From positions 1 to 60,658 of the IMG/VR virus record IMGVR_UViG_3300042868_014229: DNA of 60,658 bases; one strand, given 5' to 3'. Numbering within the stretch: the first letter of the stretch is position 1; each line of letters opens with the position of its first letter. The position numbers and the translations under genes are program-made. Below, piece after piece: positions 1 to 60,658 of this stretch. This DNA comes from a virus (taxonomy: Duplodnaviria; Caudoviricetes). The notes beneath the pieces were generated by a model. That model was given only the letters and a program-made list of their open reading frames with translations, was not told the origin of the DNA and ran no database searches.

Positions 1-243
1 TTAATTAATTTTGTATTTTTCACAATCACCTAAGCTATAAGTTGTTAAACCATCCATGGACTCAACGTGCATGAAATCAGGTTCCAAGTGTTGAACCATG
101 AAACCATGGTCTAATCTAAGGATTTTGTCAATGTCAAATATATCTAAACGACCATTTGACCATAAATTGTGCAACACTCTAAGTGTTGTGTGAAAATTAG
201 GTTTACTAATCACTGTTTGTGTTTTGTTTTGTGATAAATTCAT
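1..243 (-). CDS. hypothetical protein
   Basis: 80-aa ORF in co-oriented gene run. Confidence 0.6.
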   Translation of the reverse strand: MNLSQNKTQTVISKPNFHTTLRVLHNLWSNGRLDIFDIDKILRLDHGFMVQHLEPDFMHVESMDGLTTYSLGDCEKYKIN

Positions 244-255
244 ATTGTTTTATTT

Positions 256-699
256 TTAAATTCCAAATATTTTACTAGGATGGTTAAATTTCCTTTTATG
301 TTTTTTTCTACCTTCGGTTCTAGTTATCGTATCATTAACGTCATCGTATTCCGATTTGGACCAATGACCAGTAATAGATTGTTCATATATGATTCTATTT
401 TTTTCATCACGAAGTTTAATCCAAAAAGTATTATAATTATCTTCATGATATATCATATAACCTTTTATATTAAAACCGCAGATGCTTTTATAACCATTTG
501 AATCTTCCCTATATTCTCTATAGGTTCCATCTTTCTTGGTAATTGTTTTTATTTTGTACCAATCACCATTGGCATTCCAATTGTAGGTTAACACACCCCT
601 TTTGTTATAGTTTTCACTATGAACTAATTCGTCATCAACGTATTCTTCAAAGGTTTTCATTCCACCTTTGGGCCATCTAGTTATCAGGTGTTTTATCAT
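256..699 (-). CDS. hypothetical protein with beta-hairpin-like repeats
   Basis: Repeated E-D-S-N-G/Y-D-x-x-N units; resembles 1293..1745. Confidence 0.6.
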   Translation of the reverse strand: MIKHLITRWPKGGMKTFEEYVDDELVHSENYNKRGVLTYNWNANGDWYKIKTITKKDGTYREYREDSNGYKSICGFNIKGYMIYHEDNYNTFWIKLRDEKNRIIYEQSITGHWSKSEYDDVNDTITRTEGRKKHKRKFNHPSKIFGI

Positions 700-847
700 C
701 TAAATCTTCTTCTTCTTCTTCTTCTTCGTTGAAAAAATCTTTCCCTTTATAGTCTGGATGTTTTTCATGCATACTAGCAATTCCATTTGCCCATAATAAT
801 GAAATAATAAGTACAACTACAAATTCAAGTAAATAAACTTTCCACAT
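677..847 (-). CDS. small membrane protein with poly-Glu tail (56 aa)
   Basis: Manually translated MWKVYLLEFVVVLIISLLWANG...EEEEEEEDLDDKTPDN; below ORF-track cutoff. Confidence 0.6.
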   Translation of the reverse strand: MWKVYLLEFVVVLIISLLWANGIASMHEKHPDYKGKDFFNEEEEEEEDLDDKTPDN

Positions 848-848
848 A

Positions 849-1019
849 TTATAATTCTTTTAATAGTTCGTAAATAATAACCAATACTACAATTGGCCAT
901 AATAAAATAAAAATAACAAATTCAAAACCTGTTAGTTTTGCTTCTTCAATGTCGTACATTTGAGTATAATAATCAATATACCCAGTCAATAACATTCCAA
1001 TTATCAAATATATTATCAT
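849..1019 (-). CDS. small two-TM membrane protein (56 aa)
   Basis: Manually translated MIIYLIIGMLLTGY...FVIFILLWPIVVLVIIYELLKEL; abuts neighbours. Confidence 0.6.
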   Translation of the reverse strand: MIIYLIIGMLLTGYIDYYTQMYDIEEAKLTGFEFVIFILLWPIVVLVIIYELLKEL

Positions 1020-1026
1020 AATTCTT

Positions 1027-1278
1027 TTAGGGCATTACCCAATAATATTTATTGTTATGTTTACAGACTGGTATGTTACTCAGCGGCTGCTCTTTTGGTA
1101 CTCGGTATATAACAACCAATTTACCATCTATTTCAAGTGTAACTGTTCTATGATATGGTCCGTAAGGTATAGCATAAATTACTTCACCATTTAAACGCTG
1201 AATACCATCTTTACATATGTTTTGTAATGTAACGCATGATGTTGCAACCAATAATAAAAAAACAATTAACTTTCTCAT
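1027..1278 (-). CDS. putative lipoprotein
   Basis: Signal peptide with ATSC lipobox-like Cys. Confidence 0.6.
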   Translation of the reverse strand: MRKLIVFLLLVATSCVTLQNICKDGIQRLNGEVIYAIPYGPYHRTVTLEIDGKLVVIYRVPKEQPLSNIPVCKHNNKYYWVMP

Positions 1279-1282
1279 AAGG

Positions 1283-1290
1283 CAAATATA
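1283..1290 (-). promoter_or_regulatory. Bacteroidota-type -7 promoter box TATATTTG
   Basis: TAnnTTTG just upstream of a start codon; recurs about 20 times in intergenic gaps. Confidence 0.55.
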
Positions 1291-1292
1291 CG

Positions 1293-1745
1293 TTAATTTT
1301 CTAACCCACCAAACTTATTAAGTGTTTTTTTGAAATTTAATTCATAACTACAAAATAATTCAGGGTTTTCAACATCTTCGTATTTTATGTTACCTCTACC
1401 ATCGTGGTAATGTACTGAACCATAACAATTTAAGAAGAATGTTTTATTACCATCTTCATTATATCTGGTTTCGTGCCATGTACCGTTTGACCTTTCTGTC
1501 AATAATTTATTATCATCGTTATCGTAGAGATGTCTTTCCCATGTGTTTTTAATCTTATCCTCTATAAAAACGCTGGTGTTGCCATCTGGTAGATAATCCA
1601 TTATACATAGAATAGCGTGGCTTTCTTTGTATAATAAGGTTCCTTGGTCATCAAACTCTTCTCTGATGACCAATTTACCATTATTGTATTCGCAACTAGA
1701 TTTAACTTGGTAATTATCATGATATGTTATTTCATGTTTGGTCAT
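1293..1745 (-). CDS. hypothetical protein with beta-hairpin-like repeats
   Basis: Y-D/N-x-D-G/D-N repeats, ERSNGTW. Confidence 0.6.
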   Translation of the reverse strand: MTKHEITYHDNYQVKSSCEYNNGKLVIREEFDDQGTLLYKESHAILCIMDYLPDGNTSVFIEDKIKNTWERHLYDNDDNKLLTERSNGTWHETRYNEDGNKTFFLNCYGSVHYHDGRGNIKYEDVENPELFCSYELNFKKTLNKFGGLEN

Positions 1746-2209
1746 TTACCTCGTTCAATTAATTCGTCTCTTAATTTTGCTGCAAGTTCGTAATCTTCAT
1801 TACTAATAGCAACTTCCAATTCATGATTTAATTGTCCAATACTTTTAACATCTTTAGGGATGAAGTCAATCAAATCCCAAAACAATGCTTCAAACATACT
1901 GTAATCGATTCCTTCAAGAAACTCATCTTGTACAGCATCAATCACTTGAACCTCATTGTCAACAAATCCAATTACTACTGTTTGTGGTTCTTGCCAATCT
2001 CCACCGCAGGATATGATAAGTGTATCTTCAGTAAAATCAACAAACTCACAGTTTTCAGTATCTAATGGTTCATCAAATTCATCTTCATCTTCGAAGAATT
2101 CTTTCATGTTTATTTGTGGCCAGTTAGGTATGTTTTGTAACATGTAGGTAACCAAGAATCCACCATCAAATAAATAAGGTATCAATGCTAATTTAAAATT
2201 TCTATTCAT
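1742..2209 (-). CDS. acidic protein with C-terminal UvrB/UvrC (UVR) motif
   Basis: LEVAISNEDYELAAKLRDEL. Confidence 0.75.
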   Translation of the reverse strand: MNRNFKLALIPYLFDGGFLVTYMLQNIPNWPQINMKEFFEDEDEFDEPLDTENCEFVDFTEDTLIISCGGDWQEPQTVVIGFVDNEVQVIDAVQDEFLEGIDYSMFEALFWDLIDFIPKDVKSIGQLNHELEVAISNEDYELAAKLRDELIERGK

Positions 2210-2210
2210 C

Positions 2211-2771
2211 TTATTCTTTCTTAAAATAATCTTTTAAATCGTTTTTTACAATCAACTTTTCCAAAACACCGCTGTAGTTTTTTCCTTTAGCATAGGTTTT
2301 GTCCAAGAATTTTTTGTATTGTGTTCTGGTCATGTTATTGAGATATAATGCTTCATAAATCATTCTGTCCTCGACACATAATTTCCAATTGTCATACAAC
2401 GCATGGTTTAAATTACTACCATTACATAGATTGTAACGTTTTTTAGGTTGTTTCATTCCAAAGAGGTTGTTATTCTCTTTAAATACAGCTGACTTAAAGT
2501 GTCCGCTCTCTAATACAGCTTGGGCTAAAATAATGTCAGGGAATTTGAATTTGTGACATTTGATTTCTTCAACCAAAGCTTGTTTGCTAAAGCTATCGTT
2601 GATAGCTTCGTTGGGGTCATCTTCTTTTTTACTCTTTGTCAAAGAAGTTAATACAAATAGTGCAACTAATATTAGGGCACCAAATAATACATGTTTAATT
2701 GTTTTCGTTTCATAAAATCTCATAATTTTTGTTTTAGTTAATACTCCGTGAAACTTACGAGGGACAAACAT
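2211..2771 (-). CDS. glucosaminidase (GH73-like) peptidoglycan hydrolase with N-terminal TM
   Basis: ILAQAVLESG...NNNLFGMK...YA motifs. Confidence 0.8.
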   Translation of the reverse strand: MFVPRKFHGVLTKTKIMRFYETKTIKHVLFGALILVALFVLTSLTKSKKEDDPNEAINDSFSKQALVEEIKCHKFKFPDIILAQAVLESGHFKSAVFKENNNLFGMKQPKKRYNLCNGSNLNHALYDNWKLCVEDRMIYEALYLNNMTRTQYKKFLDKTYAKGKNYSGVLEKLIVKNDLKDYFKKE

Positions 2772-2796
2772 ACAACATATATTTTAATCCACCAAA

Positions 2797-2829
2797 TAAA
2801 AAAGCAACTATTTCTAGTTGCTTTCTTTT
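2797..2829 (-). terminator. intrinsic terminator (GCAACTA stem)
   Basis: AAAGCAACTA-tttc-TAGTTGCTTT with A/T runs. Confidence 0.65.
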
Positions 2830-3350
2830 TTTACTCTAAGTATATTAACAAACCGATTAATAAGATAGGGTTCTTGCTTACCATTGGCGAAGGTTATTGT
2901 ATAATCTACTGGGTAATTAACTTCTTTATCTATTACACCCAACTCTTTAAATTTAGATACGTCTAACATAGGTGTCCCATCATTTTGATTGGTTGAACCT
3001 ATAACGGTTTCTAAATTGTTAAAACCAACTGTCATAGACCCAAAACATCTTTCACTTGATGAGCAGATACCTTTTTCATCATCAATAAAACTTGTAAAAA
3101 TTGGTCTCATATCACACCAGATTGCAACACCACCTTCTTCTGGTGTAACACTTCCATCAATTAGATACCAATGACCTTTTCTATATTTTAATTCAACGTT
3201 ATTCATTTTTTTCTTTATTAATTCGTTAAAACCTTCTAGTTCATGAGGTAGAACCATACCATTTAAAAACTCTTTTACATGGTCGTTTAATCTTTTAAAA
3301 GGTTGTTTACCTTTAAGACTTTCAGCCGCATGTTTGATTTTATCATTCAT
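2814..3350 (-). CDS. hypothetical protein
   Basis: 178-aa ORF. Confidence 0.6.
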   Translation of the reverse strand: MNDKIKHAAESLKGKQPFKRLNDHVKEFLNGMVLPHELEGFNELIKKKMNNVELKYRKGHWYLIDGSVTPEEGGVAIWCDMRPIFTSFIDDEKGICSSSERCFGSMTVGFNNLETVIGSTNQNDGTPMLDVSKFKELGVIDKEVNYPVDYTITFANGKQEPYLINRFVNILRVKKESN

Positions 3351-3352
3351 AA

Positions 3353-3508
3353 TTAGTAAATAAAATTGTCATCAGAAGCATGACCAGAAAATTGTTGGTA
3401 CTGAGGCTGATTTTGTTGTTTCTCAATTTCTTTAAATTTAAACTCAATACGTCTTTTTCTTATCAGATGATTTAACATACCAGTCATTTTTTCTCTTAGA
3501 TTTTTCAT
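3353..3508 (-). CDS. hypothetical protein (51 aa)
   Basis: Manually translated MKNLREKMTGMLNHLIRKRR...; fills the gap between neighbours. Confidence 0.5.
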   Translation of the reverse strand: MKNLREKMTGMLNHLIRKRRIEFKFKEIEKQQNQPQYQQFSGHASDDNFIY

Positions 3509-3512
3509 GTGG

Positions 3513-4514
3513 TTAATTATTAATTGTTATCAGCCAAATGTATTTAGCTAATTTATTGTAAAATTCTAAATATAATCTTTGCGTGAACCTAGATATTTTT
3601 CTGTGTTTATAGGCAAATTTCATTTTTCTAACTATCTCATAGTGAGATGTTGGTTTTGCTTTCAAGAACCATGGCATCCATGTAATATCTTCACCAGCAA
3701 CAATTGGTACACCAGCAGTTACAAAATCAGCAGTTACAATATTAAATGATTCAGAAAATGAAACTTGAGTACCAATATCTAATGTCGAAATAACAGCTAA
3801 TAAATCTTTATGGTTATACCATGTATGTTCTATTAAGTTATGATGAGAATACTCAAATATAGCTCTTAAGTTTCTAATTACATTATCACCAGATTGTTCT
3901 ATTCTAGATGAATTGATATGAAAATTTAAAACTTTACCTTCCGTTTCAGCAAACTCAATCGCTGCCAGTGCTTGTTGAAACGTATTTTTCATTGGTCTTA
4001 TAGCACCAAAAGAACCTATATCAATAGTGGTTGAGCTTGTTTTATCTTTTATTTCAAAATCATGAAACTCATAAACATTTGGTAAATAAATAAATTCTCC
4101 ACCTCTAAATGCTATTTTCAATTGTCTTGTTAACTCTCTAGTATTTGGGGCTATAATAACACCTTTGATTCTAGTGTATTCTTCAATCCACTTCAAAGCA
4201 ACACCTTCATTGGCTAAAAATGGTGCTTTAGAATGTATTCTAACTATCCATTTTCTGTTTTTATGACGTTCTATTTTTAATAGTTCGTCAAATTTTGCAG
4301 GTGGAACCCATAAAGCCTCAATAACTACAATATCCGCTTTGTACTCAGTTACAACTTTATCAATTTGGTTTGAATCGGTAACTGGAATTAATTTAGAATC
4401 ATATTTATCTGACAAAAAATTAACAACAAATCTAGCAGAATTAAATAACCCAGATGTGATTCCATAGGTGTCTTTAACCCTGTCACATGTAATAAATAAA
4501 ATTTTTTGTTTCAT
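3513..4514 (-). CDS. glycosyltransferase (GT-B, GT4-like)
   Basis: GSFGAIRPMKN and SFSESFNIVTAD...GVPIV motifs. Confidence 0.7.
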   Translation of the reverse strand: MKQKILFITCDRVKDTYGITSGLFNSARFVVNFLSDKYDSKLIPVTDSNQIDKVVTEYKADIVVIEALWVPPAKFDELLKIERHKNRKWIVRIHSKAPFLANEGVALKWIEEYTRIKGVIIAPNTRELTRQLKIAFRGGEFIYLPNVYEFHDFEIKDKTSSTTIDIGSFGAIRPMKNTFQQALAAIEFAETEGKVLNFHINSSRIEQSGDNVIRNLRAIFEYSHHNLIEHTWYNHKDLLAVISTLDIGTQVSFSESFNIVTADFVTAGVPIVAGEDITWMPWFLKAKPTSHYEIVRKMKFAYKHRKISRFTQRLYLEFYNKLAKYIWLITINN

Positions 4515-4666
4515 ATATTTCTTTACAAATAAATATAGATATATAACTGAAAATTTTATTAATTTTTATAAATTAATTCAAAAATAATATTAGTGTTTTT
4601 CTGACTTACAATGTAATTAATCAACGATAACCAATTATTATCTTTACTTAGTATTTCAGGTCAATT

Positions 4667-5047
4667 TTAAACTTCATGAACGTATGTTTCTAAGTTAGTA
4701 ATCATTTTGTCTAATAACTCATGTTCATTTCTATCCATTTCATCAAGGATTTCATTAACCTCAGCATTTGTTTTTGTAAGAATAGTGTTTTTGATTAATT
4801 CTAAAAACTCATCTCTGTAGTTCCTAACAATTGCAAATCCGTGATTTGTATAAGCCAAACCACTTGAATTTACATGTAAGAAATAATCCAAAGCTTTACT
4901 ACGAATCAAATAACCAAAGTCTTGTGGCTTGATTTCAACATCAGGCATTGAAAGAATAAGTTTACATATTCTAAGTATCTTTGCTTCTTTTGCAGTTAAC
5001 GTTATGGGTTTAACCCACCATTTTGTAAAAATTTTCATAATGAACAT
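4667..5047 (-). CDS. hypothetical protein
   Basis: 126-aa ORF with -7 box at 5065-5072. Confidence 0.6.
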   Translation of the reverse strand: MFIMKIFTKWWVKPITLTAKEAKILRICKLILSMPDVEIKPQDFGYLIRSKALDYFLHVNSSGLAYTNHGFAIVRNYRDEFLELIKNTILTKTNAEVNEILDEMDRNEHELLDKMITNLETYVHEV

Positions 5048-5100
5048 TATTAATTAATATTGGACAAAGATATTAATCTTTTCCGAACTACCAAACTTTT

Positions 5101-5304
5101 TTATTCTTTTTTCCAAGAATTTTTTATAAAAACATCAAAGAACGCCAGTATCAGGGCTATTGGTGCAAAAACAATTGTGCAACCGCATACAAAATTAGGT
5201 GTGGTATCACTTGCATAACTAGCTGTATCTTTATACCAATTGCGTTTGTAACATATCCAAACACCTATAACTAACCAAATAAAAACCCATTGAACTATTT
5301 GCAT
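5101..5304 (-). CDS. small membrane protein
   Basis: Two hydrophobic segments. Confidence 0.6.
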   Translation of the reverse strand: MQIVQWVFIWLVIGVWICYKRNWYKDTASYASDTTPNFVCGCTIVFAPIALILAFFDVFIKNSWKKE

Positions 5305-5306
5305 GA

Positions 5307-6347
5307 TTAAAATACTAAATTGTTAATTGTCATTTTATTGAATGGAACCAATTTTACTAGGATATCCACTTCAACGTCTTTACCTTTTTTATCTTCAATC
5401 CAATCTTTCGCTTTGAATACGATTTCATTTGCTTTGAAAGTTACCATATCAATAACTGACTCACCAGCAAGATAAGTATCAGTATATTTTATCTTCTTGC
5501 TAGTAGTGAAGATTGTTTTGAATGTATCTACACCATTAACAATATGATAAACTTCATATTTGTATTGCTCAAATTGATAGTTGTACATTGATTTGAACTC
5601 GCTGAATGGTTTACCAAATAAATTGATGTCATCAATAATGCTTATCAATAAATCGATATTCAAGTTAACCAACGAAACGTTTTCTTCCAAGTCTTTTTTA
5701 TACTCTAGGTTAATCAATTTGTCATCAACAATCATGTTGAACAACTCTTCTGGTAATTCTGCATACTCTTGCAAAAATTTGATTCTAGAAGGTCTGTTGA
5801 TGAAGAACTCGTTAACATTATCATTGGTTGTCATCAAGAACAATACCTTGTGGTCATTGCTTGTAACACCATCCATAAAAGATAGAAAAGACTCTTGGGA
5901 ATGATAACCATCCATCTTGTTATTATCAGTCTTTTTGGTATCAAATAACTTCTCAAACTCATCCACAAACAAAGTATGGTTTTGTTTGATGTTACTCAAG
6001 AATGTTGTAAAATTTACTTCTACTGGAATTTGTTTGTTGATAATAACAACTGGTTGATTTAAGTCAGTACAAATAAGTTTTGCAGTAAGACTTTTACCTT
6101 GACCTTTATTACCAGTCAACAATACACCCAAATTCTTTTGGTTTGCTTCGTATGACTTTTTTATAAGTTCTCTAAGTTCATCATTTACGTCATAAACTTT
6201 ATCAGGAAATTTAAACCCTTCAATGTCTTCCAACCAACAGTTACCATTCTCATCAAAATTGAATAGGTAATTTTTGTTCTCAAGCGTTTGCTCAATAGTT
6301 AATGCGTTAAAGAAGAAATACTTTCCGTTGTCTTTTAATATATTCAT
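5307..6347 (-). CDS. AAA+ ATPase
   Basis: Walker A GNKGQGKS, Walker B LFVDEFEK, NRPSRI arginine finger. Confidence 0.85.
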   Translation of the reverse strand: MNILKDNGKYFFFNALTIEQTLENKNYLFNFDENGNCWLEDIEGFKFPDKVYDVNDELRELIKKSYEANQKNLGVLLTGNKGQGKSLTAKLICTDLNQPVVIINKQIPVEVNFTTFLSNIKQNHTLFVDEFEKLFDTKKTDNNKMDGYHSQESFLSFMDGVTSNDHKVLFLMTTNDNVNEFFINRPSRIKFLQEYAELPEELFNMIVDDKLINLEYKKDLEENVSLVNLNIDLLISIIDDINLFGKPFSEFKSMYNYQFEQYKYEVYHIVNGVDTFKTIFTTSKKIKYTDTYLAGESVIDMVTFKANEIVFKAKDWIEDKKGKDVEVDILVKLVPFNKMTINNLVF

Positions 6348-6348
6348 T

Positions 6349-6771
6349 TTATTTTAATTTAATTTGTTCTAAAGCAATCGGTTCCCCATAATACTTTAAA
6401 TTTTTCATTCCAGTTAATCGTTCATTGATTCTTTCGACCAAAAGCTTTCTATCATTGGACTTTTCTTTATAATCATTATAAAGATTTCCAGGTAAACCGT
6501 CAAAGGCATCGGAATAATCGGTAATATTAAAATTACGTTTTAAACATTCTTCGGTTAATTCATTGTATCTATCGTGTAGGTATTTCAACCTATTGTAAAA
6601 GAAAACAACATGTCCTGTTCCTAGGGTGAACATACTAGGTATCTTGGATAAATTAACCTTAGCTTTCCCAGACTTAATAGAGTTTGGAATTCTAAGTATC
6701 TCGATTCTTTCTTTGATAAGATGTGCATCACACAACTCAATTCCTCTGACGGCAACTGAAATTCTTGTCAT
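6349..6771 (-). CDS. denV: pyrimidine-dimer DNA glycosylase / endonuclease V
   Basis: N-terminal MTRI, LCDAHL..E..E..RI, FTLGTGHVVFFYNRL as in T4 DenV. Confidence 0.9.
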   Translation of the reverse strand: MTRISVAVRGIELCDAHLIKERIEILRIPNSIKSGKAKVNLSKIPSMFTLGTGHVVFFYNRLKYLHDRYNELTEECLKRNFNITDYSDAFDGLPGNLYNDYKEKSNDRKLLVERINERLTGMKNLKYYGEPIALEQIKLK

Positions 6772-6825
6772 AATAATTTAATTAAGCAAAACTACTACAT
6801 TGTTTAGTGTTTTACAAGTTTTTAG

Positions 6826-7038
6826 TTACTTATTTTTAGAAATTAATTCTTCCAACTCTTGAAAGTCTTCGTCACGTACAGCTTCTTTATCATAATACAC
6901 ATAACTACTACAAGTTGGTGGCATTACAAATTGTATCTCAATAGAGAAATTACTCACACTACCCTTGGCAATGTTGCTAATGTTTTTTGGTTCTGCTAAA
7001 AGTGTTTTTAGGTCAGAGTTAAGACTTTTGTTCTTCAT
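6826..7038 (-). CDS. hypothetical protein
   Basis: 70-aa ORF. Confidence 0.55.
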   Translation of the reverse strand: MKNKSLNSDLKTLLAEPKNISNIAKGSVSNFSIEIQFVMPPTCSSYVYYDKEAVRDEDFQELEELISKNK

Positions 7039-7039
7039 T

Positions 7040-7366
7040 TTATTTTTGTTTAATATGATTTATACTACCGATTACTTTTCCAGTATGATTTATAATTTGA
7101 CCATTTGAATTGATTAACCCCATTCTTCTAAGGGTTTCAATTTCTGTTGGTATTGGCAATGGTGCCCATGGTAATCTAATACCATTGAACCTTTTCTTTA
7201 ATACCCAATCAACTTGTTCCATGAACTTGTCGCTTGACTTGGTTCGATTATTAAAAATCTCGTTAAACCAAAGAGCATTTGAAATGTGTTGGTGAGATAC
7301 TTTATCAAATGATACAAATCTCCCATCAAAAGTGTACCAACCATCGTAAATTACATGTGTTTGCAT
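7040..7366 (-). CDS. hypothetical protein
   Basis: 108-aa ORF, -7 box at 7392-7399. Confidence 0.6.
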   Translation of the reverse strand: MQTHVIYDGWYTFDGRFVSFDKVSHQHISNALWFNEIFNNRTKSSDKFMEQVDWVLKKRFNGIRLPWAPLPIPTEIETLRRMGLINSNGQIINHTGKVIGSINHIKQK

Positions 7367-7419
7367 AATGTTACATTTTAATATTAAAGCACAAAGATAA
7401 ACTAATATTTAATATAAAC

Positions 7420-7456
7420 AAAAAAAAAGCAACTATTTTTACATAGTTGCTTTTTT
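7420..7456 (-). terminator. intrinsic terminator (GCAACTAT stem)
   Basis: AAAAAGCAACTAT-loop-ATAGTTGCTTTTT. Confidence 0.75.
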
Positions 7457-7462
7457 ATATGG

Positions 7463-7673
7463 TTACACACCCTATCAAGATTGGGATAATCGTGCAGGCC
7501 CAAACCCCAACACTCCAGTCAGTCATCTCTCTCCACCAGTAGTGGCTGATGCTTAATGATTATCTTACTCAACACACATGACGTGTCTTGATTCTTGTCA
7601 TAATATGGCATCTAACGGGACCAGCCTATTTTATTCACCGCCTTGTATTACTTGTTTGTCTTTCTATGTGTAA
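7463..7673 (-). ncRNA. putative structured ncRNA (about 210 nt), family unknown
   Basis: GC-rich gap; nested stems TTACACAT/GTGTGTAA, ATCAAGA/TCTTGAT, GATAATC/GATTATC; followed by terminator. Confidence 0.55.
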
Positions 7674-7680
7674 TGGTTTC

Positions 7681-8274
7681 TTAGTTAGCAGCATCTAACC
7701 TTGCCATAAGAGCTTTCAATTGCTCTTGTGTTGCAACGTCAACTATCGCTAACTTATTCACTGGTTGTGTAAAGTGTAATGGAACCGTAGCTACAATGTA
7801 ATGCATGTTATGCTCGATATAGATATCTTCTGGTGTAAATCCGAATACTGCATCACCGTTTGTTCCATATGAACCATCTTCTGCAGGTGAAGGTAGCGTA
7901 GAATAATTCCCAGCTTCATAACTAGAATTTTTAACAATTTGTTCAGTGTTTGTCAATTGAGAGTTAACGCTAGATACTTTGTTTACTTGGTAATATCCAA
8001 TCGGAGCCGAAACACCTTCATTGAAGATATACATGTAGAACATTACACTTCTATCGTTTTGCAACTTGAAACGTTTGATAAGGTTATCACGTTCAAGTGA
8101 CCATGTAATTCTTGGTGCTGGTTGAACTTGGTTCAGGTTTTGTTGATTAATTTCAGTGTGAGCTTGTTCATCTCTTGCTGATGTGTTTCTCGGTCTTGTC
8201 TCTTCACAACTTGAAGCTACTAATAACGTAACAAATACAAATACCATTGTGAATTTTCCTAATACTTTTTTCAT
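7681..8274 (-). CDS. lipoprotein
   Basis: LVASSC lipobox; PSPAEDGSYGTN motif. Confidence 0.7.
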   Translation of the reverse strand: MKKVLGKFTMVFVFVTLLVASSCEETRPRNTSARDEQAHTEINQQNLNQVQPAPRITWSLERDNLIKRFKLQNDRSVMFYMYIFNEGVSAPIGYYQVNKVSSVNSQLTNTEQIVKNSSYEAGNYSTLPSPAEDGSYGTNGDAVFGFTPEDIYIEHNMHYIVATVPLHFTQPVNKLAIVDVATQEQLKALMARLDAAN

Positions 8275-8286
8275 GTTTTCTTTTTT

Positions 8287-8673
8287 TTAATTATTATAAC
8301 AATTGAAGTCGTTAACATTTAATTCGTAAGGTAGAGCACTAGACTTCCAAAGGCTTCTTCCCCACATTTTTGATTTAGCATTGTAATCTTCAACCCATTT
8401 GTTTAATTGAGTTTTGATTGTGTTCACACGTTGAGCTTTGCTAAATTGCTCAAACATGACATCTTTTTCATCTAATTCTTTCATGTTACATAAGTCGGTA
8501 TTCAACTTACTACATGTGTTGTAGATTTCCTGGTACTCTTCGTAAACAATTACAGCATCTTCTGCATGTGTTGCCTTAGAAACTCTTGTTAACATCCATC
8601 CACCGATAGATAATCCTACTACTATGACAATAAGCCATAAATACAAATTCTTGAAAATTTTAATTTCGTCCAT
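8287..8673 (-). CDS. membrane-anchored protein, probable partner of the lipoprotein
   Basis: N-terminal TM, VEDYNAKS motif. Confidence 0.65.
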   Translation of the reverse strand: MDEIKIFKNLYLWLIVIVVGLSIGGWMLTRVSKATHAEDAVIVYEEYQEIYNTCSKLNTDLCNMKELDEKDVMFEQFSKAQRVNTIKTQLNKWVEDYNAKSKMWGRSLWKSSALPYELNVNDFNCYNN

Positions 8674-8730
8674 TTTTTAAAATGATTTTTAATACCTACT
8701 CTATTATTGGTTTTCGGCTTCCCCTTATTT

Positions 8731-8946
8731 TTAATCTAAAATCTCAACTCGTCTACATTCAACGTAGCTATCGTCTTCATAAAAAACATAAGCTGGTACG
8801 TTTAAATGTGGGTGGTTAATGATACCCTTGATGGTGTTTGTCTTGGCACCGCTTTTAAATGGTTTTGGGTTATATCTTTTATCACCATTGATTGACTTCT
8901 TTGTACATTTTCTACCAATGTACCCTTCATAAAATTCTGCTTCCAT
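8731..8946 (-). CDS. hypothetical protein
   Basis: KPFKSG motif; -7 box 8969-8976. Confidence 0.6.
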   Translation of the reverse strand: MEAEFYEGYIGRKCTKKSINGDKRYNPKPFKSGAKTNTIKGIINHPHLNVPAYVFYEDDSYVECRRVEILD

Positions 8947-9013
8947 GACCTGTCTTTTAATTAGAGTGCAAATATATAATTTATTTTTTTAACTACCAAA
9001 CTTTTTAATTAAA

Positions 9014-9547
9014 TTAATCAAAAATATTATTTGAATAGATTGTTATTTCATGGTATTTCATTAGATATTCTTCTACTTCAACCCATGTTGGATAATCACC
9101 ATGACCAAAGTGTAAGTGTTTACCAATAAAGTATTCAGCACCATTGGCTAGTCTATCATCAACCAGGAAATCACCCATATTTAATTCTTTTCGTTGAGAT
9201 AGAATAAGTCTATCTTTTGCTTCATCACCAAAGTATTTTTGAATCCAATGTCTTTTATCCATATAAGACTCAGGGACCAACCAACAAGGCGTTGAAAGGA
9301 ATAAGATATCATAATGTTCCCAAAGTCTATTAACGGCCTCTATACTGCCTTGTATTGGTTCTAAATCTAAGAACATTCTAGGATTATCTGACATTACCTT
9401 TTCAACCATCTTAGAACGTTTCTCATAGTTGGGTGCGTTTGATGATAGTGTAACAATACTTGGGTTTATTTCTAATACCCTTTTATCGAAATCGGCTAGT
9501 ACTCCATCCATATCAACATAGAGTATTTTTTTGTTGTTTTTTCTCAT
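9014..9547 (-). CDS. 5'(3')-deoxyribonucleotidase (HAD, NT5C family)
   Basis: YVDMDGVLADF, GDFLVDDR. Confidence 0.85.
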   Translation of the reverse strand: MRKNNKKILYVDMDGVLADFDKRVLEINPSIVTLSSNAPNYEKRSKMVEKVMSDNPRMFLDLEPIQGSIEAVNRLWEHYDILFLSTPCWLVPESYMDKRHWIQKYFGDEAKDRLILSQRKELNMGDFLVDDRLANGAEYFIGKHLHFGHGDYPTWVEVEEYLMKYHEITIYSNNIFD

Positions 9548-9557
9548 AATATTTTTT

Positions 9558-9720
9558 TGGTAGGGATGGCAGGAATCGAACCTGCACGAGTTCCATGTTT
9601 TATCATGCCTTGTTTCCCTTTTAGTGTCCTAAGTCGGCTAGCATGCAGAAACAACTTAGGTAGTAAGGAACTCTAGTAAGATTGCGTATAACTTAGCGGC
9701 TACCATTTCGCCACATCCCC
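9558..9720 (-). ncRNA. tRNA-like RNA with large structured insert, CCA encoded
   Basis: GGGGATG/CATCCCT-ACCA acceptor, D-arm GCGAAATGGTAGCCGC, T-arm GCAGG-TTCGATT-CCTGC, 163 nt. Confidence 0.75.
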
Positions 9721-9722
9721 AT

Positions 9723-10082
9723 TTATTTTTTCTTTTTAGGTTTACGATATATTTCAGTTAATCCATTTAAATGTATGACTTTATCGTATGTATACATAAT
9801 TACTTTTAATGTCTTTTTTACTCTAATTCTTATTGAACCAATAACTTTAGCTGATTTAATATCAATACAAAACAAACCAGGAATTATCTCATTTCTTTTG
9901 TATTTAGCAACCAAACTATCCATTACTTCTGACATTATTAGTGGTCTAGCAAGGGAATCACAAAAAATTACATTTGAATTTTTATGCATTAATCCTCTTT
10001 GAATTCCACCATAACCAAAATTATAATACTCAATACTTTGACCTATTGCAAATATTGGTAATAAAACTAATAATAATTTCAT
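9723..10082 (-). CDS. hypothetical secreted protein
   Basis: Signal-peptide-like N-terminus. Confidence 0.55.
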   Translation of the reverse strand: MKLLLVLLPIFAIGQSIEYYNFGYGGIQRGLMHKNSNVIFCDSLARPLIMSEVMDSLVAKYKRNEIIPGLFCIDIKSAKVIGSIRIRVKKTLKVIMYTYDKVIHLNGLTEIYRKPKKKK

Positions 10083-10088
10083 ATTTAG

Positions 10089-10358
10089 CTAATTTAAACA
10101 AATTTCAAATTGATTTTCTTCAGTGCCAAATACATTGAATATGAATTCTTCTCTTACTCTCATTTCATAAAGAAAAACTTCTAAAGAAGATTCGATATTA
10201 TCTAACATATCGTTGATATCTTCTATCTCATCTTCATCCTCAAAATCATCTAGGTTAGCTAACTTTGAACATAATTTAACTTTCTGTTTAGTCAAAATAT
10301 CAATCTTAGTATATAAATTGCTATATGATAATAGAGTATAATTATTATTATTTTTCAT
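10089..10358 (-). CDS. acidic hypothetical protein
   Basis: 89 aa; -7 box 10379-10386. Confidence 0.6.
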   Translation of the reverse strand: MKNNNNYTLLSYSNLYTKIDILTKQKVKLCSKLANLDDFEDEDEIEDINDMLDNIESSLEVFLYEMRVREEFIFNVFGTEENQFEICLN

Positions 10359-10426
10359 ATAATTAATATTATTATTGGCAAATATACTAATTTATTTTGA
10401 TATAATCACTGTTTTTATAAAATAAT

Positions 10427-11089
10427 TTATTTACCATTATAAAATTCATCTTGTTTTTTTATATAATCAGGGTCATCATGGAAAAAACCATCATTATAAA
10501 CAGGTTTTGGTTCTTCTATTTCAACTGGTTCTGGTGTTTTATTTCTTTCTAAACATGCCTGGATATTTCTATCAACCCAACCAGGGTGAGAAATTAAAGT
10601 TTGATTTGTAAAAAGAATTAGTATCCAACCAATAACTAATATAAAGGTTAAAAAAGCTTTTTTACATTTATCTTCAGTATCAAATGTTATATTTATTGTG
10701 TTAAATATAAAACCACTAAAAAGTAGAAAAATAACGTGAAATACTAGTGATACAGCGTTTAAACATACCAATATATTAATAATACTTTCACTTAATATTA
10801 TATGTAAAAAATTAGTTACTAGCCAACCGTGATAAGCATCATATAAAAAATATCCACCTAAAACAATACCAACTATATTTAAAATATTAGTTCGGCCATT
10901 AAAATTTAAAATAGCTAATATTAAGGTAAGTGGTGATACAATTTGAATAAATAAGATTGCTGAAAAAATATTCATAAATCCACCTACCAACTCATAACCA
11001 GCTCTACTATCGTAGTCCCATTCTTCAATTCTAAGATTTGAACCATTAGCGTGTTTCCCTAAGAATACCTTTTCGGGTCTAAAATTCAT
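10427..11089 (-). CDS. multi-pass membrane protein
   Basis: About 4 hydrophobic helices. Confidence 0.65.
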   Translation of the reverse strand: MNFRPEKVFLGKHANGSNLRIEEWDYDSRAGYELVGGFMNIFSAILFIQIVSPLTLILAILNFNGRTNILNIVGIVLGGYFLYDAYHGWLVTNFLHIILSESIINILVCLNAVSLVFHVIFLLFSGFIFNTINITFDTEDKCKKAFLTFILVIGWILILFTNQTLISHPGWVDRNIQACLERNKTPEPVEIEEPKPVYNDGFFHDDPDYIKKQDEFYNGK

Positions 11090-11091
11090 AA

Positions 11092-11712
11092 CTATTTCTT
11101 TTTTAAGATTGGATTCAACACATTTTGAATTGTTCTAACAGCTGATTTGAATGTACGATATTCTTCATCAGTTAATTTTCTGGTATCAGTAAGCATATCA
11201 TTGATACATTTATTATTCATAGTCAAATAAATGTTTTTAAGGTCATTGTTAGCTAACGCTGCCAATTGAGGATTGGTTCCAACACCACCTTGATTTTTGA
11301 TATCTTGAACTATTTTTTCTTTACCATACCATTTAGGTAATTTTTTTGTTGTGGATGTTGTTTTTTTAACTGAAGGTACAGGTGTTGCAACTGGTGCTAC
11401 TTCAATAACAACAGGAATTTCCTGGGTTACCACCTCTGATGGAACCAGGTTTTCAATGTCTGAATTTAATACTCTAAGGTATTTTTCAACATAACCTTTC
11501 TTGGTTGAAATGACTTTATCAAAGAAATCAAAGACGATTTCTTTAATCTCTTCAGTTAAAATATTATCTTTAGACATTCTATATAACATATTGAATGGTA
11601 ATCTAACATCTTCAGTGAACATGCTCTTTAAATCAGCATCTTTTTCAATAACATTTAATGCTACTAATTCGTTGTATTCTAAGTCCGCAATTTTTTCTAC
11701 TGTAACTTTCAT
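11092..11712 (-). CDS. hypothetical protein
   Basis: 206 aa; -7 box 11738-11745. Confidence 0.65.
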   Translation of the reverse strand: MKVTVEKIADLEYNELVALNVIEKDADLKSMFTEDVRLPFNMLYRMSKDNILTEEIKEIVFDFFDKVISTKKGYVEKYLRVLNSDIENLVPSEVVTQEIPVVIEVAPVATPVPSVKKTTSTTKKLPKWYGKEKIVQDIKNQGGVGTNPQLAALANNDLKNIYLTMNNKCINDMLTDTRKLTDEEYRTFKSAVRTIQNVLNPILKKK

Positions 11713-11796
11713 GATTAATTTATTTAAAATTATAGGGCAAAGATAAAACCTTTTTTTAAATAACCAACTATTTTATGAATTATTTTTAATAAAAAT

Positions 11797-11825
11797 AAAA
11801 AACCCTCGAATTACCGAGGGTTTTT
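11797..11825 (-). terminator. intrinsic terminator
   Basis: AAAAACCCTCG-aattac-CGAGGGTTTTT. Confidence 0.75.
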
Positions 11826-11826
11826 G

Positions 11827-12207
11827 TTATTGTTTATTTTTAATTGCGGTTCTAACTCTATCTAATTGGTCATCGTCAAATTGATAAAGACCACCTTCAT
11901 CATTTTTATCTTGGTGAAGCATCTTACCAAATAAAGAACGATTGGCACCAACTTTATCATCTTCCCAACCCAAAGCTTTTTTCATTACAGCTACTTGAGA
12001 AAATGCTAAGTCTTTTTCAAAGTAGTTTTGAACGTCATTGTAATCCATTTTGGTATTACGATTTTCATCATCTTTTTTTTCACTATCAGATTTATTAGAC
12101 TGTTTTTCTTTTTTTGGTTGAGATTTTTCTTCAGAATTTTTCCCAGCTTCACGAATTCTATCAAATAAGCTTTCTCTCAATTTAATTTTTATAATATTTT
12201 TTTCCAT
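11827..12207 (-). CDS. hypothetical protein with N-terminal IKxxLRE motif
   Basis: IIKIKLRESL; TATTTAT motif upstream. Confidence 0.65.
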   Translation of the reverse strand: MEKNIIKIKLRESLFDRIREAGKNSEEKSQPKKEKQSNKSDSEKKDDENRNTKMDYNDVQNYFEKDLAFSQVAVMKKALGWEDDKVGANRSLFGKMLHQDKNDEGGLYQFDDDQLDRVRTAIKNKQ

Positions 12208-12258
12208 ATCAATTTTGGTTTATTATAAATATCTAACTTTTGTAAAAAATAGATAATA

Positions 12259-13143
12259 TTATCCATTAATATCAATAGTTTGAGCACATTTATTTGATGA
12301 GTTTCTCAATTTCTTTAATATTCTTTCTTTTGATAAACGAATAGCTTCATTACAAACATCATATTTGTTAGCAATTTCACTAATTGTTAATACTTCACAA
12401 TTATTTAAACCAAATAATGAAGATATAATATCTTTCTCTTTTGGTTTAAGAGTATTTAACAATCTATCCAATTGTTCGTTAACATCAGATTCATTTACCA
12501 AATAATCCGTAGGTCTAAAGAATGAATCATCACTAATAAGGTCACCCAACGTAGCACTACCATCATTATCTGATGATATATCTCTATCCAAAGAATCAAC
12601 ACTAAACACATTCAATAATGAAAGTACCTTGATTTCTTCATCAGAAACTTCATTACCGTATTCAGATATGACATCTTCAATATCAACACCTCTACCTAAT
12701 TTTTGTTCCAAAGCTGCCATCTTTTGGTTCATTTTAGACATGTTGGTAATTTTGTTTATTGGAATACGAACTGTTCTACCATTGTTTGATTGGTATTCAT
12801 TGATGTACTTTCTAATCCACCATACAGCATATGAAATGAATTTGAAGCCCATGTCTGGTTTGAATCTTTTGGCAGCATAAATCAACCCTAAATTACCTTC
12901 ATTGATAAGGTCACCCAACAAGCAATCTTTGTTTTCATATTGTTTGGCAACACTCACAACAAAACGCAAGTTTCTATTGATAAGTTCATTCATTGCAGTT
13001 TCATCACCTGCAGATGATTTAAAAGCACATTCTGCTTCTTCTTCTGGTGTGAATTTTTTATAAGCGTAGATATCTCTAAAATATTGTTTTAGGTAATCGT
13101 TATCTCTATTCGTAACTTTGGCTGTAATAGTTAATGGTTTCAT
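12259..13143 (-). CDS. RNA polymerase sigma-70 factor (RpoD/SigA-like, no region 1.1)
   Basis: NLRFVVSVAKQY, DLINEGNLGL, FKFISYAVWWIR, VRIP. Confidence 0.92.
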   Translation of the reverse strand: MKPLTITAKVTNRDNDYLKQYFRDIYAYKKFTPEEEAECAFKSSAGDETAMNELINRNLRFVVSVAKQYENKDCLLGDLINEGNLGLIYAAKRFKPDMGFKFISYAVWWIRKYINEYQSNNGRTVRIPINKITNMSKMNQKMAALEQKLGRGVDIEDVISEYGNEVSDEEIKVLSLLNVFSVDSLDRDISSDNDGSATLGDLISDDSFFRPTDYLVNESDVNEQLDRLLNTLKPKEKDIISSLFGLNNCEVLTISEIANKYDVCNEAIRLSKERILKKLRNSSNKCAQTIDING

Positions 13144-13181
13144 TTTCTATGATTTTATGATTAATGATTTGGGGTGTAGTA

Positions 13182-13634
13182 TTAAAGAGTTCTTTCCATA
13201 TCACGTTTGATATCTTTCTCTTTAATAGATTGTCGTTTGTCGTAGAGGTGTTTACCTTTGGCTAAGCCAATTTCAAGCTTGATTAAACCTGTGTCAGTAA
13301 TTATAACCTCTAAAGGTACAATAGTCAAGCCTTTTTCACCTAAACTTTTGTCCAATTTGGCAATTTCTTTCTTTTTCATCAATAACTTCTTATCCCTAAG
13401 AGGTTTATGATTATAGTGTTTACCACCTTCTGTGTATTCAGCTATGTGCATACCTTTGATGAATATCTCACCATCAAGTATATAACAATAAGCTTCACTC
13501 ACGGAAACCTTACCTGCTCGAATAGACTTAACTTCCGAACCTTGTAACTGAATTCCAGCAGTGTTCTTTTCAAGTATGTTATACTCAAAATAGGCTTTTT
13601 TGTTCTTTGTAATTGATTTCATTTTTTTTAACAT
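13182..13634 (-). CDS. smpB: SsrA-binding protein SmpB
   Basis: NKKAYFEY, AGIQLQGSEVKSIRAGK, LAKGKHLYDKR. Confidence 0.95.
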   Translation of the reverse strand: MLKKMKSITKNKKAYFEYNILEKNTAGIQLQGSEVKSIRAGKVSVSEAYCYILDGEIFIKGMHIAEYTEGGKHYNHKPLRDKKLLMKKKEIAKLDKSLGEKGLTIVPLEVIITDTGLIKLEIGLAKGKHLYDKRQSIKEKDIKRDMERTL

Positions 13635-13855
13635 CTCAATACAGCACCATCACTATCTCTACTAGGAAATGTTGGGTTGTGTATTTGGTTTAATTCTTCT
13701 TGGTGCTCTGGACCACCCATGCTTGGGTCAATCTCATGTTTAAACACAAGAGCTAAGTGCTTCTTGATTTGTGCTGTTTCTTTTCTACTGATTTCTGTTG
13801 GTTCAGTAATTTCAAAAAATCCCTGCAACCAGTATGCGAAGTCTCTGCTCGTCAT
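13628..13855 (-). CDS. hypothetical phage protein
   Basis: FAYWLQGFFEI motif; -7 box 13886-13893. Confidence 0.7.
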   Translation of the reverse strand: MTSRDFAYWLQGFFEITEPTEISRKETAQIKKHLALVFKHEIDPSMGGPEHQEELNQIHNPTFPSRDSDGAVLRC

Positions 13856-13911
13856 AACAATTTTGTTTTATATTAATACTAAATGCAAATATACGAATAA
13901 AATTTGGATAT

Positions 13912-14154
13912 TTACTTTTTTTCTTTCTTTTTTTTAGGCCACATTCCTTCACATGGTTCTTCACACCATTTATGGGTTCTAGCAACGATTACGTTGGTTT
14001 GTTTAATATCACAACCATCTAGCATCATACTAGCAAATTCTTTGGCTGTTCTTTTATCTATCTTGTGTGATACGGCTACCAATACAGCTCCATTACACTT
14101 AGAGCAGCATGCTATTTGTACTTTAACTTTGCTTAAATCTTCCTCTTGGGTCAT
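13912..14154 (-). CDS. Cys-rich hypothetical protein
   Basis: CxxC and CxxxC. Confidence 0.55.
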   Translation of the reverse strand: MTQEEDLSKVKVQIACCSKCNGAVLVAVSHKIDKRTAKEFASMMLDGCDIKQTNVIVARTHKWCEEPCEGMWPKKKKEKK

Positions 14155-14383
14155 CTTGTTTTAGTTTTAAAAGGATTAATACTCTTTCAATAATACTAGG
14201 TTTCCCAAAGTCTTCTGGGAACATTTTAATGTAATCATCTGAAAACATTTTGGGTTCTGGTATCATGTCATAGGTTAATGACCATTTGAATGGATACAAG
14301 TTTATTGGAACAGTAGTATCACGCCATATATAACCACGACCACCACCATATTCTTTGCTAACTTTACTAGTTATAATGTTCAT
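14123..14383 (-). CDS. hypothetical protein
   Basis: 86-aa ORF. Confidence 0.55.
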   Translation of the reverse strand: MNIITSKVSKEYGGGRGYIWRDTTVPINLYPFKWSLTYDMIPEPKMFSDDYIKMFPEDFGKPSIIERVLILLKLKQDDPRGRFKQS

Positions 14384-14598
14384 TATTTCTCAGAATTTTT
14401 ATTTTTATTCAACCATTTATCCATGATAACTCTAACTTTACTACCTAAAATCGCATCATCAGAAGTTTCATCGATTGCAATACCAATTTCCATGATTAAT
14501 ACCTCAAAATCAACCAACGTATTCAACATACTTAGTTCACCATCAAATTCTTCTTTAAATAATTGAATCATTTCTGGTAGTTCTTTTCTATCTTTCAT
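14383..14598 (-). CDS. hypothetical protein
   Basis: 71-aa ORF; DDAILGSKVR. Confidence 0.55.
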   Translation of the reverse strand: MKDRKELPEMIQLFKEEFDGELSMLNTLVDFEVLIMEIGIAIDETSDDAILGSKVRVIMDKWLNKNKNSEK

Positions 14599-14600
14599 AT

Positions 14601-15251
14601 TTACAAATTTATTTCTAATTCAAATGGCACATTGGCCATGTTATAACTCAGATTCAACACTGAAGCATTTATCAACAGCGGCCCATCAGCAAACTGAAAA
14701 GACCCATAAGCTTCATGGATATGTCCGCATTGATGCAATTTCAAATCCGTAAAGTCTTTTAACTTATCCAACAAATAAGGACAACCAGTCAAATCACCAC
14801 CCCTTGTTTTATCCAAGTAACCATAGATTGGTCCGTGAGTTAACAAAATATGTGTATCCAATGGAATCATATCCCAATGCTTAAGGATTTCTTCACCCTT
14901 TCGGTTGAATGCCCAGTTGTGAAACCATGGCTGAACTGGGCTTCCCCATATCTTAATACCATCAATTTCAACACCACTATCATTTAAGTATGTGATGTTA
15001 GGATACTTAGCCAACACTGCTTCAATTTCATATTCTGGTGCTTCCTCAAAGAAGAAGTCATGGTTACCTGCAATAAGAATCTTATGTGTGTAAGGCAAAT
15101 CGTTATACCATTCTAGAAATGCTTCCACTTCTGTTCTGGAACCTCGGCCACTAATGTCGCCAGAGTGTAATATGCAATCCCCACCAAGTAAATACTTAGA
15201 AGGGATTTGTAAATGCTTATTATGTGTATCGCTGATACATGTTATTTTCAT
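14601..15251 (-). CDS. calcineurin-like metallophosphoesterase
   Basis: SDTH, HSGD, AGNHD, THGP, GHIHE. Confidence 0.9.
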   Translation of the reverse strand: MKITCISDTHNKHLQIPSKYLLGGDCILHSGDISGRGSRTEVEAFLEWYNDLPYTHKILIAGNHDFFFEEAPEYEIEAVLAKYPNITYLNDSGVEIDGIKIWGSPVQPWFHNWAFNRKGEEILKHWDMIPLDTHILLTHGPIYGYLDKTRGGDLTGCPYLLDKLKDFTDLKLHQCGHIHEAYGSFQFADGPLLINASVLNLSYNMANVPFELEINL

Positions 15252-16628
15252 TTATGAAAAGTTATCGTTTGATGTGTTATCATCATTATTGTTATTGTCG
15301 TCTGGTGTTGTAAAATCACCACCTGCTCCACCGCCAGAGAAACCTCCACCACCGAAACCACCATCAAAACCTTGTTCAGTTACGCTGTCAGTTATTTGGT
15401 CATTGGTATTTAACATATCACCCAAATCGGCTCCTAAAAGGTCACCACCTACTGCGGTTCCCATCATCGTTGAGTTAGTCATGTAACCTATTAACAATGA
15501 TTCAATGAATGAACTATCAGAATTAGGGTATTGTTGTTCTAATTCTCGTTTTTTACGTTGGATATCATCAACAAAACTCTTTGGAATTACTTTATGTTTC
15601 CTTTGAATTTCAGGATATAAATCTTTGTAAGACAAATCAATCTCAGGGTAGTTTTCAGTACTACCAGTAAACTCTCTATGTTCCATGTATTTTTTCACAT
15701 AGTCATCATTCTCGGTTACAAATAAACCGTTTTCATCTCTTTCAGTAATTTGTTTCGCAGTCGATGTAAAATCTTGAATACGTTTCAAGTACTGGCGTTT
15801 AGCAACATCACCATGCCAAATGTGATATAAATCACCTTTAACAAACCCTAGTTTTCCTTGAACAACTTTATAAAATGTTTCTGACCATTTATTAACTGCC
15901 TCAATATCGTCAGTAAATGACTTAGTGATACATGAGTGACCAATTTGACCTGCGGCAGCGTGTGCCATGATGTGGTCGGCTCCACCAATAAGTGCTTTAT
16001 CGTACAATGGCATTGCATCTAAGATATAACGTTTAGCACCCCAAGCGAATCCTACGTGACCATGTTTATCATAGTTATCTAACCCTGATGTTCCATTAAC
16101 ATGATTGGCACCAAAGCTTCTCCAAACCTTAGGATGTCTGTTGGCAGTTCCGCATGTTAACTTAGCATTATTTAAATTAAAATCTGGGCTTAATAAGTCT
16201 TGTTCTAAGTGAACACAATATTCGAATAATTGAACTACATGATTTTTTTGCAACTGAGCAACAGCATCTTGCATCCAATTTTTGTTTTTAAAGATAACAT
16301 CAGCATCAACCCAAAATACATATTTTAGTTCTGCTGGCAACTTAGCAATAATACCATTCAACAATGACTCTTTATGCCAAAGCGTTGTGTTGGTAGATAC
16401 TCTTGTAATAAATTCAGTTTGAGGTAATTCTGGTTTAGCATCACCAATAACACATTCCACAATTCTGTGGTTTAAGTGTTTTATTGAGTTATAGAACTCA
16501 TTAAACGCTTTTAATCTATAAGGATTGTACGTTGGATTGTAATAGCACGCAATGATTACAGCTTCTGAATGTGTTTTGTATTTATCAGCATACAAAAATG
16601 TGTTTTTTAAGAAATCTAAAACTCTCAT
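15252..16628 (-). CDS. GT-A-like glycosyltransferase domain with Gly-rich C-terminal tail
   Basis: WHKESLLN, WVDAD (DxD), GFAWG, HIWHG; tail GFGGGGFSGGGAGGDF; start reassigned downstream of -7 box 16657-16664. Confidence 0.6.
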   Translation of the reverse strand: MRVLDFLKNTFLYADKYKTHSEAVIIACYYNPTYNPYRLKAFNEFYNSIKHLNHRIVECVIGDAKPELPQTEFITRVSTNTTLWHKESLLNGIIAKLPAELKYVFWVDADVIFKNKNWMQDAVAQLQKNHVVQLFEYCVHLEQDLLSPDFNLNNAKLTCGTANRHPKVWRSFGANHVNGTSGLDNYDKHGHVGFAWGAKRYILDAMPLYDKALIGGADHIMAHAAAGQIGHSCITKSFTDDIEAVNKWSETFYKVVQGKLGFVKGDLYHIWHGDVAKRQYLKRIQDFTSTAKQITERDENGLFVTENDDYVKKYMEHREFTGSTENYPEIDLSYKDLYPEIQRKHKVIPKSFVDDIQRKKRELEQQYPNSDSSFIESLLIGYMTNSTMMGTAVGGDLLGADLGDMLNTNDQITDSVTEQGFDGGFGGGGFSGGGAGGDFTTPDDNNNNDDNTSNDNFS

Positions 16629-16679
16629 AATATTATATTTTGTTATTATTATGATGCAAAGATACACTTTTTTTTAATA

Positions 16680-16970
16680 CTACAAAATTTCTTGGTTATT
16701 TTTTCTTAATAATTTAGCTAATTCTTCTAATTTCTCGGCATGCTCTACCTTCCAAATGAATTCATCGAAGTGTCCATAGCGACATTTGTAACCAAATATG
16801 TATCGAATACCGTTTTTAAGTCGGTTCCAAAAACGATAGTTGGTTAAATGTATATGACACCACACAATATTGTCATCAATATCGTATTCAAATACTATTT
16901 GGTGTTCTCTGCTGCTACAATCGCAAACAAAGATTTCTGGTGTTTCTTTATAATCCTGCATAATTTCCAT
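16680..16970 (-). CDS. hypothetical phage protein
   Basis: CDC..EH and YIFGYKCRYGHFDE. Confidence 0.65.
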   Translation of the reverse strand: MEIMQDYKETPEIFVCDCSSREHQIVFEYDIDDNIVWCHIHLTNYRFWNRLKNGIRYIFGYKCRYGHFDEFIWKVEHAEKLEELAKLLRKNNQEIL

Positions 16971-18045
16971 TATTTTTTAATACTTCTCTTTCACTTGCTG
17001 CTATTACTGCTTTGGAGTACCATTCATCATATTTTTTAAGGATATAACTTTTATGGTAATTATGCTCCATAAGATATTGACATAATTTATTTTCATCTAA
17101 CAACCCATGTCCAATCCATCTAACTTCCCAATTTCTTTTACCTAAAATAATAATTAATTGAGATAGTAAATCATCGACCTTATCAGTCAAAGCCACTTCA
17201 CCATACCATTCATTGACCTTATCAATACAATAATCGTAGTGTGTTTCTATTTCAATTGATAATTGTTTGAAGTTATCAACAATGAATTGACTATTCATTT
17301 TAGAATTAAGTGTTTTTATATAATCTTTGATTACCTTGTCCAAGTGATTTTCTCGATAGTACTTATCAAAAGTATCAACTATATAACTATGGTAATTTTC
17401 TAAATCACCAACCATCGCATTAACCAAATCTTTAGATAGAATAATAGTACCCAAAGATAAATCCATAGATTCTAAAAATTTATTTAATTTACTACCAACA
17501 ATATGTTCTTTATAATAACTAATAATACCTTTTTGTATTTCAGCTTTTACATAATCATTCTTTCTATAAATACGATTAGAAAACTTACTTACCCATTTAT
17601 TAGAATTAACTGAATCATTCATTTTCTTATAAAACTTATCCAATTTTGGTTGAATATAATGTCTCATATACAATTCATTAATTCTAGTTTCTAAAAACTT
17701 ACCACTAAAAGTTTCATCATCTTTAAAGTGTTCTATTATTTCTGCTTCTAAAACATTAATACCCGTGGTTAATTTTAAACTCATCAGATAATCAAGCAAT
17801 ACTTTATCTTTAATATCACATTGCTTTTCAAACCAATCAATTAAAATCCAACCCAAATCTTTAGATGGAATAATTTTACGAAAAGAGTTAACAAATTCTT
17901 TGGTACCAGGAAATTGTTCTCCAGTAATCAAATCGGTAACACAGTATTTATTATCAATACTGTATTTTCTCATACCTAAGCCATAATTTTTATTTACGTA
18001 TTTTAAAATTAATTCTTTTTCTGACATACTATATTTTTTAACCAA
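16948..18045 (-). CDS. hypothetical protein
   Basis: 365-aa ORF. Confidence 0.65.
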   Translation of the reverse strand: MVKKYSMSEKELILKYVNKNYGLGMRKYSIDNKYCVTDLITGEQFPGTKEFVNSFRKIIPSKDLGWILIDWFEKQCDIKDKVLLDYLMSLKLTTGINVLEAEIIEHFKDDETFSGKFLETRINELYMRHYIQPKLDKFYKKMNDSVNSNKWVSKFSNRIYRKNDYVKAEIQKGIISYYKEHIVGSKLNKFLESMDLSLGTIILSKDLVNAMVGDLENYHSYIVDTFDKYYRENHLDKVIKDYIKTLNSKMNSQFIVDNFKQLSIEIETHYDYCIDKVNEWYGEVALTDKVDDLLSQLIIILGKRNWEVRWIGHGLLDENKLCQYLMEHNYHKSYILKKYDEWYSKAVIAASEREVLKNNGNYAGL

Positions 18046-18075
18046 TATAATGCTTTATTAGTTAAAAATAAAGCA

Positions 18076-20001
18076 TTATAATCTAATTAACGATAAATTA
18101 ATGTTCTTTTTCTCAACATCAACACCAGATACAATCACATGTACTTCATCACCAAGTCTAATCTTATCACCAGTATTATATCCTTTGATACAATAGTTGT
18201 TAGTATCAGCGGACCAAGTATCACCATTGATATCTGACAGACGTATCATACCTTCGCAACCATTCTCTGGTATCTCAACAAATACACCGTAGTCTTGGAT
18301 ACTGGAAACAACACCTTTGAATACCTTGCCTAAGTGTTCAGTCATATAGATACATTGCATGTACTTGATTGAATCTCTTTCAGCTTTCTGTGCTTTCTTT
18401 TCTCTCTCAGATAAATGTAAACATCTACCTTCCAATTTCTCCAACTTAGGAATTGTTTTCTCTTCCAAATATCTATTCAATAATCGGTGAACGATTACGT
18501 CAGGATATCTTCTGATAGGACTTGTGAAATGGCTATAGTTCTCGAAACCTAACCCATAGTGACCAGGATTTTTGGTAGTATATGTTGCTTTCTGCATCGT
18601 TCTAACTACCAAGTTTTCAATCATATTGGCTTCTGGTTTACCTTTTACATCCAATAACAATTGGTTAAGTGTTCTGGTTATCTCAACTGGATTTTGAGTT
18701 CTAATTTCATACCCAAATTCTTTGATGAACTCTTTAAGTCTTTCCAACTTTTCTTCGTTAGGTTTCTCGTGAGCTCTGTTTACCATAGGTAACCCTTTGC
18801 TATTCACAAATTCCGCAACGTGTCTGTTGGCAAGCAACATAAATTCTTCAATCAATTTGTTTGAGTCTTTACCAACCTTGAATATAATACCCACTGGTTT
18901 GTTATTCTCATCCAATTTGAATTTAATCTCTTGCTTGTCCAATGAGATACTACCTTGTTTGAAACGTTCTTTACGCATCGTCTTAGCCAACTTATCTAAA
19001 TAGATAATTGCTGCTTCTAAGGCAATATTATTGTGGTTTGTTAACAACCTAGCATTGTTTTGTTTTTCAATAATCTCTTGAGCTTCTTCGTAGGTGTATC
19101 TATGATTAGAATTAATGACAGTTTTACCAAACCATTCTTCGGTTACATGTCCTCTATTATTAATTTTAAACACTGCTGAGAAACACAATTTATCCTCGTT
19201 AGGTCTTAACGAGCATAATCCGTTAGATAAGTTTTCTGGAAGCATTGGTACACAACGGTCTACAAGATAAACACTGGTTCCTCTGGCATAAGCTTCTTTA
19301 TCCAATTCGGTATCTGGTCGCAAGTAATGTGACACATCGGCTATGTGGATTCCCACTTCCAATATCCCATCAATCCATTCAACACTTAACGCATCATCAA
19401 AGTCTTTGGCATCTGCAGGGTCAATTGTAAATGTAAGTACATTACGCATATCTCTACGTTTATCAATTTCTTTCTGTGTAATCTCAGTTGAAATAGCATT
19501 CGCTTCTGCAATAACATCTTCCTCAAAATCATACGGTAAACCATATTCTTCCAATATCGAATGTATTTCAGTTTCATGTTCACCAGCGTTACCAAGTATT
19601 CTAATAACTTCACCGTTAGGGTTTTTGGCACCTTCTCTCCATTCAACCAACCTTACAATAACCTTCTGGCCATCAGTTGCTTTCATCATCTTATTCTTTG
19701 GTACAAAGAAATCTACTGATAGTTTATTGCTATCAGGTATGAAGAACACATGTTTATCACTAATCTGTAGCATTCCTACAAATTCAGTTCTAAATCGTTC
19801 TACGATTTCAATTACCTTACCTTCTAGTGAACGACCATCTCCTGGTATCACTTCAATTTTTACACTATCCAAGTGCAACGCATGATTTGTGTTGCTTTTA
19901 TGAATATAAATGTCTTTTGGTAAGTCTGTGCTTACCAAGTATGCGGAACCTGATGCATTCATGCTCAGTTTTCCGTCTAATATATCTCCTATTTTAATCA
20001 T
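18076..20001 (-). CDS. rnr: ribonuclease R
   Basis: TIDPADAKDFDDA, HFTSPIRRYPD, C-terminal S1 domain. Confidence 0.95.
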   Translation of the reverse strand: MIKIGDILDGKLSMNASGSAYLVSTDLPKDIYIHKSNTNHALHLDSVKIEVIPGDGRSLEGKVIEIVERFRTEFVGMLQISDKHVFFIPDSNKLSVDFFVPKNKMMKATDGQKVIVRLVEWREGAKNPNGEVIRILGNAGEHETEIHSILEEYGLPYDFEEDVIAEANAISTEITQKEIDKRRDMRNVLTFTIDPADAKDFDDALSVEWIDGILEVGIHIADVSHYLRPDTELDKEAYARGTSVYLVDRCVPMLPENLSNGLCSLRPNEDKLCFSAVFKINNRGHVTEEWFGKTVINSNHRYTYEEAQEIIEKQNNARLLTNHNNIALEAAIIYLDKLAKTMRKERFKQGSISLDKQEIKFKLDENNKPVGIIFKVGKDSNKLIEEFMLLANRHVAEFVNSKGLPMVNRAHEKPNEEKLERLKEFIKEFGYEIRTQNPVEITRTLNQLLLDVKGKPEANMIENLVVRTMQKATYTTKNPGHYGLGFENYSHFTSPIRRYPDVIVHRLLNRYLEEKTIPKLEKLEGRCLHLSEREKKAQKAERDSIKYMQCIYMTEHLGKVFKGVVSSIQDYGVFVEIPENGCEGMIRLSDINGDTWSADTNNYCIKGYNTGDKIRLGDEVHVIVSGVDVEKKNINLSLIRL

Positions 20002-20018
20002 CTTCTATAAATATGTTG

Positions 20019-20026
20019 CAAAGATA
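20019..20026 (-). promoter_or_regulatory. -7 promoter box TATCTTTG for rnr
   Basis: TAnnTTTG about 18 nt upstream of ATG. Confidence 0.6.
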
Positions 20027-20050
20027 CGCAAAGTTTTCTTATTCTAATAA

Positions 20051-20081
20051 AAAAAAACTCACTTATTTACAAGTGAGTTTT
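20051..20081 (-). terminator. intrinsic terminator
   Basis: AAAACTCACTT-loop-AAGTGAGTTTT. Confidence 0.7.
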
Positions 20082-20085
20082 CTTT

Positions 20086-20607
20086 TTAGTGTCTTTCTGC
20101 AGGTACTACAGTGATATTGAATGTTTTAAGTCTTCCAGATTGAACCTTTGCTTTTAAAAATTCATGGAACACTGGTATGTGTTCTATTCTATCATCCCAT
20201 AAAACAATCTCATCAGCTTCTGGAAACTTATCCAATAGCATATCCATTGTTTTCATTTTAGCAACATCAGTGGCACCACCTTTGTTGTAATGGTATTCAT
20301 CAAACTCTAAACCATGTTCTTGTAATATCTTTTCCACATGTGTTGAAAGCTTAATCATACGACCAGTCAACATAACCATAAGAGTTTCATCTTCTAGTTT
20401 CATTTTATCGTAAGCTTCTTTAACCATTTCAACCAATGGAGTTTCAAAGATATCTGTATCAAGACTCTCTGCTTTACCCCACCAACCTTGATGTGGCCAT
20501 TCTTTACCTGTCTTGTCCAAGTATTTTTGTTTACCTGTGATAGGTAATTCTGTTGAAACCAAAGTTCCGTCAAAATCGAATATCGCTATTTTCGTTATTT
20601 TTTTCAT
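20086..20607 (-). CDS. HAD phosphatase, Swiss-Army-knife RNA-repair-like
   Basis: FDFDGTL, GWWG, MLTGR, WDDR. Confidence 0.75.
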   Translation of the reverse strand: MKKITKIAIFDFDGTLVSTELPITGKQKYLDKTGKEWPHQGWWGKAESLDTDIFETPLVEMVKEAYDKMKLEDETLMVMLTGRMIKLSTHVEKILQEHGLEFDEYHYNKGGATDVAKMKTMDMLLDKFPEADEIVLWDDRIEHIPVFHEFLKAKVQSGRLKTFNITVVPAERH

Positions 20608-21450
20608 TTATTCTTCTATTTCTAAACGTCTTACTACGTCTTTTATGTTAATATATGATGTTAATATCATTGGTAATCCCAACAATGCATTACAGAAATC
20701 AAACATATATCGATATGTTGAAAATACACTACCCACGGTAACCTTGCTGTACATTACATAGTACGTTAACAAAGCTGTAACACTACCGTAAACAATCGCT
20801 TGAATCCAAACACCAAAATTGGAATCAATATAAGCCCTTTTAATCGCAATCTTTTGACCTCTTCGTAATAAATTGTTAACACCACCTATTTTACGTTTAC
20901 CAATAATATCAGTTTGTTCTTCCGATATGTCGTTGTTCAAAGCTGTCATTGCTGCTAACTTGGGTGAATAGTAATAACTGGCACCTACAATAGCTAAACC
21001 ACTTAGAAGTAAAAACCCTACAATAGGTAAACTAACTAGTGATAAGAAATATATTGAACCTACAACACCTATAAATGTTTGTATAACAACAATCATATCG
21101 TATTCAAAAAATCTAACAATATTGTTCATCAAGGTTAACCTACCGTTTATCTTGGTTGTTTCAATACCAGCTTCAATTTGTTTATTTGTTTCTATTGAAG
21201 CAAATTTTCTATATATCCCTGAGAATACCTTTATGTCATAAATTCGGCTAATATACCCAAAAAACATAAGCAAAACAAATGTTCCAACCATATACCAAAT
21301 ATATGAATAATCTTTAGCGATTAAATGGTCAATTGTGTTTCCTAACACCTTAGGATAAATCAACATAAGTATTGAATTTATTGAGAACAATGAATATGAA
21401 AAGATGATTGCTTTCCAATTATCCATGAACATTACTTTTAACTTACCCAT
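20608..21450 (-). CDS. ABC-transporter six-TM domain protein (no ATPase)
   Basis: LIYPKVLGNTIDHL, RIYDIKVFSGIY, six hydrophobic segments. Confidence 0.7.
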   Translation of the reverse strand: MGKLKVMFMDNWKAIIFSYSLFSINSILMLIYPKVLGNTIDHLIAKDYSYIWYMVGTFVLLMFFGYISRIYDIKVFSGIYRKFASIETNKQIEAGIETTKINGRLTLMNNIVRFFEYDMIVVIQTFIGVVGSIYFLSLVSLPIVGFLLLSGLAIVGASYYYSPKLAAMTALNNDISEEQTDIIGKRKIGGVNNLLRRGQKIAIKRAYIDSNFGVWIQAIVYGSVTALLTYYVMYSKVTVGSVFSTYRYMFDFCNALLGLPMILTSYINIKDVVRRLEIEE

Positions 21451-21782
21451 TTTTTAATTTTTTTTACTAGTTGTTTAAATATATTTTCTTTTTGTGTGTT
21501 GTTATCTGCAAGCAAACTACCGTATATTCTTTTGGTTGCAGAACCAATAAGAACCATTGTTATCGGTCCATGTGCGTGTATCGTGCTCTTTAAAGCACCT
21601 TTAATCTTGTTGGTTTCAATTTGTTTTTCTCGTCTGAGTTTTTCAATCGTTTCCAAGTTTTTCTTTTCATACTGTTTTATATGAGCCAGAATCTTATCTG
21701 GGTTAGGTTTTGGTGAAGCTAATTCACATTTGATGTTGAGCATCAAAACCCCTTCTCTGGTTGCTATTAAGTCAAATTTCAT
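21438..21782 (-). CDS. hypothetical protein
   Basis: TIHAHGPIT..LIGSATKRI motif. Confidence 0.65.
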   Translation of the reverse strand: MKFDLIATREGVLMLNIKCELASPKPNPDKILAHIKQYEKKNLETIEKLRREKQIETNKIKGALKSTIHAHGPITMVLIGSATKRIYGSLLADNNTQKENIFKQLVKKIKKWVS

Positions 21783-22325
21783 TTATTCATTAAGTTTATG
21801 CATAGACAAGTATTGTTCCATCCATTGATTCTTTTTAGTATCGTGGTCTAATACACCATAACGCATAATTTTATTTTTTGGTTTCTTTTTAAAGAACCCT
21901 TTTATTTTTTTCCATAGTTTTTTATACCATGATTCATTATACACAAAATCTATATAACACAAATCCATCGTAGGCATTGACATTGGTTGGACTGGAACCA
22001 AATCATTTGCTATAGTTCTTGCTGATATTCTTTGAACAATAGGGAAAATTAGATTCCCAATATTTAAAGGTGTTGCGTTGTTTTTCCAGTAAAATTCTAA
22101 ATCAACATCGTCATTCTTTTTATGTGCCCATAAATGAATTTCTAACTTTGCTTCTTCTTTCTCAATACTGAATATGGTAACAATTTCATTGATAATATTA
22201 TCACCATATTCTGGGTATTTATTTTCATCGTTTTTGTCAGTTAATAGATAAATCCCATAGTTACCAACAGGACTATTAGCAACGTAGTACTTTTCATCTA
22301 AGTGTTTGTGAATGTATTTTCTCAT
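21783..22325 (-). CDS. hypothetical protein containing a gp23-like major-capsid segment
   Basis: FPIVQRISARTIANDLVPVQPMSMPT. Confidence 0.6.
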   Translation of the reverse strand: MRKYIHKHLDEKYYVANSPVGNYGIYLLTDKNDENKYPEYGDNIINEIVTIFSIEKEEAKLEIHLWAHKKNDDVDLEFYWKNNATPLNIGNLIFPIVQRISARTIANDLVPVQPMSMPTMDLCYIDFVYNESWYKKLWKKIKGFFKKKPKNKIMRYGVLDHDTKKNQWMEQYLSMHKLNE

Positions 22326-22361
22326 TCACAATTATACTCATTTTAAAAATACTAGTAAAGA

Positions 22362-22868
22362 CTATTTCTTAGCTTTTGGCTTAAGTGTTGACATTAATTT
22401 TTTACCTTCCAACTTTGGTATTGATTCAGCAGAACCGTAGTCTTCCAAGTTAAGAATCAATTTTAACATAAGTTCTTGACCTTTATCAACAAAAGCCATT
22501 TGACGACCTCTAAATTGCATTGATAGTTTAACTTTATGTCCTTTTTGAAGAAACTCAATGATGTGTTTAGTGCGATACTCCAAGTCATTGTCGGCCATGT
22601 TTGGACCAAGTTTAACTTCTTTTACGTCTAAACCTTTGTTTTTTGGTTTTTTGCTTTGCTCGTACATGAACTTCTCGTAGTTCATAATCTTGCAAACACC
22701 AATATCATTGGTTTCAGTAACCAAAACTAAATCCAAGTTTAAGTCATTAGCTTTTGCTAAGGCTTCTTTTAAAGTGACGATTTCACCTTTAAAACCTTCA
22801 CCAGTTAATCTAATGTTTTGGAACCTAATCTCTTCGTTTAATTTTTCTTTTCTAACATGTTTTTTCAT
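22362..22868 (-). CDS. infC: translation initiation factor IF-3
   Basis: NEEIR, LDLVLV, VCKIMNYEKF, KEVKL, KGHKVK..FRGRQ. Confidence 0.93.
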   Translation of the reverse strand: MKKHVRKEKLNEEIRFQNIRLTGEGFKGEIVTLKEALAKANDLNLDLVLVTETNDIGVCKIMNYEKFMYEQSKKPKNKGLDVKEVKLGPNMADNDLEYRTKHIIEFLQKGHKVKLSMQFRGRQMAFVDKGQELMLKLILNLEDYGSAESIPKLEGKKLMSTLKPKAKK

Positions 22869-23332
22869 ATTGTTGCTCTAATAAATTCAATCAATTCGTC
22901 AAATGTATCAACTTGGTTAATACCGTAATACTCACATACTACATCTACATTACCTTTTCTCCAGAAACCTTCTGGACATAACACAACCAACTTTTGTTCT
23001 TTGGCGTGTAACCCTAACTCCAATAATGAAATTGGGGATTTTGTGTTTGGGTCAAAATACATAATTACAATCTGAGCTAATTCTAAGGAACTCAATTCCC
23101 AAATTACCTGCTCAACAAAATTATCGTTATCAATATCTTGTTTCCAAGATGAATCCCAATCCTCACGTCTTGGGTTCAGAAATCTGATTGGTTTATCAGA
23201 TAGTGCGGCAATAACTTTCTCTTGCCATTTTTCAGCTACTCCCATTTCAATGCTACCAGCCAAGAATATATTTACGTATTCTTGGTCAATAGTAACTGAA
23301 TTAGGTGCTTGAACTTCAATTGCTTTGTTCAT
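22865..23332 (-). CDS. nucleoside 2-deoxyribosyltransferase-like protein
   Basis: FLAGSI, NPRR, QVIWE, SPISLLELG. Confidence 0.85.
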   Translation of the reverse strand: MNKAIEVQAPNSVTIDQEYVNIFLAGSIEMGVAEKWQEKVIAALSDKPIRFLNPRREDWDSSWKQDIDNDNFVEQVIWELSSLELAQIVIMYFDPNTKSPISLLELGLHAKEQKLVVLCPEGFWRKGNVDVVCEYYGINQVDTFDELIEFIRATI

Positions 23333-23564
23333 TAATCAATTTTAATTTTTCTTTTCTGGTAAGTTGTTTTATTCTATATTCTTCTTTACTTGCACTACTT
23401 CTATCCTCGGCTTCAAATGAGGCCTTTAGAACGACTGGAAGTCTAGTTTTGGTATATTTAGCACCTTTACCATTATTATGTGTTTTAAGCCTCTTATCGA
23501 GGTCTGTGGTTATCCCAGTGTATAACGTTCCATCAGAACATTCTAAGATATAAACATACCACAT
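23316..23564 (-). CDS. GIY-YIG nuclease (UPF0213/YhbQ-like)
   Basis: YVYILECSDGTLYTGITTD..RL..HN.GKGAKYT. Confidence 0.9.
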   Translation of the reverse strand: MWYVYILECSDGTLYTGITTDLDKRLKTHNNGKGAKYTKTRLPVVLKASFEAEDRSSASKEEYRIKQLTRKEKLKLINEQSN

Positions 23565-23779
23565 TATAAATCAAATCTAAGACTACCCTCACTAAACAAA
23601 TCATTGTTGCTTGTAAGACCATATTCACTCAAACACTCTTTTACTAGTGTTTGCATTTCAGAAGATTTTCCAGTGACAATTTCTACTTGGCTAACCTTGG
23701 CTTGCATGGCTTCCCAAATAAAAGTATCTAACTTTCTTGTAACGTCTGAATGTTTAATTCCGTGTAAATCTAGTATCAT
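23564..23779 (-). CDS. stand-alone Smr domain protein
   Basis: LDLHG...IVTG. Confidence 0.8.
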   Translation of the reverse strand: MILDLHGIKHSDVTRKLDTFIWEAMQAKVSQVEIVTGKSSEMQTLVKECLSEYGLTSNNDLFSEGSLRFDL

Positions 23780-24231
23780 TTGAGAAATTCTATTATTTCT
23801 TCAATTCTATCCAATGATGCTACTTGAGTTGGATGAAGCAAATCTCTTGCTATTTCAATATCAACCCACGCATAATCATCCATTTCAGGGAAACCTCCAC
23901 GTGCTTTGGGTACATTTGAGTTACATTTTAACTCAAACGATTCAAAATCAACCTTAGGATTTTCACTTTCTAAAAATAAAAACGCTTTTAACGATTTTTT
24001 TTTATGTGAATATGTTTGTATTTCTAAATGAATGAACTTTTCACTTTCAGTCAAATCAATGTTGGTTTCTTCACGTGTTTCACGAATAGCAGCATCAAGT
24101 GCTTCTTCACCTTTTTCAATCTTACCTTTTGGAATACTCCAAACATCTGCTGGATGATTAGTCGGATGACAAATCAAAACTTGTTTTTCTTTATTTACTA
24201 GGAATATCCCAGCCGCTAATACTTTTGCCAT
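23776..24231 (-). CDS. NUDIX hydrolase
   Basis: PKGKIEKGEEALDAAIRETREETNI. Confidence 0.9.
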   Translation of the reverse strand: MAKVLAAGIFLVNKEKQVLICHPTNHPADVWSIPKGKIEKGEEALDAAIRETREETNIDLTESEKFIHLEIQTYSHKKKSLKAFLFLESENPKVDFESFELKCNSNVPKARGGFPEMDDYAWVDIEIARDLLHPTQVASLDRIEEIIEFLK

Positions 24232-24297
24232 AATCTTAAATTAATAATGCAAAGATACTAATTATTTTTACATAAACAAGCATCTTTGCATTTATTT

Positions 24298-24714
24298 TTA
24301 GATTAACCCTCTACTTTCTAACCATTCCTCAGTTTTACCCCAATCTACAAAAGGTCTTTGTGATATTGTTGTATCATACCTCAGAGGACAACCTAATGCA
24401 ATATCATCAATCAAAAGTTGACCAAAAGCTTTAGGGCTATCTGTCCAATTTTTTTGGTCAGGATTTTCGTTTATCCCATACAATGGTAATTCATTATCTG
24501 CAAACCATTGAACAGCTTCATCAAGCGTATCTCTGGTTGAACCATTAAAATTAATAAATGGTCTGTGACTTCTCATAGTAAACAATATCAATCTATGACC
24601 TTTTTCTACCAACTTTTTTAACACTGGAACACTACCGATGTCTTTACCAACATTTGGAAAATCATGTGTTGTACACGTTCCATCAAAATCTACTAATATT
24701 TCAATATTTTCCAT
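24298..24714 (-). CDS. HAD-like phosphatase (BT0820-like)
   Basis: VDFDGT, LFTMR, INENP, IDD. Confidence 0.75.
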   Translation of the reverse strand: MENIEILVDFDGTCTTHDFPNVGKDIGSVPVLKKLVEKGHRLILFTMRSHRPFINFNGSTRDTLDEAVQWFADNELPLYGINENPDQKNWTDSPKAFGQLLIDDIALGCPLRYDTTISQRPFVDWGKTEEWLESRGLI

Positions 24715-24716
24715 AA

Positions 24717-26297
24717 TTAAAATGTTGTATATTCTCCGTTGATGAAATTTATGTGTTGCGACCTTCCATCATTATGTATAATTACATGTGATTGTAACCA
24801 TGTACTAGCCCCTTTGTTGTACCCAACTCTCAATTTTGTTGATGTACCAACAGCCAATGCACCATCTTTTCTACCAGGACTATGATAGTGTCCTACAATA
24901 ATCTTTGTATTCAATTTACGAAATTGTAATAATGAACCACGACTACCATTTGAACCAATATCACCATGTTGTCCTAATTCCCAGTCTTTTACTCTATATG
25001 TAGCACTTCTACCTAGAGTAATGAATTTAGGAAATTTCTCGTTGATTATACATGGAATAACACCTTTAACATTGTAAGGGTCTCTACCATATTGTTCTAA
25101 CAACATATCAGACATTTTCATGTAAAGTCTTGAGTTCTTGTATGTTGGTTGTTTCTTCCAATCTTCGTTTTTTAACCATCGGTCTAAGAAATCATCATGG
25201 TTACTTCTAACAATCACAACGTTATCAAACTTCTCAAAAGCTTGTAGTCCTTCTAACATTTCATCAACTTCTTTACCCAAGTCATTGGTTCCAGCAACCT
25301 CTTTACCATATTGGATAAAAGGGTCTTTCATTTCGTGATGGCTTATAGAATTTCCATCAAAAACATCGTGAAGAATCACGTGTTTTGGTGTTAACGCTTC
25401 TAATAATTCCATCGTTGAATCCAAAACTTCTTGGTCATGATGACCGTAGTGGATATCACCTAAAACAGCAGCAGCAATTGTATTTAAACCACTAACACTT
25501 CCACCTTCAACTCTAAAGAATAAATCACTAAAGTTACCAGTTTTATCATCGGCAGTTACTTGTCTAACAAAAAACGTCTCATCGTCTTTAATTTCAACAA
25601 TAACAAAACCAAAGGTGTGGTGAAATTCACCAGTCTTACCAGATTTAGAATCTGTGTAGTTCTTTTTAGTAATTGACCCAGTGGTTAACATAATCTTTGG
25701 TTTGTTACCTTCTAGCACTGGAATCATTTCCATTTGTACCTTAGGACTACCGAAGATTGATGAGTTCACACCACTCAATGCTTGTAACCCAGTCATAGGG
25801 TTAACAGCTGTTGCTTGAATCTTGATATCAGATAAAATAGACACATATTTGTGAATATCATGTCTGTTGGCATCTAAATATTTAACTACTTCTTCAGCCC
25901 AAAATTCTTCATTTTCTTGGTCATTGGACCAGATACTTGTTGGGTTCTTATACCTACCAGCGATGACATGAACATCAGCGTTAATATAATCAGCATAAGC
26001 TTCGATGTTTTTAAGAAATCCCTTGTGTACTGGGGTATTATTTTGTGCCCATGTAATAATGAAACGTCTTTTTGTTTCATCATATGTTTTGGCTTTGGCT
26101 TTAAGATACTGTTCTGGTTCCACCTCAACCTTTTCTTTAAACCCTAATTTCTCAGAACACCATTTTCTTACGGTTCTTTCTGATTTACCAAAAAACCCTA
26201 CCAATTTATTCATCCTATCATCCCATGATAGTTCTTTGTTTTGGTAAACGCCTCTTGCGTATTCTACTTCTTCTGGTGTTAAATCTTTAAAATTCAC
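24717..26297 (-). CDS. large metallophosphoesterase-fold phage protein with N-terminal HTH-like region
   Basis: GDIH, HDVFDG, SNHD, HGD, GHYHS; SERTVRKW. Confidence 0.7.
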   Translation of the reverse strand: MNFKDLTPEEVEYARGVYQNKELSWDDRMNKLVGFFGKSERTVRKWCSEKLGFKEKVEVEPEQYLKAKAKTYDETKRRFIITWAQNNTPVHKGFLKNIEAYADYINADVHVIAGRYKNPTSIWSNDQENEEFWAEEVVKYLDANRHDIHKYVSILSDIKIQATAVNPMTGLQALSGVNSSIFGSPKVQMEMIPVLEGNKPKIMLTTGSITKKNYTDSKSGKTGEFHHTFGFVIVEIKDDETFFVRQVTADDKTGNFSDLFFRVEGGSVSGLNTIAAAVLGDIHYGHHDQEVLDSTMELLEALTPKHVILHDVFDGNSISHHEMKDPFIQYGKEVAGTNDLGKEVDEMLEGLQAFEKFDNVVIVRSNHDDFLDRWLKNEDWKKQPTYKNSRLYMKMSDMLLEQYGRDPYNVKGVIPCIINEKFPKFITLGRSATYRVKDWELGQHGDIGSNGSRGSLLQFRKLNTKIIVGHYHSPGRKDGALAVGTSTKLRVGYNKGASTWLQSHVIIHNDGRSQHINFINGEYTTF

Positions 26298-26372
26298 TAA
26301 TTTCTTTTATTAATTCAATGTTATTTTGGTAAATATACAATTAATATTTACAATAATCAAACTTAATCCCAA

Positions 26373-27176
26373 TTATTTACTAACTGGGATTAAGTTTTGT
26401 AGGTATTCTCTGTCTTTTGAAAACTCTGGTGTATTATAATCTGGCAACCATTTATTACGTTGCACTGGTTCACCATTTTCACCATCAACCCAAATAGTCC
26501 CTTTCTTAACTACAACACCTCTTTTGTATTTAGGTTTGTAATCATTCCAGTTAATACCTTTTTCAGTGAATAGCATTTCTTGTTTATCACTACCAGATTT
26601 ACCCTCTAACAACTTGTGTGAGAAATTAGCAGAAGCAGCCATACTTACGCTATTACGAGTACAATCTTGTTGTCTCCAAACAAAATAGTTGTAAACCTCT
26701 GTGATATCAGGAATAACAAATACTCTAGCATCAAAGATAGCACCAAGTTCGTTTAAAGTACCAGTTGTGATTTTTTGAATCAAGTCTTCTGGTTTGTATT
26801 TGAACGTGGCTAAGAATCTAAGCATGAAACTATTAAAAGCTTCAGTTGCTTTGGCTGCAGTGATACTACAAATTTTTTGTACCTTCCCATCATAAATCAA
26901 TTCAGAATTGATATTATCAAGGTTGGTAAAGATAAGACTAATCTCATCTGACTGAGTATAAGCCATCTTAGGATTGAATTGTTTACACAATTCCATTGTT
27001 GCAAAATCCATTGTATTTGATAAGGTATCATCAAATGGTTTCTCAAATTGTTTAGTGTACTTGCTGAACCCAACACCATCTAAACGTACAATTACGTAAG
27101 ACCTGTTAGGAACCTTGTACCCATAGCAACCTTCATATTCTTTCATGCGGTCACTTAAACTTTTATCTTTTCCCAT
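26373..27176 (-). CDS. tRNA(His) guanylyltransferase Thg1-like protein
   Basis: RMKEYE, RLDG.GFS, YTQSDEIS, FDARVF, WRQQDC.RNS. Confidence 0.92.
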   Translation of the reverse strand: MGKDKSLSDRMKEYEGCYGYKVPNRSYVIVRLDGVGFSKYTKQFEKPFDDTLSNTMDFATMELCKQFNPKMAYTQSDEISLIFTNLDNINSELIYDGKVQKICSITAAKATEAFNSFMLRFLATFKYKPEDLIQKITTGTLNELGAIFDARVFVIPDITEVYNYFVWRQQDCTRNSVSMAASANFSHKLLEGKSGSDKQEMLFTEKGINWNDYKPKYKRGVVVKKGTIWVDGENGEPVQRNKWLPDYNTPEFSKDREYLQNLIPVSK

Positions 27177-27177
27177 T

Positions 27178-27441
27178 TTATTGTTGATTTAAAATGTTAA
27201 TTGTTTTTACATAACTAGCGTATGGAACGTATGAATCATCTAACCTTACAACTGAAACATGGTCATCAATCCATAAGAATGGTGCGTTTACACTTCTGAT
27301 AACAATAGTATCAACTGTTTTATCTAAGTATTTAACTTCTACTTGCCAATCAGTAGTTACTGGTTCTGGTTCTAATGCTTTTGGTTTTTCGTTACAACTA
27401 ACCATAAGGATAATTGTTAACACTAATAATATTTGTTTCAT
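27178..27441 (-). CDS. putative lipoprotein
   Basis: LMVSC lipobox. Confidence 0.6.
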   Translation of the reverse strand: MKQILLVLTIILMVSCNEKPKALEPEPVTTDWQVEVKYLDKTVDTIVIRSVNAPFLWIDDHVSVVRLDDSYVPYASYVKTINILNQQ

Positions 27442-28061
27442 TTTTTATTTAATTTAATTATACATGTAATTGCTATTCTTGGTTTTGTGGTCGAGTTCTC
27501 GTTTGAATAATGAACAGAGAATTGATTGTGAATGACACAATCACCATATTTTAACTCTACTGGTGTAAATTCTGCCAATGGTATATCTGTTATGTATTGC
27601 GACATCCCAGTCTTACCAGTTCGAGTTCTTACATTCGTTCCACAATCGTCATGTTTGATTATTTCACGTTTACCATCCCAATCCTTATAAAACATTGTTG
27701 AAGTTGATACATCAACATCATGCAAAGGAATCCAGAAAGTAAGAATGTCATCGTCCACGTTGTCAAAATAAGCACCATCTTGATGAGGTGCTGTAATTTT
27801 GTAATCAGGATGTTTTATAAAGTATTGCATATTAAGTACTTCGCCATCATACCCTAAAGTTTCTCTAATGTATTTAGAAATAATAAAAAATACTCTAAAA
27901 TTCTGACAATTTTGAATTTGTTTAACATCACCATTCTTGGTTCTAAAAACATTTTCATCCTTGCATTGTAGAGCAACTGATTCAAAATCCCTAGCAATTA
28001 AATCTAAACCTTCTTTAGGGAATGCTTGTCTTAATATTTTATACCCTTTTTCCATTACCAA
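27438..28061 (-). CDS. Fe(II)/2OG dioxygenase (PhyH-like)
   Basis: PHQD, WIPL, GDCVIH...VHYS..N...R. Confidence 0.85.
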   Translation of the reverse strand: MVMEKGYKILRQAFPKEGLDLIARDFESVALQCKDENVFRTKNGDVKQIQNCQNFRVFFIISKYIRETLGYDGEVLNMQYFIKHPDYKITAPHQDGAYFDNVDDDILTFWIPLHDVDVSTSTMFYKDWDGKREIIKHDDCGTNVRTRTGKTGMSQYITDIPLAEFTPVELKYGDCVIHNQFSVHYSNENSTTKPRIAITCIIKLNKK

Positions 28062-29044
28062 CGTTCTTTTTTAAGTCCTTCGTAACTAGAACTGCTATTG
28101 ATAGCACTCATAGCAATACTAATTTGTTTAGCCATGCTAATTACATTTATTTTGTTATTGCTATACATTCCGTTGTAGTCAACTGGCTTAGGTAGTGAGT
28201 TACTAATAACCAATTCAGTAAGAACCGATTTATCAATTCGAGCAAGAGCTGGTCCAGAACAAATTCCGTGACTAATAATCGCTCTAACACTCTTGGCACC
28301 AGCTTCTATAAGAACCTCTGCAGCTTTGCATAGCGTTCCAGCAGTATCAACCATATCATCCAAGATGATTACATCTTTATTGTTTACATCACCAATAACT
28401 GACATGGTATCAATAACGTTAGCTTTTGCTCTTGTTTTATACATAAGAACAAAATCCAAATCTAACCCATGAGTTTTCTCCAATTCTTTTTTCATTCTTT
28501 CAACACGTTTACCAGACCCTGCATCAGGACCACATAGGATTGTGTCTTCAGTAGCGATGCTAGCGATGTATTCGCTAAACACATTTTTACCTTCCAAATG
28601 AGTTACTGGAATGTTAAAGAACCCTTGAATTTGGTCAGCATGTAAATCAAATGTGATAACACCAGTCGCTCCACGTTGCTCAAGCATTTCAGCCACAACC
28701 TTGGCACCAATTGGTCCACGTTTTTGGTCTTTTTTGTCTTGACGAGCATATGGAAAATAAGGTAAAATTGGAATGATTTCTTTTGCTGCTGCACGTTTAG
28801 CGGCATCGATAGCCAAGTTAAGGTTCATGAGTTTATCAGAATCGTTTGCACTAGTAAGAATGTAAACACGCTTGCCTCTGATTGAATTATCAAAATCAGG
28901 ACATAATTCTCCATCGGAAAATTTTTGACTGGTTATGGTGTCTAAAGATACTTTATTTTTAATCTTGTGATTATCAATAAAGCTGACTATCTCGTTTGCA
29001 AAGTCTTCTCTACCATCTAGAGAAACTAATATAGTATTTTCCAT
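28055..29044 (-). CDS. prs: ribose-phosphate pyrophosphokinase
   Basis: FSDGE, PYFPYARQD, DLHADQIQGFF, PDAG, LDDMVDTAGT. Confidence 0.93.
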   Translation of the reverse strand: MENTILVSLDGREDFANEIVSFIDNHKIKNKVSLDTITSQKFSDGELCPDFDNSIRGKRVYILTSANDSDKLMNLNLAIDAAKRAAAKEIIPILPYFPYARQDKKDQKRGPIGAKVVAEMLEQRGATGVITFDLHADQIQGFFNIPVTHLEGKNVFSEYIASIATEDTILCGPDAGSGKRVERMKKELEKTHGLDLDFVLMYKTRAKANVIDTMSVIGDVNNKDVIILDDMVDTAGTLCKAAEVLIEAGAKSVRAIISHGICSGPALARIDKSVLTELVISNSLPKPVDYNGMYSNNKINVISMAKQISIAMSAINSSSSYEGLKKERW

Positions 29045-29093
29045 GTTTATAAATTTTTAACAAAGATACTAAAAAGATATCGAATAAAACAAA

Positions 29094-29273
29094 TTATTCG
29101 ATATCTTTTTTTACTTTTCTGTTAAACAAATATATTAACCATGCGATAACACCTGCTATCGCTAAATATTTTGCTAAATAAGTGAACACTACTATTCCAA
29201 ACCAAATGGCATGAAATATGATTATTACTAACAAAACTGCTAGGAATATTAATATAAATTTTGCTATTTTCAT
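29094..29273 (-). CDS. small membrane protein (59 aa)
   Basis: Manually translated MKIAKFILIFLAVLL... Confidence 0.55.
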   Translation of the reverse strand: MKIAKFILIFLAVLLVIIIFHAIWFGIVVFTYLAKYLAIAGVIAWLIYLFNRKVKKDIE

Positions 29274-29281
29274 TTTTTTTA

Positions 29282-29731
29282 TTATTTAATTATTATTGAA
29301 CCTGTATGTTTATTGGTAACCCATTTTTCATCACATATATCACTAACGGATATTACGTATTCACCTTTAGGTGGATATTTTAAAGAAAATGACTCTGTGG
29401 TTATTGAATGAAATACACATTTACCACAATTAGGAAAATAATACGTTCCTTCAGAACCATTATGATAATCTCTACCACACGAGTAATAGAATGTTTCGCT
29501 CATAGTAACTTCTTTACCATTGATAGTCATAGATAATTCATAATCTTTTGATATCCTAATTTGTTTCTGCCAGTCTTTATCTTCACTGGTAAATAAATCC
29601 TTTGGGACCAATAGTTTCATTGTATCAGTTTTCTTATCATAAGAAAACGTTACACCACCAACCTTAGTCGTTTGACCAAACATTACTCCTACCAAAAGGA
29701 ATAAAATTAGTGTTAATTTATTTTTTTCCAT
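29282..29731 (-). CDS. secreted hypothetical protein
   Basis: Signal peptide. Confidence 0.6.
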   Translation of the reverse strand: MEKNKLTLILFLLVGVMFGQTTKVGGVTFSYDKKTDTMKLLVPKDLFTSEDKDWQKQIRISKDYELSMTINGKEVTMSETFYYSCGRDYHNGSEGTYYFPNCGKCVFHSITTESFSLKYPPKGEYVISVSDICDEKWVTNKHTGSIIIK

Positions 29732-30072
29732 TCTCTAAGATGAAATTTAGTTTTATAAGTACCAGTTTGGAAATGACCATTATATAAAACAATATCCAAT
29801 ACTGTTGGTAATTCTGAAAACACTTTATCCCATTCTGCTTTTTGTTCGTCAGAGTATTCTTTAATATCTTCAGTGTTAAAAGGGTCAAACCCTTCTGGTA
29901 CACCATTTAATATGATATCCATAGCATCATATAGGTTATTTTCCCCAAATACTGGGATAAAATCATCACCATCGTGTCCTAGACTTACGATAGCACCATC
30001 TTTTTCTGACCAACGTAATTTACTAATTAGTTTGATGTGGTCTTCCGTTACTGTTAATTTTAATACTGACAT
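29713..30072 (-). CDS. hypothetical phage protein
   Basis: TEDHIKL motif. Confidence 0.65.
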   Translation of the reverse strand: MSVLKLTVTEDHIKLISKLRWSEKDGAIVSLGHDGDDFIPVFGENNLYDAMDIILNGVPEGFDPFNTEDIKEYSDEQKAEWDKVFSELPTVLDIVLYNGHFQTGTYKTKFHLREWKKIN

Positions 30073-30435
30073 TTATGCTAGTGTGTTTGCGTTTCGCAAC
30101 TCATCAACTAATTTTTGAGTTGCTTTATTGAGTGATTTTGCTTTCTTGTTTTGTTTTTCTACAAATTTATCAGCCACTCCACTGATTGCAATTGCTCTTA
30201 ACTGAACATAATGCTTACTTTGATACTCATTTCCCTTAGGGACGAAAGCTACGGTAACAACTTCACCTACGCTAAATGTATCTAAAGCATCGCATTGGTC
30301 GTTAATGAATTCTAATTTAAGTGTTTCTGGATATTTTTCATCCGTTTCCACTACAAATTCTCTTTTTTGGAACTTCTCTCCAAAGGATTGTGTTTCGTCA
30401 ATACTTTTGATTGACGCATTCATAAAATAATGCAT
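30073..30435 (-). CDS. DUF3127-like OB-fold (SSB-like) protein
   Basis: FQKREFVVETDEKYP...EF..D.C. Confidence 0.75.
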   Translation of the reverse strand: MHYFMNASIKSIDETQSFGEKFQKREFVVETDEKYPETLKLEFINDQCDALDTFSVGEVVTVAFVPKGNEYQSKHYVQLRAIAISGVADKFVEKQNKKAKSLNKATQKLVDELRNANTLA

Positions 30436-30436
30436 G

Positions 30437-31189
30437 TTATTTGTCGTTTTTGTCGTCTCCGACTGCTTGGGTTAATAATCTGTCTACCACTTCTCTAACA
30501 CCATTGACTGCTGTCTTGGTTATATACTCTACTTTGATTTCTGGATAATCAAAATCTAGTGTTTTACTTGGTTCTGGGTCAATATAGATAATCGGTGTAT
30601 CTTTCTTGGTTTTCCCAAAGAAATTAAGGGTGTATCCAATGTTAAGACTAGTACCAACAATCATAACGATATCCGCTTCAATAAAAGCTTCCAAAGCATT
30701 GTAATAAAAAAAAGGATATTCACCAAACCATACAATATGTGGTCTCAATTGACCACCTTCCTCAGCTTCATCACCAAGATTAATATCATTATAACCAATA
30801 TCTTGAACTGGTTGACTCGCAACAAGTGTTGGGTTATTCATTCCAAAACTTGTTCTAGCTTTTGTTAATTCACCATGCAAATGAAGAATGTTTGTTGACC
30901 CTGCTCTTTCGTGCAAATCATCTACGTTTTGTGTTACTATCGTAACATCATATTCGTTCTCTAATTCAACCAATAATCTATGAGCAGCATTAGGTTCCAC
31001 GTTGGGTAATTCTCTTCTACGTTGATTGTAAAAGTCTAGTACCTTGCTGCGGTCTTTGGCCCAACCTTCTGGTGTGGCAACTTCATCAATCTTAAAATTA
31101 TTCCAAAGTCCATCTTTGGAATCTCTGAATGTATCAACTCCAGATTCTTTGCTGATTCCAGCACCTGTGAATACTACTATCTTTTTCAT
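30437..31189 (-). CDS. cobB: sirtuin NAD-dependent deacylase
   Basis: TGAGISKESG..TFRD, TQNVDDLHERAG, HLHG, LRPHIVWFGE. Confidence 0.92.
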   Translation of the reverse strand: MKKIVVFTGAGISKESGVDTFRDSKDGLWNNFKIDEVATPEGWAKDRSKVLDFYNQRRRELPNVEPNAAHRLLVELENEYDVTIVTQNVDDLHERAGSTNILHLHGELTKARTSFGMNNPTLVASQPVQDIGYNDINLGDEAEEGGQLRPHIVWFGEYPFFYYNALEAFIEADIVMIVGTSLNIGYTLNFFGKTKKDTPIIYIDPEPSKTLDFDYPEIKVEYITKTAVNGVREVVDRLLTQAVGDDKNDK

Positions 31190-31380
31190 TTTTTTATATT
31201 AAATGTTTCGTTTTTATAAATTTTAATTTGATTTGTAAGATAATGTCTTACAATACCACCATCACAATGCACAACACACCATACGTCATTTTCAAATGTT
31301 CCAGAATTGGTTACATATATTGCATAACCTTCTTTATCTTCTTCAATAATAACTGGTATCGGTTTTTTAAATTCTAACAT
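31186..31380 (-). CDS. hypothetical protein
   Basis: 64-aa ORF. Confidence 0.6.
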   Translation of the reverse strand: MLEFKKPIPVIIEEDKEGYAIYVTNSGTFENDVWCVVHCDGGIVRHYLTNQIKIYKNETFNIKK

Positions 31381-31386
31381 AATTAT

Positions 31387-31806
31387 TTAAATCGAATCAT
31401 CGATTGCTTTTCTAATTTTGCGTAATTTTTCGTCAACTCGTCTGTTGACTTCTTCATTTATTATTCGACTAGTTGTAATTGATATAATATCTTCTGTCAT
31501 TTTATTGATTTTGTCATTTATATGACCTTCAATGTTAGACATCTGCACATCAAGTCTTCTTTGTAATTGTTCTTGATATTGTTTAACAGTTTCATCAGCA
31601 TATAAATCAACTTCTCTAGTAAGATAATCAGAAATATATTCTCTGAGTTCCATTGGTGTAATTACAATGTTATCACCATGTTTATTCTCAAATTTAAGGA
31701 CATTAGAAATACTACTATGAATTTCACCATTAGTAGAAATAAGTGTATCGCTACCTCTGATTGAGTTATAAGCTTGTAAATCAATTATTTTCGCCATAAT
31801 GAGCAA
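31387..31806 (-). CDS. coiled-coil hypothetical protein
   Basis: 139-aa ORF. Confidence 0.6.
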   Translation of the reverse strand: MLIMAKIIDLQAYNSIRGSDTLISTNGEIHSSISNVLKFENKHGDNIVITPMELREYISDYLTREVDLYADETVKQYQEQLQRRLDVQMSNIEGHINDKINKMTEDIISITTSRIINEEVNRRVDEKLRKIRKAIDDSI

Positions 31807-32221
31807 TTAATAAATCGTAAACCTCTTGCCATTCAACCATTGGGTCGAATCCTGCTTTGTCTTCAAACAAAACATTCATGTAAGGTTTTTTATCGTAACA
31901 TCCATAACCATTAATATCAGTAGGAACATCTGGGTTCTCATTGATAAATTTGAAATGAATGTTGTTATCTTCAAATAACTTTACATACTCTGCCACTTCA
32001 TTTGGGTGTGAACAGGTATATAAAAAAGTTACCACATCTGGTAATTTACTAATTAGTTGAAGCGTTTCTTTCGCCATCGGATAAAATTCGTCTGGCGTGC
32101 TACCGTAAGTATAATTAGGTTTAAGTATTGTCCCATGAATATCAAAGGCCCAATACATAGTGTCCCAATTTCTTGTTATCTTGTATGCAAATGAATTGAT
32201 TATTGCTTTAGTTACTCCCAT
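31781..32221 (-). CDS. HAD-like protein
   Basis: FDIHGT, INENP, EDKAGF. Confidence 0.65.
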   Translation of the reverse strand: MGVTKAIINSFAYKITRNWDTMYWAFDIHGTILKPNYTYGSTPDEFYPMAKETLQLISKLPDVVTFLYTCSHPNEVAEYVKLFEDNNIHFKFINENPDVPTDINGYGCYDKKPYMNVLFEDKAGFDPMVEWQEVYDLLIAHYGENN

Positions 32222-32484
32222 ATTTCTTTTTTAAACCATTGATATCTTATTATTAAACCTGCTTGTCCATCACATGTCATAACAGCTTGTGCATCATTAA
32301 AAAAGATACCTTCATATCCTCTATCTGTTGCATACTCCCTTTTTCTTTCTAAGAAGTCATGTAATGTTTCACCTATCTTTAAACATTCAGACCTAAGTAA
32401 CCAATGTACTATTTTTCCATCGATTACTTGTGGTCTTTTTGTATGTTCTGTTTGAACTGGTGAATAAACATAAATTACTTTCAT
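32212..32484 (-). CDS. hypothetical protein
   Basis: 90 aa; -7 box 32489-32496. Confidence 0.55.
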   Translation of the reverse strand: MKVIYVYSPVQTEHTKRPQVIDGKIVHWLLRSECLKIGETLHDFLERKREYATDRGYEGIFFNDAQAVMTCDGQAGLIIRYQWFKKEIWE

Positions 32485-32519
32485 AACGCAAAGATACGAT
32501 AATAAATTTAATAAATCAA

Positions 32520-32972
32520 TTATTGTGGAACATAATTAACAACAATTACTCTTTCCCCTTCTAACTCTTCTTCAATGATTGCTTCAATCACGTCCCAATC
32601 ACCACCAGCTAAACCAGCACCAATCTTTGGTAGACCAAATAACAACCCAGAAAATTCTTGTTTCATCGCTCTCAATGCTGAACGCAATGCATCATAGTCC
32701 AAATCCATTTCGCCATGTCGTCTACCAGTATAGTCGTATTGACCATATAAGTTTACAACAATTGGATGTGTATCATCTGAAAATGAAATGGTTCCAAGTT
32801 TTGATTCATCACCTTTTATTGTTTCACAATCTGCGGCATAAGCATCAGGAAATTTAGCTTTAATTTGTGGTGCAATACCTGCACCCATTGTACAAAAGCA
32901 ATTACAACAGTGTGCAATTACGTCAAATAATTCGGCTTCTTTAACCAAGTCGCCATCGATATACTTTATCAT
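32520..32972 (-). CDS. macro domain protein (ADP-ribose processing)
   Basis: GDL, HCCNCFCTMGAGIA, PKIGAGLAGGDW. Confidence 0.9.
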   Translation of the reverse strand: MIKYIDGDLVKEAELFDVIAHCCNCFCTMGAGIAPQIKAKFPDAYAADCETIKGDESKLGTISFSDDTHPIVVNLYGQYDYTGRRHGEMDLDYDALRSALRAMKQEFSGLLFGLPKIGAGLAGGDWDVIEAIIEEELEGERVIVVNYVPQ

Positions 32973-32995
32973 CTTTTTTGTTTTTATTTTTATTG

Positions 32996-33490
32996 TTATT
33001 TTCCGTCTCCGTATGATTCGGTTAGAATCTTTGCCCTAACTTTCATTATTGCTTCACCTAACCAATTTGTCCCTTTCCAAGTTGCTTTGTCCCAAGCCAA
33101 TGGATTTGTTTCATGAAGACCAATTCCCCAGATAGTATCTTCTGGACTTGCTTCGACAATCTCTTTATCTCCAGTTGCCATAAGTTCTTTAAGCATTTTT
33201 GGGTTCTGAGTGAACTTTGCATAGTTTGCATCGTAAACATAATCTCTACAATATGTTTCCCATTTAACCTTGTTGAAACCTTTTACCTTTTTACCCATAG
33301 CTTTTTGTAAAGCTGGGCTCTTCTCAAGCATTATCTCTCTAAGTGAATCATAATCACCAAATAGTAACGCTTTTTTTGCCATCATATATTGTTCAGCGGT
33401 GTTGTACTCAACCCCATCTATCACGAAGACAGATGGGCACCATTGGCTATAAGTACCACCCCAAAACAATATGAAATCTGATTTTGCCAT
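32996..33490 (-). CDS. NADAR (YbiA-like) family protein
   Basis: SQW, TAEQYMMAKKA, EASPEDTIWGIG, GTNWLG. Confidence 0.9.
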   Translation of the reverse strand: MAKSDFILFWGGTYSQWCPSVFVIDGVEYNTAEQYMMAKKALLFGDYDSLREIMLEKSPALQKAMGKKVKGFNKVKWETYCRDYVYDANYAKFTQNPKMLKELMATGDKEIVEASPEDTIWGIGLHETNPLAWDKATWKGTNWLGEAIMKVRAKILTESYGDGK

Positions 33491-33495
33491 TGTTT

Positions 33496-34107
33496 TTAAA
33501 TTAAATCTTTTGCATGTGACATGCTTATTTTATCATAAACTCCTGAACATAAGCTATACACGTATAACCAAAGTCTTCGGAATGGGTTGTTCAATAACGT
33601 TGCTGTCAAAGATAACGGCCAATATGAAATCCATGCGATGATAGAAGCTTTGTTATCAGTACCATTAGGCATAATTTTAACTACTATATCTTTCATATTT
33701 TTAACTTGGTTACTATATACGTTGAATCCAAAATTTCTAAGGAAATCACATATTCCACGTAAATGAATTTCATCTTTTTCGTCAAATTTTTTATTTTGGT
33801 CCAAATATTCAGCTCGTTTTGTTTTGAACAAATTAACTTTTTTCTTAACAAATTCATTCCATTTAAGTATCGACCAACCCATACCTAATATAACGTAACC
33901 TAGCGAAAAGTAAACGGTTGTAGCAATGTTTGTCGATACAAAACCCCAAATATCTTTCCCATAGTTCCACAATAAAAGTGCTAACACAAATGATACAATA
34001 CCACTGGCCCAACCTTCTTCTTCATTCTCTAACGATACCATTATCGCTATTGCTCCTACGATACTAACTCCTAGTATAACGTAGATGTTGCTTAAAAATT
34101 CTAACAT
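33496..34107 (-). CDS. membrane protein
   Basis: Several TM helices; WISYWP. Confidence 0.65.
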   Translation of the reverse strand: MLEFLSNIYVILGVSIVGAIAIMVSLENEEEGWASGIVSFVLALLLWNYGKDIWGFVSTNIATTVYFSLGYVILGMGWSILKWNEFVKKKVNLFKTKRAEYLDQNKKFDEKDEIHLRGICDFLRNFGFNVYSNQVKNMKDIVVKIMPNGTDNKASIIAWISYWPLSLTATLLNNPFRRLWLYVYSLCSGVYDKISMSHAKDLI

Positions 34108-34119
34108 AATTTATATTTT

Positions 34120-35685
34120 TTAGTTTGTTATTTTTGCTCTTTCTCTTATTTCTTCAAAGGTCCAATCTTTAAGGATTTCACCATTTCTAAACACCTCAAC
34201 CAATTCATCTTGTACGGTGTCGAAATCGGCATCCATTGATGTAACTGTTCTGTATGTACCATCTTCATTCTTAACCAATTTAAGCTTTCCTTGCTTAGAT
34301 TTTTTGAATGATTTACTCAATCCACCGAACTCGTCCATTTCTGTTGGAGATTTAACGATGTTTTTTTCTTCACCATTCACAATAGCGTAACATGCTTTGG
34401 TTGCAAAGTTTTGTGTATCACGATTGATGTCTGCTTGAAGCAATTTACCACCCATACCCAACGCTAAGTTCTCTGGAGATATTTTCTCAGCTTCTAACAT
34501 TGCATAGATTTCTTGGATTGATTCGAAATTCACACCATCACCTTGAATTACTCTTACTTGTGGTGGCAATACTTTGTAACCTTTGTCATTGGTGGTAAAA
34601 CCAAATTTATCGAAAAGGATACTGAAGATTTCTTTTAACGTGTTGATTACGTGACCAGAATCTGGACGAATAACAAGTTGATTTCCTGGTTCTGCAGGTC
34701 TAGACAATACTAAATCTCTCAATTCAGTTCCCCAGTATTCAGAACATGCTCTGAAGATATTAAATGAATCTGATACACAAGCTACCAATCCAGTTGGATA
34801 TGTAGTTAATACTCGTTTCATCAACTCTAACTCTCCTTCTTCACCTTTAAGTGTCATGATTGAATGTTCAGTTGCTGGAATAGATAAACCATATACAGTA
34901 TCCGTATTGTAAAGGTCCGTAATCAATTTAGATGCTACTACAGTATCTGAACCTCTAAAGTTAACCAAGTGAGCAGAACCACCTATTCTAGCTGATTGTA
35001 CGCTTGATACACCACGGAAACCGAAATCATTCAATACGAAGTCAACCAAGAAATCAATTAACCCAGCATCGTATGATGTAGAGTTTTTAAATGCTTTGGT
35101 AACAACTTTTCTTACTTCTCTAGAAAGAGTAGCAACAGTGATAGGATACCAAACTTGTAATAAGATTGATTCTAAGAAATTTGTTAACCATGCACACTCA
35201 GGGTCAAGGCTTTCAATAACGAATAATACGTTTTTGGTTCCAACAACAGTTCCTTCTGGAACAGCTTTGATACTGATAGGTAATTTACCATCGTATTTGT
35301 CAACGATGTAATCAAATTTACTTCTATCGAATACATCATCACGACCAAAGATACCATGTTTGGTTCCAAGCATTCTATGTGCTTCAGCTACTTCTTCACG
35401 TGTAATTGCAATACCTTCTAAGTATTCTTTAAGGAATATTTGTAAACCGTAGAATACAGTTTCTGAGAATTTACCACCACGAGATTCCATATAAGAAACC
35501 ATCTTGGTCATTTCACTACCATAGAATTTGTGGTGTGAGTATTTGTAACCATCTGAACATAAGATAAGGTTATCTGGTTTTCCAATTACCTTGTTAAGGT
35601 ATTTTTGTACTTCTTTCATTTTGCTCCAATCTTTATTTTCGATTGCAGCGTTAATTTGTTCGAGTAATACTTTTTTCAATTTCAT
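34120..35685 (-). CDS. nadV: nicotinamide phosphoribosyltransferase
   Basis: DGYKYSH, DFGFRG, PATEHS, VIRPDSG, IQGDG. Confidence 0.92.
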   Translation of the reverse strand: MKLKKVLLEQINAAIENKDWSKMKEVQKYLNKVIGKPDNLILCSDGYKYSHHKFYGSEMTKMVSYMESRGGKFSETVFYGLQIFLKEYLEGIAITREEVAEAHRMLGTKHGIFGRDDVFDRSKFDYIVDKYDGKLPISIKAVPEGTVVGTKNVLFVIESLDPECAWLTNFLESILLQVWYPITVATLSREVRKVVTKAFKNSTSYDAGLIDFLVDFVLNDFGFRGVSSVQSARIGGSAHLVNFRGSDTVVASKLITDLYNTDTVYGLSIPATEHSIMTLKGEEGELELMKRVLTTYPTGLVACVSDSFNIFRACSEYWGTELRDLVLSRPAEPGNQLVIRPDSGHVINTLKEIFSILFDKFGFTTNDKGYKVLPPQVRVIQGDGVNFESIQEIYAMLEAEKISPENLALGMGGKLLQADINRDTQNFATKACYAIVNGEEKNIVKSPTEMDEFGGLSKSFKKSKQGKLKLVKNEDGTYRTVTSMDADFDTVQDELVEVFRNGEILKDWTFEEIRERAKITN

Positions 35686-35690
35686 AATTT

Positions 35691-36305
35691 CTATTTTATT
35701 TTAACTTTTTCAAAATCTACAGTGGCGGTAAAAGAAAATTCATTACCATATCTGTTTTTAATTACTTTGATAATCATATTTGGTTTTTTTAACCAAAAAC
35801 AAAGTTTATACTTTAAAGTATTTAATTGTTTAGTCGATAATTCATTATCTCTTAATCTTGTTATTGTGATTATCATATCACTTTTATACATTATTTGCTT
35901 TTCAACAGCATCGTAACCATCATTAAGTACTCTTGTTGGTCTAGCTGATGTAATTAAAATACTATTGTTTTGTTTAGCAATTTCAATCAACAAATCAAAT
36001 TCCTCAGTAGTTCTATAAACATCTGCAATGATAACATCATATTTATTTTCTTCATGACCTTTAAAACTAGCAAATTTTTTGACTGTTAAAACCTTTTCCT
36101 CAGAAATATTTGATACTCCAATAGTTTTACGTAGTTTTCTAAGTATATTTTTATTCGTATCTTCAAAAGTCAAATATAAAACACTTTTACCTGCTAAATA
36201 ATACTCACCAGCAATTATAGAAAGCAACGTTGTTGTACCACTACCAAAACTACCACCAAGTGTATAAACACCTGTCTTTAAACCTAATTTTTCTACTAAT
36301 TTCAT
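35691..36305 (-). CDS. degenerate RecA/DnaB-fold P-loop protein
   Basis: GSFGSGTT Walker-A variant, YLTFED, KNRYG. Confidence 0.55.
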   Translation of the reverse strand: MKLVEKLGLKTGVYTLGGSFGSGTTTLLSIIAGEYYLAGKSVLYLTFEDTNKNILRKLRKTIGVSNISEEKVLTVKKFASFKGHEENKYDVIIADVYRTTEEFDLLIEIAKQNNSILITSARPTRVLNDGYDAVEKQIMYKSDMIITITRLRDNELSTKQLNTLKYKLCFWLKKPNMIIKVIKNRYGNEFSFTATVDFEKVKIK

Positions 36306-37297
36306 AGTTCTTTTTTTACAATTAATTTATCACTTACCGCTTTTCTTAAAAACGTTTCCATTAGTTTTATGTGTTCTGGTACAATTTTATCTTCCAAATG
36401 AAATTCAAAATTAACCTTTGGTACGTGACCACTACCTTGACTTGCTTCTGTGGTTACATCAAACAAATCAGTTAGATTAAACCAACGAACTTCAGCAATG
36501 TCGTCAGAAGCTTCTGGTCTACCCATTTGGTCCCATGTATACGCTAAAAACAATGTAGTCATAATACCAGATTCTTCTCTAGCATATCGCCAGTCTTCAA
36601 CAGCTTGACTACAAACGTAATGCATCTTCAATGCTGATAATTTGGTTTCTTCATATAATTCTCTACGAGCAGCCATTTCCCAATCAACATCGGTACGGTC
36701 TACAAATCCACCAACAAATCTAAAAAGGGTTTCTGCAGGTTTTCTAGCCAAAAGTATTTGGCCATTGTCATTAGCAACTACAACATCAACTGTTGGATAC
36801 GTTACTGGTCTTTGTTTGTTAACACCATAAATAACACCTGCTCTGAAAGACTCATTTGAAATTACTTGTTCAGCCGCTATTCTTCTAATATCAGTTGCAT
36901 TATGTTGACCAACAATTGGAAATTCTTCAACAACATATTTACCATGATAATGAGGAATGAATGAATCACGACTACCATATATCAATACTGATTTATCTGG
37001 GAAAATTGCTCTGATATTATTATCAACGTTGGTTGACCATTTATTATCGCTTCTATTATCTTCTAATGGTAATACGGTTAGATTAGGGTAGTAATGTTGA
37101 ATCATTTCTTTTCTAGTAGAAAAATCCAACGGATTTCTTTTTGTATTTTGTATTCTAGGTATCCCTAAAAACACAATTACGTTAGGATGTTTTTTACTTA
37201 CGTGGTCAAATAAAGCTTTGTGACCAGCATGTAAATATGGTGTTTGAACTCTTGCGATTATTACACCTACTGTAGAAATATCTTCTAATTTTTTCAT
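36302..37297 (-). CDS. bifunctional NMN adenylyltransferase / ADP-ribose Nudix hydrolase (NadM-Nudix)
   Basis: ARVQ..HAGH, NPL, NATDIR; GGFVD...AARRELYEET; start reassigned after -7 box 37317-37324. Confidence 0.88.
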   Translation of the reverse strand: MKKLEDISTVGVIIARVQTPYLHAGHKALFDHVSKKHPNVIVFLGIPRIQNTKRNPLDFSTRKEMIQHYYPNLTVLPLEDNRSDNKWSTNVDNNIRAIFPDKSVLIYGSRDSFIPHYHGKYVVEEFPIVGQHNATDIRRIAAEQVISNESFRAGVIYGVNKQRPVTYPTVDVVVANDNGQILLARKPAETLFRFVGGFVDRTDVDWEMAARRELYEETKLSALKMHYVCSQAVEDWRYAREESGIMTTLFLAYTWDQMGRPEASDDIAEVRWFNLTDLFDVTTEASQGSGHVPKVNFEFHLEDKIVPEHIKLMETFLRKAVSDKLIVKKEL

Positions 37298-37327
37298 TGT
37301 ATATGATTTTATAGTGCAAATGTACAT

Positions 37328-37364
37328 AAAAAAACCCAATAAAAAAATATTATTGGGTTTTTTT
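37328..37364 (-). terminator. intrinsic terminator
   Basis: AAAAAACCCAATAA-loop-TTATTGGGTTTTTT. Confidence 0.65.
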
Positions 37365-37369
37365 TGATT

Positions 37370-38701
37370 TTATTTTGTAAAACCTAATGTACTCTTTTCT
37401 TTTTCGACTTGACTAGAGTAGAATCCTTTGTAAGATTCTTCGATTAACTTCACAGTATCAGCTATTGTCCAATCATCATCACCCTCAGACATTTCTCTTA
37501 GGTTTTCTGCTAAGTTAGCAATGAAAGCACCAGTTACTTTGGCTTTTTTACCAGCAACCGTTCCAGTTAATGTATCATACACTTCTTGTATTTGCCATTT
37601 TTCATCCAAGTGGATATTACATACCTTAACAATTTGTTCATCGTTTAAGAAACTGTAATCTAAAGTGAAATTGAAACGACCTGGACGTTCTGCTGCTTTA
37701 TCTACAAGACCTTTATCATTGGTTGAAGCTAACAAGCTGATTTTTCTTTTCTTAACACCATCAAAGAATCCTAAGAATTGACCTAACAAACTTGTGTAGT
37801 GACCATGTTCACGATTACCCAAGAACAAATCAATATCATCCATGATGATTACACCATTCTCGAAAATCTCACATGCTTCCATGATGCTGGTTAAATCATC
37901 AGTAGTTCTAAACTCTGGAATAACAAATGTTACGTTAGGTAAAAGTCTTCTAGCGATATCTCTAATGCTTTCTGTTTTACCAGTTCCAGGTTCACCATTC
38001 AATAGGTATCTCATGTGTCCACCTCTACCAACGATTCTTACGAATTGGTCAACAAATCTATGTTGAGTTTCGTTAAGGATAAGTTCATTTTTAGATTCTT
38101 CCATATTGATAATTTCAATACCTTTGAAAGAACCTTCTCTCATTTTAACCTTGATACATTTACCTTTGTATTCTGAGTTATTAAATGATAAGTTTTTCAT
38201 TGTTTTAAATAAATCCTCAAAAGCACCACTATTGATACCTTTCTTTGACGAAATATGTAATTGAGTGTTCAACTCACCACGACCATCGATATACATAATC
38301 GTTTGGAAAATGTATTCATTTTCATCTGCAGCGAATTTAGTGTTGTACCAGAATGAACTTCTATTATCAAAAGTTCCACCAAAAGATAATCTTCCGATGT
38401 TATCTACACCACCATAAGCAGTTACACTAATCCCTTCATGTTTACCTCTGTAAACATCATGTAGATAACCATTGATAATTGCCAATTCAACGAAGCTAAT
38501 ATCTTCAGTTACAGAATTTGATAGATACTCTTCTTCTTCTAATAAGTCATCATCTTCATCGTCCATCATGTCTTCAAATCTAATTGTTGGAAGTTCTAAA
38601 TACCCTTCGCTTGTTCTTCCTAATCTTACGTTACGTGTGTTTCCTTTTGCCATTGCTTCTTTTGCTTGTGTTAATAATTTAAAAAATTTGTCTTTTTCCA
38701 T
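37370..38701 (-). CDS. AAA+ ATPase
   Basis: GEPGTGKT, IIMDDID, RPGRF. Confidence 0.88.
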   Translation of the reverse strand: MEKDKFFKLLTQAKEAMAKGNTRNVRLGRTSEGYLELPTIRFEDMMDDEDDDLLEEEEYLSNSVTEDISFVELAIINGYLHDVYRGKHEGISVTAYGGVDNIGRLSFGGTFDNRSSFWYNTKFAADENEYIFQTIMYIDGRGELNTQLHISSKKGINSGAFEDLFKTMKNLSFNNSEYKGKCIKVKMREGSFKGIEIINMEESKNELILNETQHRFVDQFVRIVGRGGHMRYLLNGEPGTGKTESIRDIARRLLPNVTFVIPEFRTTDDLTSIMEACEIFENGVIIMDDIDLFLGNREHGHYTSLLGQFLGFFDGVKKRKISLLASTNDKGLVDKAAERPGRFNFTLDYSFLNDEQIVKVCNIHLDEKWQIQEVYDTLTGTVAGKKAKVTGAFIANLAENLREMSEGDDDWTIADTVKLIEESYKGFYSSQVEKEKSTLGFTK

Positions 38702-38703
38702 TT

Positions 38704-39348
38704 TTATTCTCTTGTGGTTTTTTCTACCTTGATATGTGATAATTTTTCAATCACTTCAGTATAGCTTATTGGTCGATAGTCGTGTAACATACAACCAGCA
38801 TCTATAACTCTTCTCTCATCATAAAAAGATGCTTCTTCTCCATGATGTAAATTGCCATGGCAATGTCCGTGAATCATGTAACTACCGTGATGTTTTTTAT
38901 TCCATGAATAAATTGGGTAGTGCATACAACAAAACAATGTCTCAACTTTTATTTTGGCTCCAATATGTATATCAGAATCCACATTATGTGTTATTCTTAC
39001 TTCTAAGTAATCTTGAACACTTTCAAGTTTAGGCAACTTCTTAATTTCTTCAATCTTGTCATGGTTACCCATAATAAAATGAATATGACCGTTTAGACGT
39101 TTCAACATATCTTCAACATATTGTTTGTCTTCTCTTCTTGCGAAACTTAAGTCACCCAAATAAATAACAATATCATCTGGGTTGACCGTTTCATTCCAAC
39201 GCTGCTCAATCACTTGATGCATTTGATGCACGTCATCAAATGGACGATTATCAAACTTTAGCACGTTGTTATGGAATAAATGAAAATCAGACGTAAAATA
39301 TACGTTAATTTCTTTTTTCCCTTGCGTTAAATCAACATTTAATCTCAT
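38704..39348 (-). CDS. metallophosphoesterase
   Basis: SDFH, LGD, GNHD, HYP, HGHCH. Confidence 0.88.
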   Translation of the reverse strand: MRLNVDLTQGKKEINVYFTSDFHLFHNNVLKFDNRPFDDVHQMHQVIEQRWNETVNPDDIVIYLGDLSFARREDKQYVEDMLKRLNGHIHFIMGNHDKIEEIKKLPKLESVQDYLEVRITHNVDSDIHIGAKIKVETLFCCMHYPIYSWNKKHHGSYMIHGHCHGNLHHGEEASFYDERRVIDAGCMLHDYRPISYTEVIEKLSHIKVEKTTRE

Positions 39349-39349
39349 T

Positions 39350-39859
39350 TTAATACCCTTGGGCCTCCATTTTAGCTTTTAAAGCAGCCAATGCACTATT
39401 TGCATCTCCCAACTTGAAAGAAGCTGATTTAGTTCCTTGTGTTTTTTCTTTTAATTTAAAAGCTTTAGCTTTAACATCATCATTGATGTAATTACTTTGA
39501 GTTGCTCTATCAATAAAATCAGTTCTTTTAACACCACTTAGTAACCAATTGATGTGTTTGTCTTTATTGAATGATTTAGCAATTACCCAATCAGTAAAAA
39601 CACTTAAAGATTCTGCAGATAAAAAAGTGTTTGTATCTTTACTGGTAAAACCAGCTTCCGCAACATCTTTATTAGCTTCGGTGTTTAAAACCAATTCTTT
39701 TCTACTCAAAGCACACTTAAATGTACCTTCAGGTGTGATTTCAACTTTAAGTCTTTTAGTGGTTGGAAAATAGCTTCTTACCATATGGTTAAGAAAATTC
39801 TTTGCTTTTGGGTTTACCAACATCGCTTCTAAACTTGTGATGATTTCTTCGTTTGTCAT
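39350..39859 (-). CDS. hypothetical protein
   Basis: 169-aa ORF. Confidence 0.65.
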   Translation of the reverse strand: MTNEEIITSLEAMLVNPKAKNFLNHMVRSYFPTTKRLKVEITPEGTFKCALSRKELVLNTEANKDVAEAGFTSKDTNTFLSAESLSVFTDWVIAKSFNKDKHINWLLSGVKRTDFIDRATQSNYINDDVKAKAFKLKEKTQGTKSASFKLGDANSALAALKAKMEAQGY

Positions 39860-39864
39860 TTTTT

Positions 39865-40242
39865 TTATTTTAAAATTATGTAATTAAATACTATGAATAT
39901 TTGAAGGTAATGTAACCATTGGTCAAATCCAATCGTAACAAAAAATTCGTGACTCTTCTTTGCTTGATAATATTTGCTAGTAATACGGCTAGTAATATAA
40001 TCAGTAATAAAATGCATTACAAATATTGCTACTCCAGCCCCTAAATATTGCCATGATGTTGCATGTATGCCCACTATCAAAAATAATAACCACCATGCAA
40101 CTATAGTTGTTACTGTATAAATTGTAACGTGCATACCTAAATAGTAATTACTAGTGCTTTTTCTCAACGCCATGTGCTCCGTTTGTAAAACGAAATCAGC
40201 CAGCCAATGCACCAACAAAAAATATAAAACAATTATACTCAT
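39865..40242 (-). CDS. DUF3307-like membrane protein
   Basis: HWLADFVLQT, HFITD, GFDQWLH. Confidence 0.8.
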   Translation of the reverse strand: MSIIVLYFLLVHWLADFVLQTEHMALRKSTSNYYLGMHVTIYTVTTIVAWWLLFLIVGIHATSWQYLGAGVAIFVMHFITDYITSRITSKYYQAKKSHEFFVTIGFDQWLHYLQIFIVFNYIILK

Positions 40243-40631
40243 TATACTTCTGCTACTATTGATGAAACTAATTTGTTATCAGCTAACCCCTTATGTTCTT
40301 TATTGAATTGTCCCATGATTTGACCAGCGTTTGTTAAACCAGAATCTTTATAACCTTTAACAATAGTTCTGATTTGTTCTTCAGTCATAAGACTTGGTAA
40401 ATAAGGGTCCATGTATGATAACTCCACCAAGGATTGTGGGTCGTTGGTTAGTTTAAGTGCTTTTTCCATCTTACGTAAGATAATCAAAACTGTTCCATCA
40501 GTTGTTACAGTTCCTCTACCTTCTTCGTTTTGGATTTCACTTTTCAATAGACCTAGAAAGTTTTTTCTTTCCATATCTTTTGCTTTGAATGCTGAAATAA
40601 AATCAGCATTGATTTTTTCTTTTAAATTCAT
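40242..40631 (-). CDS. GatB/YqeY domain protein
   Basis: LKEKI..D...AFKAKD, YLP..MTEE, GQIMG. Confidence 0.85.
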   Translation of the reverse strand: MNLKEKINADFISAFKAKDMERKNFLGLLKSEIQNEEGRGTVTTDGTVLIILRKMEKALKLTNDPQSLVELSYMDPYLPSLMTEEQIRTIVKGYKDSGLTNAGQIMGQFNKEHKGLADNKLVSSIVAEV

Positions 40632-40643
40632 TTTTCCTAATTA

Positions 40644-40979
40644 TTATTTGGTTAAAATATAATAGTGATAAAATTCATCACCATCTACTGCGAAATACGC
40701 AAATTTCATTTCATTTTTTTGTATCTTTTCAGATATAGTTAATTTGTCCTTTAGGTATTCACTACTAGCATATCTCACATATTTGTCGTTGCTAGGTTTT
40801 GTTCTTGCTCTTTTGTAATCAGTAATCGCAATTTCTGGATTCATTAAATCCTCTGTTTTGATTTCTGGTTTAACCACAACCTTTGGTTTTTCAACCTCAG
40901 CAACCTTAACTTCTTCTCTTTTTTTAGGTGTTGGCTTCGCTATCGGAGCTTTCTCCACCCTTTTTCTCTCCTGTGACAT
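40644..40979 (-). CDS. hypothetical protein
   Basis: 111-aa ORF. Confidence 0.55.
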   Translation of the reverse strand: MSQERKRVEKAPIAKPTPKKREEVKVAEVEKPKVVVKPEIKTEDLMNPEIAITDYKRARTKPSNDKYVRYASSEYLKDKLTISEKIQKNEMKFAYFAVDGDEFYHYYILTK

Positions 40980-41481
40980 TGCTTAATTTATCAAATGTTG
41001 TAAATCTAAACTCTATACCATTTTCAATGATATGTTCTGATGTTTCACTCAAAGCCCATTCAGTAAAATCTAATCCTTCTAAATACGTATCACCCTCAAC
41101 TTCACTAAGTATTTGAGTTAAATACAATTTATCAGCATGCTTGAATGTTTCTTTGTATATCTGTGCACCACCGATAATAAATACTTCACCATGTTCCCCA
41201 TCATTCTTAAAAACTCTTATGATAGTTTCCAAATCATTAATTACTGCAGCTCCTTTAGCTTCGTAATGTGGGTCTCTGGTGATAACTATATTTTGTCTGT
41301 TTGGTAGAGGTCTGAACTTCTCAGGAATACTTTCCCAACACTTTCTACCCATTATCACAAAACTACCTTGTGTTATTGCCTTAAAGCTTTTTAAATCGCT
41401 TGGTAAGTTCCATGGCAAATCATTATCTTTACCAATTACTAAATTCTTGCTAGCCGCAGCTATTATACTAATTTTACTCAT
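40924..41481 (-). CDS. folA: dihydrofolate reductase
   Basis: VIG..NDLPW.LPSD, IMGRK.WESI...RPLPNR, IIGGAQIY, GDTY. Confidence 0.95.
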   Translation of the reverse strand: MSKISIIAAASKNLVIGKDNDLPWNLPSDLKSFKAITQGSFVIMGRKCWESIPEKFRPLPNRQNIVITRDPHYEAKGAAVINDLETIIRVFKNDGEHGEVFIIGGAQIYKETFKHADKLYLTQILSEVEGDTYLEGLDFTEWALSETSEHIIENGIEFRFTTFDKLSNVTGEKKGGESSDSEANT

Positions 41482-41654
41482 ACATTTTTCTTTGTTCCTT
41501 CTTCTGTTATTGATACAAGAGTATGCTTGTCATATGTTGCTACATCAAATACTTTAGAATACCCATGGTTGAGCCATCTTTTGTATATTAACTGACCTTT
41601 ACCATTGTAAAGATACAACTCTTGTCCTCGTATTATTTTTTTGAATGTTCCCAT
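41478..41654 (-). CDS. hypothetical protein (58 aa)
   Basis: Manually translated MGTFKKIIRGQELYLYNGKGQLIYKRWL...; ATGA overlap with folA. Confidence 0.55.
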   Translation of the reverse strand: MGTFKKIIRGQELYLYNGKGQLIYKRWLNHGYSKVFDVATYDKHTLVSITEEGTKKNV

Positions 41655-41663
41655 GATGCAAAT

Positions 41664-42530
41664 CTACAACTTAATTTTGGTACTGACAACTTTTTTTTCA
41701 TTATCTTTTAATGCATCTAACATATCCTTAAATAATTCACTGGTTGGCAAATCGTTAGGGTCATCAGCAAATGGATTTTCTATCTCGTTACTAATAATTT
41801 CCACACCTGCAATAATATAATATACCAACATAACCAATGGTGTAGCCCATAAACCCATTTCATGAAACATTCCAAAAGGAAGTGTTAAAAGATAAATCAA
41901 TATACTCATTTTTATATGTAAAACATAAGCCAATGGTATTGGTGTATTTTTTATACGTTCTAAATTATTTGAATGTTCCAAAAGTAAATTTAATGAATTG
42001 TTAATATGTGCAACATTTGGGTCATTTGAGTCAAATTGATGCAATTCTATAAAAGCTTCTTCAATAATCTTATTTTGTTTTATATGAAATGTTGTAGATT
42101 CTTGATTATCCATACTATTCACTAAATAATCGTGTAAAGATACCAAAAATTTTTTAACTATTCTTTTAAAATTTTTGGTAGAATCTGAATAATAATTGTT
42201 TTGATAACTTTTCATCGTAACTAGTCTGGCTGTTATCAAACCTACTTGAGTTGATAGGTTACCAATTATCTTACGACCATCCCACCATCTATCATAAGCT
42301 GTATTGGTTCTAAATACCAATAACAAACCAATAACAATTCCAATAAGACTATGCATTGTTGCTGGAATTGTAGATTTATCAAAGTGAAAAAATTTAACGA
42401 ATAACCCCATAGCCAGAGTGAATAACCCAATAAGACAGGTTCGCCAAACCAGAACCTTAAGGTAAACACCAGGTTTTGAAAATATTAAGTAAAATGCGTT
42501 TTTTTTAAGTGTTTTTTTAATTTGATGCAC
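41664..42530 (-). CDS. bestrophin-family ion channel
   Basis: LLVFRTNTAYDRWWDGRK, ERIKNTPIP, EIENPF..DPNDLP. Confidence 0.92.
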   Translation of the reverse strand: MHQIKKTLKKNAFYLIFSKPGVYLKVLVWRTCLIGLFTLAMGLFVKFFHFDKSTIPATMHSLIGIVIGLLLVFRTNTAYDRWWDGRKIIGNLSTQVGLITARLVTMKSYQNNYYSDSTKNFKRIVKKFLVSLHDYLVNSMDNQESTTFHIKQNKIIEEAFIELHQFDSNDPNVAHINNSLNLLLEHSNNLERIKNTPIPLAYVLHIKMSILIYLLTLPFGMFHEMGLWATPLVMLVYYIIAGVEIISNEIENPFADDPNDLPTSELFKDMLDALKDNEKKVVSTKIKL

Positions 42531-42871
42531 TATTTTGAATAATTAGCGTTAATTTCTGTTTTTCTATCTCTTAGCAACTCTATTAAATCATGATATATTG
42601 CCCCATTTGAATAAGTTTTCAAGTATAGGTCTAAATAATTCATTGCAGCATCCAAATGTTCTTGTGTATTGCTTGATTTAATAATTGCTTTTGCTTTTTC
42701 TATTGTTTTAACTTCAGAACATTTTTCACAATACAAAGGTACTTCTTTTTCAGTACCTTTGATAGTAAAAGTATCATCTTCATTGTACGTTACATATTCT
42801 GTGATTACAGAACACTCATCACATAAAGCAACTGGGTCCCCCCCATTAAATTTTATTGTCGGTTTTTTCAT
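42530..42871 (-). CDS. Zn-finger-containing hypothetical protein
   Basis: KFNGG..ALCDEC, CEKC. Confidence 0.6.
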   Translation of the reverse strand: MKKPTIKFNGGDPVALCDECSVITEYVTYNEDDTFTIKGTEKEVPLYCEKCSEVKTIEKAKAIIKSSNTQEHLDAAMNYLDLYLKTYSNGAIYHDLIELLRDRKTEINANYSK

Positions 42872-43292
42872 CTTGTTTATTTTCTAATTTATCAAAGCTT
42901 AACCCATGGTGAAAAGACTTTTTATCTTTCATTGCTACAAACGTAAAATTAGCAGCACAAATATCTTGTACTTCACCCATAGTACTTTCACTAGAAACAC
43001 TTATTTTAACTTGAATACTGGATTTACCTAGTGTTTTAATTTCAGCAGTCATAGTAATCAAATCACCCAAGAAAGCTGGTTTTTTGAAATCTATTCTATC
43101 AACACTTGCAGTAACGGCACCATCAGCACCTGTACCATATAAAGCACGTCTAACAACCTTTACACCTGCAATATCCATTTCTGCCATTACTTTACCACCA
43201 AAAAGGGTGTCAGCATAATTTAAGTCTTGTGGGAATACTGTAAATGAATGTACAGCAGTTAATTTATTTTTCCCTGTGCCATCTATAATCAT
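42846..43292 (-). CDS. hotdog-fold acyl-CoA thioesterase (YciA-like)
   Basis: VFPQDLN..TLFGG, VTASVDRIDF. Confidence 0.88.
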   Translation of the reverse strand: MIIDGTGKNKLTAVHSFTVFPQDLNYADTLFGGKVMAEMDIAGVKVVRRALYGTGADGAVTASVDRIDFKKPAFLGDLITMTAEIKTLGKSSIQVKISVSSESTMGEVQDICAANFTFVAMKDKKSFHHGLSFDKLENKQDEKTDNKI

Positions 43293-43585
43293 TATTCTTC
43301 AGTTTTAATTGGTTCTTCCGTTTCTGGTGATTCAGCTGGTTTCTCAGTTTTCATTGAATGTATGGTTACAATTGCAGCATCAACAAGTTCTGTCAATTCA
43401 CCATATTTATTTTGATGAGCAATATCGATAAGACGACATAATGCTTCAGTAACACATGTAATATCAACAAGAATCATTTCTTTAGCTTCTTCAGGTGTTG
43501 ATGGTGGTGGAACTTCTGGTGGTTTACCAATAACTATTGGTTGTTCTCTTTCAGTATCAATACTGATAAAAATATTATTTTTCAT
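43292..43585 (-). CDS. hypothetical protein
   Basis: 97 aa; -7 box 43604-43611. Confidence 0.6.
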   Translation of the reverse strand: MKNNIFISIDTEREQPIVIGKPPEVPPPSTPEEAKEMILVDITCVTEALCRLIDIAHQNKYGELTELVDAAIVTIHSMKTEKPAESPETEEPIKTEE

Positions 43586-43658
43586 AAATTTATTTATTTT
43601 TTACAAAGATACTATAAAAAAAGTAAAAAACAACTATTTATTAGAAAAAATAGTTATT

Positions 43659-43808
43659 ATGGCAAAAGCAAAAACAACATCAGCAAACACTAGTGTCAAA
43701 TTGGATAGACCTAAAAAGAAAAGACCAGGAGTACACGCAAAATCAAAATCCTCTAAACTTAAACAATCTAAAAATTATTTAAAGAAAAACAAAGGACAAG
43801 GTAAGTAA
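43659..43808 (+). CDS. small highly basic protein (49 aa)
   Basis: MAKAKTTSANTSVKLDRPKKKRPGVHAKSKSSKLKQSKNYLKKNKGQGK; TATTTAT upstream; only plus-strand gene found. Confidence 0.7.
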   Translation: MAKAKTTSANTSVKLDRPKKKRPGVHAKSKSSKLKQSKNYLKKNKGQGK

Positions 43809-43823
43809 AACAAAAAGAGGCTA

Positions 43824-44345
43824 TTATGCCTCTTTTTTTATTTCTTTTAATTGTGATACCATATCATGTGCACCAGCAATTTTAATAACTTCAAAACCAA
43901 ATCTACGATAGTATCTAAGCAAGTCTTCAATAGTTGGTCTAGGTTCAGGTCCAACTGGTGTTGCATTAAGGAATATTGTTTTAATATTCTTTTCTTTACA
44001 ACGTTCTAAAATAGCATTCATAAGTTGAGAACCATATCTTTTTACTTTATCACCTCTGAATTTTTGATATATTTCTATGTGATTTATTTTAGCAGCGTTT
44101 CCTTGTGGGAAGTGTCTACCCATATCTGGGTCAACATATTCAGCATCTGGGTCTTCATAACTATTAGTAACGTACTCATCACTATCCATCTTGAAATCAA
44201 CAACAGCATAACCAACTGGTTCATTTTCTTCATTAGTAATAACAATATTGGTTTTATCCCAACCAATTTCATCATCTTTAGTGTCAAAAAATTCAATACC
44301 TTCTTCTAAATTTTCTCTGAGTAATTGTTTAATTAATTTTTTCAT
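43824..44345 (-). CDS. GNAT acetyltransferase with N-terminal IKQLLRE motif
   Basis: IEIYQKFRG...YGSQLM, YYRRFGF. Confidence 0.75.
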   Translation of the reverse strand: MKKLIKQLLRENLEEGIEFFDTKDDEIGWDKTNIVITNEENEPVGYAVVDFKMDSDEYVTNSYEDPDAEYVDPDMGRHFPQGNAAKINHIEIYQKFRGDKVKRYGSQLMNAILERCKEKNIKTIFLNATPVGPEPRPTIEDLLRYYRRFGFEVIKIAGAHDMVSQLKEIKKEA

Positions 44346-44346
44346 A

Positions 44347-45417
44347 TTAGTGTTGTGTTAATAATATTGTTCTTACATCTGTTCTAAAACCAGCATCATC
44401 ACCATCATTGGTAGTTATTATAACATTCCATTTAGGAGTTTCACTTTTTGGTGTTTGCATCATTTCATCATAAGTAAGTATTGTGTTAATATCAAAACCA
44501 TATTCATTAGCAATACGTTCTTTTAATGTTTTTTCATCAGCAAATTTCATTAAGTTTAAATCTTTAAACATTTGTTTAGGTACGACTACAGACATTTTAT
44601 TTTTCAAAGGGTCATTTTTACCAGTTTGCGTTTTATTCGCACCAGTAGAGAATGTTGTTTGAAAACCAGTATCATTGGTTGCTAAATCACCCATTTTGGT
44701 ATAAGCATAACTATCAACATTATACCCTTCAGATTGTAATTTGCTCATAACATTTTCAGCTATTGCAACATATCTTTTTGTAAAGAAATCACCAGAATCA
44801 TTCCAACGTAACAAAACTTTATTTTTGTAACCTTCTAAAGCTCCATGTTCAATACATTTTTCTTTTAATTCTTCATAAAATTGTTGTTCATAACCATTTG
44901 GGTCATTCAAAAGAAAATTAAGTCTTCTAGTCATACTATCATATGAAGCACTATATTGAATAAAACGACCTTTTAAAGCATAACATATGTTAACACACTT
45001 ACCAGCACCAGGACAAGTTTCAATAAATGAAAACTTTTGTTTATCCATATCGTATACTATACCTCTAAATGCTGGCAAACCAGTTTTATAAACATATTCA
45101 TTATGATTACCAGTTTTAAGAATTTTCTCGTTGGTGTTGATTAAGTTGTTTGGTCTTTTGGTTATTTGTTTAATGAAATAATCAATATCTACATCTTCAC
45201 CATCGTTAAAAAATTCAGAACTAGCATGAAGATAAGGCAACCCTTTAGGAAATTTTTGTCTATCTTTTGTTTCTAACCCTTTGTTACCTCTAATATCATT
45301 TAAGTGTTTAACAATTTGTTTAGGATTAACACATGTTTGTTTTACATCACTGAATGTATCATCCCAATCAATCTCATTTAATAGTGCTTCCCTAAGTAAT
45401 TTTTTTATATTTAACAT
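44347..45417 (-). CDS. Gp88-like Cys-cluster protein
   Basis: TCPGAGKCVNICYA, RWNDSGDF, YAYTK. Confidence 0.7.
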   Translation of the reverse strand: MLNIKKLLREALLNEIDWDDTFSDVKQTCVNPKQIVKHLNDIRGNKGLETKDRQKFPKGLPYLHASSEFFNDGEDVDIDYFIKQITKRPNNLINTNEKILKTGNHNEYVYKTGLPAFRGIVYDMDKQKFSFIETCPGAGKCVNICYALKGRFIQYSASYDSMTRRLNFLLNDPNGYEQQFYEELKEKCIEHGALEGYKNKVLLRWNDSGDFFTKRYVAIAENVMSKLQSEGYNVDSYAYTKMGDLATNDTGFQTTFSTGANKTQTGKNDPLKNKMSVVVPKQMFKDLNLMKFADEKTLKERIANEYGFDINTILTYDEMMQTPKSETPKWNVIITTNDGDDAGFRTDVRTILLTQH

Positions 45418-45446
45418 ATTTTTGTCTTTATTATAAATATAACGAA

Positions 45447-46010
45447 TTACTTCATTTTATAATCTTTTTTACTTCCGTCAGCTTTTGAATAAACAATCTT
45501 TGAAGGTTCCATTTCCATATTAACCAAATCTTTAGCTTTCTTTATGTATTTTGCTGCCTTTCCTGGTTTTAAATACGCTATTGTACAATGTGGATGATAA
45601 TCTGGGAAGTTGCTAGTAAACGGATATTCTTTAAATACCTTATTCAATTTATGCAAGTCTTTGCTTTCAACATCAAACTTCAATACATCGTATTTAGGAT
45701 TATCAAAGGAAGAAATCGATTTAAAAGCGATTTTAGGCTCTTTAATTTCGTTTATGTCTTCTTCTATATCTTCGTCCTCGATGTCGTCATGTAGGCCATA
45801 TAATATGGTTACGTGAGGTTCATCTTCTCTACCATAACTGTTGTCACCTTCTTCGGTGTATAGGTCATCTTCGTCAATCATGTCTTGTAGTTCTTCCCAT
45901 GATTCTTCGTTTACATCTAGGAAAACCATAAGGCATCCATATTCATGTTTATGGTCTTTTTTTTCAGCTTCGGTAAGCAAAGCTTTTCTTACTAATTTAC
46001 GTATATTCAT
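45447..46010 (-). CDS. 2H phosphoesterase, Acb1/T4 gp57B-like
   Basis: HVTILYG and PDYHPHCTIAY (two HxT); start reassigned to MNIRKLVRK. Confidence 0.8.
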   Translation of the reverse strand: MNIRKLVRKALLTEAEKKDHKHEYGCLMVFLDVNEESWEELQDMIDEDDLYTEEGDNSYGREDEPHVTILYGLHDDIEDEDIEEDINEIKEPKIAFKSISSFDNPKYDVLKFDVESKDLHKLNKVFKEYPFTSNFPDYHPHCTIAYLKPGKAAKYIKKAKDLVNMEMEPSKIVYSKADGSKKDYKMK

Positions 46011-46047
46011 AATAATTCTTTTATATGTAAATATACGAATATAAAAT

Positions 46048-46074
46048 AAAAAATCCATGCTTTCACATGGATTT
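46048..46074 (-). terminator. intrinsic terminator
   Basis: AAATCCATG-ctttca-CATGGATTT. Confidence 0.6.
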
Positions 46075-46076
46075 AG

Positions 46077-46190
46077 TTATTGATTTTTCAATCTAGATAG
46101 AATTTCTTCATTCTTTTTAATTACAGCAGTTCTTTTTACTTGATTACCTCTGTTTGCTTTAGGTTTCCCTGGTTTGTGTGATTTTGACAT
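46077..46190 (-). CDS. small basic peptide (37 aa)
   Basis: MSKSHKPGKPKANRGNQVKRTAVIKKNEEILSRLKNQ; TATTTAT upstream. Confidence 0.55.
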   Translation of the reverse strand: MSKSHKPGKPKANRGNQVKRTAVIKKNEEILSRLKNQ

Positions 46191-46232
46191 AATATTTTGT
46201 TTCCTAATAAATATGTCAATTTTTAAAATTTG

Positions 46233-46352
46233 TGGGGAGGGCTGGAATCGAACCAGCGTTTTTCAAATTTACAGTTTGTGTGAAGTGTGTTTGAGTTTGC
46301 AGAAAGCATTCTTCTTTAACAGAATGCACAAGACCAACATTTCAACCTCCCC
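46233..46352 (-). ncRNA. tRNA-chimeric RNA with stem-CUGCA module and Tyr-type anticodon loop
   Basis: GGGGAGG/CCTCCCC acceptor, GCTGG-TTCGATT-CCAGC T-arm, GCATTCT/AGAATGC-TTTCTGCAA, CAAA-CTGTAAA-TTTG. Confidence 0.7.
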
Positions 46353-46419
46353 AAAATAGAGGACTTTCACCTCTTGGACATGGTTTGTTTCGCCTAAGTC
46401 GCCACGTCAACAGACCCAG

Positions 46420-46492
46420 AGCGAGTGAAGGGATTCGAACCCTCGACAACCTAATTGGTAATCAGGTGCTCTACCAACTGAGCTACACTCGC
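46420..46492 (-). tRNA. tRNA-Gly(ACC)
   Basis: Canonical cloverleaf; CCTGA-TTACCAA-TTAGG; GCG acceptor end, U73. Confidence 0.85.
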
Positions 46493-46629
46493 ATTTATGC
46501 CTCTCTCTGCATCCGTCACACCCCATTTGTATTCTGTTAATCTCCTAAGACCGTTTGCTACGCTTGACATTAAGCCTCAGCCCTTAAAAGGATTTTCCTA
46601 ACGGTAAATCGGTGTCAAAAACCAGTATA

Positions 46630-46896
46630 TCATTTCAAGTTGATTTTACCAACTATCTTGAAACCTTGTGGTTTCCATTTTTCTTTTTCTTTGTCGCTTA
46701 TAGTGTTGCCATTTCTACCAACATGAAACTTGTAACATGTTTTGCATTTGTAAGCAACAACTTTAAACTTTCTATCTGGCAAAGCATTAACGCTTTTTGC
46801 GTGTTTGATAGCTGATTCTAAATCATTAAATTGTCTTTTAGGTTTATCAACCAATTGACCATTTATTCTATCTACTGTTTGAGTTGTACAATCCAT
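46630..46896 (-). CDS. Zn-binding hypothetical protein
   Basis: AYKCKTCYKFHVG. Confidence 0.7.
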   Translation of the reverse strand: MDCTTQTVDRINGQLVDKPKRQFNDLESAIKHAKSVNALPDRKFKVVAYKCKTCYKFHVGRNGNTISDKEKEKWKPQGFKIVGKINLK

Positions 46897-46933
46897 ATCT
46901 TTATAATTTATTTCGCAAAGATATGAAGTTTTT

Positions 46934-47125
46934 TTAATTTACCAAATCATTGTAAGTTTTTTTTTCAGAAACTGATGCAAATTGATTAATCATAAGACGA
47001 TGTGCTTCCCATGCTTCTGCTATTGCTACTTTAGCATCTTCTAAATCTCTAGCCCACGTAACTACTTCGATTTCTGGTATGGTTATTTTAATAAAACCAT
47101 CAAAACTTTTCCTAAATTCCATCAT
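46934..47125 (-). CDS. HicB-like small protein
   Basis: IPEIEVVTWARDLEDAKVAIAEA resembles HicB N-terminal fold. Confidence 0.45.
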   Translation of the reverse strand: MMEFRKSFDGFIKITIPEIEVVTWARDLEDAKVAIAEAWEAHRLMINQFASVSEKKTYNDLVN

Positions 47126-47138
47126 TTTAAATTATTAG

Positions 47139-47210
47139 AGCACATAGACGGAACTGACCCGACAACTGAGGGTTACAAATCCCCTATTTTTCCTGTTAAA
47201 CTATACGTGC
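47139..47210 (-). tRNA. tRNA-Thr(TGT), atypical T-loop
   Basis: Loop TTTGTAA; T-loop GTCAGTT. Confidence 0.7.
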
Positions 47211-47219
47211 ATATTTTTG

Positions 47220-47301
47220 TGGGGCACACAGGATTCGAACCTGCTCAGCCGAAGCACCAGTTTTACAGACTGGCCCAACTCTCCTACGTTGGCGGTACCC
47301 C
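47220..47301 (-). tRNA. tRNA-Tyr(GTA)
   Basis: CCAGT-CTGTAAA-ACTGG, long variable arm. Confidence 0.85.
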
Positions 47302-47302
47302 A

Positions 47303-47371
47303 GATAGAACAGAGAGATATTGTTTCAAATTAAAAGTTTGTTTTTGTTAATTGCTGAAATCTCTCTTTATC
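47303..47371 (-). ncRNA. minimal stem-CAGCAA RNA with Lys-type anticodon loop
   Basis: GATA.AGAGAGAT-TTCAGCAA...AAA-CTTTTAA-TTT...ATCTCTCT-GTTC-TATC. Confidence 0.65.
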
Positions 47372-47374
47372 TTG

Positions 47375-47445
47375 TTGGGATACAAGGATTCGAACCTTGA
47401 CGGACTGGCTCAAAACCAGTAATGCTACCGTTACATCATATCCCA
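47375..47445 (-). tRNA. tRNA-Gln(TTG)
   Basis: ACTGG-TTTTGAG-CCAGT; U1-A72. Confidence 0.88.
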
Positions 47446-47448
47446 AAA

Positions 47449-47504
47449 TTTCTAATTCTATGCAAACACTTTTCCGTGTGGGTCCCTATGAATTAGTAAC
47501 AGTC
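47449..47504 (-). repeat. inter-tRNA hairpin element copy 1
   Basis: GACTGTTACTAATTCATAG-N-GCATAGAATTAGAAA. Confidence 0.75.
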
Positions 47505-47512
47505 CTTTCTCG

Positions 47513-47586
47513 TGCAGATAGTGAGATTCGAACTCACGAAGTCCTGATTGGAAGTCAGGTGCAATTGGCCACTATGCGACATCTGC
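47513..47586 (-). tRNA. tRNA-Gly(TCC)
   Basis: CCTGA-CTTCCAA-TCAGG. Confidence 0.88.
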
Positions 47587-47589
47587 AAT

Positions 47590-47643
47590 TTTCTAATTCT
47601 ACGCTTCGAGTTCTTCACGGTCTTCTATGAATTAGTAACAGTC
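47590..47643 (-). repeat. inter-tRNA hairpin element copy 2
   Basis: GACTGTTACTAATTCATAG-N-GCGTAGAATTAGAAA. Confidence 0.75.
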
Positions 47644-47652
47644 TCTTCTCAG

Positions 47653-47725
47653 TCTAAGTAGCAGGGCTCGAACCTGCGGTCTCATGGTCCCAAACCATGC
47701 GGAATACCAACTTTCCCACACCTAG
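47653..47725 (-). tRNA. tRNA-Pro(TGG)
   Basis: CATGG-TTTGGGA-CCATG; C1-G72, A73. Confidence 0.88.
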
Positions 47726-47789
47726 ATTAATGTGTTCATTATTTATGAGTGTTCATTGTCAATGAACATGTAATTATATTGAACACTTG

Positions 47790-47864
47790 TGCATCCACTG
47801 GGGCTCGAACCCAGACAGCCCATATTAAAAGTATGGTGCCTTATTCCATTTTGGCTATAGATGC
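47790..47864 (-). tRNA. tRNA-Lys(TTT)
   Basis: CCATA-CTTTTAA-TATGG. Confidence 0.88.
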
Positions 47865-47880
47865 AATTTTATTTGTCTTG

Positions 47881-47952
47881 TAGCCCCAACGGGAATCGAA
47901 CCCATTTTCCTCGGTTAAAAGCCGAGTACATCGCCAGCAATGTTTTGAAGCC
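47881..47952 (-). tRNA. tRNA-Lys(TTT), divergent
   Basis: CTCGG-CTTTTAA-CCGAG; A at position 8, several G-U acceptor pairs. Confidence 0.75.
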
Positions 47953-47988
47953 ATAGTTATTACTATCCCTTCAACGCATTGAAGGCGG

Positions 47989-48024
47989 TTAGTGTTTACT
48001 CTTTATGTTCTTTATCTTTTTCAT
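47989..48024 (-). CDS. Lys-rich mini-ORF MKKIKNIKSKH
   Basis: 11 codons, 5 Lys, followed by a hairpin and two tRNA-Lys genes. Confidence 0.35.
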   Translation of the reverse strand: MKKIKNIKSKH

Positions 48025-48040
48025 AATTTTTATTTTCTTG

Positions 48041-48112
48041 TCGGGTTTAAAGGATTCGAACCTTTATCGAGCAGCCGCATGCCGCCCAGTTTGCCAATTA
48101 ACGTATTACCCG
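48041..48112 (-). pseudogene. pseudo-tRNA (loop CATGCGG)
   Basis: Good T-arm; acceptor mismatches; A33. Confidence 0.6.
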
Positions 48113-48138
48113 AATTGTTATTATTTTATTCTATTTTG

Positions 48139-48214
48139 TCGAGTGAGTGGGATTCGAACCCACGTGCTCTAGCGTCCAAGGCCAGCGAGATAGACCTGAC
48201 TCCTCTACCACTCG
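48139..48214 (-). tRNA. tRNA-Pro(TGG)
   Basis: CTGGC-CTTGGAC-GCTAG; C1-G72. Confidence 0.85.
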
Positions 48215-48233
48215 TTTGTTAATTTTGTTGCAT

Positions 48234-48267
48234 AAAAAAACCCAGTTTAGATTTCTCTAACTGGGTT
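48234..48267 (-). terminator. attenuator terminator upstream of tRNA array
   Basis: AACCCAGTTAG-AGAAAT-CTAAACTGGGTT plus U-tract. Confidence 0.85.
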
Positions 48268-48291
48268 AATAAATAATACTTGCGTATTGTT

Positions 48292-48393
48292 TTACTTTAT
48301 CATGTTTGACTTCATGACATACCCAGTTGTGCCTTTAGGCGTTCCGCCTTGAGGTTGATACTGTTTCGTTTGATATGTTTTTGTTGTCATCAT
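48292..48393 (-). CDS. putative attenuator leader peptide MMTTKTYQTKQYQPQGGTPKGTTGYVMKSNMIK
   Basis: Promoter-proximal 33-codon ORF; codons 3-25 only T/K/Y/Q/P/G; contains AACTGGGT complementary to the terminator 5' arm. Confidence 0.75.
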   Translation of the reverse strand: MMTTKTYQTKQYQPQGGTPKGTTGYVMKSNMIK

Positions 48394-48429
48394 TGTTTCT
48401 AATTTTGTGGGTTTTACCCTGTTTGTTTA

Positions 48430-48470
48430 ATAAATATATGCAAATGTACGAAAGTTTTTTAATTAATCAA
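48430..48470 (-). promoter_or_regulatory. promoter of leader/tRNA operon (-7 TACATTTG at 48441-48448, upstream TTG, adjacent TATTTAT)
   Basis: Matches Bacteroidota -33/-7 layout. Confidence 0.65.
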
Positions 48471-48534
48471 GTTTTTTTATTACTTTTTTTCAAAAAAATT
48501 ACATTTATTTTTTAAAGTATTGATAATGTGATAG

Positions 48535-48984
48535 TTACTTGTTTAATTTTTTAGCAATTCTTTTTTCTTTGGCAATAGCTTTTTTGATTTTATCTCTTAA
48601 TTCTGCAGCTAATTCATAATTTTCACTTTCAACAGCTATTTGTAATTGTTCTTGTAAAGGAATTTCTTCTTTCTTTTTAATTGGTCCAAGTGGTTCATCA
48701 CTAACAAGTGTTTTAATAATAACACCTAGTGGTTTGTACCACATACGTTTTTCAAAATACATTTCACCATCAGTTGAATACTCGATGTCATCTGGTTCAC
48801 CTAATTTGTCATCCAATTCATCATCAAGTTTATCCAATTCGGCACCAGTATAAGTACCATCAGGATTGATATTCTTGAAACTATCAATCATATCAATTAT
48901 TCTTTTGGCTTCAGAATTTAAAAAATCTTGATTTTCATCATCTTTACCTAAGAATTTGTTAAAAAGGTCATCAAAGTTTTCCAT
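48535..48984 (-). CDS. acidic protein with C-terminal UVR motif
   Basis: LQIAVESENYELAAELRDKI. Confidence 0.75.
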   Translation of the reverse strand: MENFDDLFNKFLGKDDENQDFLNSEAKRIIDMIDSFKNINPDGTYTGAELDKLDDELDDKLGEPDDIEYSTDGEMYFEKRMWYKPLGVIIKTLVSDEPLGPIKKKEEIPLQEQLQIAVESENYELAAELRDKIKKAIAKEKRIAKKLNK

Positions 48985-49429
48985 TTTTTTGTTTTAATTT
49001 ACGTTTTATGTGATTACGTGTTCTAATTGAATGATATCTAAATGCATATACTGGATTTATGTTATATAAGTACATAAACAAAGCAAAGAATAATCCAGCT
49101 AACGTATACATTATACTCATTGTCATCCAATAATCTTTGGTTATAGAATTAATCCAAAACACTACCAAGTCATAACCAAATGGGTTTAAGAACAACGCTA
49201 TCGTTATTAAAGTATTACCTAAATCTTTTTTGTTTAATTTAAATAAAATAAAAGATAATATAAACGATAGGAACGCACATCCATAAAGTACGAACATTGT
49301 ATGCCAGTAGTTTTTCGTTAATTCTGTCAGTTTGTAAACCAGTATATCGAAACCTAGGGGGTTCAGGAATGTCGCTGTCATTAGGCAAACTGTTCCTAAG
49401 ACTTTCCTGTTTATCGCTTTTACTATCAC
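48971..49429 (-). CDS. membrane protein with internal duplication
   Basis: FLNPLGFD...TKNYW / FLNPFGYD...TKDYW. Confidence 0.7.
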   Translation of the reverse strand: MIVKAINRKVLGTVCLMTATFLNPLGFDILVYKLTELTKNYWHTMFVLYGCAFLSFILSFILFKLNKKDLGNTLITIALFLNPFGYDLVVFWINSITKDYWMTMSIMYTLAGLFFALFMYLYNINPVYAFRYHSIRTRNHIKRKLKQKNGKL

Positions 49430-49531
49430 CTTCCATATGTTTGTATTTAGTTTTCATTATATAATTAAGTAATCACATAAATCTTATTTTCTAGAATAAC
49501 CGCTAAAAATCAATCTAGCGGTTATTGGGTT

Positions 49532-49708
49532 TTACTTTACAGTATCTTTCACCACTGCAGTAGTGTCAACACTTGTCGTATCAGCTTTAACTGAATCTGT
49601 AGCTACTGCTGTAGAATCGGTTGTTGTTGCTGTAGCTGTAGCATCATTTTTACATGATACGAATGCTAACGTTACAACCAAAGCCAAAGCTAAAATTACT
49701 TTTTTCAT
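49532..49708 (-). CDS. small Thr/Ala/Asp-rich lipoprotein (58 aa)
   Basis: MKKVILALALVVTLAFVSC-KNDATATATTTDSTAVATDSVKADTTSVDTTAVVKDTVK. Confidence 0.75.
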   Translation of the reverse strand: MKKVILALALVVTLAFVSCKNDATATATTTDSTAVATDSVKADTTSVDTTAVVKDTVK

Positions 49709-49820
49709 TGTTTTTGTTTTTATTAATAAATATGTTATTTTTTGGTTTTATCGGGCCCACCGTGTTTTAAATATTTTATGAACGCAAATATACGTCTGTT
49801 TTATATGAAAGTCAACTAAA

Positions 49821-50642
49821 TTATGACTTAAGTAACAATTCTTTTATATCAGAAACAAGTTGTCTGTGACCCTCACCGTAAGGTTGCCATGCTAATCCCA
49901 TTGCTTTAAGGTCATAGTGTTTCAAGATTGTTGAATAATTTGTTTCTCCTTCTGGAAATCCGATTACATAAATACTATCAGCCAACTCAGCAGCCAAACG
50001 GATATCGTGAGTAGAGAATATAATAGTATTCAATTCATCAGCAGCAGTAATTTTATTGAATGATTGCTTAACCTTTTCAATGTTTCCAACATCTAACCCA
50101 GAAAATGGTTCATCTAGAATCATAAAGTGTTTAGATGTAAGCATTTGCTCAATGATTGCCGTTCTTTGTCTTTGTCCACCAGATAACTCACATGAGTATT
50201 TATCTTTATGTTCCAACAATCCCCAATCCGTTAGATACTCATTAATAATAGCATCTTTTTCGGGCTTGGTAGCTGTTGATTTTCTCAAAGCATATTCACA
50301 TATCTGCGTAATGGTTTTGTGTCTAAAAAGCGTGTATTTTTGGTCTACAAACCCCATATCACCCTCACCCAATGGCTTGGCATCATCATCAGCTTCTGTT
50401 GTCAAGTCCGTGATAAGGACTTGACCTTGTGTTGGTTTAAGCAAACCTGTTAGTCCTTTGAAAAGGGTTGATTTACCTCTACCAGAACGACCAATAAACG
50501 CAATTACCTGACCAGTTGCATCGTGACCATCTCTAACAATATCTTTGATGTCAAAATTAACATTTTTAAGTATTGTTTTTCCATCGTAACCTAAACTTAC
50601 ATCATTGATGTACAATAGGGTTTTTGTTTCTTTATAACTCAT
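49821..50642 (-). CDS. ABC transporter ATP-binding protein (TauB/SsuB-like)
   Basis: GRSGRGKST, LSGGQRQR, ILDEPFSGLD. Confidence 0.92.
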   Translation of the reverse strand: MSYKETKTLLYINDVSLGYDGKTILKNVNFDIKDIVRDGHDATGQVIAFIGRSGRGKSTLFKGLTGLLKPTQGQVLITDLTTEADDDAKPLGEGDMGFVDQKYTLFRHKTITQICEYALRKSTATKPEKDAIINEYLTDWGLLEHKDKYSCELSGGQRQRTAIIEQMLTSKHFMILDEPFSGLDVGNIEKVKQSFNKITAADELNTIIFSTHDIRLAAELADSIYVIGFPEGETNYSTILKHYDLKAMGLAWQPYGEGHRQLVSDIKELLLKS

Positions 50643-50778
50643 GGTTTCTTTTTTCTAATTTAATGATTTTTTCTTTCAAAACTTTGTTTTCATCCCTTTC
50701 TGCATGAAAAGCTAAACAATACATAACCGCAGACATTATAGCACAAACCAACAGAAAAATTAATTTATTTTCTTTCAT
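50632..50778 (-). CDS. small membrane protein (48 aa)
   Basis: Manually translated; TM plus short coiled segment. Confidence 0.45.
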   Translation of the reverse strand: MKENKLIFLLVCAIMSAVMYCLAFHAERDENKVLKEKIIKLEKRNHEL

Positions 50779-50782
50779 AATC

Positions 50783-51559
50783 TTAATAATTTGAATATCT
50801 AAACGCTAATTTGCGTAGTTTGGTTAATAAAAAGTCCAAGGCAACACCTACCAAGATGATTACAGCTTGAACTGCGATAACTCTACCATTAGAACCTAAA
50901 CGGTCACCATTCTTGATAAGAACTCCCAGACCACCTGCAGCGATAAGAATACTCTCAACGGTTACAAGCATAACCCATACGATTGCTAAGTTTTGTCTAA
51001 CCAATTCGATTACATAATCTATTCGACCTTTGATAACAACTTCCCAAAGCATTTCCCATCTATTACACCCAAGTGTTTTAGCATGGTCAAATTCTTCTTG
51101 TGGAATGTCTTTAATCATTTGAATAAGACTTGTAATAAGGAATGTTGACATGAAGATAACAAGTACCCATACTTGTATTGCTCTTGCATCTGACATCATA
51201 ATCGTAACATAGAAAGCAATTCCAGTTGGTGGTAAGTATCTTAATTTTGATAAGAACGTTCCTAGCGACTTAGAGAAGGCAATTGTTGTTAAGTAAGCGA
51301 AAATCATCGAGATAATCACTGAATAAAATATGGCTTGGAAACACAATGATAGTGAACTACCTAAATGTGTAATAAGACCTTCTTGCCATACATCACCCAA
51401 ACCTTTAAATACTTGTGCAGGTGTTGGGAATAAATGTGTTGTTCCAATTGAACCTGACACAAACCAAATTGATACTAATAAGGCTAACCATATCAATACA
51501 ATTATATTTTTTGTTAAACCATTAAGGTTTCTAAACGGTGTGAATATTTTTTTAAACAT
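50783..51559 (-). CDS. ABC transporter permease (TauC/SsuC-like)
   Basis: FPTPAQV, AKTLGCNRW EAA-like loop, GGLG. Confidence 0.85.
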   Translation of the reverse strand: MFKKIFTPFRNLNGLTKNIIVLIWLALLVSIWFVSGSIGTTHLFPTPAQVFKGLGDVWQEGLITHLGSSLSLCFQAIFYSVIISMIFAYLTTIAFSKSLGTFLSKLRYLPPTGIAFYVTIMMSDARAIQVWVLVIFMSTFLITSLIQMIKDIPQEEFDHAKTLGCNRWEMLWEVVIKGRIDYVIELVRQNLAIVWVMLVTVESILIAAGGLGVLIKNGDRLGSNGRVIAVQAVIILVGVALDFLLTKLRKLAFRYSNY

Positions 51560-51578
51560 CTTTTAAGTTTTAATTTAT

Positions 51579-51610
51579 AAAAAAACCGTGACTATTTGCC
51601 ACGGTTTTTT
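51579..51610 (-). terminator. intrinsic terminator
   Basis: AAAAAACCGTG-loop-CACGGTTTTTT. Confidence 0.7.
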
Positions 51611-51627
51611 TTATTATTGTATGGCTA

Positions 51628-53460
51628 TTATTTTAGCAAAGTGATTTCAACTCTACGGTTTTTAGCTTTACCACTTGCAGTTGAGTTATCAGCTACTGGG
51701 TTAGCATCACCTTTACCATCTACCAATTGGAAACGGTCTCCAGAAATACCTCTACCTTTCAAGTAAGCAACTACTGATTGAGCACGACCATTAGATAATG
51801 TTATATTGCTAGCAGGGTTACCTACATTATCTGTAAATCCAACAACTTTCAATTTAGTTTCTTCTGCTTGAGTTAACAAGTTATAGATTGTTTCTAAGTC
51901 TCTTGTTGAACCAGAGATAGTTGCACTACCAGTTTCAAAGTTGATGTTCCATTGTCCGTTAGCCAAAACTTGTGTTTTAGTATCAGCATACGTAATCTTT
52001 TCTACAGTACCTTTATCATTAACATTTGCTGATGTTAAGAAATATAAGTTAACAGCATCTTCGTAAGCTACAACGCCATCTGGATTAGATTCATTGAAAC
52101 CACATGGGTTTAAGTCTGTCAAATAAGTAGATACTTGTTCGTAAACAGCTTTGTAACGATTTTTACCATCTGAAATACCGTAGTATTGCATTGCATCAGC
52201 ATAATTGAATACACGTGAACCACCGATGTTATATTCTAATCCACCATTTTTAGCAACTTGCTCTGGAGTAGCTTTTTGTCCTTTGAACAAATCGTACCAG
52301 TATTTAGGTGTTTCAAAGTTGTATGTTTTTGCAACAGCTTCTGATGCTCTTACAGCCCACTCATCGTATTGTTTCATTTGATTAGCCGCAACATAAGTTT
52401 GTTTTAAGATTGCAATAACCTCTTTATCATGTTGTAAGGCCCATTCTTTAACGCCTACTAGAGTTGTTGCCATTTGGTTAACGAAATCTTTTGTAGTAAC
52501 TACATCAGTAAACCCAGTTAACGCATCGAATGCCATTTTATCACCTGGTGTCCATGTTGTTGCACCATCAATTTTATGGTTGATTGTTTTACCAGTTAAT
52601 TTACCATTTACAACTTCTTTTAACGGAACAGTATATCCAGTTTTTTGAGATTTAATCAATTCTTTTACAGAGTTGATGTAGTCATCGTCTTGTGATGGTA
52701 CGAAGTTAATCGCATTTGCATCCCATGTTGTTGGGTCTGGATTAATGTTGATTTTATTAGCAGCCGCATAGTTACATGCAACAACCCAGTCACCATCACC
52801 AATTACTGAAGATATAACACAACCTTTCATTGATTGAGGATTATCTCTCCAAATTCTTGGTCCGATAAGTTTATCCTCACCATATGATAAACCATATGCT
52901 CCTAATACTTGTACGTGGTACTTGTCTTTACCAAATTTCTCATCTAGAGATTTCTGTGTAGTTGTAATATAGAATGGCACACCATCACCCATGATACTTA
53001 CAGCGAAAGCTGATTTATCAGATTTAGGATAAGCTACACCTTTATCAAATTCTTCAACAAATTTGATTTGCATATCACGTAAACCACCTACCATGTCTTG
53101 TCTTACGATTTCCAAGTTTACACCTGCAGCTTCCATAAGAGAACCTTCTGTAGTACGAGGACCACCGTTAGCTACAATCATTCCAGAGTTACCATTCCAC
53201 GCATACTCTGCGATACGGATAAGTCCTTTAGAAGCGACTGCTGAAGATACTGTTTCCGATGGTAACGGCAATTTAGCACCTTTGGTTACGTTATTAAGGT
53301 CGTCACCATCAATTGTAAGTCCAGTTAATTGTTTTGAAACTGCAACTCTAAGTCCAGGTGCGAAAAAATACACACCAGTTAATAATACTGCAACACCTAG
53401 TGCTACGATAACACCTTCTGCTAAGGTTGTTAATTTTTGTTGTTTAAGGATTCTTCCCAT
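51628..53460 (-). CDS. ABC substrate-binding protein fused to OmpA-like domain
   Basis: N-terminal TM; C-terminal INFETGSA, GFTDNVG, LSNGRA, NRRVEI. Confidence 0.85.
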   Translation of the reverse strand: MGRILKQQKLTTLAEGVIVALGVAVLLTGVYFFAPGLRVAVSKQLTGLTIDGDDLNNVTKGAKLPLPSETVSSAVASKGLIRIAEYAWNGNSGMIVANGGPRTTEGSLMEAAGVNLEIVRQDMVGGLRDMQIKFVEEFDKGVAYPKSDKSAFAVSIMGDGVPFYITTTQKSLDEKFGKDKYHVQVLGAYGLSYGEDKLIGPRIWRDNPQSMKGCVISSVIGDGDWVVACNYAAANKININPDPTTWDANAINFVPSQDDDYINSVKELIKSQKTGYTVPLKEVVNGKLTGKTINHKIDGATTWTPGDKMAFDALTGFTDVVTTKDFVNQMATTLVGVKEWALQHDKEVIAILKQTYVAANQMKQYDEWAVRASEAVAKTYNFETPKYWYDLFKGQKATPEQVAKNGGLEYNIGGSRVFNYADAMQYYGISDGKNRYKAVYEQVSTYLTDLNPCGFNESNPDGVVAYEDAVNLYFLTSANVNDKGTVEKITYADTKTQVLANGQWNINFETGSATISGSTRDLETIYNLLTQAEETKLKVVGFTDNVGNPASNITLSNGRAQSVVAYLKGRGISGDRFQLVDGKGDANPVADNSTASGKAKNRRVEITLLK

Positions 53461-53560
53461 TTTTTTAATAAATTTAAATTAATTAATATTGTTTAACGGT
53501 ACAAAGATAACAATCTTTTTTAATGTACCAAACATTTTTACTTTTTTTTACGTTTTTTTT

Positions 53561-54394
53561 TTAACTTCCACATCCACCACAACCACCACATCCACCACAA
53601 CCTGATGAACCACACCCTGATGAACCACAACCTGATGTTCCGCATCCGAAAAATGAAGATACTATACCACATCCGCTATCAGAAGAAGAAGAACTAGACG
53701 AAGAATTTGATGAACGGCTACTTCTTGAATTTCTTGTCATATATCGGTATATACCTCTAATTAAAAATATACCACAAATAACACCAAAAACAATCCATAA
53801 AATTGTTGATAATTCAAGCTTACCATCTGATGGTTTTGCTGATAAAAACAAAACAGCACCAAACAACGTAAACAAGATTGTCGCAAGACTTAATGTGTAT
53901 TTTTTAACCTTTTCTTTGTTTAAGACATAGTTATCATGCATGCTTACACGTTTAAAGTTAACCTTACCAAATCTAACATCATGATTAGGCCAAATATCCT
54001 TAGGTGCATCACCACCAAATTCATTTCGATAAAAATCTAGAGTTTGCGAATATTGGTTGTCATATCTATTTTTTTCTGTCACCCCACCTTTGGTTGGACC
54101 ATGATGTAATCTGAAACCACCAAGAGTATTTTCACACATTTCTACCCAATATGAGTAAGAATATACCAAGTGCAAATGCCATGCTTGGTCAACTTCATCC
54201 GATGGTGTTAATGATTTTCCAGATACGACTGACATATAGATGAATTTCTTGTATTCATCAACCACTCGTTTTGAAAACTCAATCGACCACCCATTCTCTC
54301 TGGCAAGTCTGTCAGTAAATGAGAATGACGCTTCTGGGTTATCTAAACTAAAGTTAGATAATTTTTCCCACAGTTTTAAATTTGTTTTTACCAT
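53561..54394 (-). CDS. glycine-rich-domain (GRDP-like) membrane protein with Gly/Cys tail
   Basis: FTDRLARENGWS, TPSDEVDQAWHLH, LHHGPT; tail GCGSSGCGGCGGCGGCGS. Confidence 0.8.
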   Translation of the reverse strand: MVKTNLKLWEKLSNFSLDNPEASFSFTDRLARENGWSIEFSKRVVDEYKKFIYMSVVSGKSLTPSDEVDQAWHLHLVYSYSYWVEMCENTLGGFRLHHGPTKGGVTEKNRYDNQYSQTLDFYRNEFGGDAPKDIWPNHDVRFGKVNFKRVSMHDNYVLNKEKVKKYTLSLATILFTLFGAVLFLSAKPSDGKLELSTILWIVFGVICGIFLIRGIYRYMTRNSRSSRSSNSSSSSSSSDSGCGIVSSFFGCGTSGCGSSGCGSSGCGGCGGCGGCGS

Positions 54395-54563
54395 TTTTAC
54401 ATTTTTTTTTCGCCACTCTAGAAACTACCCTCATCGGTCTAAAACTATCATGACTACCTTCTTACTCGTTTAGGCTCGGCAATCCCACAATTATATTTGT
54501 CCACCCCTTTACAACCAGATAATGAGTCAATGGTTGCTACTCGAACAGTTTTTTTATTAATTC

Positions 54564-55715
54564 TTAGAACATGTCACCAAAACCACCTGATTTTGATTTA
54601 TCTTCTGTTGTTAATTTATAATCAACGTTGTTGTATTTTTTAACATCTAAAACGTTACCATCACCTGCTTGGATTTTATCAGCGATAGCATCTAAGTTAG
54701 CAAACAACTCATCAGAGTTCAAATCATAGTTTTGTGTCAAGCTTTCGATATCTTTAAAGTTACCAGAACTAATAGCGATATCAGCAGAGATTGTTGAAGT
54801 AATAACTTCCAAAGCATAATCACGTTCCCAATCGCTAGAGAATCCCATTGCTGATTTAGCAGCGGTAGTAGCAGCGTTTAACTTTTGACCAGTTTCGTAG
54901 TCTTTCTTTAACATTTCAACCGTAGCATCAAAATCTGAAATCTTGATATCCATACCAGTTTCAACCATAACCAATTTTTGATTGATTTTTTTCAATACGT
55001 TGAAACGAGTTCCGTACTTTACAGTGAAATCTTTTGATTGCATCGCTTTGTTAGCAACCTGCATAGATGTAGCAAGCGTTTTTTGCATTTCAGCAGCCAA
55101 GTCAACATATGCATCTTCACTTTTAGCATCAACACCCATCTTAGCAACCATTGCTTCCATGTCAGCTTTGATTTTTTCAGCTTTACCTCTTAGACGTAAT
55201 GTTTCTTTATCACCTTTTTCAGCTTCTTCTTTTGCTCTAAGAGATTCATTTTGCATATCTTGTTGAAGAGATTTCAAATTACCCTTGGCAATACGGAATG
55301 TAGCTTGATTAGCAATCATTTTCTGTCTAGTTATTTCCAACTGACCAAATGGGTCAAATCTAATAACTGATTTGTGTAAGAACCTTGTAAAAGCACGAAT
55401 ACCTTTAAGGATTACTGGAGCCATGATTACCAACGCTACAACTGCGATTGCAGTAGCGGCCATTGCTAAGAATTGACCTAACGCAACCATTACTGGTGGT
55501 AATACGTATACCCATAATGCATATCCGATTGCTCCAAATACACCTAACTTCAAGAACCAATATAGATTCTTTTCACCTTTTCTAAAGTTATCAACCTTAG
55601 TAACAATTTGGCTCTCACTATAATTCTTCATCATAGGTAGATTCATTAAATTTGCATTTAATGTTGGAGCCGATTTAAATTGAGTTTCTGTTCCCATTTT
55701 ATTATTATTTAACAT
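54564..55715 (-). CDS. membrane-anchored coiled-coil protein (PspA/IM30-like)
   Basis: Two TMs, DP motif, long heptad region. Confidence 0.6.
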   Translation of the reverse strand: MLNNNKMGTETQFKSAPTLNANLMNLPMMKNYSESQIVTKVDNFRKGEKNLYWFLKLGVFGAIGYALWVYVLPPVMVALGQFLAMAATAIAVVALVIMAPVILKGIRAFTRFLHKSVIRFDPFGQLEITRQKMIANQATFRIAKGNLKSLQQDMQNESLRAKEEAEKGDKETLRLRGKAEKIKADMEAMVAKMGVDAKSEDAYVDLAAEMQKTLATSMQVANKAMQSKDFTVKYGTRFNVLKKINQKLVMVETGMDIKISDFDATVEMLKKDYETGQKLNAATTAAKSAMGFSSDWERDYALEVITSTISADIAISSGNFKDIESLTQNYDLNSDELFANLDAIADKIQAGDGNVLDVKKYNNVDYKLTTEDKSKSGGFGDMF

Positions 55716-56433
55716 TATTATTAATTCCTTGCTTAACTGTTTGAATAGAACCTACGATTCTATCCTTAGCTGTAGAGTTAGCAGCAAGTTTGCTATCAAT
55801 TTCGCTAAGTTGTGGATTATATTTGCTATCAATAGCTGATAGTTTTCTACTACGGTCTTCAATTTGTGTTTGCAACGCTTCCAATTGATGTCTCATATCA
55901 TTTAACTCATTGGTTAATGATTGATTCTCATTAACCTTAAGCGATTCAACTTCTTGTCTTTTGGCTTGTCCTTTAAGAACGTAATCTTCATAAACTTTTT
56001 GAATTTCACCTAAATAGAAATCAGCTTGTTGTGTTAAGCTAGTTTTAGAAATTGATTTGTCCATAGCTGATGCCATTTGAAATGCCATTGCATAAACAGC
56101 AGGATTGTCAATACCACCACTAGCCACTGATTGATAAAACTCATAGAAATCAAAACCTGGCTGATTCAATGAATCAAAACCTTTTTGATAAACCTCTAAA
56201 GCTTTATTCAAATACTCAGATGGTGGAGCACTAGCAAAAACTGGTGTCGTTGGTTGAGGTATGAATGTTGGAGTTGTAGTTTCCGCAGTTGGAAAACTAT
56301 ACGTAGAAGCAGCTGGTACTTCTGTTGTTGCTGCAGTCGGAAACTTCGTAGTAGAAGCCGAAGGTTTTGCAGTTTCTGTAGGTTTATTTGTTGATGGTTC
56401 ATCACTAACAATAAACAAGTCTTTAAATCCCAT
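55705..56433 (-). CDS. coiled-coil protein of the ABC/OmpA operon
   Basis: NQPGFDFYEF motif; Pro/Thr-rich N-terminus; -7 box 56469-56476. Confidence 0.65.
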   Translation of the reverse strand: MGFKDLFIVSDEPSTNKPTETAKPSASTTKFPTAATTEVPAASTYSFPTAETTTPTFIPQPTTPVFASAPPSEYLNKALEVYQKGFDSLNQPGFDFYEFYQSVASGGIDNPAVYAMAFQMASAMDKSISKTSLTQQADFYLGEIQKVYEDYVLKGQAKRQEVESLKVNENQSLTNELNDMRHQLEALQTQIEDRSRKLSAIDSKYNPQLSEIDSKLAANSTAKDRIVGSIQTVKQGINNNVK

Positions 56434-56568
56434 TTGATTAAATTTTAAATTGTTATTTTTATTGAGTGCAAATATATAATCTATATTTCATTCCACAAAA
56501 TAAAAATAACAAAATTTTTAAAGTTTTTTTTAAAACATTGTAAAACAATACATTATGTATTGAATTTG

Positions 56569-56691
56569 TTGATAAGACAGGCTTCGAACCTGCACTAAGT
56601 ATCCAACAGTTTGTCCTTTCATTAAGGATGAGGTTTAGGATAGTCCCTTCGTTTAACTCACCATTGCGTCTACCAATTTCGCCACTTATCA
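56569..56691 (-). ncRNA. tRNA-like RNA with expanded central region
   Basis: TGATAAG/CTTATCA acceptor, D-arm GCGAAATTGGTAGACGC, T-arm GCAGG-TTCGAAG-CCTGT, 123 nt. Confidence 0.7.
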
Positions 56692-56912
56692 CATGGACCT
56701 AAGTCCGTTATTGATTTTTACATCGTTAACACCACGTTTATTCGTGGATTTTGGGGCGACTAGTTGAACGATTCAAATAGATGCTTCCACCACCTTATTT
56801 TCTATAGAACAAGGAAACTTTATTTTAGAACAGAGGCTCAAGGGAATAGATACACCTAGGCACTAGAAACCGTTCACCCATTAAATGGGTTACCTGAGCT
56901 TGTTCTGTATGC

Positions 56913-57057
56913 GATAACAAGATTAACTTTTTTCTTTTTCGTGCTCTAACCAACTGAGCTAACCGCCCAGTAATATCGGACAGTATGGGACTCGAACCCA
57001 TGACAACGAGCTTAACAGGCTATAGATTTTTTGTTGCTGAAATAATCTTTTTTTATC
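56913..57057 (-). ncRNA. circularly permuted tRNA-Asn-like RNA inside a stem-CAGCAA module (YrlA-like topology)
   Basis: Order: AAGATTA-TTTCAGCAA, AGC-CTGTTAA-GCT, T-arm, ACTGTCC-loop-GGGCGGT, D-arm, TAATCTT. Confidence 0.8.
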
Positions 57058-57063
57058 TTTCTT

Positions 57064-57237
57064 TTATACTAATTTTGTAAGGATTTCAATCTCCTTTTTT
57101 ATTCTTTTGATATCAGTTTCCGTCAATGGAACCTTAACATCGGTTGTTTTCTTTTGTGTTTTCACACCACTTTTTAGTTGCTTCTCAAGCATTACTAATA
57201 CTCTAGACTGTCTAGAACGTTTTGCAGCTGTTGCCAT
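57064..57237 (-). CDS. basic hypothetical protein (57 aa)
   Basis: Manually translated MATAAKRSRQSRVL...IKRIKKEIEILTKLV. Confidence 0.6.
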   Translation of the reverse strand: MATAAKRSRQSRVLVMLEKQLKSGVKTQKKTTDVKVPLTETDIKRIKKEIEILTKLV

Positions 57238-57256
57238 TTTATTTAATTTAAAATTA

Positions 57257-57328
57257 GTGTAAAGACGAGATTCGAACTCGCATCATCCTGCTCCACGCAG
57301 GGTCTCTATCCAGTTGAGATACTTTACT
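57257..57328 (-). pseudogene. tRNA-like element with 5-nt anticodon loop
   Basis: Normal D- and T-arms; CCTGC-GTGGA-GCAGG. Confidence 0.6.
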
Positions 57329-57412
57329 ATAGCAAGAGGACGTAATTGCGATATTACTTAATCACCTCGGTATTGTCGCAGTCTTACCACCGTAACTTGG
57401 CTTGCTATTTTG

Positions 57413-57562
57413 TCGAGGTGAAAGGATTCGAACCTTAACACCTCGTGTTTTGGTACCATCTTTCCCACGATAGTACCATTGCAGTGTTTTCTTTGGGAGA
57501 GGGTCCGAACTGCAAACCCAGAAATTCTAGCATTTCCTCAGCTGTCACAATCATTTCACCTT
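57413..57562 (-). ncRNA. structured RNA ending in a tRNA minihelix
   Basis: CGAGGTG..AAGG-TTCGAAT-CCTT.CACCTCG; upstream hairpins TTGCAGT/ACTGCAA and TGGTACTATC/GATGGTACCA. Confidence 0.55.
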
Positions 57563-57620
57563 AACATCTTCCATGGCTTGTTAAAGTTCTTTACGTAAGT
57601 GTAACCGTCTTACTGTATTT

Positions 57621-58286
57621 TTATTTTCTACCTTTTAACCAACCTTCATTTAGGTAGATTTCTAGGTCTTCTTTTTTAATTTTTTTATTGTTATTATCTT
57701 TTGTTATCCAACACGTTCCGTATTGACTGTTTGTTTTACCAACACCAGTACCTTTTCTTTGTTCAGACATTAATTGTTTTGTTTCTTCTGAATGTTTACT
57801 TTCAAATCTAACACCACCATTAAAACCAGTTAAAACACCCATAACATATTTTTTCTTTTGAGCTTCACTTGATATTTTAAACATTTTTTCTTTGAAATCT
57901 AAATCATTTTTTAACTTTTCAAGTCTACTATTAACCCCAGCTTTTGAACCTGCTAATTGAAATTTTTGTAAATGTTCTTTATTAACAAATCCACCACCTT
58001 CACCACCAACAACTAAATTCATACATAAATCTTCACTTATCAATTCTTTAGTAACTAGTTCTTTTTCTCTTTCTTTTAATAATTCTCTAGTTTCTAAAAA
58101 CTCTAGAATTTCTTTTGTGTGATTATCTTTACCATGATAATTTATTGAAAACCATAATCTTTTACCGCTCCCAAAATAACCATCGTTAAGATTATCGGTA
58201 CTATGCATACCAATATAAAATCTGTTTGTCACATTACATGTAATTTTATAAATGTAATGATATTTTCTTTTTTTTGTTCTTGTCAT
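57621..58286 (-). CDS. GIY-YIG homing endonuclease (Seg-like, NUMOD3-like motif)
   Basis: YIYKITC...FYIGMHST...YFGSG; HSEETKQLMS. Confidence 0.85.
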   Translation of the reverse strand: MTRTKKRKYHYIYKITCNVTNRFYIGMHSTDNLNDGYFGSGKRLWFSINYHGKDNHTKEILEFLETRELLKEREKELVTKELISEDLCMNLVVGGEGGGFVNKEHLQKFQLAGSKAGVNSRLEKLKNDLDFKEKMFKISSEAQKKKYVMGVLTGFNGGVRFESKHSEETKQLMSEQRKGTGVGKTNSQYGTCWITKDNNNKKIKKEDLEIYLNEGWLKGRK

Positions 58287-58335
58287 ATATATTCTTTTAT
58301 TATAAATATACACGAAAACGCAAAAAAGTCAAGTG

Positions 58336-58408
58336 TGGTGCGAGCTGGATTCGAACCAGCGACACCTGCCTCTTCAGGGCAGTGCTCTACCAACTGAGCT
58401 ATCGCACC
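58336..58408 (-). tRNA. tRNA-Phe(GAA)
   Basis: CTGCC-CTGAAGA-GGCAG. Confidence 0.9.
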
Positions 58409-58566
58409 TTGTGTTAGTTATGTCTGTAGGACTTCTGACATAATTCCCTATGATTATCTTTTTACAACCCCTCATAGAACTAACGTTTTTATTTATGCAA
58501 ATATATACATAACATTTCAATTAAACAAGTTTTTATTTAAACTTTTTTTAATTATTTTATAACTTG

Positions 58567-58639
58567 TTGAGAGAGAGGGTTTCGAACCCTACGCTACCAC
58601 CCGTCTAGGTGGCCTTCTAACCAATTAAAGTATCTCCCA
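58567..58639 (-). pseudogene. tRNA-like element with 6-nt anticodon loop
   Basis: TGGGAGA/TCTCTCA; CCACC-TAGACG-GGTGG; TTCGAAA T-loop. Confidence 0.6.
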
Positions 58640-58735
58640 AAATTACCAGAGGTTGCCAGATAGAATTTAAAATACCCGTTTTTACCTATGTTTTCAAGCT
58701 TTCTCTAGTAAATAAAATTACCAGATATTGCCAGA

Positions 58736-58993
58736 TTATATTTCTTCTCGTAACTGATAATATAAATCATTTAACACTTCTTTATCTGTACCCCAAATAA
58801 ATTCGTCTAAATGACCTTCTTCACCAGCACCCATTTCACAAACAAAAGGATTAACTAAAAAATAAACAGTTTCACCTTTAGAAATATGTTTATTTACAAT
58901 TTTTAATTCTTCCTCAGTTAAAGAGTTAAACCCTTCTTTGTTCATAAGAGCTTCTAAACTCTTACCCCATTTTTTATCATTATAATATATCAT
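58736..58993 (-). CDS. hypothetical protein
   Basis: 85 aa; -7 box 59018-59025. Confidence 0.6.
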   Translation of the reverse strand: MIYYNDKKWGKSLEALMNKEGFNSLTEEELKIVNKHISKGETVYFLVNPFVCEMGAGEEGHLDEFIWGTDKEVLNDLYYQLREEI

Positions 58994-59049
58994 AACTAAT
59001 ATTTTTAAATTAGATTACAAAGATAATCATTAATTTCAATTAAACAAAA

Positions 59050-59697
59050 TTATTTTATTTTTCTTCCTTTTAACCAACCATCTAATTGATAGGTTTCAAG
59101 GTCTTCTTTTTTAATCTTTTTGTTAATACCTTCTTTGGTTATCCAACATGTACCGAATTGGCTATTTGTTTCCTCAGTTCCAGTACCTTTTCTTATTTCA
59201 GATAGTAATTGTTTTGTTTCTTCTGAATGAGTTTTACCTTTAAATGAAACATTTTTAAAGTTACCATTTTCTTTAGCTTTTTTAGTATTTTCCATTAATA
59301 AAGTTCTATTACGATTTGCAAATTCAACATCTGTTTTTAATTTTTTTAGTCTGTTAATTTTAGCAATAGCCATAAATTTTTGTTTATGTTCTTCACTTGA
59401 AAACCCACCATCACCACCTTCTTTAAGATTCATACATAAATCCTCAGATAACAATTCTTTATTTACTAATTCTTTTTCTCTTTCTTTTAATAATATTCTA
59501 CTAGGTAGATATTCTAATATTTCTTTAGCATGGTTTTCTTTACCATGATAGTTTATTGAAAACCATAATCTTTTTCCACTACCAAAATAACCATCATTAA
59601 GGTTATCAGTGCTATGCATACCAATATAAAACCTATTTGTTATATTACACGTAATTTTATAAATGTAATGATATTTTCTTTTTTCTGCTCTTGCCAT
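59050..59697 (-). CDS. GIY-YIG homing endonuclease (paralog of 57621)
   Basis: Near-identical N-terminal domain; FKGKTHSEETKQ. Confidence 0.85.
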   Translation of the reverse strand: MARAEKRKYHYIYKITCNITNRFYIGMHSTDNLNDGYFGSGKRLWFSINYHGKENHAKEILEYLPSRILLKEREKELVNKELLSEDLCMNLKEGGDGGFSSEEHKQKFMAIAKINRLKKLKTDVEFANRNRTLLMENTKKAKENGNFKNVSFKGKTHSEETKQLLSEIRKGTGTEETNSQFGTCWITKEGINKKIKKEDLETYQLDGWLKGRKIK

Positions 59698-59744
59698 ATA
59701 TTCTTTTTAATATAAATATACGGCAAAATGCAAAAAAGTCAAGG

Positions 59745-59817
59745 TGGAGCCACGGAGACTCGAACTCCGTTCTGCTGGGTGCAAGCCAACTATTTTCGCC
59801 TGGTAAACTATAGCCCC
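59745..59817 (-). tRNA. tRNA-Ala(TGC)
   Basis: Loop CTTGCAC; G3:U70. Confidence 0.88.
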
Positions 59818-59820
59818 AAT

Positions 59821-59869
59821 TTTCTAATTCTACGCTTACAATATGTAGTTCTATGAATTAGTAACAGTC
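59821..59869 (-). repeat. inter-tRNA hairpin element copy 3
   Basis: GACTGTTACTAATTCATAG-N-GCGTAGAATTAGAAA. Confidence 0.75.
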
Positions 59870-59878
59870 TCATCTGTG

Positions 59879-60000
59879 CGGACACGGCAGGATTCGAACC
59901 TACATCTTTTTCGTGAAAGGAAAATTAACATTTAATGCTGCAGATAACCTTATCAGGTTATGACTTGTTTTATAACATGCTACCATTACACCACGTGCCC
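59879..60000 (-). ncRNA. tRNA-Glu-like RNA with inserted stem-CAGCA module
   Basis: GGGCACG/CGTGTCC; D-arm; ATAACCT-GATA-AGGTTAT-CTGCAGCA; TTTTC-CTTTCAC-GAAAA; T-arm. Confidence 0.75.
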
Positions 60001-60010
60001 AATATATTTG

Positions 60011-60082
60011 CGGTCCTAGAGGGAATCGAACCCTCCTCACCTCCGTGACAGGGAGGCATCCTAGCCGATGAACGATAGGACC
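60011..60082 (-). tRNA. tRNA-Asp(GTC)
   Basis: CCTCC-CTGTCAC-GGAGG; G73. Confidence 0.9.
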
Positions 60083-60086
60083 AATT

Positions 60087-60163
60087 TGGCGGTCTGCACG
60101 GGATTCGAACCCGTGACCTTCGCAGTGACAGTGCGATATTGTAACCAACTCTACTAGCAGACC
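60087..60163 (-). tRNA. tRNA-Asp(GTC), CCA encoded
   Basis: TCGCA-CTGTCAC-TGCGA; GCCA end. Confidence 0.88.
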
Positions 60164-60172
60164 TTATATTTG

Positions 60173-60244
60173 TAGCCCCAGAGAGAATCGAACTCTCATT
60201 TACTGGCCGAAAACCAGTCGTCCTGACCGTTAGACGATAGGGCC
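60173..60244 (-). tRNA. tRNA-Glu(TTC)
   Basis: ACTGG-TTTTCGG-CCAGT. Confidence 0.8.
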
Positions 60245-60251
60245 AATTTTG

Positions 60252-60324
60252 TACTCCCAACGGGATTCGAACCCGTGTACTACCCGTGAAAGGGGCATAT
60301 CCTGACCAACTAGATGATAGGAGC
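60252..60324 (-). tRNA. tRNA-Glu(TTC)
   Basis: TGCCC-CTTTCAC-GGGTA. Confidence 0.88.
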
Positions 60325-60386
60325 ATGGCTTCTGTATACCCTTGCAAGGGTGATGGCAGTACAGACACTGTTGTTCCATTATTCTG

Positions 60387-60459
60387 TGGACCCACCCGAA
60401 CTCGAATCGGGAACTCTGGCTCTTCAGGCCAGCGGATTGCCAGTTAATCCCACAGGTCC
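60387..60459 (-). tRNA. tRNA-Phe(GAA), divergent
   Basis: CTGGC-CTGAAGA-GCCAG. Confidence 0.78.
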
Positions 60460-60466
60460 AATTATA

Positions 60467-60658
60467 TTACGGATACAAAATCCATTGATAATCAATTGCA
60501 ATTTCATTAGTCTTTTCCAAGTCTTCTTCAAAAGTGTTTATTACAACACCAGTTGAATCTAAACATTCTGCTTTAACCGTTATCTTATCATTAGATTCTT
60601 TAAGTATTTTAATTACTCTACCTCTTAATTTATTTGGGGTTTTAAAATTCAATTCCAT
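60467..60658 (-). CDS. hypothetical protein
   Basis: 63-aa ORF at window edge. Confidence 0.5.
   Translation of the reverse strand: MELNFKTPNKLRGRVIKILKESNDKITVKAECLDSTGVVINTFEEDLEKTNEIAIDYQWILYP

What the first reader, a model, noticed from the sequence alone, without database searches (positions are those of the whole stretch)
46420..48470. Leader-peptide attenuator whose codons match the downstream phage tRNA array
Seen: on the minus strand the order is promoter (-7 TACATTTG at 48441-48448), a 33-codon ORF (48393-48292, MMTTKTYQTKQYQPQGGTPKGTTGYVMKSNMIK), an intrinsic terminator (48267-48234), then the tRNA array. Codons 3-25, 23 in a row, encode only Thr, Lys, Tyr, Gln, Pro or Gly. The intact tRNAs downstream are Pro x2, Lys x2, Gly x2, Gln, Tyr and Thr: the same six amino acids and no others. 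Inside the ORF, AACTGGGT (48328-48321) is complementary to the terminator 5' arm ACCCAGTT. This alternative stem encloses two sub-hairpins (TGTCATG/CATGATA and AATAC-GCAA-GTATT with a GNRA loop) and excludes the terminator. Established: trp/his/ilv-type attenuation uses this architecture. Inference: when any of these host tRNAs is depleted or cleaved (for example by anticodon-nuclease defence), the ribosome stalls early, the antiterminator forms and the phage transcribes replacement tRNAs. This would be a multiplexed tRNA-damage sensor; I do not know of one described for a phage tRNA operon.
Basis: partly seen in the sequence, partly recalled or inferred. Interest (0 to 1): 0.95.

Follow-up and report, generated by a model that had tools for sequence, protein, structure and literature searches.

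The report
Codon-matched leader attenuator before phage tRNAs
A short translated leader and a switchable terminator sit in front of a phage tRNA gene array, and the leader is written almost only in codons read by those tRNAs, so the phage probably makes these tRNAs only when they run short; no published example turned up.

Summary
No experiment was available.

**In the window (minus strand):**
- a Bacteroidota-type promoter, a 33-codon ORF (48393-48292), an intrinsic terminator (48267-48234) and the tRNA array are all as described
- the 23-codon run of Thr/Lys/Tyr/Gln/Pro/Gly is unique in the window; the next longest run in six frames is 9
- AACUGGGU in the ORF pairs with the terminator 5' arm

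**In relatives:**
- The same leader recurs in 26 of 26 related loci (15 distinct sequences). It is always followed by tRNAs of these six amino acids. Three loci add His; the window adds a doubtful Ala.
- Related phages carry other leaders of the same build, each matching its own array: Phe/Glu/Asp/Ala, Cys/Val/Leu, and Ser/His/Trp/Ile/Met/Asn/Arg. The cultured Cellulophaga phage phi4:1 has three more.
- Matched leader-array pairs give runs of 8-23 codons and mismatched pairs at most 6. This is the best of 5040 permutations.

**Reading:** ribosome stalling on these codons frees the antiterminator and lets the tRNA genes be transcribed. A trigger by anticodon nucleases is untested. Seven literature searches found no precedent.

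The parts
48441..48470 (-). Bacteroidota-type promoter: TTG (48470-48468), 19-nt spacer, TAnnTTTG (48448-48441). The transcript probably starts near 48434 (inferred).
   Evidence: Read. The same CTTGA-N19/20-TAnnTTTG cassette precedes every leader module found. The name and spacing of the promoter consensus are recalled knowledge.
48409..48419 (-). Small 5'-UTR hairpin (GGGU-AAA-ACCC) near the transcript start.
   Evidence: Predicted. A hairpin at the same place with different stem letters occurs in relatives and in leader types B and C (sequences). Function unknown.
48292..48393 (-). Leader ORF, 33 codons plus stop.
   Evidence: An ORF is kept in 26 of 26 type A loci despite in-frame 3-nt indels and a 1-nt frame change before the tail.
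48319..48387 (-). Regulatory codon run, codons 3-25: only Thr, Lys, Tyr, Gln, Pro and Gly.
   Evidence: unique run of 23. (substitutions stay in the set).
48343..48375 (-). Computed responsive window, codons 7-17 (Y Q T K Q Y Q P Q G G), which holds all six amino acids.
   Evidence: A 30-nt ribosome mask with its A site here lowers P(terminator) from 0.85 to 0.23-0.60 and raises P(antiterminator) from 0.01 to 0.28-0.71. Codon 14 is the exception (0.77 and 0.09).
48360..48378 (-). Region 1, in two segments: ACAUAUC (48378-48372) and CAGU (48363-48360). They pair with region 2 and its 3' neighbours and so act as the anti-antiterminator.
   Evidence: MFE. These letters are invariant in 15 distinct sequences, so they give conservation only, not covariation.
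48332..48354 (-). Hairpin 1 inside the ORF (CCU..AGGCG-GAA-CGCCU..AGG).
   Evidence: Three of 8 pairs change on both sides in relatives; 1-20 of 500 shuffles reach the three both-sided-change and covariation measures, 180 of 500 the pair-type count.
48321..48328 (-). Region 2, AACUGGGU: a copy of the terminator 3' arm that pairs with the 5' arm to form the antiterminator.
   Evidence: Paired in 15 of 15 distinct sequences. The nucleotides are conserved although they are read in another frame in 5 of the 15 sequences.
48268..48319 (-). Spacer with two hairpins (48319-48298 and 48296-48268; the second has a GNRA loop) and the stop codon (48294-48292). The antiterminator helix encloses it.
   Evidence: Relatives have other hairpins at the same place.
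48234..48267 (-). Intrinsic terminator: 5' arm 48267-48256, loop 48255-48252, 3' arm 48251-48239, U tract 48240-48234.
   Evidence: Paired in 15 of 15 distinct sequences.
47138..48214 (-). Regulated tRNA array: Pro(UGG), a degenerate Ala-like element, Lys(UUU) x2, Pro(UGG), Gly(UCC), Gln(UUG), Tyr(GUA), Thr(UGU). The first tRNA starts 20 nt after the U tract.
46419..46492 (-). tRNA-Gly(ACC), 70 bits. It lies beyond two small ORFs (47125-46934 and 46896-46630) that have a TAnnTTTG motif (TATCTTTG) of their own, so it may be a separate transcription unit.
   Evidence: In relatives Gly(ACC) sits inside the array.

Best explanation
This is a ribosome-mediated (trp/his/ilv-type) transcription attenuator that controls a phage tRNA sub-operon.

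**Proposed mechanism.** Transcription starts at a Bacteroidota-type promoter, and the 33-codon leader is translated while RNA polymerase moves on.

- If charged tRNAs for Thr, Lys, Tyr, Gln, Pro and Gly are plentiful, the ribosome runs through to the stop codon. Region 2 is then masked or re-pairs with region 1, the terminator (regions 3:4) forms 20 nt before the first tRNA gene, and transcription ends.
- If any of these tRNAs is scarce, the ribosome stalls on codons of about 7-17. That breaks the 1:2 pairing but leaves region 2 free. Region 2 captures the terminator's 5' arm (2:3), and polymerase reads into the array.

The products of the operon are the tRNAs that the leader's codons call for. 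The circuit is therefore a negative feedback that holds the supply of a defined group of tRNAs at what phage translation needs.

**Wider picture.** Related phages split their tRNA genes into several such groups, each with its own codon-matched leader.

**Shown by sequence and comparison:**
- the parts of the element and their mutually exclusive pairings
- conservation of the parts
- the match between leader codons and array content

**Inferred:**
- that the leader is translated
- that transcription and translation are coupled
- the direction of the switch
- the physiological trigger
For: **1. Anatomy.** It is as described, with strong folds.

**2. The codon run.** The run of 23 is unique in six frames of the window; the next longest is 9.

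**3. Conservation of type A.**
- All 26 type A rows carry the ORF, the terminator and a downstream array: the window, 8 loci from viral contigs and 17 from metagenome contigs (15 distinct sequences). These came from pattern scans and a protein scan.
- 22 rows list only tRNAs of the six amino acids. Three add His; the window adds ARAGORN's Ala.
- The order of tRNAs differs between contigs while the set stays the same.

**4. Other leader types of the same build** (promoter, short ORF, region 2 equal to the terminator 3' arm, terminator, array). Peptide segments are quoted.

| Type | Leader segment | tRNAs downstream |
|---|---|---|
| B | FDIAFFAAEED | Phe, Glu, Asp, Ala |
| C | VVVLLVLCLLV | Cys, Val, Leu |
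| D | INIHMISISNWRRNSH | Ser, His, Trp, Ile, Met, Asn, Arg |
| E (phi4:1) | QRLHLQELEQP | Pro, Glu, Gln, His, Leu, Leu, Arg |
| F (phi4:1) | TKTGITVIDKTKGARA | Ala, Lys, Ile, Gly, Met, Asp, Thr, Val, Arg, Met |
| G (phi4:1) | YNNSNWSFSY | Tyr, Ser, Asn, Trp, Phe |

- Two more modules occur in Tenacibaculum phage Gundel_1.
- Type B was found with its array in 9 of 11 pattern hits.

**5. Leader-by-array matrix.**
- The diagonal is 23, 8, 11, 16, 11, 16, 10; all off-diagonal values are 6 or less.
- The true assignment is the single best of 5040 permutations.
- Per-module run probabilities are 2e-4 to 1.6e-11; Fisher combined is 1.6e-35.

**6. One phage, all 20 amino acids.** In one 233-kb contig (G005), leaders A-D together govern tRNAs for all 20 amino acids.

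**7. Substitution pattern.** In codons 3-21 of type A, 14 of 21 distinct nonsynonymous states stay within the set, against 22% expected (p 1.3e-5). There are 7 synonymous states.

**8. Antiterminator in other types.**
- With the 3' arm removed, the terminator 5' arm pairs with the ORF segment just after the codon run in 9 of 10 modules.
- The duplex beats shuffles in 5 of 7 types (p 0.006-0.024; Fisher 8.5e-5).

**9. Coordinated change.** One position changes on all three strands: region 2 A to G, region 3 U to C, region 4 A to G in L010, with G-U intermediates in two sequences.

**10. Ribosome-mask folding.** Only A-site positions 7-17 favour the antiterminator.

**11. Stop-codon position.** In types B, C, E and F the stop codon lies 4-12 nt after region 2, which is the textbook masking geometry (positions).

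**12. Specificity of the architecture.** All 19 terminators that lie 63 nt or less upstream of a tRNA in the loci scanned belong to such modules. One of the 19 is cut at a locus edge.

**13. Weak hints.**
- Short metatranscriptome contigs from 4 of 4 runs laid cover the leader.
- Rfam's Phe_leader model gives a sub-threshold hit (27.9 bits, E 0.054) on a Gundel_1 module.
Against: - **No direct data.** Nothing shows translation, termination or read-through. The contigs cannot show RNA ends and may include DNA.
- **Little covariation within type A.** The 2:3 and 3:4 stems hardly vary: one varying pair, and 104-105 of 500 shuffles do as well. My search patterns fixed parts of these stems, which biases towards invariance.
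- **Types B and F.** Their region 2:3 complementarity is no better than shuffles (p 0.84 and 0.77), and type E shows none in the MFE.
- **Stop-codon distance.** In types A, D and G the stop codon lies 26-31 nt after region 2, so a terminating ribosome would not cover region 2.
- **Default state uncertain.** Equilibrium folding of the transcript before region 4 emerges predicts the antiterminator even without a ribosome (0.97). The resting state and the direction of the switch therefore rest on kinetic argument.
- **Matching is not perfect:**
  - His tRNAs sit in three type A arrays and four type B arrays without His codons in the leader.
  - An Ala codon occurs in the L022 and L017 leaders without an Ala tRNA.
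  - The L015 leader has Asn, Phe and Arg codons and keeps Lys, Gln, Thr and Gly codons, but only Tyr and Pro tRNAs follow it.
- **Codon level is looser still:**
  - CCU is used against Pro(UGG).
  - GGC has no GCC anticodon in the array.
  - ACA and ACG codons stand against Thr(GGU) in L004 and L025.
- **Many tRNAs lack a leader.** 14 of 26 array starts or internal restarts examined have none.
- **Coupling in Bacteroidota.** To my knowledge, coupling of transcription and translation has not been demonstrated in Bacteroidota.
Confidence: 0.8

Rival explanations
1. Same attenuator hardware, but a different purpose. It is a damage sensor that switches on replacement tRNAs when a host anticodon nuclease or another tRNA-depleting defence cleaves host tRNAs.
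For: - The mechanism would respond to any loss of cognate tRNA (inference).
- A 2H phosphoesterase / LigT / Acb1-like gene lies just downstream of the array at 45447-46058. Such enzymes can act on RNA ends or defence signals.
- Phage tRNAs as a counter to tRNA-targeting defences are proposed in PMC10264068. I saw only its listing, the start of its abstract and one search for terms within it.
Against: - Nothing in the sequence is specific to damage.
- The modules together cover all 20 amino acids in one phage. That fits general supply control better than a response to nucleases, which as I recall hit a few tRNA species.
- The leader cannot tell cleavage from low abundance or amino-acid starvation.
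Confidence: 0.2
2. The element works with the opposite or another polarity. Either efficient translation of the leader promotes read-through (positive feedback or a translation checkpoint), or the structures act in RNA processing or stability of the tRNA precursor rather than in termination.
For: - With a ribosome mask at codons 30-34 and region 4 not yet made, the model still gives the antiterminator at 0.83-0.96 (steric effects are ignored).
- In types A, D and G the stop codon is 26-31 nt beyond region 2.
Against: - In types B, C, E and F the stop codon is 4-12 nt after region 2, the classical masking geometry.
- In the full transcript only stalls at codons 7-17 favour the antiterminator.
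- A hairpin with a U tract 6-63 nt before the first tRNA is present in all modules.
Confidence: 0.1
3. The ORF encodes a small functional protein with its own promoter and terminator. It only happens to be syntenic with the tRNA array.
For: A peptide motif (TY.KQYQPKGG.P.G) is conserved across type A.
Against: - At least seven unrelated peptides each match their own array.
- The C-terminal tails differ completely, and the conserved AACUGGGUAUG is read in two frames.
- Nonsynonymous changes keep the amino-acid set rather than the sequence.
- The leader DNA is far more conserved than the neighbouring protein, which is 71-77% identical.
Confidence: 0.04
4. Chance ORF. The hairpin is simply the terminator of the upstream UVR-motif gene, or the 3' end of a non-coding RNA.
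For: - No terminator was found between the upstream gene (48984-48535) and this hairpin.
- Short ORFs are common in AT-rich DNA.
Against: - A promoter lies between the gene and the ORF.
- The ORF is kept in 26 of 26 loci with in-frame indels.
- The run of 23 is unique.
- The design recurs before other arrays.
Confidence: 0.02

Closest known systems
Leader-peptide attenuators of amino-acid biosynthetic operons (trpL, hisL, leuL, thrL, ilvL, pheL of enterobacteria); recalled knowledge
   Same: - Promoter-proximal short ORF with a cluster of regulatory codons.
- Regions 1:2, 2:3 and 3:4 with mutually exclusive pairing.
- An intrinsic terminator before the regulated genes.
- Sensing of several amino acids at once also has a precedent, in ilvL (Leu, Val, Ile) and thrL (Thr, Ile).
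   Different: - The regulated genes are tRNA genes, not enzymes, so the sensed molecule is the operon's own product.
- Six to nine amino acids are sensed by one leader.
- The stop codon is 26 nt beyond region 2 in this type.
- The setting is a phage and a Bacteroidota-type promoter without a Shine-Dalgarno sequence.
- No Rfam leader family matches the window's element at E<=1.
T-box riboswitches; recalled knowledge
   Same: They couple tRNA status to a terminator/antiterminator decision.
   Different: - T-boxes bind uncharged tRNA directly, need no translation, and control aminoacyl-tRNA synthetase and amino-acid genes, mainly in Firmicutes.
- Here there is an ORF and no T-box hit.
Phage tRNA arrays as codon compensation or counter-defence (PMC10264068 and PMC6409571; I saw listings, abstract starts and term searches only)
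   Same: The same class of genes. Cellulophaga phage tRNA clusters are described as blocks of isotypes (passage).
   Different: Term searches in both papers found no mention of leader, attenuator, terminator or promoter. Regulation of the arrays is not addressed there.
Cysteine-responsive polycysteine short-ORF attenuators of mycobacteria (bioRxiv 10.1101/834739; listing and abstract start only)
   Same: Short ORFs rich in one codon type regulate downstream genes through ribosome stalling.
   Different: - They sense a single amino acid.
- They are leaderless mRNAs.
- They control protein-coding operons.
- They are not in a phage and do not govern tRNA genes.

Membership tests
Ribosome-mediated leader-peptide transcription attenuator | Short ORF close to the promoter and upstream of the regulated genes | tested here: met
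   ORF 48393-48292, about 40 nt after the inferred start. It is kept in 26 of 26 loci.
Ribosome-mediated leader-peptide transcription attenuator | The leader is translated | not testable with these tools
   Indirect only: in-frame indels, 7 synonymous states and set-preserving changes.
Ribosome-mediated leader-peptide transcription attenuator | Cluster of regulatory codons cognate to what the operon supplies | tested here: met
   Run of 23 codons. The matrix diagonal is 8-23 against 6 or less off the diagonal.
Ribosome-mediated leader-peptide transcription attenuator | Intrinsic terminator between the leader and the regulated genes | tested here: met
   -14.6 kcal/mol with a U7 tail, 20 nt before tRNA-Pro.
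Ribosome-mediated leader-peptide transcription attenuator | Antiterminator pairing that excludes the terminator and depends on ribosome position | tested here: met
   Paired in 15 of 15 sequences, but only one covarying pair. Across types, 5 of 7 beat shuffles.
Ribosome-mediated leader-peptide transcription attenuator | 1:2 pairing that sequesters region 2 when no ribosome is stalled | tested here: inconclusive
   Present in the MFE with probability 0.80. Its letters are invariant, so there is no covariation. Hairpin 1, which it encloses, does covary.
Ribosome-mediated leader-peptide transcription attenuator | Regulated genes are amino-acid biosynthesis or transport genes | tested here: not met
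   tRNA genes follow. This is the point of novelty.
Curated Rfam leader families (His, Leu, Thr, Trp, Phe leaders, Bacteroid-trp) | Match to the covariance model | tested here: not met
   No hit at E<=1 on 48225-48470. The only related signal is a sub-threshold Phe_leader hit on a Gundel_1 module.
T-box riboswitch | Match to the T-box model (specifier loop, T-box sequence) | tested here: not met
   No hit at E<=1.

The most novel reading that the evidence does not exclude
Phages of Flavobacteriia divide their tRNA genes into regulons. Each regulon is governed by a leader peptide written in the codons of exactly the tRNAs it controls, and in one phage four leaders cover all 20 amino acids. The phage thus reads the host's decoding capacity codon group by codon group, through its own ribosome traffic. 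It tops up only the tRNA groups that are limiting, whether from codon mismatch with the host, from host shut-off, or from tRNA-cleaving defences. This would be the first autoregulated tRNA operon that senses its own product by translation.
Probability: 0.7. Interest if true: 0.92.

Novelty: new variant of a known kind. Interest (0 to 1): 0.9.

Why it matters
- **What is regulated.** Leader-peptide attenuation is a textbook mechanism, but it is known for genes that make or charge amino acids. Here the same hardware governs tRNA genes, so the sensed quantity is the operon's own product.
- **How many signals.** One leader integrates six or more tRNA species.
- **A new view of phage tRNAs.**
  - It gives a concrete, testable answer to how phages control their tRNA arrays, which are usually treated as constitutive cargo.
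  - It explains why tRNA isotypes are grouped in conserved blocks.
  - It supplies a natural sensor of decoding capacity that could be used as a reporter for tRNA depletion by defence systems.
- **Testable now.** The design occurs in cultured phages (Cellulophaga phage phi4:1, Tenacibaculum phage Gundel_1).
- **Annotation.** Small 'hypothetical proteins' annotated inside phage tRNA arrays may be leaders or tRNA-like elements. Examples are phi4:1 gp075, which spans leader F from an upstream start, and gp076, which overlaps a sub-threshold tRNA-like hit.

Tried and rejected
**Searches that gave nothing or very little**
- blastn of the region against the phage collection gave only tRNA-level matches. 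It was useful solely as a route to phi4:1, Gundel_1 and nt-1.
- The sigma-70 and terminator pattern scan missed the terminator because of its bulge, and it is not suited to Bacteroidota promoters.
- One of the 6 hits of the three-part pattern (L006) is an unrelated repeat without tRNAs.
- Two of the 11 type B pattern hits (L044, L048) are unrelated protein starts without tRNAs.
- The type A pattern found nothing in 185,579 species' genomes. No host or prophage copy is known in that exact form.
- My first fetch from G001 took the wrong stretch; I corrected it.

**RNA evidence**
- Only assembled contigs were available. They cover the leader in 4 of 4 runs laid, but they cannot show ends, strand or level.
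- Parts without cover there mean nothing.

**Outside the group**
- One phage outside Bacteroidota hosts was looked at: Vibrio phage nt-1.
- It has a hairpin 87 nt before its array but no leader ORF obvious by eye.
- This is one case, not analysed further, and is no evidence of absence elsewhere.

**Unresolved details**
- I could not assign the sub-threshold tRNA-like elements of Gundel_1 (27.8 and 25.7 bits; ARAGORN silent). My by-eye reading of their anticodons is not used as evidence.
- I could not assign the phi4:1 element at 7659-7732 (40.1 bits on the tRNA model; annotated as a pseudo-tRNA; ARAGORN silent), nor the sub-threshold tRNA-like hit at 6914-6999.

**Closed or unused tools**
- Supplements of papers were closed, so figures S3 and S4 of PMC6409571 on Cellulophaga tRNA blocks were not seen.
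- I did not use structure prediction, complex prediction or the large protein searches, because the question is about RNA and codons.

Full report
**1. The observation**

- TTG lies at 48470-48468. After 19 nt comes TACATTTG at 48448-48441.
- An A-rich 5' region follows, with a small hairpin at 48419-48409.
- The ORF runs 48393-48292 and encodes MMTTKTYQTKQYQPQGGTPKGTTGYVMKSNMIK.
- A hairpin with a U7 tail lies at 48267-48234.
- tRNA-Pro starts at 48214, 20 nt after the U tract.

The terminator folds at -14.6 kcal/mol, z -4.4. Without the terminator's 3' arm, AACUGGGU (48328-48321) pairs with ACCCAGUU. This closes a three-way junction over two hairpins at -20.4 kcal/mol, z -3.7.

ARAGORN lists ten tRNAs downstream: Pro, Ala, Lys, Lys, Pro, Gly(UCC), Gln, Tyr, Thr and, beyond two small ORFs, Gly(ACC). 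Rfam's tRNA model finds all of them except the Ala call at 48040-48112.

**2. Is it more than chance?**

- In all six frames of the 60,658-base window, maximal runs of residues from {T,K,Y,Q,P,G} fall off steeply. There are 2 runs of length 9, none of 10-22, and this one of 23.
- The set makes up 0.31 of residues in the phage's long ORFs. At that frequency a run of 23 in 32 codons has P about 1.6e-11.
- The 8-nt complement to the terminator arm beats 98.8% of dinucleotide shuffles.

**3. Relatives keep the whole module**

Four searches recovered related loci.

| Search | Result |
|---|---|
| Upstream 149-aa protein (UVR motif) against viral contigs | 2 contigs; protein 71-77% identical, leader nearly identical |
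| Three-part DNA pattern | 6 stretches, 5 with the leader (4 new loci; L003 is the contig of L001) |
| Pattern in the coding part | 8 stretches, all leaders |
| Looser pattern on metagenome contigs | 17 stretches, all leaders |

In the two contigs there is one in-frame 3-nt deletion and a Gln/Lys swap.

Taken together, 26 of 26 rows carry an ORF, a terminator and a downstream array. Some rows are the same contig filed twice; there are 15 distinct sequences.
- 22 rows list only tRNAs for the six amino acids.
- 3 rows (L017, L022, L026) add His.
- The window adds the doubtful Ala.
- L015, from a 340-kb contig, has only Tyr and Pro.

The order of the tRNAs differs among contigs. The set, and Pro in first place (L015 excepted, where Tyr comes first), stay.

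The same pattern found nothing in one genome each of 185,579 prokaryote species.

**4. What varies within type A**

The alignment A1 shows three things.
- The peptide tail after codon 21 is not conserved.
- AACUGGGUAUG is invariant, yet it is read in another frame in 5 of the 15 sequences. Its conservation is therefore at the RNA level.
- ACAUAU and AAACAG are invariant. In the MFE they pair with region 2 and its 3' neighbours, forming the 1:2 structure.

Stem statistics:
- The 2:3 and 3:4 helices are paired in 15 of 15 sequences. Only one pair varies: AU in 12, GU in 2, GC in 1.
- That pair changes in step on regions 2, 3 and 4.
- This is weak statistically, since 104-105 of 500 shuffles do as well. 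My patterns also fixed part of these stems.
- Hairpin 1 inside the ORF has 3 of 8 pairs with changes on both sides; 1-20 of 500 shuffles reach the both-sided-change and covariation measures, 180 of 500 the count of further pair types.

Coding statistics for codons 3-21:
- 7 distinct alternative codons are synonymous.
- 14 are nonsynonymous but stay inside the six-amino-acid set.
- 7 leave the set.
- Random single-base changes would keep 22% inside the set (binomial p 1.3e-5).

Selection therefore preserves which tRNAs are called for, not the peptide.

**5. Other leaders, other arrays**

I looked upstream of every array start in the fetched loci and scanned for terminators that precede tRNAs. 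This showed the same build with different content. The build is CTTGA-N19/20-TAnnTTTG, a short ORF, a copy of the terminator 3' arm inside the ORF, a terminator, then tRNAs.

| Type | Where | Leader peptide | tRNAs that follow |
|---|---|---|---|
| B | L002, L019, L023 | MRTLTNIFDIAFFAAEEDYSFGRSNTVIS (L019) | Phe, Glu, Asp, Ala |
| C | L019, L023 | MKNFNNVVVLLVLCLLVADRMGYAC (L019) | Cys, Val, Leu |
| D | L020 | MRTINIHMISISNWRRNSHQVSGMFNCEGGTEV | Ser, His, His, Trp, Ile, Met, Asn x3, Met, Arg x2, Ser |

- Type B was found with its array in 9 of 11 pattern hits; 4 of the 9 arrays add His.
- Type D is separated from its array by a 59-aa ORF.
- Contig G005 (233 kb) carries A, B, C and D, whose arrays together cover all 20 amino acids.

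Cultured phages have the design too. Cellulophaga phage phi4:1 (NC_021788) has three modules.

| Leader | tRNAs that follow |
|---|---|
| MKIQRLHLQELEQPIISGGTGV | Pro, Glu, Gln, His, Leu, Leu, Arg |
| a GTG-started ORF with TKTGITVIDKTKGARA | Ala, Lys, Ile, Gly, Met, Asp, Thr, Val, Arg, Met |
| MKTNYCTYNNSNWSFSY... | Tyr, Ser, Asn, Trp, Phe |

Tenacibaculum phage Gundel_1 has two modules. One of them gives a sub-threshold hit to Rfam's Phe_leader model (27.9 bits, E 0.054).

**6. Statistics of the match**

The measure is the longest run of each leader in each array's amino-acid set.
- The diagonal is 23, 8, 11, 16, 11, 16, 10. Every off-diagonal value is 6 or less.
- The true assignment is the single best of 5040 permutations. 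It is also the best of 24 and of 6 within the two phage groups.
- Per-module probabilities are 2e-4 to 1.6e-11; Fisher combined is 1.6e-35.
- Among 803 small ORFs of the same loci, only the leaders and their copies reach most of these values. For types E and F, the larger or commoner sets, one other ORF each does.

The modules were picked by architecture, not by composition. Of 33 hairpin-plus-U-tract sites with a tRNA within 900 nt, all 19 that lie 63 nt or less before a tRNA are leader modules. One of the 19 is cut by a locus edge.

**7. Alternative pairing in the other types**

- With the 3' arm removed, the terminator's 5' arm pairs with the ORF segment just after the codon run in 9 of 10 modules.
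- The duplex is better than shuffles in 5 of 7 types (p 0.006-0.024). It is not better in B and F (0.84 and 0.77). Fisher combined is 8.5e-5.
- The stop codon lies 4-12 nt after region 2 in types B, C, E and F, the classical geometry in which a terminating ribosome hides region 2. It lies 26-31 nt after region 2 in A, D and G (positions).

**8.

For the full transcript at equilibrium:
- With no ribosome, P(terminator) is 0.85 and P(antiterminator) is 0.01.
- With a 30-nt mask whose A site is on codons 7-17, P(antiterminator) is 0.28-0.71 and P(terminator) is 0.23-0.60. Codon 14 is the exception, at 0.09 and 0.77.
- With the A site on codons 2-6 or 18-34, the terminator stays at 0.82-0.86.
- Codons 7-17 (Y Q T K Q Y Q P Q G G) include all six amino acids.

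One caveat applies. Before region 4 is made, the model favours the antiterminator even without a ribosome (0.97), and it ignores steric effects. The resting state and the direction of the switch therefore rest on kinetic reasoning and on the geometry of the other types.

**9. Mechanism**

The best reading is a negative feedback loop.
- Scarcity of any of the six charged tRNAs stalls the ribosome in region 1.
- Region 2 then takes region 3, and polymerase reads into the tRNA genes.
- Once the tRNAs suffice, the ribosome clears the leader, 3:4 forms and transcription stops.

Shown by sequence and comparison: the parts, their exclusivity, their conservation, and the codon-to-array match. Inferred: translation, coupling, direction and trigger.

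A LigT/Acb1-like 2H phosphoesterase next to the array is the only hint in that direction.

**10. Results against**

- There are no direct expression data. The metatranscriptome contigs that cover the leader in 4 of 4 runs cannot show ends or strand.
- Covariation within type A is weak.
- Pairing in types B and F is not significant.
- Matching is imperfect, as set out in section 3 and in the Against line.
- 14 of 26 array starts or restarts examined have no leader. These include the window's second array (60459-57257), which follows a protein ORF at the contig end, and a promoter with a structured but ORF-less leader before tRNA-Phe at 58408.

**11. Novelty**

Seven full-text searches and term searches inside two papers on phage tRNAs found no description of leader peptides, attenuators or terminators controlling phage or cellular tRNA operons.

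The library lacks most subscription journals, and supplements were closed, so this is not proof of absence.

The mechanism class is textbook. The target, the self-sensing logic and the partition of a phage's tRNA set into codon-matched regulons appear new. I therefore rate it as a new variant of a known kind.

**12. Verdict**

- Confidence in the attenuator reading is 0.8.
- Interest is 0.9.

Noticed in passing
window 45447-46058 (-): A 203-aa protein of the 2H phosphoesterase / 2'-5' RNA ligase superfamily, also matching anti-CBASS Acb1, lies just downstream of the tRNA array. It may act in RNA-end repair or in counter-defence.
   Followed up: partly
window 58566-58639 (-); also L002 4080-4153 and L019: A tRNA with an 8-nt anticodon loop (ARAGORN anticodon 'agac') is conserved at the end of the Phe/Glu/Asp/Ala arrays in three contigs. 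It may be a frameshift-reading or otherwise unusual tRNA.
   Followed up: no
window 59879-60000 (-): A 122-nt match to the tRNA model (42 bits) that ARAGORN does not call. It looks like a tRNA with an insertion of about 50 nt, or an intron.
   Followed up: no
window 58409-58500 (-); same in L023 upstream of 2644: A TAnnTTTG promoter is followed by about 90 nt of hairpin-rich RNA without an ORF or a U tract, directly before tRNA-Phe. This is a second, leaderless way of driving single tRNAs.
   Followed up: partly
L023 2644 (anticodon tta) and L020 13173 (anticodon cta): Relatives carry suppressor-type tRNAs for UAA and UAG behind leaderless promoters. This hints at stop-codon reassignment or suppression in this phage group.
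   Followed up: no
window 46419-46492 (-): tRNA-Gly with anticodon ACC (A at position 34), scoring 70 bits. It recurs in relatives' arrays. A34 tRNAs are uncommon in bacteria.
   Followed up: no
window 56937-57009 (-): A sub-threshold match to the Y RNA-like YrlA family (38 bits against a gathering score of 69), with a tmRNA-end-like piece inside it.
   Followed up: no
window 49821-51559 (-): An ABC-transporter ATPase (Pfam ABC_tran, E 4e-25) lies next to a 258-aa hydrophobic ORF that looks like a membrane protein, possibly its permease. This is unusual cargo for a phage.
   Followed up: partly
L020 6100-6800 (-): In the type D module a 36-aa, very basic ORF (MATHKRVAHTRV...) lies between the promoter and the leader proper, and a 59-aa ORF lies between the terminator and the array.
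   Followed up: no
L009 4795-4914 and 6923-7024 (Cellulophaga phage phi4:1): The annotated 'hypothetical proteins' gp075 and gp076 inside the tRNA region are probably not proteins. gp075 spans leader F from an upstream start. gp076 overlaps a sub-threshold class II tRNA-like hit (29.3 bits).
   Followed up: partly
L025 5552-5959; L053 4427-4933; L023 near 9000: HNH-endonuclease-like ORFs sit inside the tRNA arrays of several of these phages.
   Followed up: no
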